64,000 bases of DNA, taken from the NCBI GenBank assembly GCA_010015805.1, contig ML978130.1, forward strand, positions 62,001-126,000, in the 5' to 3' direction. This stretch comes from Rhizodiscina lignyota (lineage: Eukaryota). The stretch's first letter is position 1; every line of letters begins with the position of its first letter. The position numbers and the translations under genes are program-made. The notes beneath the pieces are model-generated. The model made no database searches. It was not told where the DNA came from and saw only the letters and a list, made by a program, of their open reading frames with translations. Positions 1 through 64,000 of this stretch are shown one piece after another.

Positions 1-1520
1 AATGACCTCGGGGGTGTAGCAGTACAATGCTCCCCACATACTGGCAGATCATTAGCATTGTGGTGTGATTATTTAAAGAAGTCAGAGCTGGGGATTAGAG
101 ACTTACATGTACTGCACAAACGTCGCCACGCAATTGAACGCCAGGATCTGAGCTTGGTTCCTCGCCGCAGTGAAGGCAAAGAGGAAGATGGCTGATACAA
201 TGAGCGCGCCTCCAAGGGTTCCTTTGCGGCCAATGTGTTTGATATTGATCAGCCAGCCACCGATCAGCGTTCCAGGGATACTGCAAACGATAATGATGAG
301 GTTGTTACGGTATGTGATTGCGACGCTGGTGGAACCCGCTTCCGCTCCCTTTGTTGCAAGATATTCTGGCAAGAAATTGCTGTACAACGGCGAGGCCAAT
401 CCGATCATACCCCAGATCAAGATAATGAGAGACATGCTGTACGCGAGTTTTGGTGTCGCAAACAGCGCCTTAACATGGGGGAATCCGGTCGGTTTGAGAG
501 AAGTCGTGATGGCTCGCTTTACCGCAGTTCTGCGATCCACAGGCGTGACCTCATGAGTGATGCTGAAATCCCGCTCGACTTGCTCCAGATCGTTGAGTGT
601 AAGCGGCTGCGTGATACCGTTGAATGTTGCAACCGAATTCAGCACGTCGATAGCTTCTTGATACCGACCTTGGCCGATCAAATACTTTGGCGACTCCCGT
701 AACCGGAAGAAGAAAAAGCGGATGATCCAGAGGACCATGGTGAACGAGCCCATGGTGTACATGAGATATCGCCATCCCATGTTATCGGCCTTCTTGCATT
801 GTCCCACTGGCGTGTCAGCCGAGCAGGAGAAATTGGGCAGGAATCCCCATGCTGTGACTGCAGGAATGACCTGACCAATAGACCACCATACGCTCAGAAT
901 TTCGAGCAGATACTGATGCGAGGCAGGTAAAAATTCTAAGAAGATGGCACCGTCAACTGGTAGATTACCGCCTACGCCGAAGCCGATAAATGCGCAAAGT
1001 ACGGCGCAGCAGACGAAAGAATTCGCCGCACCAGCAGCAATACCGAAGACACCGGCGATGAAGAGCGTTGTGTTGAATACAAGACGGCGGCCAATCAGGT
1101 CAGCGCCAAAGCCCCAGAAACCTGCACCGCAGACAAGACCGGCAATGAGAGCCAGAGAGAGGAACGCAGAATGCTGTGGAGTGAACTCGACTCCGACCTG
1201 AGGAAGCGCATCGGACACGGTGGTTTGCCAGAGCTATTCAATTTGCATTAGTCTTTGAGATGCGATATGCCGAAAGGGAAATGTACCTGATCGCACAGCC
1301 AGCCGTAACCCGCAAGGACGAACAATCCCCACTGGTACTTTCCCATGCCCATCTTCTGAACGGCATGATTGACCAACGCTGCCTGGGCCTCGAACACAAG
1401 ATTGTCGCCACTCTCTTTAAGAGTTATCAGCTCCGGTCGAACGGATTCCAGTTCGCCTCTCGCGACATCGTTGTCACGTGGAGAGGCATCAACAGCAGTC
1501 TCGTCCTTCTTGATGTCCAT
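1..1520 (-). CDS. MFS transporter (SV2/sugar-transporter-like); 3' end runs off the window start
   Basis: ATG at 1520. Intron 1234-1286 (GTACAT..CTAAT..TAG) joins ...GWLCDQ|LWQTTVSDA. Intron 41-106 (GTAAGT..GCTAAT..CAG) joins VQYI-MWGALYCYTPEVI. MFS motif A (GADLIGRR), GGNLPVD and ESPKYL motifs, many hydrophobic helices. Confidence 0.9.
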
Positions 1521-2825
1521 CTTGCAGGTGGAGTACGCTCTCAGGGTATTGGATGGGATAAAGTTTAGCTGCAGGTCCCGAATCTACGGTTCTCCTGAAG
1601 AAAGAGCCAGGAGAGACGTTCGATCGCCATCGTCGAGCAATGGAATTCGCTTTATACTCTGCTCGGAAATAGACTGATAAGGGCGGGGACGCGTTCGCAT
1701 CGCTCCAGAACCCAGGCGGGTGGTCACATCCGTCGAGGATCCAGAGTCTCGTCCATGTCTATCCTCGCCATGGTCAGAAAAGTGGTGTTCTTATCTCGCA
1801 AGAGGGGTCAGATAGTATGACAGGCACGAAAGGGAAGCTGTGACTACGACATAATAACCGTGATCCGCCAGGACGGTCAGGAATCCAAGGCAGCGCACGG
1901 AGAAAGTGTGGCAAGCAAATGTGATGCGGACGGCAGAATTGGAATCCAAGGAGGTGAGGCTGACACGTGGAGTCTAACATGAAAAGGGCAATTCTGTCCT
2001 GGACGTTGGAGGAGGATTGATATGCACTGGCCAGTGGGCGTTGTGAGCGGCCGCGATCGTCGACGCAAGCATGCTTCCGCCCATTGCGGATCTGCCGGAA
2101 AAGGGAATCTCCCGAAGTCGGGGTGCATATAGCCGCATTCTATGCGAGTCAACTGTGCGGAATGCTTAGGATGGTATATCGAAGTAGTGACGAGAGAGCA
2201 GGTGCAGATGGTTTTAGATATTGCGGAGCAAATAGAGATCGCTCCCGTTGGAGGTGTGGAATGCGGAGCGTAGCGTTGGAAGGCGTGGTTGGCACAATCG
2301 AATAGTGCAGAGATAGCGGGCATGTCAAGCTTTGGGCTTCATGCACGTAAAGCCCAAGATATCAAGGATGCTCTAGGGTGGCCTGGGGAAATAGGACCCG
2401 TGAGACACGCGGGAAGCTCAGTGCAGATAAGAGGGTTTCGTTTCCTCATCTGGCAAGCAGAATTGGATTTGTAGAGTCGCATTCATCCACTCTTTTCTGA
2501 CCACGGATCTTGCATCGTCTCGACAAGACATTGGTCCATTGGCAGCAATTGACACATGTTTTGAAACTCCGTGACGAGAACGCGGATTGGACGGCTCATA
2601 CGGCTCGAACGGATTCATCTGGAGCAATTTGTATATAATGTATTAGCGGAAAATTCCCCCAAACGCGAGATTGATCTGCAAATCGTTGGATTGCCGCAAT
2701 TGTTATGGTATAGTGCCTTAACCATATTCATTTCTTTTGACATCAATCCACTTCCACCTGCAAGATCGGTTGAGATCTGTTCAATCATCGTCAATTCGAA
2801 TCTATTTCGTTATCATCAATTCACC

Positions 2826-3932
2826 ATGACGCCACCAATCGCAGTAGACACTCTCCCCTCCTCCAATCCGGCCTTCCAAAAAATCGAACCTCAAATCACA
2901 AAAGCACCATTCGATCCTTCCAAGCACCTCGCGTTCGAATCCCCCAGCGAGTTCTACACCCTCCAGCAGCTCGGCCTCCCCTCCGAAGGCTCCATCTCCC
3001 CCGTCGCCATAACCGCACCCTTCAGACTTCTCAGCGACGCCGGCATCCGCGCGGCGCGCGCAGACCTCTTCCGGCGCGAGATCCTTCAGAACTACAAATG
3101 GACCGAGGCCAAGGACCCGGGGGTGTACAAGCTGCGCGGGTACGCGCAGGACACCGATTTCGTTCGCTCTCTCTGGACATCACCCGAGATGCTGGCTGCG
3201 TGCTCCAAAGCGGCGGGGTGCGAGTTGGATGTGGTGTTCGACTACGAGATTGGGCATATTAATGTTCAGCTTCCGCCCGGACAGGCGGAGACCGAGGAGG
3301 ACATTGATAGATTACTGCCGCCTATTGAGCCGGTGAGGCAGAGCGCTACTGTTGATGATGCAGAAGCCGAGAGGGCGGCAAAGGAGGGTATCGCGAATGT
3401 CACAGCGTGGCATAACGATTCGTATCCGTGGGTGTGCGTGGTGATGCTATCGGACCCGACCGGGATGAAGGGCGGCGAGACGGCTCTGCGAAAAGGTGAT
3501 GGGAGCATCTTGAAAGTGCGCGGGCCGCAGTGCGGATATGCGGTGATGATGCAGGGCGGGCTGATCAATCACGTCGCGTTGAAGGCACTCGGCGAGGGAG
3601 AGCGGATAACGATGGTGACGTCCTTCCGGCCGCGGGACCCGTACGAACGTGACAACAGTAACCTGGGAAATGTGAAAGCTGTGAGTGACCATGGAAAGCT
3701 GTACACGCAATGGGCGGTTTATCGCGCCGAGGTCATGGCAAAGAGAGCGGCATTGTTTGCGGAGAAGCTGAAAGAGTCGAAGAAGACGGCAGACGAGGTG
3801 GAGAAGGAATTGGGTGAGTGGGTCAAGGAACAGATAAAGTATCTCGAGCACAGTGCGAGGGAATTGACTACAGATGGAGAGAAAGGTAACTATAACCATC
3901 AGAGATACCGGGATACAGATGGAAAATCGTGA
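2826..3932 (+). CDS. 2-oxoglutarate/Fe(II)-dependent oxygenase-like protein, substrate unknown
   Basis: Intronless ORF from ATG 2826 (context CACCATG). HxD motif (WHNDSY), GGET strand, distal His (INHVA) and RxT/S-type motif (RITMVTSFR) of the 2OG-Fe(II) fold. Confidence 0.75.
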   Translation: MTPPIAVDTLPSSNPAFQKIEPQITKAPFDPSKHLAFESPSEFYTLQQLGLPSEGSISPVAITAPFRLLSDAGIRAARADLFRREILQNYKWTEAKDPGVYKLRGYAQDTDFVRSLWTSPEMLAACSKAAGCELDVVFDYEIGHINVQLPPGQAETEEDIDRLLPPIEPVRQSATVDDAEAERAAKEGIANVTAWHNDSYPWVCVVMLSDPTGMKGGETALRKGDGSILKVRGPQCGYAVMMQGGLINHVALKALGEGERITMVTSFRPRDPYERDNSNLGNVKAVSDHGKLYTQWAVYRAEVMAKRAALFAEKLKESKKTADEVEKELGEWVKEQIKYLEHSARELTTDGEKGNYNHQRYRDTDGKS

Positions 3933-4428
3933 GGATTTTGGATGCATGCTTAAACTCTGATTTGAGACGCATCGTCGAGCGGGCTTGTGATGATTAGTGT
4001 TTCTTCGATTTGCTGTGTTATTCAACAATTTCGTACGTAGTCTCTCAAGATGAAGTCATCGCTTGTCGTAGTGAATGTCGAATCCAATACCGAATCGATG
4101 ACCGACCAGTTGTTCGAAACTTGGAGCATAACTGTAGGTGGACCGACCTCCAATTGGCGTCTGGTAGCCATGCTCTTCCCCACGAACACCCAGCTCGCAG
4201 CTATTCAAGCGTTAAAGGTCGTCCAAGTCTCGCTTCGTATAGCATCAAATAGCCATCCGTAGCTCCTATGGAGATGCAGGAGACCACCCAAAGAGCTTTT
4301 CGGATTCCATGATCGAGTATGAGTCGGTAGTCGAGCAGAGCCACTTCCAGATCGGCGGAGCTAATGTGGATGCCAGATACGATATCCATTTGCCTCGCGG
4401 TATTTTCAATTCATTCATATCCTCCTCT

Positions 4429-5839
4429 TCACCTCCCATCCCAAGAAACCAATCTCTCATGACAAGCATCCCAACCGTCAAAGTAGTGGTCCCTCTTATC
4501 ACCCTCCGCCGCTCCAGCCCCAGCACTCCTCCTCAAATACTCCAGCATCATATTACTCCAAAGCCAGCTCCCCGCACCCTTGGCTGTATGGGTACGGTCC
4601 TTGTACAGCATACTAAACGCCTGAATGATCCTTCCCCATTCGAAAATCTCCTGGCCCGCCTGCTGCGCCAGGGCCCTCTGCACTCTATCAATCTCCAGGA
4701 GATTCGCATCGGTGGCATTCGAATTGCGGTGGATCGTGACCGTGCGGAACATTGACGGAGTATTTCCGAATTCGTCGCGCAGCATGCTTAGGAGCTTCCT
4801 CAGCCGTGTCGTGATGAAGCGCACTTCCTCCCATACAAGCTGTCGCTCCTGCTCACCCACGTGCGCACCATAGCTGACATTCGCGTGCGCCATTCCGTTC
4901 TCGATCATTGCGCGCTGGTCCCACAACCCGCTCTGCCAAAGAAGCAAATCCGGACTGCGTCCATTCAGTCCTCTCACATGTGTACCGAGCGTCTTCTTCC
5001 ACAACTTCTCCCAGCGTTCTTCAAACGGGACAAACTTCATGTCCTTCATCCACCACCAGGATGGTGTCGACGTATAGCTTCCGGAAAGATGCCAGTAGAT
5101 CAGCGTCAAATTGAACGTCGGGATTTCGCACGTCGCCGTAGTGCGCGGACGTGGCTGACGAATGCGATAGCCAAACTCCTCGCAGAAGAACTGCGCCATG
5201 AAGTGATCTACGCTGTCGCCAAGCACTAGGACTCTCCTGCCCCAGAGCCAGCCCATGCCACCGTCATCCTTTTTGGAAACATAATGGTAGTGTTGGAGAT
5301 CGCCGTCGTTGGCATCTACGCTCATACGCCGTCGCTGATGCTCTGCGAGAACATCGTTCATCCACTGCCTCGGTGCAGACTGCGTGAACTGCGGCTCAAC
5401 CCTCGACGGTTCGAAATAGACATCAGCATCGTTCGCAGGTGGATACGTCGCAGCAGGCAGAGCAGGAGCAGCCAAGAAGTCCTCTCCAAACGGGATCCAT
5501 CTCGTTTGGCGATAATCGTCGGGCATGTACAGGTATCCCGGGCCTCTGTACGGATCTTTGCAATCCTCGTGCGCGGGCTCACCGGCACCGTCCTTCAGCC
5601 AAGGCCTGTGTAAATAGTAAGCTACTATGTACGACATTTCGAGTCCACGTCGAGCTTGTGGTGCATCTTCAATGCTCCCGGACGTACCTGATGCCCTCGT
5701 GCCATTGATTTCGTACCCCATCGACGTACTGAGCAGAGTATTTTTTGATATTATCGTTGCGAAGAAACGCGAACGCCGACAATACGCACAGCGTGGCAGC
5801 GATGAGAAGCGGGAGGTTGGTAGACTTGGAGCGCCACAT
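4429..5839 (-). CDS. Type II membrane SGNH/PC-esterase-like glycan O-acyl-modifying protein (Cap64/Cas3-like)
   Basis: The likely exon 1 is in a different frame from the ORF track: ATG 5839, MWRSKSTNLPLLIAATLCVLSAFAFLRNDNIKKY... (signal anchor). An 82-nt intron 5606-5687 (AG|GTACGT..TACACAG) joins it in frame to PWLKDG. Motifs VLVLGDSVD, LWQSGLWD and a C-terminal DxxH (KDRTH). The Cap64 likeness is recalled, not searched. Confidence 0.7.
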
Positions 5840-6717
5840 TGCCGTTCGTCATCGAATCCTGGAGTGAATTTCGACGACGCTCTGCTCCCAGCTCTTTTCG
5901 CGTCTGCAGCAAGCAATTGGAGAGTTGGAAACGTCTCCATTTTGTTCAGTGATTCTCGCTCTCTTGGCGATACTGCCATGGGCGAGGATTCAGGTGGCCG
6001 CGGCACCGCCAAGAAGCTCATGGTGGTGCGAGTCGTCGTAGATGCACATGGATGGATGCCGGCACAGTGTTTGGCTCAGCGGTACTTAGCTGTGCCACAG
6101 CACTGGCCCGTGACGGGGCCGCACGATGATTTGCAGTGATTGCAGCGGGATCTTTAGGCCCCTTCTCTCCGGCTGCTTGGCAGTTTCAGAGTCGGCAGAG
6201 TGGGATACGATCGATAGCTGTCATTGCGTGGGAGATGAGTGGAGCAGGGTGGAGCCAGCGAAAAGGAGACGAGGCCGGGGCAAAGGCTTGATTGATATTG
6301 AGTTTGGGGCCGCCGGCGCCACGAATAAGCAGATCGGACGATCATTATCAAAATTTCCGCGATTCAGACGACACTGCAAGAGTGGTGTTGGCATTAGTTG
6401 TATGGTGTTGGCCAAGTGCACAACCAGCATAATGTCTGTCGTTTTCTCGTACCACGACTGTGCAATATATCCATTCTTAAGTGCTACCCCATCTGGTATC
6501 TTTAGCAATTTAACAAAATACAGTAACTAAAATCTGAACAGATCCGCAACCTAATATCAACATCCCAACCAATCTGTACAATATCTCAATAATGTGACGT
6601 AGCGCGGTCCTCAGTCTCACAAACGCTTGTACAATCGTTCATAACCCAAAATATAAATCGCTTGACAAAAAGAACGGAACGCCTCGCAATGCAGTACACA
6701 AGAAAAAATACCACAAA

Positions 6718-8058
6718 TCAGCTTTGCTGCTGTCTCAGAGGCTGCCGTTGTCGCCCAACCTGCAACGACTGTTCTATCCAACTCTTCAACAACGCCATCG
6801 TCTCCACCGTCAACCTCTCATTCTTCATGCGTAACCGTGCCCCCTTGTCGTTCCTCACCTCTTCGGGTAGGCTTGCGAGTCGTGCAACTACATCGATTTC
6901 GCTCTCGTCTGTCTCGCGCAAGTATACGTCGTCTTCGTCGAGGTAAGTGTATGCCTTCAGTATCTTCTGATCCGCGATCAGCGGGCTGCCTGCAATGAGC
7001 GAGGCTGGAACGGTAGAGGATGCTTTGCGATCCAGGTAATCATGCGATGCAAGCGCAGGAAGAAGTGCTGTTGAAAAGTGCATTATCCCATAAAACTCAG
7101 GATACGGCAGCGACCTCTCGAAATTAATCATTCCTTTCGCTCCATCGGGTACTTGTGGTAGTCCACCTTCGCCAATAACTGTGAGCTCGACGGGGAGGTT
7201 CGCATTATCGTGCATCATCTCGCCGAACTGTTGAAACGTGCCCGCATAGTCTCTATTCGGTCCTCGACCCATCACGAGATCTCCCTGCACCGTGAAGCGC
7301 AGTTTACCCCCATCCGGCGCGAGTGTTCTGTTCAATTCCATCTCCGAGATGACGAAGACTGGAGGAAAAGTGCTGACGGGCACGCGGCTGATGTCGACTT
7401 TTGTCGCCCACTTTGCAACGGCGTGGCCGATCATCCAGTCTGTGACGTGGTCGCTGAGCGTGATGAAGCGAATGCGCTGGGACACGATCCACGGCTTCAC
7501 TGCGTGGAAATAGCGCCAGCTCAGATCATCTGGATGATGAACGACGGCTAGAAGCACGGCATTCGTCGAGTTATGAAGGTGTTCCATTGTCATTGCGGTG
7601 CCGGGTTCAACAAGGTCGAATTCGCTGGTGATCGATATGATGACGTCCGGCCCTGTTTCCGCATTCTGAAAGTTTGCCGGCTGAAAGTGCGTCTTGCTGA
7701 TAATCTGTCTCCCATCTCTCCCTGGCAGTCGATCGTAAATCCTATCAATGCCAAACCTTCTCGCCGATAAGTACGCATCCACCTGCGTCTCTTTCATCTG
7801 ACCGAGCGCGGAGAAGAAACTGGCCGTCACCTCGTCATGACAGCCTTTCGTCTCAAGGACGGCCACTCGCAACGTTCGTTGAAATGTAATTGAAATGCCA
7901 AAAGTCGGGAGAAATCCAGCAGTGAAGTAGCGTGCGTCGTTCCATAGGAGAACGAACACCAAGGCGAGCGTAATTGCGACATACAGCCTTGGGCCGCGAG
8001 TTGGACTTCTGGGAGCGATCATACTGTTTACATCGAGGTTGAAATCCTTCAAATGCAT
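6718..8058 (-). CDS. Type II membrane putative glycosyltransferase (GT-B-like)
   Basis: Intronless ORF (ATG 8058 or 8022). N-terminal TM LYVAITLALVFVLLW followed by LRVAVLET..HDEV, VVHHP, ITLSDHV, FTVQG and KASSTVPASLIAGSPLI segments, consistent with a two-Rossmann-domain GT-B layout. Confidence 0.6.
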   Translation of the reverse strand: MHLKDFNLDVNSMIAPRSPTRGPRLYVAITLALVFVLLWNDARYFTAGFLPTFGISITFQRTLRVAVLETKGCHDEVTASFFSALGQMKETQVDAYLSARRFGIDRIYDRLPGRDGRQIISKTHFQPANFQNAETGPDVIISITSEFDLVEPGTAMTMEHLHNSTNAVLLAVVHHPDDLSWRYFHAVKPWIVSQRIRFITLSDHVTDWMIGHAVAKWATKVDISRVPVSTFPPVFVISEMELNRTLAPDGGKLRFTVQGDLVMGRGPNRDYAGTFQQFGEMMHDNANLPVELTVIGEGGLPQVPDGAKGMINFERSLPYPEFYGIMHFSTALLPALASHDYLDRKASSTVPASLIAGSPLIADQKILKAYTYLDEDDVYLRETDESEIDVVARLASLPEEVRNDKGARLRMKNERLTVETMALLKSWIEQSLQVGRQRQPLRQQQS

Positions 8059-9915
8059 GTTCACGTCGACGCAGAGAGGGAACTTAAGGGTGCATCATGC
8101 TCGAGAATGACTTCAAAAAGGGAGGAATAGATTCGATAAAGACAGAAGACGAGCGAGCAGTGTCCAGAAGGCTCAGAATGGAATGTTTCAAACCTGGAAT
8201 TGCAATCTGCAGCTGGAGTGGAGGGGTCTGCATTGGTCAGGTATTTTTGACCACTGTTCTACCAATGATGTCGTTTATACAGCCACCCAGTCTGCATGTC
8301 CGCGCTCACTGTGCCGCATCATGGATGGCCGAGGGTCCTCGTCATCCCCTGTACCTGTCTCCCTCGTGCCCTGGCGTCCACTAATCGGGGCAGCGTGGAG
8401 GCATTCCTCATGTTGCATGCACAAGCTTTCAAGCCCAGGTGCATTCCGAAGCGGCGGTCCAGCTGTGCACATCTGCCTGAGGCGTTCCAGTCGACATTGC
8501 TAGGAAGACTCGCAAAACGATACCGGTGTACACGGCGCAAGCAGATAATCAGAAAAGACAGTGGTAGTGGTGTAGGGAATTTTCGGGGAAGGATTAACGC
8601 GTCATCGTGGGATGAGGCTTGCTCTCGAAGAATGGATATTATTAGAGTAGGTAATCAAATGACAGAAAAACACCACACACCGGAATACAATACTAAAAAA
8701 TACCCAAACTCCCAAGGCGTCTAGCATAAGCACGACAGGGTATCTTTTCCTTCACCTCGAATAAATCGATAATGCACCCTTGATAACGGGCCAACAGACG
8801 TTTAATTTGGGTTGCACAAGCTTTCGTAAGACGGTTAAGGCGCCACGATAGCGGCATACCCAAGCCAAAAGCCACATCCACGCGGACTCGCTAAGGTGAA
8901 ACTTGACCTCCACCGTAATTCAATCCGATTCTGCCTAGGTCTTTAGAAAAAAGAAATGCTCGTTATCGTCAACCCGGCATGTACTTCCGTTGGATCACTA
9001 GATTCTGCACACTGATCACGACACACAACATGCTCTGCGCAGATACCAACAACCACCACCGATCTTCAGGAGTACCTACCACTGTCCGAGTAACCAATCA
9101 TCGCCTATTCCTGTAGAGACCATTCCAGAAATATGTGGACGCGTAGACCGCCGAATTAAGTGTGGATATTTGTTATGTAACTTACCGTTTCCAACACGCA
9201 CACACACACACCCACAACACAACAAATACTCTAGTCCCCGTCCATAACCTTGTAAGTTGTACCCGGCCGTCAATTCACAAGGTTGCTGTCACCCGACCGC
9301 TCACAATGTCTTCATCTGGTCGTCCATCACTTCATCAACAACTGATTCGTGCCCGCTTTAAGTGTTTCGTTCTCGGCCCGTCTCGCTAGCTTTCGACCCA
9401 AACATCTGCAATTCGCCAAGATGAAACGTTTCATTAAAAGACTCGTCGATAGTTGCCGAGAGCGAATTCAGTCCCCTGATCCTGTCCGCTGATCGCTTTC
9501 GACCGAGTCCCGAACCCAACACCAACAACCCAGTCAGCATGCGTACCCCTGAATGTCTGAGCGTCGAGATGCATGGTTCTTTGATCTTACCATCGTTTTG
9601 CAGCATGCTAATATATGACACGAGAGGTAGAACGTAGACACCAGAGTGATGGTAATGCAGAAGAGATGTGAAATACTCCGTACAAGGTCAAGATATCAAA
9701 CATCGAATTGAGAAGATTGCGCTCGTCGCTGTATAGAGTAACCAGGCACGAGACATCAATGCTCATCTTTATGAAAATACTGCGGAAGTGAAATACCCAT
9801 AACCAGCGCCATGCAATGCAAACAATCAACCTGTACAAACATCGCTCACGATATTAACACTTTCAAAGCCTATACAATCCAGACCTCGAAAGACCCAGAT
9901 ATCCAATCAAACTCT

Positions 9916-11223
9916 TCAATCCAACCCCTCGTCTTTGGCCTTCTTTTCAAAATACATTCTCGCAAACTCCTTGGCCTCTTCAAAGCTCCCCGCAACCCTC
10001 ACACACCCACACTCTTTCGTCCACGTATCATGCAGAAATAAATTCTTCTTCAGCCTCGAATCCATCAAGACATGCGGAATGCCCATTATCGTCGACATGA
10101 TATGCCCATGCAGTCTGTCGGTAATGACAAACTCCGCCTGAGCCAGCATCTCAAAGCCCATCAGTGTCTTCGCGAAGTTGCGCTGGCTCTTGCCTTCTTC
10201 ACCATTAAGGTCGGGGGTGGTCTGCTTGCGCCAGTCGTTCTTAAGGTACGAGACGTGGCCAGCATCGGGGCCGAAGTCGAAGGTGCCTTCGCCGACTGCT
10301 ATTTCTTTAGAAGCGCCTTCTGCAACTTCAGAGTCGTCGCGGGCCAGGATGTAGATCTGGTGTCTGCAATCATTATTAGTGCCACCTTCAGTTTGGAGTT
10401 CTTGAAACAGAACGCACGTCTTCTTCGTGTTCAACCTGATATCCGGTCTGCTGCCAAACATAAACGCCACATCTGGCGTGAGTATGTGCCGCACCTTGTT
10501 CGGCTCAATGCCCGCTGCCTTATCACCAAACGTTTTCTTTAGCCACTCATAGCTCGGACGATCCCTCGCTGCCAATTGCAAGTCTTTCGCCTTGCTGAAT
10601 CCATCCAGCGTGAGCTTAATCTTCTCCGGATGCGTCATGTTAATGGACTGCGGAAACATGCGAATCGGGTAGTCGGAGAACTTTTCGACCATTTTGATCC
10701 TCGCCGGTTGATCATCCCAAAACAGATCGTTAAAGTTCCCTCCTCCCGCCATAATAATCGCCGAGTGCGGCTTATGCGCCTCGAGCGCCATCGAGAAGCG
10801 CTCAAAGTCGCAGTCCTTGTCAATATACCGACACACCTCCATCGTCTTAATCCCCAGAGTCGCGAGCAGAATATCCTGAGCGATCCAAATCGCCGCGTCG
10901 CCCTTGTTCTCCGTCTGCCCCAAGTACCCGAAAATATTAGCGTATCTGATGCCCTTGAGCTCTTTCGCATATGCTTCGATGACCTTCTTTTGCAAGCCGA
11001 CGACGACGTCTTCGCAGCCGATGCTCGGCGGGGTGGTCTTGTCGTAGCTCACTGGGATTTTGGGTTTCGGCGGGGAGGGGCGCCATGAATCGTGGATCTT
11101 GGGGACGTAGGAGGATATAGAGGAGGTGCCGATGTTGTTTGTCCATATCAGGCGAGTGAGGAAAAGAGCGACTATGAGGAGGGCTGCTGCGAGCGCGATG
11201 CGGAAGCGTGGAGGGAGAGCCAT
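9916..11223 (-). CDS. Polysaccharide pyruvyltransferase (Pvg1-like), type II membrane protein
   Basis: ATG 11223 then TM IALAAALLIVALFL. Family motifs NKGDAAIW, GGGNFNDL, FPQSI, ARDRPSY, PDVAF and VITDRLHGHI. In-frame 54-nt intron 10364-10417 (GTGCGT..ACTAAT..CAG). Confidence 0.88.
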   Translation of the reverse strand: MALPPRFRIALAAALLIVALFLTRLIWTNNIGTSSISSYVPKIHDSWRPSPPKPKIPVSYDKTTPPSIGCEDVVVGLQKKVIEAYAKELKGIRYANIFGYLGQTENKGDAAIWIAQDILLATLGIKTMEVCRYIDKDCDFERFSMALEAHKPHSAIIMAGGGNFNDLFWDDQPARIKMVEKFSDYPIRMFPQSINMTHPEKIKLTLDGFSKAKDLQLAARDRPSYEWLKKTFGDKAAGIEPNKVRHILTPDVAFMFGSRPDIRLNTKKTCVLFQELQTEGGTNNDCRHQIYILARDDSEVAEGASKEIAVGEGTFDFGPDAGHVSYLKNDWRKQTTPDLNGEEGKSQRNFAKTLMGFEMLAQAEFVITDRLHGHIMSTIMGIPHVLMDSRLKKNLFLHDTWTKECGCVRVAGSFEEAKEFARMYFEKKAKDEGLD

Positions 11224-12113
11224 GATGTAGGTCCCTTTGTTGCCGATTGCCACATTCGAATTCCCTTCATCCAAAGATACCCTTGACGATAAGAGAACAC
11301 GACGGAGAAGAAATGTTGAAACTTAAGGAAACCTCGTCCCTGCGCGCAACCAGTATCCCTCCGCGGCCATTTTGCTACGGAGGACCTCGCGGCCAAAAAG
11401 TGATGAAAGACGCTGTGGAGCCCTGAAATGATGCAGCAGCGGCCCGCGGAGCGATGCTGTGATTAGCCAGTCGTCTCATTGCTCCGTACGCCCCTTTCCT
11501 GCTGTATTCTATCCACTTTACGACGTCCAAGTGCAAAAACTCCCCGAGACGGCTGGGCCTCGGCGTCTCTCTTCGGCGTCGTCTTTTCATGCTTTGGGAG
11601 ACTCGCACGTATGCCGCATTCGAGGATGATGAAGGTGATGATGTCCATGATTGTCATGATGATGTGGATTTCCTAAGGACGTGAGACGGCTCTTATGTAC
11701 CAAAGCTGACAGAAATTTGGACGGCTTTCCATAGATCCGGATGAAAAAGAGGAAGTAGTTACGTTGTCATCCTGGCCTCTACTGTTGGATTGAGGCAACG
11801 ACGGAGGTATTAGACATCCGCACAGTGCGGTCGTGGAGTGCTCTGGTAGGCGCTTGTCGCAACCATTTCTCGCATCGAAGTGTCACGTTGGCAGGGACTT
11901 GGAATGGCCTCATATTACAACCTTCACAGCTCATCTTCAACAGTCGACGGAGCACCGCTCTATTCCGAGCTTCTACCATCTAGTATCGAATCTATCGGTC
12001 AAGCTCATCGTATATACAGAGCCAAAGCTCTTCGCGATCTCATTCAGATCTATTGCAAGTCACGCTCTTCACAACTCTCAAACCATCGTATCCCATATCA
12101 AGCACGCTCTCAA

Positions 12114-13718
12114 TCAAATCTTCATCACTCCAGCCGAGACAAACCCATTCACGACGCTGGTAAGAAGTTGATTCGCAATGGCCGTTCGCGGTGGAAGGCG
12201 GAGGCCGCCTTCTCTCCATTCTGGACCGGGCTGTTAAACATGTGTTAGCAAATAGTCCCTTCCCGTACACAGTAATGAGTGCAAGGTCAGAGGAAAAGGG
12301 AGCATACAGGCTCCGCAGTGCGCATTCTGCCCTGTTCGTCCTGCGTGCCCAAAATTCCAAGTGTCAGAAAGACAGTCATTCTCATAAGACCAACGCCAAT
12401 GAAAATGCAAAACAGAAAACATATGAAAACGCCAGACAACTCACCCTCTCACCAAGGCCACTAGTCCCCACCCTCAGTGCTTCCCTAACCTCATCTAACG
12501 AAAACCACTTCGCATCCTCCAACTCGGGATCATTCCCCAAATCCACCACCTCACCATCCGGCGTAGCCTGACCAATCGCGCCGATCATCAGATTCGCTGG
12601 ATACGGCCATGGCTGTGTGGAATGCACGACCACCCTGCCCAGCTTAATCCCACTCTCCTCCCAAACCTCCCTGCGCACCGCCTCCTCCACACTCTCCGCC
12701 GGCTCCAGAAAGCCCGCGAGCGTGCTGTACCAGTGCGCCGGCCAGCGTCTCTGCCTTCCTAACAAAATGCGCTGGCCGTCGTGGCTGACGCACGCCATGA
12801 TAACGGTCGGGTCGGTCCTGGGGAACTGGAGATTCGAGATGACGCCTCTGGTGGGGCATGATGGACGATCAAATGGTTTCTCCGGCACACCGGCGCCCTG
12901 GGTGCCGCTGGCGAGGAGCTGCGAGAAGTCTGTGGGCGGGCAGGTGCGCTTGAAGCCTGCGTTGACGGAGAACGTAGGCTGTCCGCAGCCACCGCAGAAG
13001 GGATTGCGCGCGTTCCAGTCGAGGAGGTGGCGCGCTTCAGCGTATATCGCGGCTGCAGAACTGTCAGAATTACCATATTGGAATAAGAAATGGCGAAGTT
13101 CACCTTCTTCCGCTGGCAGAGCCATATGTAGCCTTCCCTTGGAGAAATGCACGCCCTTATCCTCAAACGACTTGATCAACGCCTCCGCAGCCTCCTTGAT
13201 GCTCTCATGCTTCGGCGTGACGTCGACGGCAAAGAACGGCGCGCCCTTGTAGCCCTTCTTGGTCGTCACGCCGTCCTTGTCTTCGTGCAGGCCCAGGAAG
13301 ATCATCTGCGGGATATACGTGGTGCTGTTGTACTCTTTGACCAGGTCCTCCTCGCTCTTTGAGTATGGATCATCTCCGATTATCGGCTTGACGTCTGCGT
13401 ATGTTGCATAGTGCAGCTTCGTGGGACTCTCCACCAACGGCTCGAGCTTGTTGAAGATGAGGAACGTGGTCGTGTGGTGCGTTAATGCATGGGAGAGGAA
13501 TGGATGATCTTGTCTGAGGAAAGACACTCTATTCAGCGGCGATCCTGTTGCATATTAGCATCTGTGAAGCGCATTGAATTCGGAGCGAGCGGCGCGCCTG
13601 AGAAGTAGTTGGCGACCTCCTTCCCGAACTTTCTTGACAACATCGAGTCCAAGTCTGGGTGCGCCGGCTCCGGAAGCTCTGGCTGCGGCAACCTTTTGTC
13701 CTCGCTGTTCGAAGTCAT
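12114..13718 (-). CDS. NPY1: NADH pyrophosphatase (Nudix, NudC/NPY1 family)
   Basis: Nudix box GFLEPAESVEEAVRREVWEESG, QPWPYP, FCGGCG and FPRTDP motifs. Introns 13545-13597 (GC-AG), 13053-13103 and 12231-12444. Last exon PGPEWREGGLRLPPRTAIANQL...VMKI*. Alternative in-frame ATG at 13856. Confidence 0.92.
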
Positions 13719-14013
13719 GGGAGTGGATTTGGTGTTGAAATGCGCAATCAACCAGCTCGCACGTAATGTGAACTTGGCAGAAGGAACGACAGTGAGATTG
13801 AACCGAGTATACAGAAATTGATTAGTATACTTGAACCTGAGTGCCCTGGGTATCATGGAGCGAAGGCAGTTCTACTAGTAGTGATGTTGATTAGAGAGCG
13901 AAAGCGGGGGGGTGACGCTGGAGCTCGGGAGGTTTTCCGTTCGGCGGCAGTGAGGTGCTCCGACCATCCACCGAAGACGGAACAGACTCTTCCATCATTT
14001 TATATCACTGAAA

Positions 14014-14960
14014 ATGAGTCGCTTTTACGTGCGTATTACTTCTCAGAGGCCTGCTATATCGCCCAATTGACAATTCGGTAGTTCAGCTCCCCAAGCTCCA
14101 ACCCCGCCGACGGCGACTCGGACATCGACTTCAACCTCGCCCTCGACGACGACCTCCCCTACCCCGAGCCCATCTCGCGCGACCCCTTCCTCTCCCCCAA
14201 CTTTATCCCAAGCGCATACCTCTCTTCCTTAAACGTCCGCACAAGACATCAGACCCTCGAAGACCTGCGGGCCGAGCTCCGCCAGCGCAGCCAGGACCTC
14301 TCGAAGGAGCTGCTCGACCTCGTCAACAGCAACTATCAGGACTTTCTGGGCCTAGGGGGCAGTTTGAAGGGCGGAGAGGAGAAGGTTGAGGAGGTTAGGG
14401 TTGGGCTGTTGGGATTTCAGAGGGGTGTGAGAGAGCTGAGAGGGTTGGTGGGGGAGAGAAGGAGGGAGGTGGAGGGGCTGTTGAAGGAAAGGGAGGAGCT
14501 GTGGAGAGAACGGCAGGTTGCAAGAGGACTGTTGGATGTTGATGCGAGATTGGTGGAACTGGAGGAGAAGCTCATGCTACAGTCTGCGGGCAAGAAGAAC
14601 GCCATAGATGCAGAGGCAGATAATGACAGTGAGTCCGAAGAGGACGACGACGAGGACGAGGAAGGCGTGGACGCAGCAGATGGAACTTTCGTGCCACTGA
14701 AGAGGTTGCAAAGACACACACAACGGTATCTGTGTCTTCTGGAAGTCATGGAGCGAGTGGGCCCGGAGCATCCATTCATCAAGGCGCAAGACGCGCGTAT
14801 CATGAGGGCGCGGAACACGTTGCTACTGGATTTGAGCACGGCGTTGAAGCAAGCAAGGGGACTGGGAGAAGCAGGAAGAGGACAACTCATGAAACTTTTG
14901 GTATTGTTTCGAGACCTGGATGAAGAGAAAGAGGCCGTCAAAGTATTGAAAGGCCATTGA
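14014..14960 (+). CDS. COG2: Conserved oligomeric Golgi complex subunit 2
   Basis: Exon 1 MSRFY (14014-14028), intron 14029-14081, then LPYPEPISR..RHQTLEDLRAELR..ELLDLVNSNYQDFLGLGGSLKGGEEKVEEVRVGLLGF, typical of the fungal COG2 N-terminal domain. Confidence 0.85.
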
Positions 14961-15434
14961 ATCGTGCATCTCAGGACAGCTGTGTGCGAAAAGTTCCAGC
15001 AAGCCAACGGCCCGCGAAGCCACCGTATTATAATAGCCACCCGGCATTTCCGAGAAGCTTCCTTGCGCCGATGAGTTAATATTCGAGACGGTTTGGAAGT
15101 AGCTTGCCACCCTGGTTTGGAGCATTTGCTCCTCGTTGTCACGACAGAGAGACGACGTTGCAGGCCCCGTATATGCCCATCAAAGACTAGCTCCTTCATA
15201 AATCAACTCCCTGAGCACTGTCAACGTTTTCCATCAAAACTCATAGCCCTTCTGGAGGTCCGCCCTAACGCCAAAACCTTCCACAAATCTTGAGAAAGCA
15301 ACCATCCAAAGAATCCAGCTAACGCTGATATCGTTCTAACGCCTTCCGAATCGCGAACAAGACATTTCCGATCCAATCAAATCGTGACTTCGCTTCAAGC
15401 CACGTCCACTAAATACAGTTGCCTGGTCACAAGG

Positions 15435-16523
15435 CTAGTCCTGGCTCTTCAACTGGAGATGACAATGGTACACACTCGGGTAGTGCCTTGAAAGGCTCTT
15501 CAAAGCCATGGTTATAGTACCTCCTTTCTTGGCTACTCTGTCTTCGGGATGAGGGCGCGGACAGATCGGCACAAGGTTCTTGGTCATCCAGCTATATAGC
15601 TTCGGATATTCCCCCTTCTTGAAATGAGCGAATCCGCCATTCAGTGTCCATGGTTTAACCCTCGAGGTGAAGATCGTGGCGAGGCACGCCGATACGCCCT
15701 TTCTATGCTCCTTTGAGGCTCCCGATTCGAGTTTTGAGACTACTGATTCAAGGTCTTCCGGCTTCAACACTCGCCCCACGCCAGCCCGCAGTAAACCCAG
15801 CGTTATTTCAACGTTTTCCATCGTAATGGCCTCGATGATGGCATTCCGAGCAGGAATATAAGGTATCTGCAACTCGTTTTCAAACAGATCCTGCAACAAG
15901 TCAATCTTATCATTCAGGCGGTGTTCGAAGAGCACTGAAGGAATTTCAAGTCCTCGAATTTCTGCAATTTGCATAGGGCGGTCCTCCCACGGCCTGTAAT
16001 ATTTAGCAAACCCTCGATTGTGGAAGTGGCCGAACGGAAGACGCCAATGCTCATCCTTATCCACCATGAAATGTTTCCTTGCGCGGGCGCGTAGACCTCT
16101 GAATAGCGATGCAGTCATGAGCTCTGAATGGAGCGTTTGCAAAACTAGGGGCTGATGAGCATTATCTTTGGTAGATTTGCGATATACCGGAAGATTCTGA
16201 GGTATGTAACTGAAGCGAAGCTCCTGAGACAGTCGATCAGCGAAGCGAGACCGGAGTGCACCGTTGAGCAGTTTGCCGCTCAGTGTTGGCGATGTGAGAG
16301 GAAAGTCGAGGTTTAGGCTCATCATCCAGATATCCTGTAACAGCTCATTCGGGAGTTCCTCAAGCTTAGCTGAGCCCCTTGCGTACGGGTTAAGCTTCTA
16401 TTCCACTGTCAGCTACTTGATGTCGCGCCAAACACGTTATATTATACGCACTATAGAGTTTGTAGGCTTCGGTTTGGCCTCTGTCTGGACCCTCGGGGCT
16501 GTGAACTTCCGCTTGGCTGCCAT
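15435..16523 (-). CDS. Hypothetical protein with N-terminal F-box-like motif
   Basis: ATG 16523 (MAAKRKF). Intron 16398-16451 (GTGCGT..GCTGAC..TAG) joins in frame to KLEELPNELLQDIWMMSLNLDFPLTSPTLSGKL, an F-box-like pattern. The remainder is not recognised. Confidence 0.55.
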
Positions 16524-17608
16524 GGTTGAGGTGAAGTTTGCAGAGAGGTATGTATTGCCAGTTGAAGGTGGAGGTTGTAGAAAAAAGAGAGGCTGTGGAG
16601 AATTCTGAGATTTATATAAAAAGTCGACACCAGTGGTAGAACACGGCCAACCAGGAGGACAACACTGGACGTGTTTGGAAGATGTAGCAATCAAAGACTT
16701 GAATTGAAGTCTGCTTCATGCGAAGTCAGAGAGGGCAAGACAGTGTCTTGTCCTGTGCCTTACACATAAAAATTTATAATTAAATATGTCAAGATTTCTC
16801 GCTTGACTAGACGCATCTTGAATTTGAACTCGATTGGATTCATCGATTTACATACCGGGAGTGACGATTTTTTTTAACTTCGCAGTTCCTTACCACAGAT
16901 ATTGTAATCAGGCTTTTAAGTCGAAGACGACGTCTATATGGTCTAGCGGAACTTCCTAAAATTCCTTAATGATCTCCTTTCTCTTCTATTAAGCGTTCGA
17001 TATAGGAAATCGAATACCTCGTGTCAAGAATGTCGTTCGTCCAATTCGAAACGTTAAGATCTCATACTTAAAACGAAGGAAACCTCAACTGAAGCACACG
17101 CCTCATCTCACGAAGGTCAATAAATAGACTCAAGTGTTCGGCTATTAGGCAAATTGTAAGGGTTAAGGATGGTCTTTTGACATGAAAACTTCCGTGAGCG
17201 CCTTCCACTAGGCTCATCCTTGACTCAAAACTTTCACCTCTGATACGTGGACAGCATGACACGGAAAAAGTTATGAAGTAAACTGAATTTGGTCCTATCG
17301 TACAAAGAAAGGCCCTCGTGAATCAATTCTGAAAAAGTAGAATAGCCACGGTTGTCCACCCAATAGCACCACCGACGCCGATGTTATCACATGCCCAAAA
17401 GCAAGTGCATAATCCGCTCATAGTGCCAAACTCCATGCTCAGACCGATAGCAAGCAAGTAAAAACCTGCCGAGAATCCAAAGCCACAACTGTCCCACCCA
17501 GAGTCAAGCAACTCCATACCCCAGAGCAACGCATTTCAGCCCGCCATCAAACTCGCACTCTTCATCTCTCACCAATCACCCAGCAAACTCTCCATTTTCA
17601 CCACCACA

Positions 17609-20600
17609 TTATAGATACGGCATCCAAAGCGGATCCGTCTGACTCAAGTGCTTCGGATCGACCGCCTTGGCCACGTAATCCACGACCGTCTGGTTCGCAG
17701 GCAAATTGTTCTCTCCTGGTTGCGCAAGAGCTTTCGCCCTACGCACCACAATATCGCTGTTCCCCTGCACTGCCTCGCGCATCTGGCTATCAATCGCTGC
17801 TTGGCGATGGCTCTGCGTCAGCCACCATGCCACCTCGTCGCGCACAAACACCGCAAGCTGCATCTCCATGCCCAAGCCCTGATCTTTCTCCGTCAAACAC
17901 CTGGCAATTGCCATAATCGCTGGAGCGAAAATACCCTCTGTCGCGAGCGGGCCCATTAAGGTCTGGAGATTGGGCGTCAGGCGAAAGGGCACGGGCTCTG
18001 GATTCTGGAAGATTGGTTTCTGTTGCGTCATGGCAGGGACGAGCTCGGTGCCCCAGACATGCAGTTTCTCGCGACTGATGAGCATCTTGTGTGGGAAGCG
18101 GGCGTTCATGTGCATGACATGCGTCATGAAAGTGAGCGTGGCAAACTGGTATGCGAAGGCGCGGCGGAAGAGCCAGAAGGTGTCGAAGGCCGGGTACGTG
18201 GCGGCGAAGTAGTCGAGAACAATGGTGTTGGGAACGTACTTGTCTTGGATGGCGGTGAGGGTCTCGAGGCGCGTGTTGGTATACTGATCGTTGTTGCGCT
18301 GCAACGTGTCAGAACCTTGCGTGTATGTGAACTCAAGGCGGAGACTTACGGGTGCCAAAGACCTCAACTTGTCAATCATGAACAGAATCGGTTCATCCCT
18401 GTTCACTCCGTTCCTCCTGCAGTGATCCTCAAAGATTCCCTGCAAGCTGACATGGCTCCCATCGTCCTGCATGAGCCGCACGTTCGGGCTAAGTGGGATC
18501 ATCAGCGGCAGATGGAACTGCAAATTGCGACGCCTGCTCTCCTTGCGCTTCATGAGAACGCCATTGAAGATCCTGAACAGCTGCACAATGCGCTCCTCGC
18601 GGCGGCAGTGCTTACCAGCGGGGTACTGAACCGCGAATGGATGCACGCTTCCATCATGACCACGAATCTTGAGACGACGATGACAATGTCCAGCGCCGCG
18701 AACAAGGTCGATGTTCTGCAAGAAGCGCTCGATACGAACAAAATCCTGGTTCTTGTCCTTGTGCAGAAGATATTGTCCCGGCACTTCAATCTCGTCAAAC
18801 TTCTGGAAGCGAATCTCGCTAAGGTGTGCACTAAGACTTTCAAGACCAACAGGCGATTGTCGACGATCGAGCTTCTCCTCAAAGCGGTTGCGCCACATGC
18901 GAAGCTTATGGATGTACTGGAACATCGTCGGCTTCTTCTTGACAAAGTCCTCCTCAAAAGACGGACGAATATGATGCGGCAAGACAGCCTGAGCGAATCG
19001 ATCTATGTTGGCTTCCGTCGCTTGAGGAAGCTTGACATCTTGAGCGTAGAGCTGAGGTTGCTTTCCGACGTAAGTGAGCGCATCGTTCAGCAGCGCAACG
19101 ATCAGGCGGTATGCATCTTCATCCGGCTGGGACTTGAAGTGTCGCTGGATTTGATCGACCATTGCCTCCATCGAAAGAGCCAGCAGTGGGAAGGCCGTCT
19201 TGAGCGCGGTACTAATATCCTCGGTGTGCTCCCAAGGCTTCTTCGGGGCAGGCGGCGAAGCAGCATTTCCAGATCCATTGACGCCGTTCGCTTCAGCACT
19301 GTCCGTCTTCGGTGTGGCACTCGGTCCATTCGCATTCGGGGTACCATTTTGCTGCGCGTCCCCATTCGCAGTGCCTGGCCTGGTGCTATCAATGGCCATG
19401 GCATCCGCAGTAGCCGGCCTCGAAGGGGGAGAGCTCTGCTTAGCTAGCGTTGGCGAGCCTTGGACTGGCGCAGGTGTCGAGCCTTGACCTCCAGCCTTTG
19501 CAGCCTTTGCAGCCTTCTCTCTAGCCTCCTTCTGCTCCTGCTGGCGTTTGATAGCGTGCATGTCTTCCCTGCTAGTACGAAGATGGAAGAATAAGGCCTG
19601 AGGATACGTCTTCGCCAGCTTGCTCAGAATTAAACGCGCAATTGGGGCTTCTTGTCGTGACAAGCTGAGGAGCAGCTGCGGAATGTACGTAATCCAATAC
19701 CACACAGGCGTATCGCCTTTGAACTGCTCGAACGTCTTGGCAAGCTGGTGCTCAGCGTCGTCAAGACTAAGCAGCCAGAGAATCCGGCCATTCAGTTTCC
19801 TCGATTTGGCGTTCTTGAACTGACCTGCTGCTTCCAAATAGCAGCTAATCGCAGATGACGCCTTCTCCAGATTCGTGGGATCCTCTTTAAACAGCATGTC
19901 ATTGTAGTGGCCCCACTCAGCCCAAGCTTTCGGCAGCTTAATGTCGAAGTACAAAGCACTGCCGAATGCGTCGTTGGCCTCGCTCTTCTGGCCGAGTTTG
20001 TTGAGGAACATGCCCTTGAGAGTGTAAAATTCTGCCTTCTGTTGGTTGCCAAAGTAGTTGAGGTTGGTATTGTTGATGACGTCCAGGCCACTATTGAGTT
20101 CCTTATCGTTCTGGTAGTGGCACTTCGCTTGTTCACGCAGTTTGAGGAACGCTTCCTGGATCTCGATATTGGGAAGCGTGTAGATCTTGCCAAGCTGCTG
20201 AATGCACACGTCCGGAAGGTTATGCTTGCGCGCAACGTGAGCGAAGCGATTAATGATCCAAGCAGTTTCATGGTATCCTCGATACGCGTAAGAGTTCCCG
20301 GTCGCATTACCCTGCTGCGGTGGAAGCAGCTGCAGATAGACACTATTGATTAGTGCAAAAATATGCTGTCTCCAAGTAACCAGATCCTGCCAAGCATTGA
20401 TATCGTCCCAGAAATTCGGCAAGCGCTCGCGCCACGTCGTAAGAAGCAGCTTGAGCTCTTGAGACTTGACGTCCAAGTTGCCCATATTCGTGGAATTGAG
20501 ACTCTGACAGATGACGCTCGCATCATGCAACTCGACCAAGTTCTGGAAGTTCTGCAAAATCGGGATATGCGCGTTCGTGATGCGTTTGGGAAGCTGATGC

Positions 20601-23600
20601 CACTTGCGAATCGACAATTGCACCGCCTCATCGCACACGCGATTAAAGTCCTGCGCAGACTCATTCTTCGTGTGGAACTTGAGCAGAGACATGAACGCTT
20701 CGAAGAATCGTCGGCGCGGTGTCGGGGCATCAGAAACGGACTTGATCATACTGTCAATCTGCTCTCTCGTCTCCTGGTTATTCCATAGATCGATATTGCG
20801 CCACGTTGCCTCGAGGTAGAGGTCATTGAAATTCTCATGCTTCGCAAAGTCGGCAATAATCTCCCAGTGCTGCAGCTTCTGCGCGCAGATGACCCAGTGG
20901 TCCTCCCAAAGCAGATACTCTGCCTGTGAGAAAGGAACGATGCCTGTGCGGGCCTTGATCTGCGCATTTTCATACAGTGTCTGCGCTTTGTCCCACGTGC
21001 CATTCTGCTCATACGAGAGCGCCGCGTTCGTCTCCATGTACTGGCATCGTCGGCGCCAAGTGCCATAGAAGAGATCATCTTCTTGTAGCGACGAGTAGAT
21101 GTCGAGTAGGGCATCCAGATTGCTCTCGCGAACCGACGGGACGTCCACGATTGGGGAAATTGCCATGTCCTCCATGAACTGCGCAGCCGTATACCACGCG
21201 TCGTAAGTCTTTGCGAGGAATTTCATGACATGTGGCGGGAACTTCAATCTCGGCCTCGCCCTCACAACTCCCTCGAGAATGCTCTGCACGCAATTCGGCC
21301 GCTTGTCAATCTGTCGTGTGTGGAAATCTTTGGTAACCAGCTGCGTGAGACCCTTCTCAAAATCATTTCGATCGTCCTTCGGGAAAGCTGACCAATAAAG
21401 CGGGAAGACAGCGACCCAAATCTGATGCGCAAGCTCCGAATCGGTATGCTGCAACTGTCCCAGCGGCTCCAGAATATCTCTAACCTTGAGTTCACCGACC
21501 TGCTGACAGAACTTGCGTTGCTCAGAAATGAGGCTCTCAAGCTGCTCATCAATCATCAGATCTGCCAACCTGGGATCCTTCTCATACGTCTCAAATAGCA
21601 CACTCGCTGGCACCGTCTTGAAGTCCTCCGGATGCAGCTGTGCTGGCACGCTCATCTCCACGCTTCCAAACAGCAATTGAATGACCTGGCTAAGCCAAAA
21701 GCTATCTGCCAGATTCGCCCAATCCTGACTCGTCATGACATAGCTCAAGCGACTGCTTGCCGTACGGGTGATATGCTTATCAAAAATGCTCATGAAGCGG
21801 TTGCGAATATCCACATCGGTCGCGCGACAGCCCACAAGGAAAGCAGGCTCCATGCGCACCGTCAGCTCCGAGCGAGTGATCCTGGAATCTTCGTAAATGC
21901 GAAGCACGAGATCCAAGAAGCGGTCCAGAAGCGCGCTATCGCCCTTTGCCTCAGCTCGCTGCTCGAAGAACAGCATCTTCGATAGCACAGCGGTCTTCTC
22001 CTTCATCGTGGGGATCGGCTCGCCGACCGCGAATATCCAGCCTTCGATGAGGTCCATAATCTGTGAACAGATGGCATTGCTAGGCGAACGCTCCACAAGT
22101 GTCGCTAGAGCGCTCAAGAACGGTCTTCGTTGATCGCCGAGAGTGTTGATGCGGCCAGCAAGAATGTCGATGATCTTAAGAATGAGGCTCTCCTGAATCT
22201 GCATCTCCTGCGCATCCTGTTGATTCGGATTACTCGGATCGACTCGGGCGGCTATCATCTGCTGAGGTGTCTGACCCGTCCAAGCAATGTTATCTTTGAT
22301 GAGCTTTGACGTGAAAATCTTCATGAGATGCGGGACATGTTGATCGATCTCTTCGGGACGGCGCTGCGCAAGGGTCCATAGCAAATTGATTGCGACAATG
22401 AGATTCGGCACATTGAGCGCCTCCGTCGCGACCGTACCGCAGAATGTCACAAATTCTGACCCGGGTGCATCTTCCATATTCTCGTCCTCGCCTGGTGCAG
22501 CCGGTTCGGGCAGAACATCCAGAATCCTGCGCACTAATGGGACCATCTTGGGATCATTCTCGCCGCCCTCGTCAATAGCATGCAGACAATCCTGCATCTC
22601 GACATCCTCGATCCTCGCGGGCTTCTCCAGCAACGACTGCAGCTTCGGTACACGCTCCAGCACCCATTCATCGCTCTTGACATTGACAATGACCTTGAGT
22701 ATCTGCAGAGTATTGATCAGCTTAGTCCGATAGCTCTCCTCCTTCTCGTCCGGTTGCTTCTCGTTCGTTAACACCGGAATGATAATCTTTGGAAAGCTCG
22801 CTTCCACATCCAAATCGCTCCAGCAGCCAGGCGAAAGAAGATTGTGCAGTAGTCTCAGAGCCTTCCTGCTCGCCTCGGTGGACTGGAGTGCCGAAGAGCT
22901 CATTGGCTCCTTATACTTGATCGACGAGACGGGATATCGTTCCGGTAGCTGCGCGATGAACTGCGTGAGATATCTAACGAGTCCGTTCCTCATCTGGGGC
23001 GGAGCGACAAAGACTCTCTTCTTTTGTGGTGAAGGAGATGCCGTGCCATCGGCCTTCCTCTTCATTCCCGGGCTAGCATCAATATCCATCGCCTCCGACT
23101 CATCAGCAGCCTCTCTAGCAGCGCGCTCCTCCCACTGCCAAATCATGCCAATAAGATTTAGCGCAAGCTTCTTATTCTCGTTCTGCAGGCTTGGCGGTTG
23201 CGCAATCTTCGACAGACTCGGGATAATCACGATACTCAGCGCTTCTCTTGCCTCGTAAAATAGATCCGGATGTCTGACCAAGAAGTTGAAAATGCTCATG
23301 AGTTGCTGCAGATTATGACTCTCCTCCGCGAGCACCTTTTTGGGCATTCTTGCCCACAGCGGCAACTTGCCATCGCTCCCAGGGATGCGCTTTTTCAGCA
23401 CCGGCGCAATAAGCTCAAGTGCCTGCATGACAAGGCTGCGGCCCTCATTTTGATGCGCCTTGAGCAGCGCGTGGTAGACCTGACTGCCAATCTTGGGCGG
23501 TGTCTCGTACGTCGCGATAAAGTATGCAATGACCACGTACGCAGCATGCTTGTTGATGATATCTTCGAGCTTGACCCAAGTATAACCGAACTTGATGACG

Positions 23601-26600
23601 TCCTTGCGGTAGTCCTGCATGTGCGTTGCGTGGTACTTGAGCAGGAGGGCAGTCGTCTGGAGGAGCTCGAGGCGCGAATGGTCGACACCTAACTGTCCCA
23701 CATCTTCCGAGGTATCCACGAGCGAGGGCTTCCACAACTTGTTGTGCACTGCATCTGTCATGGCTTTGTCGACGAGCTTTGTCCCCTTCGCCTTGTCGAA
23801 CATGAGGGACTGCCAATTGCGCATGATATCCATCGCGAGGATCGGGTTGACCAAATTATGAAAGACATATGTTTTCGCGCGCTGAGTTGATGCCCTGCCT
23901 GCATAAATGTCGATGCATCGGTGGACCAAGAGGCGCCAGAATTCAACATCTTCAGACGCAATCATCTTTGTGTAGATGTAGTGCTGTAGGGCCGGTGACT
24001 GTTTCAGCTCATCTCCCGTTACCGCATCGATGATTTCGAAGAAGAAGTCCATATCGCTGGGTTCAATGCTGAGATACGTCGTGAAAATATCCATGATCTG
24101 GTCGCCGGCTTGCTCGACCGCAAGTCGCAGTACTGCGTCGATGCTGTTATCGCGCAGCTTGCCCTCCAATTGCTTTGCGCTATCGAACAGCGCACGACGA
24201 AGAGTCTCATGGCCAAGGACCTTACGCTGAACATCCTCGTAATCCTTCATTGCCCAAGTGATATGGATTGCATTGATAGCAGCAGGCCATTTCGCATTCT
24301 CATTTTCATCCTCGAAAAGGAACGTCTTCATAAACCCATCGATATCGTTCGCGATATGCTCTCGCAGGGCCTTGCTCCCCTCATCCGCCAGAATCTGGGC
24401 AAAGAACCGACCCTGCGCATGATCTCTCAGGCGCGGCGCAAAATACTGCCAGCTCTTCTCTGGATAATGATTGAGATACTTGATCAGCGGCTCCCTGAAC
24501 GGGCTGAAATGTGTTCGGCGGAGGCCGGCCTCGAGGGAAATGACCTTGCTGACTAGCCTCTCGAGGAAGTTGTCCGCCGCCGGAGGGAGAAGATGGAAGA
24601 CGTTGAGGATAGCAGCAATGACGCGCATCTGCTTATTCTGCTCGATAAGACTGAACGACACGCGCTGCAGACTCGCCGGCTCCGCGAGCGTGTCCATGTG
24701 ATCCAGCAAGCGCGTTCCAATCTCGACCTTGAAGTAATTCGTGAGCAGCTTCAGCAGACGTGCTAGACCATCTAGGCCTTCAACGGTCAACTTCTTCGGA
24801 TCCTGGAGGTTCATAAGAATCGGTCGCAGTCCCGCCTGCAACAAATCTTTCGGTAGTTTTTGGTTTGCCTGAAGAACACCCTGCAGACCTGCATACGCTG
24901 CATCGACAACCTCAGGGCTCTTGCTGTAGAGGCTCTTGAAGAAGACCTGAATAGTACGTGGCTTGCTCTGATTTGGGCTCCCCTGGCCAAATTCCGGGAA
25001 GTTCTGCGCGATGCTAAGCAGATTAATGCATGCGACCCTCAGACGCACAATGTTCTCCGCATTGCGCTGCTCCTGGGGGTTCGGTGCGAGCGTCTCATCA
25101 TCCGCATCCGCTAATGCTAGCGTTTCCATAAGCAGGCGTGTGAGACTCTCGTTGAACTCCACCAAGCCGTGGCCAGTCTTGAGGCAGAATGTAATGGCGT
25201 CAATATAGCCAATTTGAATCCCGAACGGTAGCGCGCGCAAAGGCTTATTGAAAATCACGCCCGTTAAGCGCTCCTTAACCGGTGCCATGAGCTCATGGAC
25301 CTCGCAGCCAACGACCTGCGCAATGATCTCAAAGTGCTTCTGCGCCGCCCTCCGCACATGCTGGTTCATATGTGCTAGCTCGAACACCATGAAGCCACAG
25401 ACCTGATTCAGACGGCTCTGATTGTTCGTGATATCCGTAATTTTGACACCCTTATTGCAGCGCCCGAGGATCTTCTCTAATGTCTCCTGCGCATGCTCTC
25501 GCGTCTTCGCCGCGACATCCGGTGGCATATCCTTCAGGACGTACATCAGCGCGCGGACAAAAGGCATCTGCTGCGCTATGACCCAGTGATCCGAGAAGCC
25601 GACTTTCGAGACGAGGATATCGATACCGAGAGCGCCGCCGGCCTTGATGAACCACTCCTCCTCATGGCAATTGTGCGTGAAGACCTGAGCGAGGTCGACG
25701 AAGATTTGCAGACGGTCGATTTTGTCGGCTGTCCCGAATATTGTTGTAGCGGCGTCTTTCATCGTGAGGATGGCCAGCTCCGCAGCATCGCGGACAGCAA
25801 CGTTGTCAGAAGATAATGAATCGCCAATGGCATCAGAGATGACTCTGCTCTCCACAAAGATCGGTCCTTCGCCAGCGTTGACATCGAAAGGCTTGAGTCT
25901 TTTCTTCGCGTTCGCCAGAGCGCGACCGACTTCCAACAATGTCAAGTGGCGCGTAACCTGGATTAGTAGCGTCTCTGCGTCAGTCTTCAGCTCCTCGACA
26001 GAACAGGCGAAGATCAAAGCTTTGAGTAACTTCTTCAAGCTCTCTTGTTGTTCATCCCGCTTCGGTATGCTCTTCTCGCGGTCCGACAAAGCCAGGAGAT
26101 CCGCGCCGGTGTCGTACTTCTTTGCAGACAAGTCGTTTGCTTGAAGTCGGACTAGCTGCACAAAGTCCTCTGGTAGCTGGTCGACCCCAATGGCAAGCTT
26201 GATATGTGATGAGATGAGCTTGAAGGCCTGCTGCTTGTGATAGACATCCGACTTCTTTGCCGCTGGAGTCTTTGGCGTGTCAGCGAGCTTCGCGATAGCA
26301 GGATCAATGCCAATGTTCGCGGGGAATGAGCGTTCCTTCGCCGCTCCGACGAGGCGGATGTCGAAGCTCGGGGCATCGTCTGCATAGCCCCTGTAAGGTA
26401 GCTCTGGCGGTCCGGTCAAGAATTTCCGATTCCTGCCTCCCAGCTTGCCCAGGATGCGCATGGTCGTGTGCGCATGAAAGTGGCTGTATGGATTTGGCTT
26501 GAGATGCTCCCACAATGCAGCCATCAGCTCGTCGATTACAGGTGCCATGATTGGATCCAGATAATCAGATGTAAGATTGTCGACACAAAGCTCAAGAGTG

Positions 26601-29227
26601 CGAAGGCCTTGGCCAACCAGATCTGAACCTGCGCGTAGAGCAACGACAAGTGGGCGCATGAGGTAGCTGAGGTGTGGAAGGAGGTTGCTCAAGCGTGCTG
26701 GAACAGTGAGAGAGAGTTCAACAAAGAGATCGCGCTCGGAGGGCTTTCGTGCCGCCGAGAGGAGATTGTTGAGAACTTCTAGGAGCATCTCCAAGAGAGG
26801 AAGGATTTCCTTGTAAAGGAGCTCAAAGCGGCCGCCACCGATGCTGCGAAACAGAGACCGAAGTAGTATGAAGTAATTCATCGGATCTTCTGCATTTGTG
26901 CTGAGCTGAATGCTCTGCGTCATGATCTTTGTGACATGAGGTAGCAGCACCTGTTCATTCTGCTGGCTGAACAGCGTAACAGCCATGAAGCTCAGCTTGA
27001 AGAGCCGGAGTAATATTGAGCTTTTCCTAACATCGGACGTGCCGACTTCAGGCATCTTGCTCATCAGGAATTGTAAAAGCATGCCAGCGAAGCTCGGGCT
27101 CGTCGCCTCGGAAGCAAGAAGGAATTGTGGGACGTGGAGGAGAGCGTTGTGCTCAAACATCATTTCGTAAAGGTGTGGTATCTCGGACTGGAAAATCTCG
27201 TGGAAAGTAGCGGGGTCGATATGGTGGAAGACTGTTGCAAAGGATTCAAGTAATTCCTTCTCCTCTTTACCACTCGTCATCATGGGCTGATTCGTCGCAA
27301 CGGCATCTTGAGAATTCGTCTCCTTTCCGTCTTTGTCGACGCCATAGTATCGGAAGACGCGGGCACCTTCTCGGAAGAGCTTAATGAGCACTTGGACATC
27401 TTCAGCATTATATCCGAAGGAGACCTCATGCCAGTTCGCAGGCGCAGTTCCAGGATCAATCTCGTCCTTGATGTTTGCAGGATTTGTAATGCGAAGCTGG
27501 TAGAACAGATTCTTCAGGCCATGAAGAAGGTTCTTGAAGAGGAACTTGTTGTCGGCGACCGGATCAGAACTACGTTCTCGAGGTGTCGACGTCTTGATGG
27601 GTGTTGCGCTGAAGATGTCAATCTCATCCCAGTCCGGCGGCTGGTCCTTGTCAGCCATGTAGTTCTCTGCTGATGCATCGATGGAAGGTGGCGAGTATTG
27701 AGCAGAAAGCTTCTTTGCGTTGTCGAATTGCCGATTCATGGCTGCGAACTTGTCTCCAATGGCGTTCAAGATCATGATCAAGAAGTGTCGTGCATCCTCC
27801 TTCGGCTCCAGCTCTGCGATGCATTCAGCCATATTAAGCAGAAGCTTGGCGCTCATGGTCTGAAAGCTGGTGCCTGGATAGTCGTCATGTAGATTCTTCG
27901 TATACACTTCGATCGTTCGCCGTATTTGCTCCTTGTTGAGCTGTTGCCGCAAATGGTGAATGAGATCTGCCAGCATGCTGTATGCCAGCGGTCGCATCGT
28001 CTCGTAGACAGTGAGACCATCGCCAATGAGAGTACGCTCATCGAGCAGCTCATCAATCTTCTTCAAAAAAATCTTCCTGAAATTGAAGTTGATAATGTGT
28101 CGGATGGCAACAAGAAGCTCCTTCCGCGCGCCGGATCGTTCTCGCGGGCAATCTTTCAGCATGCGAATGACAATGTCCGGTAGTGTCGGAAGAAAATCTG
28201 TTAGTTGCTGTGCGTAGACTCGTAGCAGATATGCTAGAAACGACATGGTCTTGACTTGTGCGTTGATAAAGTCGCCAAAGGCAGCTCTGTTCTTGATATC
28301 CTTGCTCACGCCGGTAAAGATCTTGCCTTGTGCCTTTGCATCCTCATGTGCCTTTGCTTGAGGTCCTGCCTGGAGAAGCAGCACATTCTTGATCAGAGGC
28401 ACAAACTTCTTGACGTTCTCGGCGACAAAGTTCCGATGAGACTGGAAGATGGAGACGACGATGATTGGGCACTCAGCAAGTACCTTGAATGAGTGCATGC
28501 CTTTCTGAAGCTGACGTGTCTGCTGCTGTTCTCCAGGTAAATCGTTAGTTGCCGCCGTCGCTACGGGAGAACTCGGTCGCGGAGATTGTGAATACTGATT
28601 GCCAGGAGTACCAGGCAGCGCTGGATGCGATGAAGATGCCGGGTTATCAAACGTATCCTTCACAGCCTGTTCCATCATCTCAAACATCTCTTGGATGAGA
28701 TCCAGGAAAGGCTGCACCGAATCCACCAGTGTCTTGGGTTGATGGCGCACGCACTCCAGTATGATCTTGACACATAGCACGGCATTGTCTTCATTCTCTA
28801 TGCGCACTAAGCCCATCATCTTGTCGACAATTTCGACGGCATACTGTCGCATGGGTTCGGGAGGAGTGTGAGGAAGGCGGAAGAGGATGTCCAGAGCGCA
28901 GCTTCTAAGCTTCTGTAGGATAATATTAGTAGTGCTCAGTATCAAAGTAAAGTGACGCAACCAACCTGCTCGGGAACATTGTTTACGAAGACTGGAGGAC
29001 CATCCAGCAACTTCAGAAGTAGTGGGACGAGCTTCTTCAAGGTATCGTTATATGCCTCGCCATGGCAGAAGAGTTCGATATTGTCGCGCAGATCGGTCGC
29101 GATGCTCCACTTTGTCTTGACATCTTCACGGAATCAGTTAAGTTGAGGTACCAGTGGTGTGAAAATACGCACCTGTATTTGTGTCCTCAAGCCTCGAGAC
29201 AAATACATCGAGGTTTCGCTCCGCCAT
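17609..29227 (-). CDS. TRA1: Transcription-associated protein 1 (TRRAP; SAGA/NuA4 PIKK pseudokinase)
   Basis: ~3800 aa with HEAT repeats, FAT domain, PI3K-like domain (VPFRLTPNLQ) and FATC end (DPLWMPYL*). ATG 29227; introns 29124-29172, 28913-28965 and in-frame 18299-18349. Confidence 0.97.
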
Positions 29228-31369
29228 CTTGAGGCAGATGCAGCTTTCCGCTGCCGATAGAATTTAAGGGCGTGCGCAGTCCGTGAAGTGCCGCGTGGTC
29301 TCTCTCCAAATTGCAATGTTGTGATGAAGAGAGTTGCGCATTAGTCGACGGAGAAGTGTTCGAGCTCGACCAGGCAGGTGTTGGAGAGTCGGCTGTCGGA
29401 GTTTAAGGTGTCGCGCGTGTGGGCGTTGAGGAAGGCGCGAGGCGAAATGCGCACAAGGTAGTTGAGTGAGGAGTGAGATGGGTATTGGCGTGCACGCGAT
29501 GGTCTCACTCAGATTTGGCGGATGGAGAGGAGTGGTCGCGGTGGTGGAGCGCGCATGAGGCCTCACGACTCTGCGCAAGCACTTGAACTTTCGCAGTCGC
29601 GCGGGCACAGGACGTTTATCCTACACCAGGGATCAGGGGTGCAACGCCCCTGCACGGCGGAAGGTGCCCCCGGCCGGAGCTCGATCATTGGTCGGCGGCC
29701 GCTTGGCATCAACTGCACCTCTCCAGCCGCGCATCTTCACCCAGTGAAGAGCTCAGAATATTGCTGCCTGGGCGCGGTAAGGTATAATTGTTCACTATAT
29801 CTTCCATTCGTTTTCACATCTGGATATCTACATCTCTCGTAGTTCAAATCAAGAGATAATGTTCTGCCTGTCCATCCTCGAGCTCAATCCCTCGTGACCC
29901 CGCCGTCTTCCCATCACAATGCCTTCCATGAAGCTCTACGTCAAAATCGACTATCTCGAACAGTGCAAATCAATCCGCTAAATGCTCCAAGACCGTTCCC
30001 TGCAGCCATACATTGACGGCACCGCGAGCAATCCTATTCCGCGCAACGCCTTCACCACCCCGACTGGCTAGCCATCTCTCTCTTAATCCGCAGCATCGAC
30101 GGCGTCGATGAGCGCATATAGCAGATGAGCGTTGAGTGTTCCTGTTATTCACATCTTCTTCATAGGTGACTTGATTCATTGCGTGTACTACAAGGTGCTC
30201 CAAGCCTTCGCCAGCGCATCGCTCAAAGTCTACTTACTCCAGCTTCCGAGATCGGTGGTCTTCAGCTCTGTCAAATCACTATTCTTTAAATTCACGAGAC
30301 GGTCATCAACTATATTGTTAATTCAAATCCAGCCCAATGCCATACCATATGAGCCGCGAGGCAACTTCAGAGAGTGATCATGAGATAGAGCCGTCTCTTG
30401 TGAAGATCAAGGCCTAAATACCCAAAATGTTCACCGCGCTGGCCGCAATAATGCAGATGGTCATGAAAATGTTCATGACAAACAAAGCGATGAGGTGTAT
30501 GACAGTATGATGCTGTTTTAATCCAACCTCTTGTCATTGGAATCGTCACAGTACTGGCTTCGGGCGCAGTGGGTGCTCTAAGTCTCAAAACAGCGCTGGC
30601 ATCTCTACGTATCACGACCATGACCGCTGCAGCTGGCGCATTAGGCCAGAAAACACTAGGAGCTGGATACTTGGTCCTTGAAAAGGGTGTACTCGTATTA
30701 CAACGCTCCAACCTGGAGTCTTTACTTCGATCAGAGCCGCGGACCAAGTGGCTCAAGACGCAAGAGGGGACTGCCTGGCCATATACCAACGAGCGGAGGG
30801 TGGTGCAACGCTGGCATTGCTAGGCACTCAAAATGCTGCACAGGATGTAGTGAGAGGCGGACAAGGGATAATGAACCAAGCGCTGAGAGGTCTGCTAACG
30901 GCATTTGCCTGGCTACGAGTGTATGGCAACCAACCCGAAACTAGCAGACTGGCGGAAAGCGATGCCGAAGGCCTTGAAGACGGCTGGTTTGATGCTTCCG
31001 AAGATATGTTGGAACTTGACCGTTTGGTGTAACAAAGAGATGCAGGAATTGTGGCTAAATGACATGAAAACTTCAAAGCTCTTGGCATCGACTCAGACTC
31101 AGATGACGTGGACAACAATTGTGGCTTCGTGCGAGAAGAGCTACATGTGCTAGATGAAGCGCTTCGGAAGACAGAGAATCTTTCGAAACTGCGAGAACGT
31201 CCTAGGAAGTCATAAGTTACTTCTTATGGTTGTCCGCATAATCGCACGCATGTTCCGGAGTGTCCAGCCGAGCAAAGTTCTCAAGATATGTATTCTAACC
31301 AACCCTTCACTGTTCAAACGCAAATAGTGTGGAAACATATTTCAGGGCAAGCCGATATCTCCTCTGCTT

Positions 31370-33406
31370 TCACACCGCATAATAGAAAGCCGTCGTCTCA
31401 TACTCAGCATTAATATTATCGCCCACCGGCCCGTGTTCGATATTCATGCTGACACCATCATCAAATGCTAGCGAGTCTGGAATCAACAAGCGCAGCGGAC
31501 TCAGGCACTCACCCACACAGTCTAGCACTTCGAACTCGCTCTGCGTCAGACCAGTCAAAGGCATCCCGTATGGCACTGCCGTGACACCGTACGGTGGAAC
31601 CTCGGCGTCGGCGAAGTACCATCCGCTTTCGTAAAAGTCCTCTGTTCCTGTGCCAAGGGCGGCAGCGTCTTTGAAAGGGCCAGGCGATGTGCGGTTGTAC
31701 CAAGTTTGAAAATCTCCCTCTAGGAACTCGAGGGTATTGTTGGGCGGGAGGATGAAGCCACGGATAGCGTGTGTGACGCCGTATGCGACACCGGACCCGG
31801 ATTTTGAAAGGAATGACCAGAGCTGTCCCGTTGTAGTTTCTGAGCGGCGATGCTGAGTGGAGAAATAGCCCCATTCCTTTGAGCAATGGTTTGATTGAAA
31901 CTTTTGGTCTTCGTGCCAATTGACTGAAATGTTTGCGCTCACAGGTTTACCCGAGCGACTCAGCGAGATTTTCGTGGATTTTGAAAATGGCATTGGAAAC
32001 CAGCACGTGAATGCACCGTTCTCCATAAACGTGTCTACGGAGAGAAGCAGCGAGCGGACATCGGACTTGCCCAAAGCGACACCAAAGAAAGATCCAATCG
32101 GTTGGCTGACGGTCTGTTTGCCATCAAATTCCATCTCAATGTATATGCTGTCCAACGCGTCGATGGATTGTTGGGCCTGGCTCGCTCGGTCACCGCTATA
32201 GTGATACCACTGGCGAAGGCCCTGCCACGTTTGACCAGCTATTTGATAATTGTGCGCAGCTTCATCATGCTGATTATTCCAGCCAACATTCAAGAGGTCT
32301 GTCAGAGCCCAGTCTTCACCACTAGCGTGTATGCAGTGAGTGGCATAGTAAAATTCGTTGAAATCCAGGTCGGAGGACACGAAGGTATTCTTCACAGATA
32401 TTGAGGATTTGCCCTGTGTGAAAAGAGGCTTAAGCTCAAGGACCTGGTCATAGAAAGTCGCGTTCTCGCTGTTTCCAGAGTCCTGCCACTGCCCTGCCGC
32501 TTGACTGTCTACAGTTACGGATGCTTTCTGATGTCCTATGGTCTTATCGAGCCGTCTCGTTATGCAGCAGCGAGAGCTTGCGGGATCCACGCGCATCGTG
32601 AAGCTGCTCGAGCCACCTTTGCCGAATGCTCGACCATCATCTGTGACGGTATATGCTCCAACGATTTCCGGAATACGGATCTGGAGCTGATCCACCATAC
32701 CGCTTCCACTGATCTGAAGAGTGCTGGGGGTCTTGCTGGTCTCCATATGCGTCTGGCTCATTCCGCCGAAATCATCAACAGACAAGGATTTGGGGTCTGC
32801 AACTCCGAACGCCAGCATAGCTTTCCAGACGTCATCCGCATGCTCTTTTGGATCGAATGTATGAACTCTAACGTCGCTGGGGAAAGTCCGGTAGTAAACA
32901 TGATAAAAATGTGGGTTGTTGGAAGTTGAAATCTTCATGCTCTTCTGATAAGGCATTGGTACCTTGATTACATTGCCGCCACTGGTATCGTTGACATTGC
33001 CGACGAGAGGCCAGACGAATGGCCGGCCCTTCTTGCCATTCACAATGTCTTGCACGATGCCCTCCAGTACGATATGCCCGTCGAGTTCGACTTGAATATC
33101 GCCCACGCCAATGACAGAATTGTTGGCGTACGTGAACCAAATGCTGCTGATCTGTCCCGGACTTTGAGCCTCTGCAATCACACAGCGACCAGCCGTCGTG
33201 TTGTAGAGGCACGAGTATGTGCCAACAAAGCCATCATCGTTCGCATTTTTGCGGTCATACGAGGAAATTTCTCGCGTTATATCATGTGGTCGTAACAAAT
33301 AGAAACCATAATTACGGTATGCGTCCCAGCCTACCATCGGCCATGTCGACGATACTGCTTCCACCGCAGTTGCAAAGAGAAGAAAAATCGACGCCAATGT
33401 CGGCAT
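31370..33406 (-). CDS. Secreted DUF2961 / glycoside hydrolase family 172-like protein
   Basis: Signal peptide MPTLASIFLLFATAVEA; intronless. Motifs SSYDR, PGQISSIWFT, PMPYQKS / FPMPFSKS, LEFLEGD, GTGTEDFYESGWYF, IEHG and TAFYY match the DUF2961 pattern. Confidence 0.8.
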   Translation of the reverse strand: MPTLASIFLLFATAVEAVSSTWPMVGWDAYRNYGFYLLRPHDITREISSYDRKNANDDGFVGTYSCLYNTTAGRCVIAEAQSPGQISSIWFTYANNSVIGVGDIQVELDGHIVLEGIVQDIVNGKKGRPFVWPLVGNVNDTSGGNVIKVPMPYQKSMKISTSNNPHFYHVYYRTFPSDVRVHTFDPKEHADDVWKAMLAFGVADPKSLSVDDFGGMSQTHMETSKTPSTLQISGSGMVDQLQIRIPEIVGAYTVTDDGRAFGKGGSSSFTMRVDPASSRCCITRRLDKTIGHQKASVTVDSQAAGQWQDSGNSENATFYDQVLELKPLFTQGKSSISVKNTFVSSDLDFNEFYYATHCIHASGEDWALTDLLNVGWNNQHDEAAHNYQIAGQTWQGLRQWYHYSGDRASQAQQSIDALDSIYIEMEFDGKQTVSQPIGSFFGVALGKSDVRSLLLSVDTFMENGAFTCWFPMPFSKSTKISLSRSGKPVSANISVNWHEDQKFQSNHCSKEWGYFSTQHRRSETTTGQLWSFLSKSGSGVAYGVTHAIRGFILPPNNTLEFLEGDFQTWYNRTSPGPFKDAAALGTGTEDFYESGWYFADAEVPPYGVTAVPYGMPLTGLTQSEFEVLDCVGECLSPLRLLIPDSLAFDDGVSMNIEHGPVGDNINAEYETTAFYYAV

Positions 33407-34474
33407 TGCTGTAATTATGGTTGCTAATAGTTATGGTTTCTGAATTTGCGAATATCGTTTTTGTACAGAACGGACCCTCGGGGTATTGCCTGCGAGAAAA
33501 TTAAGAAAGCTTGCTAGTGGTGCTCATCAGCGGGGAAGGTTGCATTTCTGGCATTTCGACCAACGACCACAGTAAATTGGAGAATTTGCACCAAGGAACG
33601 ATGCGAAGTACTCCATTTATCATATGTAGTAGAATATACAGAGCTCACCTTCGCCCCGCCTCTAAAGTTAGTAGATGAAGTGGTGATCGACAGGTTCCTA
33701 CGTGAGAAGCCTTGGGTGCTCCGGAGACGTGGAACAGCAAGCTGGAAGATATAGAGAACGTGAGGTCAATCAATCTAGATTGTCTTCTTCGTAATGTCTC
33801 ATTAGATGTGACAAAGCATGAATATAAAGATTAAACGCGTCCGAAGAAGTGCCTTCCGCTCCCAGGATGTCAAGCATAGCATCGCGGGGATAGCGTATGG
33901 GTGATGCTTTTGAGGATATACTTGAGAAACAGAGTCTCTCAGTACCTACAACAGCGATATCCGGACACTTTGTAAGCGGTGGTGGTGTCAATTATATTTT
34001 TTTGGGGAGTCGATAAGGGTTGGAACGGCTGATGAGACCAGACTTGTCGCCAAGCTCTGGCGTTTTGGCGATGCACTATGCCCTAAGCGGACTAGGATAG
34101 CGCATACCGAAAATACAACTTCCCTTCTCCTGAGCTGGCCCTCGCTTGACCACCTTAACACGTCCTCAGTTCTGAGTGAAAAGCGTTTATCTTTGTTGGA
34201 ACACTTTTCCGGCGTGCTCTTGATCCTATACGATAAATCTCTTGCGGGAATCCTATCCATATGGCAGAGTTTCTCTTGGTAGAGAAGATGCAGCATTCGC
34301 TCAACCCGCATTTGAACATTCCTATTATTTGCATCTGCATTCGATAAGGACATTATTCCCCAAGTCATACACTCAAGTTTGATATGGATGAACGGACACT
34401 CCAGTTTGATCTTTCCATTTATTGAGCAAATAGTTTGACGACAACCCCCGCACCATCCATCATACACATTGCAA

Positions 34475-35484
34475 TCAACTGTACTGCGACTTCCGAGGAA
34501 TAAGATTTGGTATATCGAAAAATCCATCCTGCTCCAGAAGTCCTGCTAATTTCTCACCGCCCCATCCCGTCTCAACATCCTCATCAATATCATGAACGCC
34601 AGACGGCAGTATCGCGAATGACCGCCCTGGAAATACGTCAGTAGTCACATCAAGTTCTGCCGGTTTGGGTACGCACCATTGCAATTCTCATTGCAAACGC
34701 ATCGTCCTACGCCTTCCGTAACGTATTCAATGGGTGCCCATGGCAATACAAATCCCGTGGCCTTGCTCGGCTCTCGTGGGTCGTCAATTTGATGCTGCCT
34801 CTTCGTAAGCGGAGTCAGAATGTAACCTGGAAGAATGTTGTTGACGCGGCAGTTGACTTTTTGCCCTTGAGATCGAAGGCTGCGGAAGATTGCTCGTACG
34901 CCGAATTTAGATGCGTTGTAATCGGTGTTGTACGTCCCATCTATGTATCCCATAATGCTGGAAATGAGCACCAGAGACTTCTTCAACTTTGACTGATTGG
35001 GCGAGGAAAGGCGGAAGTAGTGGAGCGCCAGATACGTGGAGTAATATACGCCGAGCAGGTTCACATCGATGGCGCTGTGATTTGGCATCTTGGGGATATC
35101 ATCAATTGATGGCTCCGGGCTGTTCTGAATGACTTCCTGTACGAGCGGTATCGCTGCACCGGCGTGACCCGCAAAAAGTACGGCTATGTCGAGCGTTTTC
35201 GAAGGGCTGAAGTTGACCGCATGCTTGAACGCAGCTACGCAATCGTCCCAGGACGCCGTGTTGCAGCGGACAAAGCTCACACTTCCTCCCTCGCTGCTCA
35301 ATTTCTCCGCCAATTTCTTCCCACGCTCTTCGTCGTAGTCTGCTATCGTGACGTATGCTCCATTCTGTACGTACGTGGTCACGGTAGCTTCGCCCAAGCC
35401 GCTTGCGCCACCTGTGATAATTGCTGAACGGTCTTTTACGACGCTGTAGTCGTTCAAGTCCTTCCAGCCTGGTTTGGTCGTCAT
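34475..35484 (-). CDS. Short-chain dehydrogenase/reductase
   Basis: TGGASGLG nucleotide-binding motif, ISS catalytic Ser region and YNASK catalytic motif. Intron 34627-34676 adds the last exon GRSFAILPSG...SQYS*. Confidence 0.9.
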
Positions 35485-36663
35485 ATCTTTTAAATCTAAC
35501 TCAAAGCCTTAGAATTGTCGCTCTTTCTACGCTCAAGGCACTGCTCCTTCTGAAATCCTTGAAGTCGTTCAAATTGTGTTGCCCTCGGATCCGCGGCATT
35601 TCATTGGACCTCTTGCGTACTCGACCGAGGTGTGACTGCAATGAGGAGATTGAGGAGAAACAAAATGCTAAGTACTACACTAAGCCTAAAGTACTTATCT
35701 AACCGCTAAACTAGAGCCAAATCGACGGATCAAGCATAGAGTGAAGTGCGATCGTGCCTGAACATTGCGCTGTTGTGAATGAGCTTGTTAAGCTCTACTT
35801 CTTGTCGATATCTCCGTAATTTCTGCATGTATGGCGGTTCAAATGCCGAATCCATAAATTTGAAGTGGATTCTGTCTTCAAATCATTTACGGTCCTATAG
35901 CACGCGTTCCTATCGCTGTGCCAAACGCGAAAGTGGTGGGAGTGGAATTTCGAGTGAGCCCGAGCCTTCCAATAGGCAGCAATAGCACTCAGGGGCCTCT
36001 GAACCTTAGCTGCGACAAGGATTTCAACAATCGGTTGTTCATATACCAGTTTATAAATGCTCAAGACCTGATACGAGGCACGAAAATGGTGCCGGTGAAC
36101 GTCGGCACGGGAAACCAGGTTCTCATTTTTGTTGTCTGAAGATGCTGGCGAGGCCGTCTTCAGAAATATCGAAGATATCACAACTTCTTTCTTACAAATT
36201 CCAACAGTCGTGTTCGTTATGTTTCTTGCAAATGTCTAGATTGAGATTCTTAGTTTTTGTTTTCTCCAGTTCAAGCTGTCGAACAAATTATGTTTTTAAC
36301 ATTCTCTTTCCTTCTTTCATCTCTAGCGCTACTGTTGCGGCATGTTGTCCCGAAGCCACGATCACAATTAGCAATACACGCTCGTAGATCAAAATTAGTG
36401 TGTCAATAGACAGACGGGAGCCTGCTGTATCATGTAGATTACAACTAGATCATTATGGGTCTTCAAATGTTGAAGCTAGTCCTCTAACCACAATTCATTG
36501 AACGACACCGTTTCAGCGATAACCATGTACACGACTACACTCAGCTTCATTCTATGGCATGGGCAAAAAGTTGCCGGTTGGATGACACTCCCGTCTTCTT
36601 ATTCCAAAGTGGCGTGCGACTCAGGGTTCCTGAGCTTAGACTTGAAGCTCCTAATGTACTCCC

Positions 36664-36688
36664 CAGTGGCCGCAGTGGCCGCAGTGGC
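36664..36688. repeat. Short tandem repeat (CAGTGGCCG) x ~3
   Basis: cagtggccg cagtggccg cagtggc read directly. Confidence 0.7.
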
Positions 36689-37374
36689 GAAGGTTGAGGA
36701 TCATGAAGATTTGCTCGCAATGCGCCAGTGAATAGCAATCCGTTCATGCTTTCAGCGTCTGGTACAATGTAGCCCAATCAATAAAGGAAAGGTAGCCCCG
36801 GTTAAGATTCGTGAACAGAGGGAGAAGGCGAAGAGCCAGCTAAGTACGGCGCCGGCGAGCTTGGAAAACTCGTCTTGAACAGAACCTCTTAGGTAAATCA
36901 TTGTCAAGCGACGTGAGTACAGCTCAAAGTCGTAACATGTGCATTTCTATTTTGTGTGCAAATATGTAAATCTGCGCAGGGCGCGATCAATGCCCGCTCC
37001 AGCGCCTTCTTCGAGAAAACCTAGCGCGACACTCCCTCGCGGCGGACAAACGACGGTTATGTCGATGTGCCACAAGAGACATGTACTCCGCGCCGGGCCG
37101 GCCTGGGGAGCGGTGATAGTTATAGGTGGTGCTATCCCGTCCTTCATCACTATGATCACTGTGAGAGTCAACAACTCTTGGTATGCTCGGTACTTTAGTA
37201 ATATTCCGCATTCCGCTGATATTTGACGCCACATTAGGGATGCTGCTCGTGTCCGAAACAAATCTCGAAGTGCCGACCGGTGCTAAAAGTGTCAGTGAAG
37301 TGCGTCAGGAATCATCTTCTAGTGTGGAAGGTACCTTTATCATGGCCGTCGACCTTTATATTATTCGTGATTGC

Positions 37375-40121
37375 TCATTCCAGCCTCTCTGCTAGCATCT
37401 CCCAGCAAGCCTCACTGCCCGTACGACCAATCTGCCTGAGACCGGCGATGATAAAATGGTTGAGCTTATCAAATTCCTTGGATGCCTTGCGAACTCTCTC
37501 GGGAAACGACCCTTCCAGAATGCCAACGTGCTCTGTATCAGCATCATATTCATCTCCACCCTCACTAGCGCCATCTTCAGCGTCAAGATCTGGTTCAGAA
37601 TCGCTCTCCTCGTGCAATGCAGCTGCCTGAAGCGCTGACCGGCGCCGTCTCTGCTTCTGTCTGGCGGTGAAGCTGTTTTCACCCTGAGAGCTGTTTGATT
37701 TGTGCAATGACGTGTGCGTGTCAGAAAAGGCGACTACCAGATCCAGAATCTGTATAATCGCTTTGTGGAATGGTGAAAAGTTCTTTGCAAGCAGGCATTG
37801 CGCCTCGAGTTTCTGCACGTACGCTTGATGCGCTGATGCCATAGTGTCAACATCGTCAGCTTCCGCTAGTTCCTTGCGCATCTGCGCGGTTGAAATGCCA
37901 ATGACTGTCTCAGTGAGGTAGTCTTGAAGAGTATCGACAAAACGGGACATCCGGAAGCGCAGAAGATGGGTGGTTCTGATTCTGTGATTGGCAGCCAGGC
38001 TCACGAATGCGAGTCTTCGGAGGAGATATGCGGCTCGGTATACCTGTAAAAGGAGAGCAAAGACCTTTTGATATGTCGGCATTGAATGCTTGCGGATGAT
38101 GTTTGCTATTGGCCATGGTAGCTACATTGATTAGCTCGCGCAGATATCCAAGTGTTAAAGGCTCCTTACTGGATAGTCGATCAAGATTGTCCCTAACCGT
38201 CTCACACTTCTTATTCTAGCTTTGTTTGGCAGTGTTCGTATACTGATATTCTCGGTGTCCACGGGACTCACTCCACTATATATGGCCTCCATCAGATCGT
38301 TGGCGAGGAATCGATCGTCCCAAGAACGTGACCGATTATCCAACTTCTCAAACAGTGTGTCGGCAAAAGCTTGGAAGAGCGCTCCATTTCTTGACAAAAA
38401 CAGAAATTCAAGCGCGTCGAGAGACCTTGAAAGTCCACAGTCCTTGAAAAGCTGCTGTTTTACTGTAACCGAAGCCACGGTATGTTTGCTGTCGACCCAT
38501 TCATTGAAGGCAGTTGCAAAGGTTTCCGCAAACGGTAAGAGGTCCCCGTCCGAGGATGATTTACAGACAGAGTGGTAGTCCAGAGATGGCTCCAGCAACA
38601 TTGTTGTATCTTGATCTTGGTCAATTTCTAAGGACTTCCGAAAGACAATAGTTTTCCCAGTATTGAAAATGCGCTTGAATGAAGCACGCAAGAAGTGCGG
38701 TGCATGCAGCTCGCCGGAAGAATCCAAGCGCAACGAGAACCGGTTGTGCCAAAGTGATGAGAGATCTGAGATCTTCTGATTTTCCTGAACAAAGAAGACA
38801 CGATCATCTTTGTCGATATGGCCGTCCTCCATCCATCCACGTATAGGCCGCAAATACACCTGCAGACAAGTAAAGAAGATTATTCCAAGCTCTTCAAATG
38901 TCGCAGGGTCTTCAGTTAGCTGAGCAAGGCAGACACGATCAAATAAGAGCTCTAAGCATTGTAGGGGATATAGACGAGTGCTCAAATCCTCTGTCAAGCC
39001 TTGCAACTGGAGCAATGGCCGGGCCAGAATCTCTGCGTCGGTGCAAATTTCAATAATGCTTACAACAGCACAGCCCTTTTCGTCCATGAATTTGCGCTCG
39101 ATGGTGGAGACGCTCCTGTCGAATGCCCAGATCCTTCGACATATTGCGTCCTGGAAACTCTGCAAGAGAGCAACACTATGTTGTTCGCGTGACCAAACTC
39201 GCAGCGCATTGACGCGTGATCCCAGTCCAGCCAGTTCCTTTAGCAGCACAGCAGTAGAGGCCGAGGAGCTTTGTGGGAGTGCGACAGATTCTTTGAAGCG
39301 CACGATACCAGTCTCACTCTCCAAGTCAAAGACCGTAGTTGGAAGTCCGCGAAGCATGAAGAGCGTTTCACGAACAACCATAAGCTCAGTGATTCCTATG
39401 CTCAGCAGCTCTCCACCAAAGTCCTCCGAATGTGAAGACAAAGACTTAAAAGGCTTCTGAGCACGGCGAATCTTTTCGATATGGGTTGCATCTGGAACGA
39501 TACTGAACTGTTGCACAGAGGCTACAAGATCATCCTCGGCGATGCTTGTAGCGGGCGTATCTTTCGCGGCTTCCTGCTCTTCATCCACATAGAAGCTATC
39601 TTCGTCAGACGATCCATGCGCAGCATAATCGATATCATCCCAAACGCCCTCCTCAGTCAGCGGGTCTTCTCTAAGTATGTCCTGCCACGTCAGTTGCGGC
39701 GGTGGAACAGGCGGTCTCAACCTGTCCAAGTCACTCAGAGTCGTCTTCTCGAGCGGCCGATCCGAGAGTTCCAGTAACAGCGAGAGAATCTCCGGGGTCC
39801 ATTTCGTCGATAGCGGTTGTAGTTTCTTTAGACGTAGATCCAGCGCTTCTGCTAAGTCTTCTCGATATAGAATTTGGAATTTCTCGACCACGCCATCCAG
39901 AGTTTTGTGAACTTCAAATTGGTTTGTTCGAGCATATTGCTGCGTACGAAATGCTCTGACAGCGCCTTCTCTGACCCTTTTGAATGCGGCAGCATCTTTC
40001 TGTGATTGATTTCAGTCTATGTGTGCACACGATTACAACGCCAACATACGCTTGTGGAGAGGCCGGTGAGGGATGCAACCAGCTCTCCAGAAAGCGCCGA
40101 CACGGTAGAGGTGTGCGCCAT
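37375..40121 (-). CDS. GCP5: Gamma-tubulin complex component, Spc97/Spc98 family (GCP5/Mod21-like)
   Basis: ATG 40121 (MAHTSTV). Introns 40000-40049 and 38122-38169. Motifs ARTNQFEV..LDGVVEKF, PEILSLLLELSDRP, ITELMVVRETLFMLRGLP, WDDRFL and YPLPWPIANII..YQKVF. Confidence 0.85.
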
Positions 40122-40361
40122 CTGTGTGATTCTCACATCTTCATGTATTTTGGTTGCGCGCCAACACCTTCATGCTTTCATCGCGTCCTGAGGGCGACGC
40201 GACTTGCCGAAGAAAGCCCGATCCCCATGCAAGTCAGGGTGTCAGGCCAGGTCAGGGACCCCTACCAGCAATCTCGCCATGACGATAACTGGGCCGCCGA
40301 CGACGACCTCTTGCCTAGGAAAAGTCTTGAAGCAGTTCCAATGCTTCCATTATAGCCCACC

Positions 40362-41714
40362 ATGGCCATTTCAAAGTCAATTCGCTTCCTGGGCGTGGCA
40401 ACCGTCGTCCTGTGCATATGGCTGGTCCTGCAGGTCTTCAGGACAGATGGGGGAGGGAAGCTTGGGAAGATACAAAAGATGGATAAGGATCCGTTGTTAG
40501 ACAGTGCGACAGAACATTTGTCCTCTTTGCAATTTCAGATGCTGATACTTTCCAGTTACTGGCGAGCCAGAAGAACCCTTACAGCGAGTCGACGGAGACA
40601 ATTATGCGCCGGATAATCCGAAATCAGCGCGACGCAATGCAACTCTGCTCAGTTTGGTGCGCAACAGCGAATTGGAGGATATGCTCATGTCCATGCGGGA
40701 CCTGGAGCGCACATTCAACAGCAAGTTCAACTATCCATGGCTGTTTTTGAACGACAAGCCGTTCACGCAGGATTTCATGGACGCGATACGGAAGGAAACA
40801 AAAGCTGAGGTTCGATTTGGTATGGCTTAGCAAGCGCTTCTCCCATGCACTTCACCGCGGTTTTGACTAATACTAGCCTATAGAGCAAGTACCGAAAGAG
40901 CACTGGGAAGTTCCTCCCTGGATTAACAACGACCTGTACCTCGAATCCGTCCAACTCCTCCTCTCCCAAAATGTACAATACATGTCGAAGGTCTCCTACC
41001 ACCAAATGTGCCGCTGGAACAGTGGCTTCTTCTACAAGCACCCAGCGCTCCTCAACACTCGATACTACTGGCGCGTCGAGCCGCATGTACACTTCTTCTG
41101 CGACATCGATTACGACGTATTCGCATGGATGGAAGACCACAATAAAACGTATGGGTTCACGGTCAATATATACGATAGCCCCGAGAGCGTACAAGGCTTG
41201 TGGCCTGAGACGCAAAAATTCATGGCGGAGCATAAAGAATGGTTAGCGCCGAATAATGCGATTAAGTGGTTGCAAGATAACGAGGTGAGACCGGATAATC
41301 ATAGGGTTGCAAATGGGTATTCAACGTGCCATTTCTGGAGCAACTTTGAGATTGGCGACATGGATTTCTGGAGGGGTCCGGCATATGAAGCGTATTTCAA
41401 TCATCTGGATCGTGCAGGTGGATTCTTTTACGAAAGATGGGGAGATGCACCGGTTCATTCGATTGGGCTGGGCCTGTTCGAGGATGCTAGTAAAATTCAC
41501 TGGTATGTTCTCTTCGAAACGCCGAAAGCAGATCTGACTGATACTAACGTTCGACAGGTTCCGTGATATTGGGTACCAGCATATTCCATTTTTCAATTGT
41601 CCAAATTCACCAAAGTGTAAGGGTTGCCAACCCGGGCGTTTCACGGATGGCGAACAGTGGCTTCATAGAGAGGACTGCAGGCCGAATTGGTTCAAATACG
41701 TCGGTCAGGGTTGA
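40362..41714 (+). CDS. KRE2/MNT1/KTR-family alpha-1,2-mannosyltransferase (GT15)
   Basis: Type II anchor. Motifs NATLLSLVRN, FNYPW, SYHQMCRWNSGFFY, YYWRVEP, CHFWSNFEI and YERWGDAPVHS. Introns 40504-40555, 40820-40883 and 41503-41557. Confidence 0.93.
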
Positions 41715-41980
41715 GAGCCTTTACAAACACAAGATTGGGTTGGAGGATGGGAAACTTCTTTATGGTGCACCTGGAGCTTTATGCTTGATGTCGTTACTTG
41801 GCGATGTAGCGACTGTACAGTACGAATACTGGGAGGGTACTTGGCAACGACCTGCCACGCGAATGACATAGGAATCAACACAGCAATGATATATTCACAA
41901 TAAGTTTTGTTGTTGCGCATCGACAGATCCCGTATCCACTTCTGGTGCCACTGAGCAGGAAGAGGGTGCATATTAGTACC

Positions 41981-42025
41981 TGAGACCGTTTGAGACCGTT
42001 TGAGACCGTTTGAGACCGTTTGAGA
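41981..42025. repeat. Minisatellite (TGAGACCGTT) x 4.5 between convergent genes
   Basis: Four perfect 10-bp units plus TGAGA read directly. Confidence 0.95.
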
Positions 42026-42146
42026 ACAATCAGATAATGTGACATTTGTACATGGTTTGTTTTGGTCCACGGTTGCCAAAGTCGCCCCTCTCTACCCTCA
42101 ACTCTCCACAATCAGAACTTAGAATACATCGGCCTCGAAGACTCAT

Positions 42147-42893
42147 CTATTTTGCTTCAGGATACATGCTCTCCTTCAGCATCACGCCCAGCTCTTCCCG
42201 CAACGGCTCCAACTCCTTCAAGTACTCGTCATACTGTCCCTGGTTCTCGACTTTCGCTTTGATACCTAGAAGTACGTCAATCCTGTTTCACACCGTCTCT
42301 CCCAGCAGAAACATAAGAGAAAAGAGCTATACCTTCGAATATCCGCACGGCCGTAGGGAAGTCGTTTACGCGACGTGCTGCTTTGAGAGCAGCTGTGATG
42401 ACGGCGGGAGATGGGACGAGGTCGTATGCGAAGGCGTTGTTAAGGTTGCGCTGCAGTTCGAAGACGTCTTGCACGCCATCGAACTCCTTCTCGTATCTGT
42501 TCCAACCAGGACGGATCAGCCAATTACTCCAAAAGAACTCGGCAACCACCAAGTCCAAGTACTCAATCAACAATCCCACTCCGTTACATTCATCACCGAG
42601 CATATAGCTCATCCAATTCTAGACTGGAGTGTCCAGGACTCTTCCTGCCGCATGAATGCCGCTTCTCCTGTATCGCGTAATATCCCACCACAACGGAGCC
42701 ATTGACACCGCCAACCAGTTTCAAAAGAGAAGTCCTACCTGGCACTGAACTCCTCGAAGCTCTCCTCGCCGTGTTCGTTCCTCCTCACGTTCGTCGTGGT
42801 GAACTTTCTCCGACTGCACCAAGCAGCCGAGACGGTCGCCGGTCGGCGGAGGACGGGCCTCGCGCGGATGGCCACGCGGAGTATTGGCGACAT
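42147..42893 (-). CDS. COX6: Cytochrome c oxidase subunit 6 (Va), mitochondrial
   Basis: Arg-rich presequence, then EESFEEFSAR|YEKEF..FELQRNLNNAFAYDLVPSPAVI..ARRVNDFPTAVRIFEG|IKAKVEN. Introns 42497-42738 and 42266-42332. Confidence 0.95.
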
Positions 42894-43863
42894 TGAGGAG
42901 GTAGTCAATGTGCTGTATCGAGGGAAGAAGGGCTATCGAGGTAGATATAGTGGGAGAGTGAGCCGGGCAATTGAGGGAAAGTGATGGCGTGAGGTTGGAT
43001 GGAGCTCCGAGCTAAGCTCGAAGCAAAGCAGCGGAAAAAGCTTGGCCAAAAGGGAACGCAGTTCCTGAAGTGGCTTGCACGTGACTGGCGACGGCCCATC
43101 AAGTGGGAATTAGTTCTCGTACGAAAGCTGCGCCATTATGATTAAGCATTCAATTATACTCAATTGGCTATGCAACTTTTACATCGTGATTCCTTTCTCC
43201 AGGTGGAGCCTTGAGTCGTGTCCCTGTCGACGCGAATGGGTTTGAGCGCTATGAACTATTGCTCTCTCACGCTCTCAGCTGCACATACTTTGATTGGAAT
43301 GTATTCGCATGATATTTCTTCTTGATTATGAAGATCTCTTCAATGATAGAGTAATAAAAAGTCGGCTGCGAAGAATTTGTCGGACCTTTTTGGACACCGC
43401 TGCCTGCATATACATGCTCTACATGGTCGTGGAAGAGCACGCATTCGCATCTCACGTTTCGCATTACGAACTATTATTCCGTTTGCTCAATACCGAGTGG
43501 ACATAAGCACTCGAATCAGAGAGACTCCTTACCAAACGAACCGACGTGTAGCGACATTGACGATGCATGGAACCGCACTGTAGAATTTCCTTCGTTTGGT
43601 CACAGTCGTGAGCGTTTGTTCCTCCGTTGTAAATATGTATTACTTGTAAGTTCTCTAGAGCATGTTCAATCACATCAACACAAGAATAGCATATATTTCG
43701 CTTTTCATACCCCCTTTTCTTTCTCTTCATACACCTATTTCTTTGATCACGGCTGAGACGCAACGCTCTTGGACAAACTGGACTTCACTCGAACCTCCGA
43801 AGACAATACCGGACTCTAGTCACCACCACCATTTTCTCCTCGATAATAATCCGTGTGATCAAC

Positions 43864-45058
43864 ATGGCCACAGACACATCCCGTGATGAATACCTATTCG
43901 AAGTCAAAGAGTCACCGGGAAAGGGACTCGGTGTGTTCGTGAAGGCCGACATTCCTAGAGGCACACGAATTCTGTCGGAGTCACCAGTGCTCACACAAAC
44001 CAGTTGTGTGGTGAACTGCAAGCAACTTCAGGATGATGTTGCTCGCCTCTCACGAGTTCAAACAGATGAATTCGTAGAGCTAAATGACTGTGGGAGCGAG
44101 CAGAACAAACGCATTACATCTCTTATCGAGCGAGGCAATGTCAAAACGTTCGGTGTCGGCCTTGGACCGATCTTTCGAGCAACACTGGGGATCTGGCTGT
44201 CTAATGTGTTCAGTCTCGTTGAAGACAAGACTATTACCGATACCGAAAGGTTCCTCAAGGGATTGTGTCTCATCGGATCGCGATTCAACCACTCGTGCAC
44301 ACCGAATACCAGCAATACGTACAATACTACGGCGGGAAAGATGAATTTCCACACTCTCAGGAGCGTCAAGAAGGGAGAAGAGCTTGCAATCAGCTACATG
44401 CCTATCATTACAGTGCCGTACGCGGACCGCAACCGCAAGTTCGAAGGGATCTGGAGCTTCAAATGTGCATGTCCAACCTGCAGAGAAGTTGAGTCTACTA
44501 CTTTGAAGGGGAAAGAGAAAGAGGCAAAGCAGGGCTGTTGTGTCGAAGTTGGAGGACACCCTTGTCCAACTTGCGCAGCAAGGGCTCGCGATGAATGGAA
44601 GCCTGATCGACAAGTGCCTCAAGATCGTAGAAACGATCGTCAAACACAACGAACGCGAAGGATTGCAGGTGAAGCTTAGACCTACGTAAGTCTCTTATGT
44701 GTCACCTTTTATTGCGTCATCTGGCATGAATACTAACACTTGGTAAAGGTACGTCTGGGCTACCTATCTTTGTCTTGCAGGAGGTGACCTGAAGATGGCG
44801 CTCTTCTGGGCGATAAAGACAGTGCTTCTCGATCTATGGCATTACGGCGAAGACTATCACCTTTATCACGAAGACTGCCTGGTCGTCAGACAGCTACGAC
44901 CTGTTGCCCACTTGCACGGCTGCCACCACGTATCTACCTCCTTGCTGGATTACATCTCCACGCGTGTACGGCCTTTGAAGCAGGAGCTGCAGCGGGACGT
45001 CATCCTTGATCTTCCCACAGAGCAATTGGGAAATTTGGAGTTAGTGGAGGTGAAGTAG
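43864..45058 (+). pseudogene. SET-domain (SMYD/Set5-like) lysine methyltransferase gene with an internal +1 frameshift (pseudogene or sequence error)
   Basis: SPGKGLGVF, SRFNHSCTPN, GEELAISY and post-SET FKCACPTC motifs. The helical C-terminal part continues in the +1 frame after ~44507, through intron 44686-44748, to the stop at 45058. Confidence 0.65.
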
Positions 45059-45659
45059 AGGGAGGGAGATGGCAGGTGTGGAGACTTGGAGTCGTAAGCT
45101 CGCAAAAATGGCAAATGTCTTGAAAGCCACCCGGCGTTAAGTTATCGCATGCATTGGTATGCACAAATCAAATCAAATTTCCACATCCACAATCGAGCAA
45201 TTAGCATCCAATTTTGAGTCGCTTTTCATTCTATTAAAACAATTGTATGAAGGCCCCCACCATGGCCGCGAAAGCCGCCTTTCAAACCGCTTGACGAGAG
45301 TAACAACACCGCCCAATGATGCATTACCACTTCCGTCACCTTCCCTGAACCCATGATGATCCGTATCTTATAAGTATTGTACATCTATGATGAGGATCTA
45401 GCATCTATAGATCGCTCGATTAGAAGACATACAGATGCAACATAAAACCAGCCGTGGCTCGCCGAGCCCAGTGCCCAATTAAGAAAGAGATGCTGCATAG
45501 CTCTTGACTTTTGCCTTCCATTCAGTGACTCCATCTCGTAGCAGAATATTCCCGTCGCCTCGTGTCCGCGAGAGCATTGCTTCCTCGCTACAGATTGCGA
45601 ATGCCCCCGTTCTTGGTCCCTTCCCGTCCCCCTGTCTACACAACGAATTTTCGAAGCGT

Positions 45660-46882
45660 TTATGCCTTCCTTGACCTTGTAGCGTAACGTCCAGGAGTAT
45701 CAACGCTCGTCGCAGCTCCGTTCTGCTCCTTCGGCTTTGACAAAGTCGCTGAGCCACCGCTAAACCTCCTCCTTGTCTCACTAACAGTCGGGACCTTCTC
45801 ATCCTTCATTTCAATGAGTGCGCTAGTGGCCCTTCCTCGGCGCTTGACGGCCGAAGCAGGTTTCTTGTAGGTTGCTAGGTAGAAGGAGATGAACAGGAGC
45901 AGGTAGGACGAGAGGATGCAGATACCCGCGATGGCGGCGAACTCCTCGCCCGCACAAGAGCCTGCATTGGGCATCCAGTCCCAGTATGTGTGTGTGAAGT
46001 AAGTATATGACGCAAAGTAGATGAAGCCTGGAGCGCTTGTCAGCTCAGTTATTTATTTGACAATTTTGATAGCCTTACCGAGATCAAGTATGAACTGTAT
46101 GATCTGCATGATGGTAATATACTGCTTCCACCAGATGCGGATGCCGCGTGCGCTCTGGAAGTAGTACCAGTACATGACAACGTGCACGGTCAAGTTGAGG
46201 GTGATCGGAACCCATGAGACGGAGGTGTGACCGACGAGCTGGGTGTAGCAGAGGAGAGCGGTCGCACCGTGGTGGTAGGTGTGGAGGAAAGCTAAGTGTT
46301 GTCAGAAGTGATCATAGTAGAACATGAGAATAGATAATATGCATACTCAGAGGCTTCTTCTTCAAGCACAGGAAGACGGTGTCGATGAGCTCGAGGTATT
46401 TGGTCAGGTAGTTGAGCTGTGGATTCAGTTAGCCTGCCTTCATTTTCAATGGTTCGCGAGTGCCATACATAGTACAAGACAACCATTTTGTCCGTCCAGC
46501 CACCAGCATGTGCACAAATTGCATAGAAGACACCGTTCCTCGCAAGTGTAGGGACCAATTGCTCCACAAACAAAACCAGCAATATCCCGCTGATAATGGT
46601 GAGGTACAGATTGTGGATCTTGAAGAGGCCATTGAGCTTCACAGGTTCGCGATCGCGCATGAGCTCCCGTCCGCCGAAGATGATGATGTAGTAGCTCAGC
46701 AGCATGATGATTGTCTCGGTCAGTGTGCCCATCGGCGTCTTGCCAGGCACGAAGCGGAAGTTTTGCGGTTTGTAGCCCTTCACAGCCTCAAAGGCTGCTT
46801 CGAAGATGGGCCAGAGCTGGACGCCGAACGGGCGGTCGAGCGTCGGCGCTCCATACTGGAGCCAGGAGGGTTGCGACACCAT
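45660..46882 (-). CDS. Very-long-chain fatty acid elongase (GNS1/SUR4/ELO family)
   Basis: ATG 46882. Motifs [24 protein letters not shown] and [12 protein letters not shown]. Introns 46417-46468, 46292-46346 and 46028-46078. Confidence 0.95.
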
Positions 46883-47619
46883 CGTTGCGCCTGTATGTAT
46901 TATTGTTGAGAAAAGGTGCGTGGTTGGAGTCGAGTTGACGAGGGTCCAATTTTTGTATGCGGGAGCGGCGGAATTCGATGGATCGCGCGGATGCAACAGA
47001 CGTCACTGCTGCAGCTGACAGGGCCAATGTTATATAAAGGAGTGACAAGAAGGTAGAGAAGCGAAGACGCGTTGCGCGCGCGAAAGCAGTGAGGAATCGC
47101 AGCAGAAGAGGTTGGATTTGGGTGTTGCAGGCGGAAAGGGGGATGGATGGCACTCTGCTCTCGTGGTCGTTGTCAATTTCCGAGGCGAGGCTTGGCGCCC
47201 CAGACTGCCATCCGTCATCCCATCCAACCCATCCAATCAGTGCCAACCGAGGCACGCGACCCTTATGCCCCTATGTATAACGGCCGTATTTCAAACGTCT
47301 AGCGTCACCTCTAAATGCACGAAGCATTGACCGGATCGGAATGGACACGTTTTGCATTGTACGTGGCCTTCCAGCTTGCCATGCGCCTTTCGAACGAACG
47401 GCCAACATGTTGGACTGTGTGCACCAACATCTTTATCCAGCCAATAATCGTTGCCTACATAGACAGCAGGCGGCCGCTTAGCATCTTTCAACTGACGGAC
47501 CTTAGGGTTTACATATAGTGAGTACCTCCCACTGGAGCTTTTACTCTCGTCAACCTCGACCACTAGCTCTTACTTAGAAACTACAGTCATGCGTCGACAC
47601 TATTAGTCCTTCCATACCA

Positions 47620-49551
47620 ATGGCGATGGATGAGCGCAAGAATTCCCCCTCGCTTCTAGACAGAACGTTCTGTCCCCACTGTGGAAATTTGGACTGGAGA
47701 TCCGCTGAGCTCGACGTAAACCCGCGTTTATGTAAAAGATCCGTCTTTCGAAAGACAAGCGAAAACTGCAGATTCTGTGGTTTAATCTATAAAGCTTCTA
47801 GTCTCCTCATCAATCCAAACGGGCAAGAAGTGAAGCCCTTTGAATCCTTCACGTTATCCCTATATCAGAAATGTCCTCCCCGGCTTCAGGCAGACGAAGA
47901 CTTGTTATTCTTCGAGGTCTCCATCTTTGGGGCTGTGCCAGACGTCCTCACATGGGGCATCCTCCCATATCTCCCCCCATTGCCGCAGGATCCCGCTTCG
48001 GATCGGACTTTTTCTTTTGTTAGACGACAGATCGAAGATTGCTCATTACATCATGACGAGTGCCGCATCCGCCGTGCCACCACAGCCCCGAAAAGACTTC
48101 TTAGTGTTTCGGCAGACAACGGGCGTATCAGACTTGCCCGTTCTGATACACATAGCCGGGAGAAATATGCGACTTTGAGTTATTGCTGGGGTGGGGATCA
48201 AGGTCTGAAACTGACCAAGGCAGATGAAGTATTCTTCCAAGAGCACATCGAATGGGGGCAGTTAACGCCGCTGCATCAGGATGCTGTGACTCTGTGCAGA
48301 CGACTAGATATACCCTTTTTATGGATCGACGCATTTTGCATCTGCCAGGACGATATGGATGACTGGAGGGAAGAATCAGCTCATATGGCTGACATATACG
48401 AGAATGCCTGTATTACCATCTTCGCAGCTGCTTGTTCAAGCCCGAGAGATTCATTCTTGATTCCGCACACTTGCGTTCAAAAAGAACTTGTACAAGAAGA
48501 CGGAGCCAGCTCTTCACCACTCGTCCTAGCTCGTCGACGGTTACTTTATGGGCTACACTGCACTGAATCTGCTTTCGTGGACCCATTAGAGCGTCGAGCC
48601 TGGGCATTTCAAGAATTTCAACTGCCTCGAAGGATTCTGATATACACGTCTGAAGAAGTCCAGTGGAGCTGTAGAATGACAACAGCTTGCGAGTGTGCTG
48701 ACGACTATGGACATGTCGATCCGCGAAATTCACTGTACCGTGGCAGGCTCAATTCGGACCGAATGGAGATATTTTCTCTTTGGCGGGACATGGTCGCGCG
48801 GTATTCGGAATGCTCGATGACGCACCAACGAGACAAACTCGTGGCGCTATCAGGCCTCGCATCTAGAATCGGCGAAATGCTGGAGTCTCCCTACCTTGCC
48901 GGCTTATGGAAAGTCAATTTGATTCATGACCTCCTGTGGAAAATGGATCGCAGTTTCTCAGGCTTGCAACCTTCCCCACAAGCGTACCGGGCGCCGACTT
49001 GGTCATTAGCTTCTGTAAATGGTCGCATTGAATGGCTGAGTTCGACAACTAGCGAACCCACCAGAGAAATACTCGTTGCGCTTGAAGAGGTAAATTGCAC
49101 GCCCAAAGGTGGCCAAACTTACGGCGAAGTTTCAGACGGATATCTGCGAGTAACAGGGCGACTTGTAGCGGGCACTCTAGACATTGGCGGTGACAACAGA
49201 CATGCTTTACAAATCCTTACTCCATTTGGCTTCGCCGCTAATGAGCGTTTTTTGAACTTCGCTTTCGACACGATTCTTACAAACACCAAAATACAGCAGG
49301 AGTCCGGTCAGCTCTTCTACACGGCTTGCCGCTCCAAAACAACCTCTCCGCAAAGTTTCAGTTCAGCTCATGTCAATTGTTTACCAGTCTTGCGCGATAG
49401 TACGGAGTGGCAGCATATACTGCTTTTGGCTCAGTCCGCACGTAGACCCGGTTTTTATGAAAGGATTGGACTCGCTTGGTGTGATGTGGGATATATGGAG
49501 TTCAATAAGTATGTGGATGGGCTCCCATGGCAGAGTATCACCATAATTTAA
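47620..49551 (+). CDS. Heterokaryon incompatibility (HET) domain protein
   Basis: Intronless. Motifs PKRLL, YATLSYCWGG, LWIDAFCICQDD..DW..ESAHMADIYENA, RAWAFQE, DKLVALSGLA, YLAGLW, APTWS and YERIG. Confidence 0.93.
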   Translation: MAMDERKNSPSLLDRTFCPHCGNLDWRSAELDVNPRLCKRSVFRKTSENCRFCGLIYKASSLLINPNGQEVKPFESFTLSLYQKCPPRLQADEDLLFFEVSIFGAVPDVLTWGILPYLPPLPQDPASDRTFSFVRRQIEDCSLHHDECRIRRATTAPKRLLSVSADNGRIRLARSDTHSREKYATLSYCWGGDQGLKLTKADEVFFQEHIEWGQLTPLHQDAVTLCRRLDIPFLWIDAFCICQDDMDDWREESAHMADIYENACITIFAAACSSPRDSFLIPHTCVQKELVQEDGASSSPLVLARRRLLYGLHCTESAFVDPLERRAWAFQEFQLPRRILIYTSEEVQWSCRMTTACECADDYGHVDPRNSLYRGRLNSDRMEIFSLWRDMVARYSECSMTHQRDKLVALSGLASRIGEMLESPYLAGLWKVNLIHDLLWKMDRSFSGLQPSPQAYRAPTWSLASVNGRIEWLSSTTSEPTREILVALEEVNCTPKGGQTYGEVSDGYLRVTGRLVAGTLDIGGDNRHALQILTPFGFAANERFLNFAFDTILTNTKIQQESGQLFYTACRSKTTSPQSFSSAHVNCLPVLRDSTEWQHILLLAQSARRPGFYERIGLAWCDVGYMEFNKYVDGLPWQSITII

Positions 49552-50575
49552 GGAGAGTCCCGAATACGACGGAAAAGGAATCATCAAGGTATGACTGTGT
49601 GTGGCGGTCTTCGAATCAGCGATACCCATTTCTTGGGAAACACGTCTTGGAAGTTGAATTCACTTCTTGTCATGTTTGAATTTCCCTCCACCTATCTTCT
49701 CAGTAATCAATTGTTGGAATACGCTGGATAAAAATCAGCGTTGGAACTTTAGACACCGCATCGAAGCGGCTTGAGAAACCCGTGAATGTCTTAATATGTT
49801 ACCGCCATACGATCTATCAGGAGAAGTTCACCGACCTTTGGTGAGATCCAACAACGAATACACGTACGTAAAAGTTTCCTGTATTCCATGCGCTGCAACA
49901 TTGCGAGTGGATGGCATGTCAGACGTGAAGCGCATGTAAAAACTGAGAAATAGCTGTTGTCGGGCAGAGAAGAATACATGTATCTGAATGGAAGGAGTTA
50001 TCTTACGTACTCTAACCCTAACCCCGATATCTGGACGGACGCCCCACGGTAACTGCCATTGCCTTCAGTAGTGTCAACCCGAAGTTAACGAACATTAGTC
50101 ATTTAATGCTAGAGGGCATCTTGAAGTTTCTCCTGCAGAGTTGCACGCTTTGCTACAGGAACGGTCTAGCAGAAGAAAAGATTCGTCGAATTTTGCGCAC
50201 CTGAAGTTGAGCACCATAAGTCTCGAGCAAACGCACGCGAGTCCTCACATTTTAAACGTGACGACATCGAGAGTTCATGCAAAGATGCACGTGAAGGAAT
50301 GTAATAATGAAAACATTCGATTTAGCTATTGGCGTTGAGCCTAGAAATGCAACAGGATAGGCGCACAGGCACCTTTGTCTCTTGTTTGTCTGGGGTATTC
50401 CAACAATCCCAAGCCACTACCTCTTTTTTTGGTCTTTGACCATTTTTACCTTTTTTTTTTTGATGGGGTATGACGCCTTTAATGTGCAGTGCAATGAATA
50501 AATTCCCTTCCCGTGGCCTTGGGCACCCAGTTGGCACGCAATAAACCTCAAACAAGAAACATCTTAAGCCCGACC

Positions 50576-53500
50576 TCACTCATCGACTTCCATCTTAGCA
50601 TCACTGTCCTGAGCACTGTCATCGTCGGTCGATGCGTCAGGCTCCTCCATGAAAGCATCTTCGAGGCTGCGCCGATCCGAGTCCATGTCGTCCTGGTCGG
50701 TGGCAGTAGTGGTGTTGCCGGTGGTCTGCTGGTTGGGCCTCACCGCCGGGTCCAATAGCGAGAGCTGCCTGGCGTAGTTCACGAGGATGTTAGTCTGTAG
50801 CTTGTCCACTTCCATCTCCGTGGCCGTGCTCCATGCCAGCTGCTTCATCTCCTCCTTGGTGAGAGGCTTTGCCTTGGGTTCCGTGGATGGGTCGTGAGGT
50901 GCCTGCGCAGGGCCTTGTGGGGGAGGAGTGTCGCGACCCTCGCGGGCAATAGCCATTGCGCGATCTTGATCCAGGAGCTGCGGGTCGATGTTAGCGTAGA
51001 TCCTCTGCTGCTGCGCAGGCGAGAGGCCAGGGGGGCGGATGCCGCATTCGACTTCCAGGCGGTAGATGTGCGCTTGGATAAGCGCCAATTCCTCAGCGTC
51101 GAGGCTGCCGGGGAACTGATCGAATGCGTTCCTCACATTGTCGGCGCAACTGCAGCGACGGCGATGACCACATCCCTTGCGTTCAACAGGCATTTTTGAT
51201 GATGATGGGCCTGGGAATAGTTTGTAAACTGACGGTTGATGAAATCTGTAATGGGTGTCGACGGTGCAAAAGTTGGCGCGCACGTTATGCTGCCCGACCC
51301 GTGAACGGTCCTGGACAGGGGAACGATTGTGTGAAGACCGATGGTTTGGAAAAGATGGGGGAATGGAACGGTTAAAAGGGGAACGGCCGCTATGGGGTTT
51401 CCTTATGCGGTGATCCGTTTGATAGTGTTGAGGAGTTTTCAACGGCGATTGATCTGAACTAGTTTCAACTTCGGACGAGACATCAATGGAGGAATTCGTG
51501 TTATCTCCATTTATCGAACGATTGTTGGCTCGCCAATGCTTTCTCTCTTTAGGCTTCTTGCTTTCTCTGGGGTTGAGTGGTACTGCGGGAGTGGCATAAT
51601 TCATCGAATCCGAGAGGTCATCCCGGCGAATCTGATGTGCCCTCCAATCGGATGGGAGTTCCGGACGCTTCGATTTCGCGGAACCTTTTGCTCTTGGCAT
51701 CGATGAAGAGTGCTCAAGGCTTTTCTCAACTGAGGAGAGTCTGTTGAGTTGCGTAGCGAGCGGTGTTTGCCGGGGATCCTTCCCAACTACGATGTCTTCG
51801 CCATTATGAGGAGTTGCTGCGCCAGTGCGTTTCCTTGGACCTGGAAGTTGTAGAGATCCGATGGATGACTTATCCTCATTCCTCTGGAGAACTTGTTTAT
51901 CCTTTGAGCGACTCGTATGCCCCTTCTTTGACTCTGGTGTGCTCTGCAAGGAACTCGACGAATTCGTCCACCGACCCTTGCCCCGGCGGGGAGTAGTCTT
52001 TCGCCAAAGCTTCAACTTCTCTTCTGGCATCTCATCCGTGAATACTGTCTGCTCGAGAAACGAGTTGAACTGTTCTGACGCAATCTCTCCCCATTTATCT
52101 TTCTCCGCAGGCTTCTGCGAGTCGAGGACTACCGCGCTGTCACGCCGCCTGCGATGTGCCTCGCCGCCTGCCTCATTTTGCAATCCTGCCTCTGCAACAC
52201 CCATATATGCCGCAGACTGTTGTTGTGGAGACTCCCCAACATCGGTCATCATACGCACTGTCATTGGCCGCGGCATCATCACCATCTCAGGTTGTGTAAC
52301 ATTGTAGAGTTTCCTCTCCATTGCATGTCTGCTCTCATTTGCCTTGCGATACGTGCTGAAGACATCGTCGTGCATCTCCTGCGCCGACTGCTCGAAGTCA
52401 GAGAGTAGGTGTATCTGAGGCGGTTGATAATGGAGCTGTGGCTCGGGCGGAGAATGCGACGGTCGGTATTCGTCTGGTAGAGGAGACACGTCCGGCTCGT
52501 CGCTGTCGTAGTCGTAGTCGTAATATGCCCTTGCGGTGCCTTGGACGCGTACGCTATTCTGGGAAAGAGCACGAAGGACAGTTGACGCGTAGGTCTTCAA
52601 TGTGGGTGCAGATCGAAGCGTACACTCTGGGCGATGTGGCCGTACGCGTGGGAGTGTTGCGCTGTAATACTCTTGTGGCTCGACACATTGCGGCCAAACC
52701 TGCGGCAGCAACATTAAGTTGATACGGCAGCGCATGACGCGCTCGAATCGTACGCCGTCTGGAAAGCGCTTGACGGCCACGGTTGTAGCATCAATCGTAC
52801 AAATGCGCTGGCCTCCGTGAACGCTCATGAACTGATGAGGCGGATATCGTACACTGGCGGACGCAACCACGCGGTACGCTTGAAGTGAGCGATCCCACAA
52901 GAACTCGAAGCCATCCGACTCAACATGGTGCTGAGTATCCAGTTCAAAATCTTCGTATTGCTTGCTCAACTCAACCTCTGTGAAGCGAGGGCAGAGGAAG
53001 AATTCTTCACTGTCTTCGACACAGTTCTGCAAGTTCAGAAACACCGGCAATGGTGGTGTCCAGGCAACATAACTCTTTACCCTCACGTTGTTTGGGTAGC
53101 GGTACTGTGGGAATAGTTGCACTGTGAACTTGCAGGAAGGCGGTGAGCCACCGATGAAGCAATCATAAGTGGTAAGAAGGTTGCAGACGGAGTCGTGTGG
53201 GTGCTTGGGACCCGCAAGCCATTGGTACTGAACAGGCGCGTGACGCTTGAAGTGGTTGATCATAGACTCGACGAGATACTGCGTGTCAATCGAGAAGACT
53301 GCAGAGCCAATATCTTTGATGAAAGTCGTAAAGTCGCGAGCGCGTCGCTCGCGTTTCTTGGCTGGCACTTCCTCTGCGTCTAACGAAGTGAGTTGTACAG
53401 TTAAAATTAAGAGCTTGGAGAAGATTACCAGCTTCAGGGCAGGAGTCCTTGAAGCTTGAAGTGAGGACTCTGGCGATGTATTGCTCCACTACGGTTTTGA

Positions 53501-53753
53501 AGGCATGCTCCCAATACAGGATCTCTTCGGCCTGTGCAATGGAGGTGCCTTTCCAAGTTGTTGTCACATCCTTGTACTCGAGAGCGCCTTGACGGGGTAC
53601 GTCGTAACGACGGAGCTGCGGTATGTATGCATCCAACGCATTTCTCTTGCTGTTCCAGGGGCCGTACAGTTCCACGGTAGCCTTTGAAGTCAATAAGCAT
53701 CGAAGGCGTGTGCCACAAAGGAGACTTACAGAGACTTCCTCGGACTGACCCAT
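50576..53753 (-). CDS. Large hypothetical protein with a low-complexity C-terminal half
   Basis: ATG 53753. Intron 53380-53428 joins exon 1 in frame to the 930-aa ORF. Probable in-frame intron 53682-53729. No family recognised. Confidence 0.6.
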
Positions 53754-54377
53754 GGCGATAGCTGAAGCTGAGGGAGACAGAACGATGTATGGAAAATGAT
53801 GTTGAAGAAGAGAAAGAAGAAAATAAGGTGAAACTCTGCGAAAGCATTATAAGAGCTGTTTGTTATCCGCACCTGCTTTATCGAGGTCATCGTTTGCAAA
53901 GCAAGGCACTCCTTCTTTCGTCCCAAATGAGAAGAGCAAGAAGTCGCGAACCCTGAAGCACGTTTGCAATAAGAGTGGTATTGAGAACATCATAGCTCTT
54001 GTCGTCGATATATGGATAATTACAGCACACCTTCGCCTCTGGTTAGTGTCTTCCTCGATCTTTGTACGGGGACTTGAGCTTCGTCAAGATTATGCTCGGG
54101 AGTTTAGGTGCTAACACTCTCACTTACGATTGAAATCTATCCGAAGCGGTGCTTGCATTTCCAATTCTGCCAGACTCCATAGCCATTGCAATTGCATTTA
54201 ATCCCAAGGCAATGCCCTCTGGCTTCTCCTTCCACCAGCGCAATCGATGTGGTTATTCCACCTGCTCTCTCCCTCCAATCCATCTCAGCAGGGACGAACC
54301 TCCACAGATTCACGCACGAGGCATATAAACACATGCTCGGAGCTGGCTATTGATCGATCAATATGCATCTACATGTC

Positions 54378-55844
54378 TCAGACGGCATCCATGCTTCCTC
54401 TGGTCATGATTTGCTCGTTCTTATTACCAAGCTTCGAGATCTGCAGGAACGCATCGGTACCATAGCCCTCAAGACTATGTATCTCTAGACTTCCTGCCCA
54501 ATACTCCGCATAGATCCTACTCATCGGAAGGCCAATCCCCAACCGAAGATCGGGCGTCCTCGTCGTCAGCGATGCCAGCGACCCCGTGAGTCGTTCTGGC
54601 TCCGCAAGCTCGACTGCTTGCTTGTCGCTCGGGAAAGCGGGCCGCACTTCTTGCAGTGTGGCCGCCATTGTCGGAACTTTGGATAAATTCTGCATTCGCA
54701 GGTCGCGTCTGGGTCCTTTGCTGAACGACCACAAGTGTGGCAATATATCTCCAGGTATGCCACCACCTTGATCGGAAATGCGGATAATAACGTGTTGACT
54801 TGTCTCGCAGATCAGCACTTCAATTGGAGGCGGGCCACCCTCCTTACGACCCCAATGCTCCGTCACTGCCTGGATGGAGTTGCGCAGCAGCTCTCCGATG
54901 ATATACTCCAAGTGGCTGAGGATATACGGAAACGTCGCGTCCATATGGCCTTGAAGCTTGACCTCTGGGACCTTGATATCCTCTCCGTAAGTCTCGCGCA
55001 TAAGATTCTGTGTCGTAGCTGCAACACGCTCAACTACTTCTTTAGCATTGCAGCGCAGAAATACTTCACCGACAAAGTCGAGGTTAGCGTCATCGCGAGG
55101 ATTAGCGTTGGGGAAGTGCCAGGGTGAGTTGAAAGTGTCTGTGAGCGCAAGATGTTGTTCTGCAATTACGCGCCGCGATATGCGATTCCTCAACATTGTG
55201 GTCATGAACTTGTCCGTCTCTTCTGGCCGCATGAGGCCTTGCACCTCCAGCACGCCCATCGCTAACCTCGGTATGACTGTCAAGTGCTCATGCAGAGTCG
55301 AACGAATGATATCGCAGAACTTTTCATTGTCTGCGAGCGTCTTGACCTCAGGTGTCCGGCGGTATCGATCGAAGGATTTGTAGTAGGTCTCGTAGACGTG
55401 TTTGATGTGTGGATTTTGGACGACGACATAAGGCAAGGCTTGAATATCTCGCAGTCGATGTGCAATCCTACACGAGTGTCAGACGGTGGGTTGCGATTTC
55501 TAAGTGTTTTTCGAACCTCGTTGGAACCTCTGTGCGGACGTAGTTTGCGGAGCTGATGAGTCGCTCTTCTGTCAAGGTGCGGCCAAAGAAGGTCAACTGC
55601 CGCAGACTGATTGGTCTTGGATCCCTTCGAACCCATCTACAATGACATTGTTAGAGATGAATCTGCCAGCACCGAAGCAAACGCACTCATCCAGAACGGT
55701 CGATGGTCGCCATGTTGCCTCGACATGAGCACTTGCCGAAGCGCATCTTATGGAACATTGAAGGTGTATTGGCACGGGGGCTCTACGAGTGAAGTGGCCC
55801 TGGAGGCTCCGCGCGTTCAGCAATCGCTTCACCTTCAACGCCAT
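54378..55844 (-). CDS. Mitochondrial protein-serine kinase, pyruvate dehydrogenase kinase/BCKD kinase family
   Basis: Presequence, then PISLRQLTFFG, RIAHRLRDIQALPY, ELLRNS (N box), IRISDQGGGIP (G1) and GIGLPMSRIYAEYW (G2). Introns 55637-55686 and 55468-55516. Confidence 0.92.
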
Positions 55845-56429
55845 GGTGAGTGAGGCAGGCGAGGTCGGGGTGGAGGTTGTCTTGTGCTCCGCGCATTTTC
55901 TGCAGTGCTCCGCGCCGCTTGAGTCACACGACGCTAGGATGGCAATGTTTGCAGCAGGACGGGCTCCGGGGGCCCAGTTAGCTGTGTAGCGCTGGCATCA
56001 TTCACTTGAAGCCATCACGACAGCGACAGCTCGCACGATGGATTAAGCGCCAGGGCCTTGTAATTGGCAGCGGCGGCGCTGTGTGAAGAGGGCAGAGGGC
56101 GCGCGGCCGGCGCACCAATGACGTGCACGTGAACGCGCATCGTTCCTGGTGGTGACGGGCAAAGGCTGCCATCACGCTCAAAGAAAGCTCCTGAAAGCTG
56201 CAAAGCTGCAATTACAAGTCACTTCACTCTCCCGCCCATATAACCTCCCACCGCTCCGCTTCGCCCTCTGTGCGTGCCTCGCTCCCACGCTCTTACGCTG
56301 CTGTGGCTTTGCGCCGGCAAGCTCACATTCTTCGTAAGCTGCCCGTTTTCCACTTTCCCCACCATCGCCACACCTGTCCAGCTTTTCGCGCATCACCACT
56401 TCTCGATAAACATCCGCGCCCTTGCAGCG

Positions 56430-60043
<3,614 letters not shown>

Positions 60044-60710
60044 TTGGTTAACACTTCTGTTTTTGCCTTACTCTAGAGCGCGGTCTCACTCTCGCCGAAA
60101 TAGAGAAGAAGAAGATCGATGATGCCTGGGACGCACATCTATCTTCGCTTCAACCTCCGAGGCGCAAATCCAACGCGTCGTCAGGCATCAGCATCAGATG
60201 AATGTCGACTCCTCCCTACGCTCCAGCCCAGTCGTTACGGAGTTGCGGTGGCGGTTTTTCTTTCGCCTTGCTCTAGAGAAGGTCCAGCGTTGGATGATGG
60301 AAGTGTCACGATGCGATTTGCATGGCCTGAGGCGTCAGGGGTGTCCCTTTTGGCTTCGTTTTATTTTGTTTCACGGGAACGGTATCGATATACAGTAGCG
60401 ACTGCATGGATTCCTTTTGCAAATTGGCTCCATACCTATGTAGACGTATATGGCGAGGCTCCAGCAATGCGAACAATTGCCTGAAATGCGGATTTGGGTC
60501 CGAACTACATGTAAAATGTGAATTGCAAAATCGTGCCCTTTCCCTTCCAATTAATCTGCTGTTGCTCGGTGCATGTAAATTGCCGGCGTTGAGCATCTCC
60601 AATCTGATTCGCAGGCACGCCAAGCTCTTCCCCTTTCGGCCAGCTCAGCATCATCTCGAACTTTTCGCGACACGCACGACCAGCTCGATTTTCCACATCC
60701 ACAATCCAAA

Positions 60711-61633
60711 ATGCACGCCACGTCGATATTATCGTGCCTGCTGGCCTTCCTGGTCGCGTCAGCCTCCTCGACGGCACTAACATACAAAGTCCAGGCGAAC
60801 GAGAAGGCATGTTTCTTCACGGAAACAGAGCAGAAGGGCGCGAAGATTGCGTTCTACTTCGCTGTACGTCCCTCCTGCTCGAACTTTACCCTCCTACTCT
60901 TCCGATACTACTCTGGAGAGGGGCATGAAGAGGGGCTGTGAGCTAACAGCGCTTTGCAGGTTCAATCCGGCGGCAACTTCGACATCGACTACGAGGTTAT
61001 CGGGCCAAACGAGCGCCAGCTCTTCGACGGCGAGAAGGAGAGACAGGGCGATTTTGTGTTCACGGCGAATGATGTCGGCGAATACAGGTTCTGCTTCAAC
61101 AATGACATGTCGAGCTTCTCGGAGAAGACGGTGGACTTTGAGATAGCTGTACGCACTTCCCTCCTCCAGACAGTACTCGACCCGCACTGCTATATGACAT
61201 GGATTGTAGACTCCATGCCACTCTCGAGATACTCGAAATGCCACAGTAACTAACATTCATGTTGCACTAGGTCGAAAACGCACCTCGCGCCGCCCAACTA
61301 CCCTCAAAGCAAGGCTCCTCCCCCGAACAAACCTCCGTGCTCGAAGAGTCTATCACCAAGCTGTCCGGCCAGCTCAGCACGATCACGCGCAACCAGAAGT
61401 ACTTCCGCACGCGCGAGAACCGCAACTTCTCGACAGTCAGAAGCACGGAGCGCAGAATCTTCAATTTCAGCATCATCGAGAGCGTGATGATCGTCACGAT
61501 GGCCGGGTTGCAGGTGTTTATTGTGAAGTTCTTCTTCCAAGGGGCACGGAAAGGTATTATACTGGCATACTCGTGCTTCGAAGATATATATTGGACATTG
61601 ATTGCTAACGTTGGATGTGCAGGATACGTTTGA
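60711..61633 (+). CDS. p24/emp24/gp25L family cargo receptor (gamma/Erp3-like)
   Basis: Signal peptide, GOLD domain (EKACFF, GEYRFCFNN), coiled coil, TM and tail FFFQGARKGYV. Introns 60864-60959, 61149-61270 and 61554-61622. Confidence 0.93.
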
Positions 61634-62130
61634 ACGAATCACGAACGTCCTTCGAGCCATCTGCAAGACCTCGGGCCTTTTGTCCCTATCGAGAATCTTA
61701 TATGGATATGGAGCCCGGTATGTAGAATTTGACGGCATGGCATACGGCGTCCTGGGCATCTACAAAGGCGAACTTGACAGGCAGTCATGCGTTTGTTGCG
61801 GAGCGTGCATCGTATACCTTGCAATGACTGGATAGCAGTGGTGAGATACGTGTTCAATATGGTTTGCGATATGTATCTTTAGCTACACGCCTTTTATGAA
61901 GCTTTGCTGCTCCGGACAATGCTCATGAGAAGTCGTCTTGAAACGCCTCCTATCGCAGTCTCTTGCAATAACCGCTGTGAGACTTCAGCGATTCAGAGGC
62001 CAATTGTAGGTGCAAATGCCTCGATTCATTGATTAATCTTCACAAAGCCATGAGAAACTCCCCAAGCGCATCAATACTCTCTTCGTCAACCTCCCGCAAC
62101 AAGGCAGAAGTATCAATGAAAAAGTTGAGA

Positions 62131-62325
62131 TGGTAGCCAGCAAAAATTACGCCAGTGAAGCCCCCGAAGGAGATTCATACCAGTCCCACTCCACGTTGTG
62201 CAATGTAGGCGGAACTGATAGAACGACCGTCGTGTTGATCACGGTGTTCCCAACAAGGTCTGTGAGAATTGTCAGCAAAAAGTTCGAAATTTTCGGGGGG
62301 GCGAGGCAACTTGACGTACAAGTAT
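62131..62325 (-). ncRNA. U1: U1 spliceosomal snRNA interrupted by a 60-nt spliceosomal intron (62260-62319)
   Basis: Exon 1 ATACTT (62325-62320) plus exon 2 ACCTTG... reconstitutes AUACUUACCU. SL1 has the 10-nt loop GAUCAACACG (62231-62240); SL2 has the U1A-type loop AUUGCACAAC (62195-62204); SL3 has a UUCG tetraloop; Sm site AAUUUUUG (62141-62148). The 3' end is approximate. Confidence 0.92.
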
Positions 62326-62363
62326 GAGAGAAAAGAAAGCGCTTTCTGAGCGCGCGAGGGCGG

Positions 62364-62371
62364 CTTATAAA
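62364..62371 (-). promoter_or_regulatory. TATA-like element upstream of U1 snRNA
   Basis: TTTATAAG on the minus strand ~40 nt upstream of the inferred U1 5' end, followed by a pyrimidine-rich stretch before the start. Confidence 0.5.
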
Positions 62372-63309
62372 GAGCTGAGCGGCGAGCTTGGACCATGAGA
62401 CGGGAGCTTGGGCCAATCCAAGACTACGTCACGGGTGACGCTAGGCCGCTAGAGAGTAGAGAGAAGCCGCGGCACACGCACCGACGACAAAAGAGTTGGC
62501 AGCTAAGATGTAAAGCCTCCATCGTGTAGCTGACAAAGTGGATAATGCTCTGTCCCTTACTGTTACATACACTCCAAAGGACTTAGGATCGAGCTTTCGG
62601 AGACACGCTCACTTATCTGCTCGCCCGACTGCTATCTATTTTTGTCACCGAGTTGTCACCGAGGCACGCTGGTAGGACAGATTAGGGCCATGGACAAGGG
62701 AAATCATTTTGAAGGCGAGAATTGGATTGAAATTTGTCTGATACATCTTACACTACTGTGCCGGCATTCACCTGTAAAGGCGGTGACCAAGGCTTCTCTT
62801 CTTATGCCCAAGTCGTACTCTGAAAAGTCCGAGATATCAGCGACACTCGAGCTTCAAGCCAACAGCAGCACCTACATCAAGCTACACGAACAACTGGGCA
62901 TTTCTCTGAGTATCACGATATAAGCGGAATACGTTATCGGAGTTCCATAATAGTCGAATGGGACCCTTTATTCGCTTAGTGAACAAGCACTCACCTCCTC
63001 CGCTGCATTCGTGTGTGGCTAGGAAGTGCATCACCGAGCGAGCCGAGGAATACCGCCATCTCGGTTTGCGGGGCCTTATACAGCTCACATTTCTTCAACA
63101 GCATCAACATCTCTCTTGCATGACCTTGAATCCGCTTTAAAGCGGCCGCTCTTCTCTAAAACACGTCCATGTGATACATTTGCCGTGCAAATTATCTACT
63201 GCTGCATCCGAGCAAGTCGTCATCAATCTCACGCGACCTCCGAGCTCTCCTTCATCTCTCTACACGAACACATTTCCTTACCTTCCACTGATATCAGGAA
63301 CTCGCAAAA

Positions 63310-64000
63310 ATGGTCGGCAAATATTCAGATATCATCTGCGAGGTCAAGGGCCAGATAGGCATCATCAAGGTCTCTTCTCCTCTTTATCTCGCCATCTCCA
63401 TTCCTGACAAAGCGCAGTTCAACCGCCCAAAGGCGCTCAACTCCTTCGGCGGCAACTTGATCCCAGAAGCCGTCGCCGCGTTTCGAGAACTCAATGATCA
63501 CCCCGATACCGTCTTTACCGTCCTGACTGGTGAAGGCCGATTCTTCTCCGCCGGTGCCGATGTTAAGGGCAAGTCTGACGCCCCACCCGTGATTGAACAC
63601 ACCTTACTAACTTTAAGGTGAAGCTGTCTCTTCGGAAAAGACTGCGAATTTCCCAAATGATGGAGAGAAGAAGATTGCATTTGTATCTCGCTATTCCATC
63701 GGTGCGTACTGTAGATCATTTACGCTGACTTCTTTCCTTTCCAGCTTCGAAGCGGTATCATCATGCCCGGTATCACGTTCCTGTCTCGTTTATCTCACTC
63801 TGTCAACTGGCTTCTCCTTTTCTTCAGTCCTCGCTCGTATAGCCTCTCGTTTAGAGAACATTGAACTAATACGAAATAACTACAGCACAAGAGCTTCTCC
63901 GCTCCATAATCGACCACAAAAAGGTTGTCGTCCTCGCGCTCAACGGCCCCGCCGTCGGTGGTGGCGCTGCCTGGTTCGAAGGCATGTCCGACATCGTTGT
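63310..64000 (+). CDS. ECI1: Delta3,delta2-enoyl-CoA isomerase (crotonase family), 3' truncated by the window end
   Basis: Motifs FNRPKALNSF, TGEGRFFSAGADV and LALNGPAVGGGAAWF. Introns 63370-63417, 63569-63617 (GC-AG) and 63702-63885. Confidence 0.85.

Follow-up and report, generated by a model that had tools for sequence, protein, structure and literature searches.

A U1 small nuclear RNA gene of a filamentous ascomycete with its splice-site-pairing arm predicted to be split by a spliceosomal intron

The window, i.e. the whole 64-kb stretch of DNA that was analysed, carries on its minus strand a locus for which the best reading, and on sequence comparison a highly probable one, is a U1 gene with its 5' arm interrupted after nucleotide 6 by a spliceosomal intron. 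This was also the core of the first-pass annotation of the same DNA, which described a U1 arm split after nucleotide 6 by a canonical intron, and it now has strong comparative support from related loci in addition to support from U1 paralogs. Splicing of the window copy itself is predicted on the same comparative grounds.

Results

Anatomy of the interrupted 5' arm

Read on the minus strand, the U1 5' arm opens with AUACUU, and these six nucleotides make up exon 1 at 62320..62325, assigned by reading of the sequence. ATACTT (62325-62320) is directly followed by the donor GTACGT (62319-62314) of a predicted GT-AG spliceosomal intron of 60 nt at 62260..62319, also on the minus strand, the assignment of which draws on the sequence, on shuffles, on relatives and on a paralog junction. 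The branch motif GCTGAC lies at 62276-62271 (CTGAC at 62275-62271), the branch A being 12 nt away from the 3' splice site, whose CAG acceptor occupies 62262-62260. The remainder of the 5' arm follows from 62259 as ACCTTG, such that the insertion point falls between nucleotides 6 and 7 of the arm that pairs with 5' splice sites. The general GT-AG intron form GTNNGT...YAG is present here as GTACGT...CAG, and a by-eye reading of the sequence finds the donor complementary to the U1 arm at 5/6 intron positions. The coordinates that the first-pass annotation gave for ATACTT, GTACGT, GCTGAC, CAG, ACCTTG and the 60-nt intron are all correct to the base. Exon 2, the U1 body, occupies 62131..62259 on the same strand on the basis of the Rfam model RF00003, folding and covariation, with its 3' end at ~62131 being approximate. 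A first exon of 6 nt is extremely short for spliceosomal splicing, and this is counted against the best explanation.

The spliced RNA was built in a script by joining 62325-62320 to 62259-62131, giving 135 nt. By a scripted count, the arm agrees with the 11-nt Rfam consensus at 10/11 positions in the spliced form and at 6/11 in the unspliced form, and nucleotides 1-11 of the spliced RNA are predicted to be unpaired (P 0.79-1.0). A U1 arm, i.e. AUACUUACCU, single-stranded and complementary to 5' splice sites, is predicted only once 62319-62260 has been removed.

Identity and fold of the U1 body

A search of the whole 64-kb window at Rfam gathering thresholds returned no matches. At permissive thresholds, RF00003 (U1) gave a match of 48.1 bits to 62265-62110 on the minus strand with the genomic, unspliced sequence as query, short of the gathering score of 69.5, a cut-off for scores that does not stand for any biological feature. 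The E-value of this match was 4e-11 when 451 nt were searched and 5.7e-9 over the whole window, and it was the sole Rfam match at E<=0.01 across the window; a second match, to PART1_3 at E 0.42, was dismissed as chance. Within the alignment, AUACUUACCUG of the model stands opposite UCACAGACCUU, which comprises the last six intron bases plus ACCUU, indicating that the unspliced gene lacks the arm, as had been stated for the unspliced RNA in the first-pass annotation.

The stems proposed at first reading, i.e. SL1, SL2 and an SL3 closed by UUCG, are all present in the sequence, as is the Sm site. On the minus strand, SL1 has the stem GAAC/ACCGU...ACGGU/GUUC with a loop GAUCAAC... at 62240-62234, SL2 reads UAUCAGUUCC...CAUUGCAC...GGGACUGGUA with its loop CAUUGCAC at 62205-62198, the UUCG loop of SL3 is at 62168-62165, and the Sm site AAUUUUUG is at 62148-62141. 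Both exon 2 alone and the spliced RNA give MFE folds that form a four-way junction of helix H with SL1, SL2 and SL3. The SL2 motif CAUUGCAC and the Sm site AAUUUUUG match exactly, and the SL1 loop of the window, GAUCAACACG, keeps GAUCA with two later positions off the consensus GAUCA.GAAG. Rfam SL4 aligns poorly in the window, and a short hairpin is found after the Sm site in some relatives; the mature RNA of ~135 nt would be one with no clear SL4. Compared with canonical U1 (RF00003), the locus is alike in its spliced 5' arm, helix H, SL1-SL3, the loops GAUCA and CAUUGCAC and the Sm site, but differs in its sub-gathering score, the lack of a convincing SL4, the SL1 loop GAUCAACACG and the interruption after nucleotide 6.

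Related loci carrying the split arm

A metagenome scan with the pattern ATACTTGTNNGT-N35-65-AGACCTKG-N10-18-GATCAA recovered 14 loci, 11 of them distinct, every one of which continues into a U1 body; the split arm, insertion position, GTNNGT donor and AG acceptor of these relatives are at least partly set by the search pattern, and intronless relatives lie outside its reach. Collapsing of duplicates (L004=L008=L014; L002=L009) resulted in 12 distinct sequences including the window. RF00003 matched 13/14 loci at 31.6-50.4 bits (E<=6.5e-5), beginning at the acceptor, and all 14 sub-threshold matches, i.e. those of the window and of the 13 loci, are consequently 5'-truncated. The first-pass annotation had anticipated that standard annotation would miss or truncate such a gene, which agrees with the zero matches at gathering thresholds and with the start of the permissive matches at the acceptor. 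As covariance models at curated thresholds miss these genes and permissive matches to them are 5'-truncated, the U1 genes in the fungal group of the window are probably subject to wide mis-annotation.

Several features that were not demanded by the pattern are shared by all 12 distinct sequences, namely a single CTRAC in each intron, its A positioned 9-14 nt from YAG, a pyrimidine ahead of the acceptor AG, and TC immediately 5' of ATACTT. Intron lengths among the distinct loci range over 54-69 nt. Averaged over all sequence pairs, exon 2 is conserved at an identity of 0.70, the intron at 0.45 and the 80-nt stretch upstream at 0.34 (with the row for the locus L012 lowered by a second intron, described below), and the intron alignment shows that the sequence just 5' of ACCT varies among loci. 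This retention of splice signals while the intron sequence drifts points to an intron under selection for splicing. Exon 2 of the window is 53-86% identical to the metagenome loci, compared with 78-94% identity of U1 genes across Aspergillus species as tabulated in PMC2377427 (Table 3), such that the loci span well over one genus. Judged from these comparisons, the intron position is old and common to many diverged relatives.

Besides the intron after nucleotide 6, L012 carries a second GT-AG intron of 58 nt (GTAAGA...CTAAC...CAG; contig JAABUP010000683.1, L012:562-619) in the 3' strand of SL3, with its branch A 13 nt from CAG. When this second intron is removed in silico, the Sm site comes to lie at its usual distance of 119 nt, and the identity between L012 and four other loci, 0.52-0.56 beforehand, rises to 0.69-0.77. 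The interruption of SL3 accounts for L012 being the only locus of the 14 without an Rfam U1 match.

For covariation, exon 2 was aligned up to the Sm site across 11 distinct sequences, with L012 and three duplicates excluded. The RNAalifold consensus had 39 pairs, of which 19 showed compensatory changes; a helix over the Sm site (columns 117-127) was discarded from it as spurious, leaving 36 pairs. In the 36-pair consensus, 94.9% of cells are paired and 19/36 pairs show compensatory double changes, the consensus structure having been derived from the same alignment as was used for the covariation test. None of 500 shuffles equalled the consensus, and slid controls yielded 3-5 such pairs.

The conservation of the intron also bears on an alternative in which the intron is real but the functional product is the unspliced or slowly spliced precursor, acting for example as a decoy 5' splice site close to the cap that titrates U1 snRNP, or as a reserve to be drawn on once splicing capacity increases. 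Such a role would suit a donor that is 6 nt away from the cap and complementary to the U1 arm at 5/6 intron positions, as well as an intron that is kept in many lineages though intronless copies (see below) show that its loss is possible. However, an intron identity of 0.45 beyond the splice signals gives no sign of an extra functional element, and a functional precursor is considered very unlikely.

Promoter, 3' region and local gene context

The predicted transcription start is the A at 62325, which follows TC, and a TATAA box at 62365..62369 on the minus strand lies 44 nt upstream of this predicted first transcribed base. A regular-expression search found a TATA-like motif 37-46 nt upstream in 8/12 distinct loci. 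Further upstream of the TATA box, motif search found GGYCCAAGCT twice on the minus strand as a direct repeat, at 62405-62414 and 62385-62394. These are the only two matches in the window (shuffles gave a mean of 0.33, with at least two matches in 3/100), and the L004/L008/L014 locus has one copy at the corresponding position. These repeats may constitute a candidate snRNA-type proximal promoter element.

On the 3' side, RNAalifold identified an imperfect hairpin of ~47 nt (CUUUUUC.UUGAU..CUGC-loop-GCGG..GUUGA..GAAGAG) at 62078..62124 on the minus strand, flanked by CTTTTCATTGAT-like and GAGGAAGAG-like arms and situated 15-40 nt 3' of the Sm site. The hairpin is kept in all 11 loci for which the regular expression gave an anchor (L012 gave none), shows compensatory changes in its apical stem, occupies the equivalent place in L001-L011 and L013, and is not equal to Rfam SL4. 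It is a candidate signal that probably directs 3'-end formation or processing.

The neighbouring gene, at 57228-59960 on the plus strand, was assigned from its 732-aa open frame by protein matches as a UBP15/USP7-type ubiquitin hydrolase, the best named matches, among proteins of 1282-3660 aa, being from the filamentous ascomycetes Periconia (63%), Penicillium (54%) and Verticillium (49%). On these matches, the window was assigned to the Pezizomycotina. Continuity of its open reading frame indicates a 57-nt intron at 59382-59438 with the donor GTATGT and a CTAAC branch motif whose A lies 12 nt from TAG; in this one local comparison, the intron is built like that of the U1 gene. The window also contains, at 50576-53488 on the minus strand, a low-complexity 970-aa open frame rich in Ser, Pro and Gln.

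U1 paralogs in run X1

Run X1, which bears the kind label '?', comprises 34.2 Mb of contigs of up to 303 kb at a flat depth near 150, and its flank contigs show zero differences from the window. Given the total size, the flat depth, the long contigs and the difference-free flanks, X1 was read as DNA of apparently the same genome. Nineteen X1 contigs aligned to 61700-62800, and the paralog contexts described here come from 8 of these 19. The assembly is interrupted within the U1 gene, which is to be anticipated when a gene is repeated, and a reading of summed contig depth as copy number was rejected as unreliable.

Among the contigs listed, two match exon 2 and then, past 62259, read the reverse complement of ...CTTTTC-ATACTT, such that ATACTT directly abuts ACCTTG in both and the predicted exon junction exists as genomic DNA. 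One intronless contig is 11,878 nt long at a depth of 151, with 8 differences over 105 nt. Two further contigs carry introns: a contig of 35,381 nt (10 differences) keeps the acceptor region and has a different intron, with a CTAAC branch motif, upstream of 62267, and a contig of 101 nt has a near-identical intron (1 difference) and diverges upstream of 62335. The genome has at least three intron-bearing U1 contexts, including at least two besides the window copy, together with at least two intronless contexts. For the predicted splice sites, the intronless paralog junction is the strongest support short of RNA.

The same junction weighs against a reading in which there is no intron, the RNA instead beginning close to the acceptor, its 5' arm being an unusual one (..CACAGACCUUG), and ATACTT-GT further upstream being a coincidence. 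This would be compatible with the alignment of the unspliced sequence over positions 1-166 of the Rfam model at 48.1 bits. Nonetheless, the split pattern ATACTTGTNNGT-N35-65-AGACCT has one match in the 64-kb window and occurs in 0/100 dinucleotide-preserving shuffles, and ATACTT-GT...YAG-ACCT recurs with well-placed branch motifs in 14 loci. Moreover, the bases just before ACCT are unconserved among loci, and ATACTT is joined straight to ACCTTG in a paralog. A gene with no intron is, on this evidence, scarcely credible.

With an arm split by an intron as the preferred reading, the intronless paralogs have consequences for how far U1 supply would depend on splicing. The first-pass annotation had proposed a search for an intronless U1 paralog, the presence of which was one half of one of the conditions that it said would count against its reading, and at least two such contigs are found in X1. 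Its further suggestion, that U1 maturation would depend on the spliceosome in a possible autoregulatory loop, is weakened, since with intronless copies in the same genome the whole U1 supply of the cell need not depend on splicing of the intron.

A related possibility is that the window copy is a silent or decaying U1 paralog, with functional U1 supplied by the intronless copies present elsewhere in the same genome. The bases that most paralog contigs carry at 62234 and 62232 make up the consensus SL1 loop GAUCAAGAAG, whereas the window, with C at both positions on the minus strand, reads GAUCAACACG; these two differences place the window in the minority against 3-4 paralog contigs, and the window copy could be a minor or decaying variant. 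However, SL1-loop positions 7-10 are variable among the metagenome loci as well, and the TATA box, the TC/A start, the splice signals, the stems, the Sm site and the downstream hairpin of the window copy are all intact. The same genome also contains at least two more copies with an intron, and the 11 distinct intron-bearing genes elsewhere keep their splice signals despite drift, which argues for selection on splicing. A silent window copy is regarded as unlikely.

Discussion

With the gene read as a U1 whose arm is split after nucleotide 6, the locus would belong to a small set of U1 genes in a filamentous ascomycete of the Pezizomycotina. Polymerase II would start at the A at 62325, directed by the TATA at -44, a TC/A initiator and two GGYCCAAGCT repeats, and the resulting capped precursor would begin with an AUACUU exon of 6 nt that runs straight into the 60-nt intron. 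Pre-existing U1 snRNP would recognise the donor, and the spliceosome would join AUACUU to ACCUUG, creating the single-stranded 5' arm AUACUUACCUU for pairing with 5' splice sites, while the remaining RNA would fold as a normal U1 core of helix H, SL1, SL2, SL3 and the Sm site. The mature U1 would be ~130-135 nt, with its 3' end set via the downstream hairpin, and the intronless U1 copies would act as a floor of supply independent of intron splicing. Transcription, capping, the share of the window copy in the U1 pool and a regulatory role of the intron are, in this scheme, all deduced from DNA. Any feedback would be positive and not homeostatic, as less U1 would lead to less splicing of pre-U1.

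The U1 gene of Rhodotorula hasegawae has introns described as lying "in conserved sequences" (Takahashi, Tani and Ohshima 1996, J Biochem 120:677, as cited in PMC5855946), and at the level of that description it resembles the window locus in having an mRNA-type intron inside conserved U1 sequence. The two differ in phylum, R. hasegawae being a basidiomycete yeast and the window locus that of an ascomycete, and in the window U1, so far as the description allows the two to be set side by side, the intron is common to many diverged ascomycete loci and coexists with intronless paralogs. More generally, the window shares with the known intron-containing snRNA genes, i.e. U1, U2, U5 and U6 of R. hasegawae and U6 of Schizosaccharomyces pombe, an mRNA-type intron within conserved snRNA sequence. 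The R. hasegawae U1 intron is reportedly also located in the region that pairs with 5' splice sites. Introns in U6 of S. pombe and many other fungi, and in fungal U3 snoRNA, are described in review passages (including PMC5855946) as lying near functional sites, with reverse splicing often invoked; these are canonical spliceosomal introns too, but in another RNA and at another site.

Among filamentous ascomycetes, the account of Aspergillus fumigatus U1-1 and U1-2 (Joechl et al. 2008, PMC2377427) gives a 132-nt cDNA, a 130-nt Northern band and two gene copies, i.e. a U1 close in size to the 130-135 nt predicted for the window. Tables 1 and 3 of that account (PMC2377427) list genomic spans of 180 nt at chr1:1991385-1991564 and 179 nt at chr4:3279813-3279991 against the 132-nt cDNA, which would fit an unnoticed intron of about 48 nt; this is a lead only, and no mention of an intron was found in the main-text sections examined. 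A full-text literature search, with most subscription journals outside its scope, found no report of a U1 intron for filamentous ascomycetes. Introns in snRNA genes are known; what appears to be unreported for this fungal group is the occurrence of a U1 intron, its conservation and its family context.

According to PMC2241894, an artificial intron placed in Xenopus U1 sends the spliced RNA to the mRNA export pathway, and for this reason a natural U1 intron, together with its location close to the cap, merits study. A more far-reaching reading is put forward tentatively, as a possible but improbable one. The intron after nucleotide 6 would be ancient in much of the filamentous ascomycetes and under selection, and part of the U1 snRNP output would be conditional on splicing capacity, with intronless 'starter' paralogs as the floor, an arrangement of positive feedback or licensing and not of negative autoregulation. 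The position 6 nt from the cap would be the sole place barring an exon-junction complex, so that the RNA would escape marking for mRNA export, and AUACUU would be the shortest natural 5' exon that is routinely spliced.

If the predicted splicing is true, the RNA that finds 5' splice sites would itself depend on recognition of a 5' splice site in its own precursor, just six nucleotides away from the cap, and the gene would provide a test, in tractable fungi, of the minimum length of 5' exon that the spliceosome accepts in vivo. It would also bear on the proposed origin of snRNA introns by reverse splicing at RNA-RNA contacts, for which U1 is an awkward case because it departs before catalysis, exiting the spliceosome ahead of active-site formation in the relevant passages of a review (PMC5855946). 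Splicing would further raise the question of how a spliced snRNA avoids the export fate of an mRNA, and mixed families of intron-bearing and intronless U1 genes might serve to tune the supply of U1.
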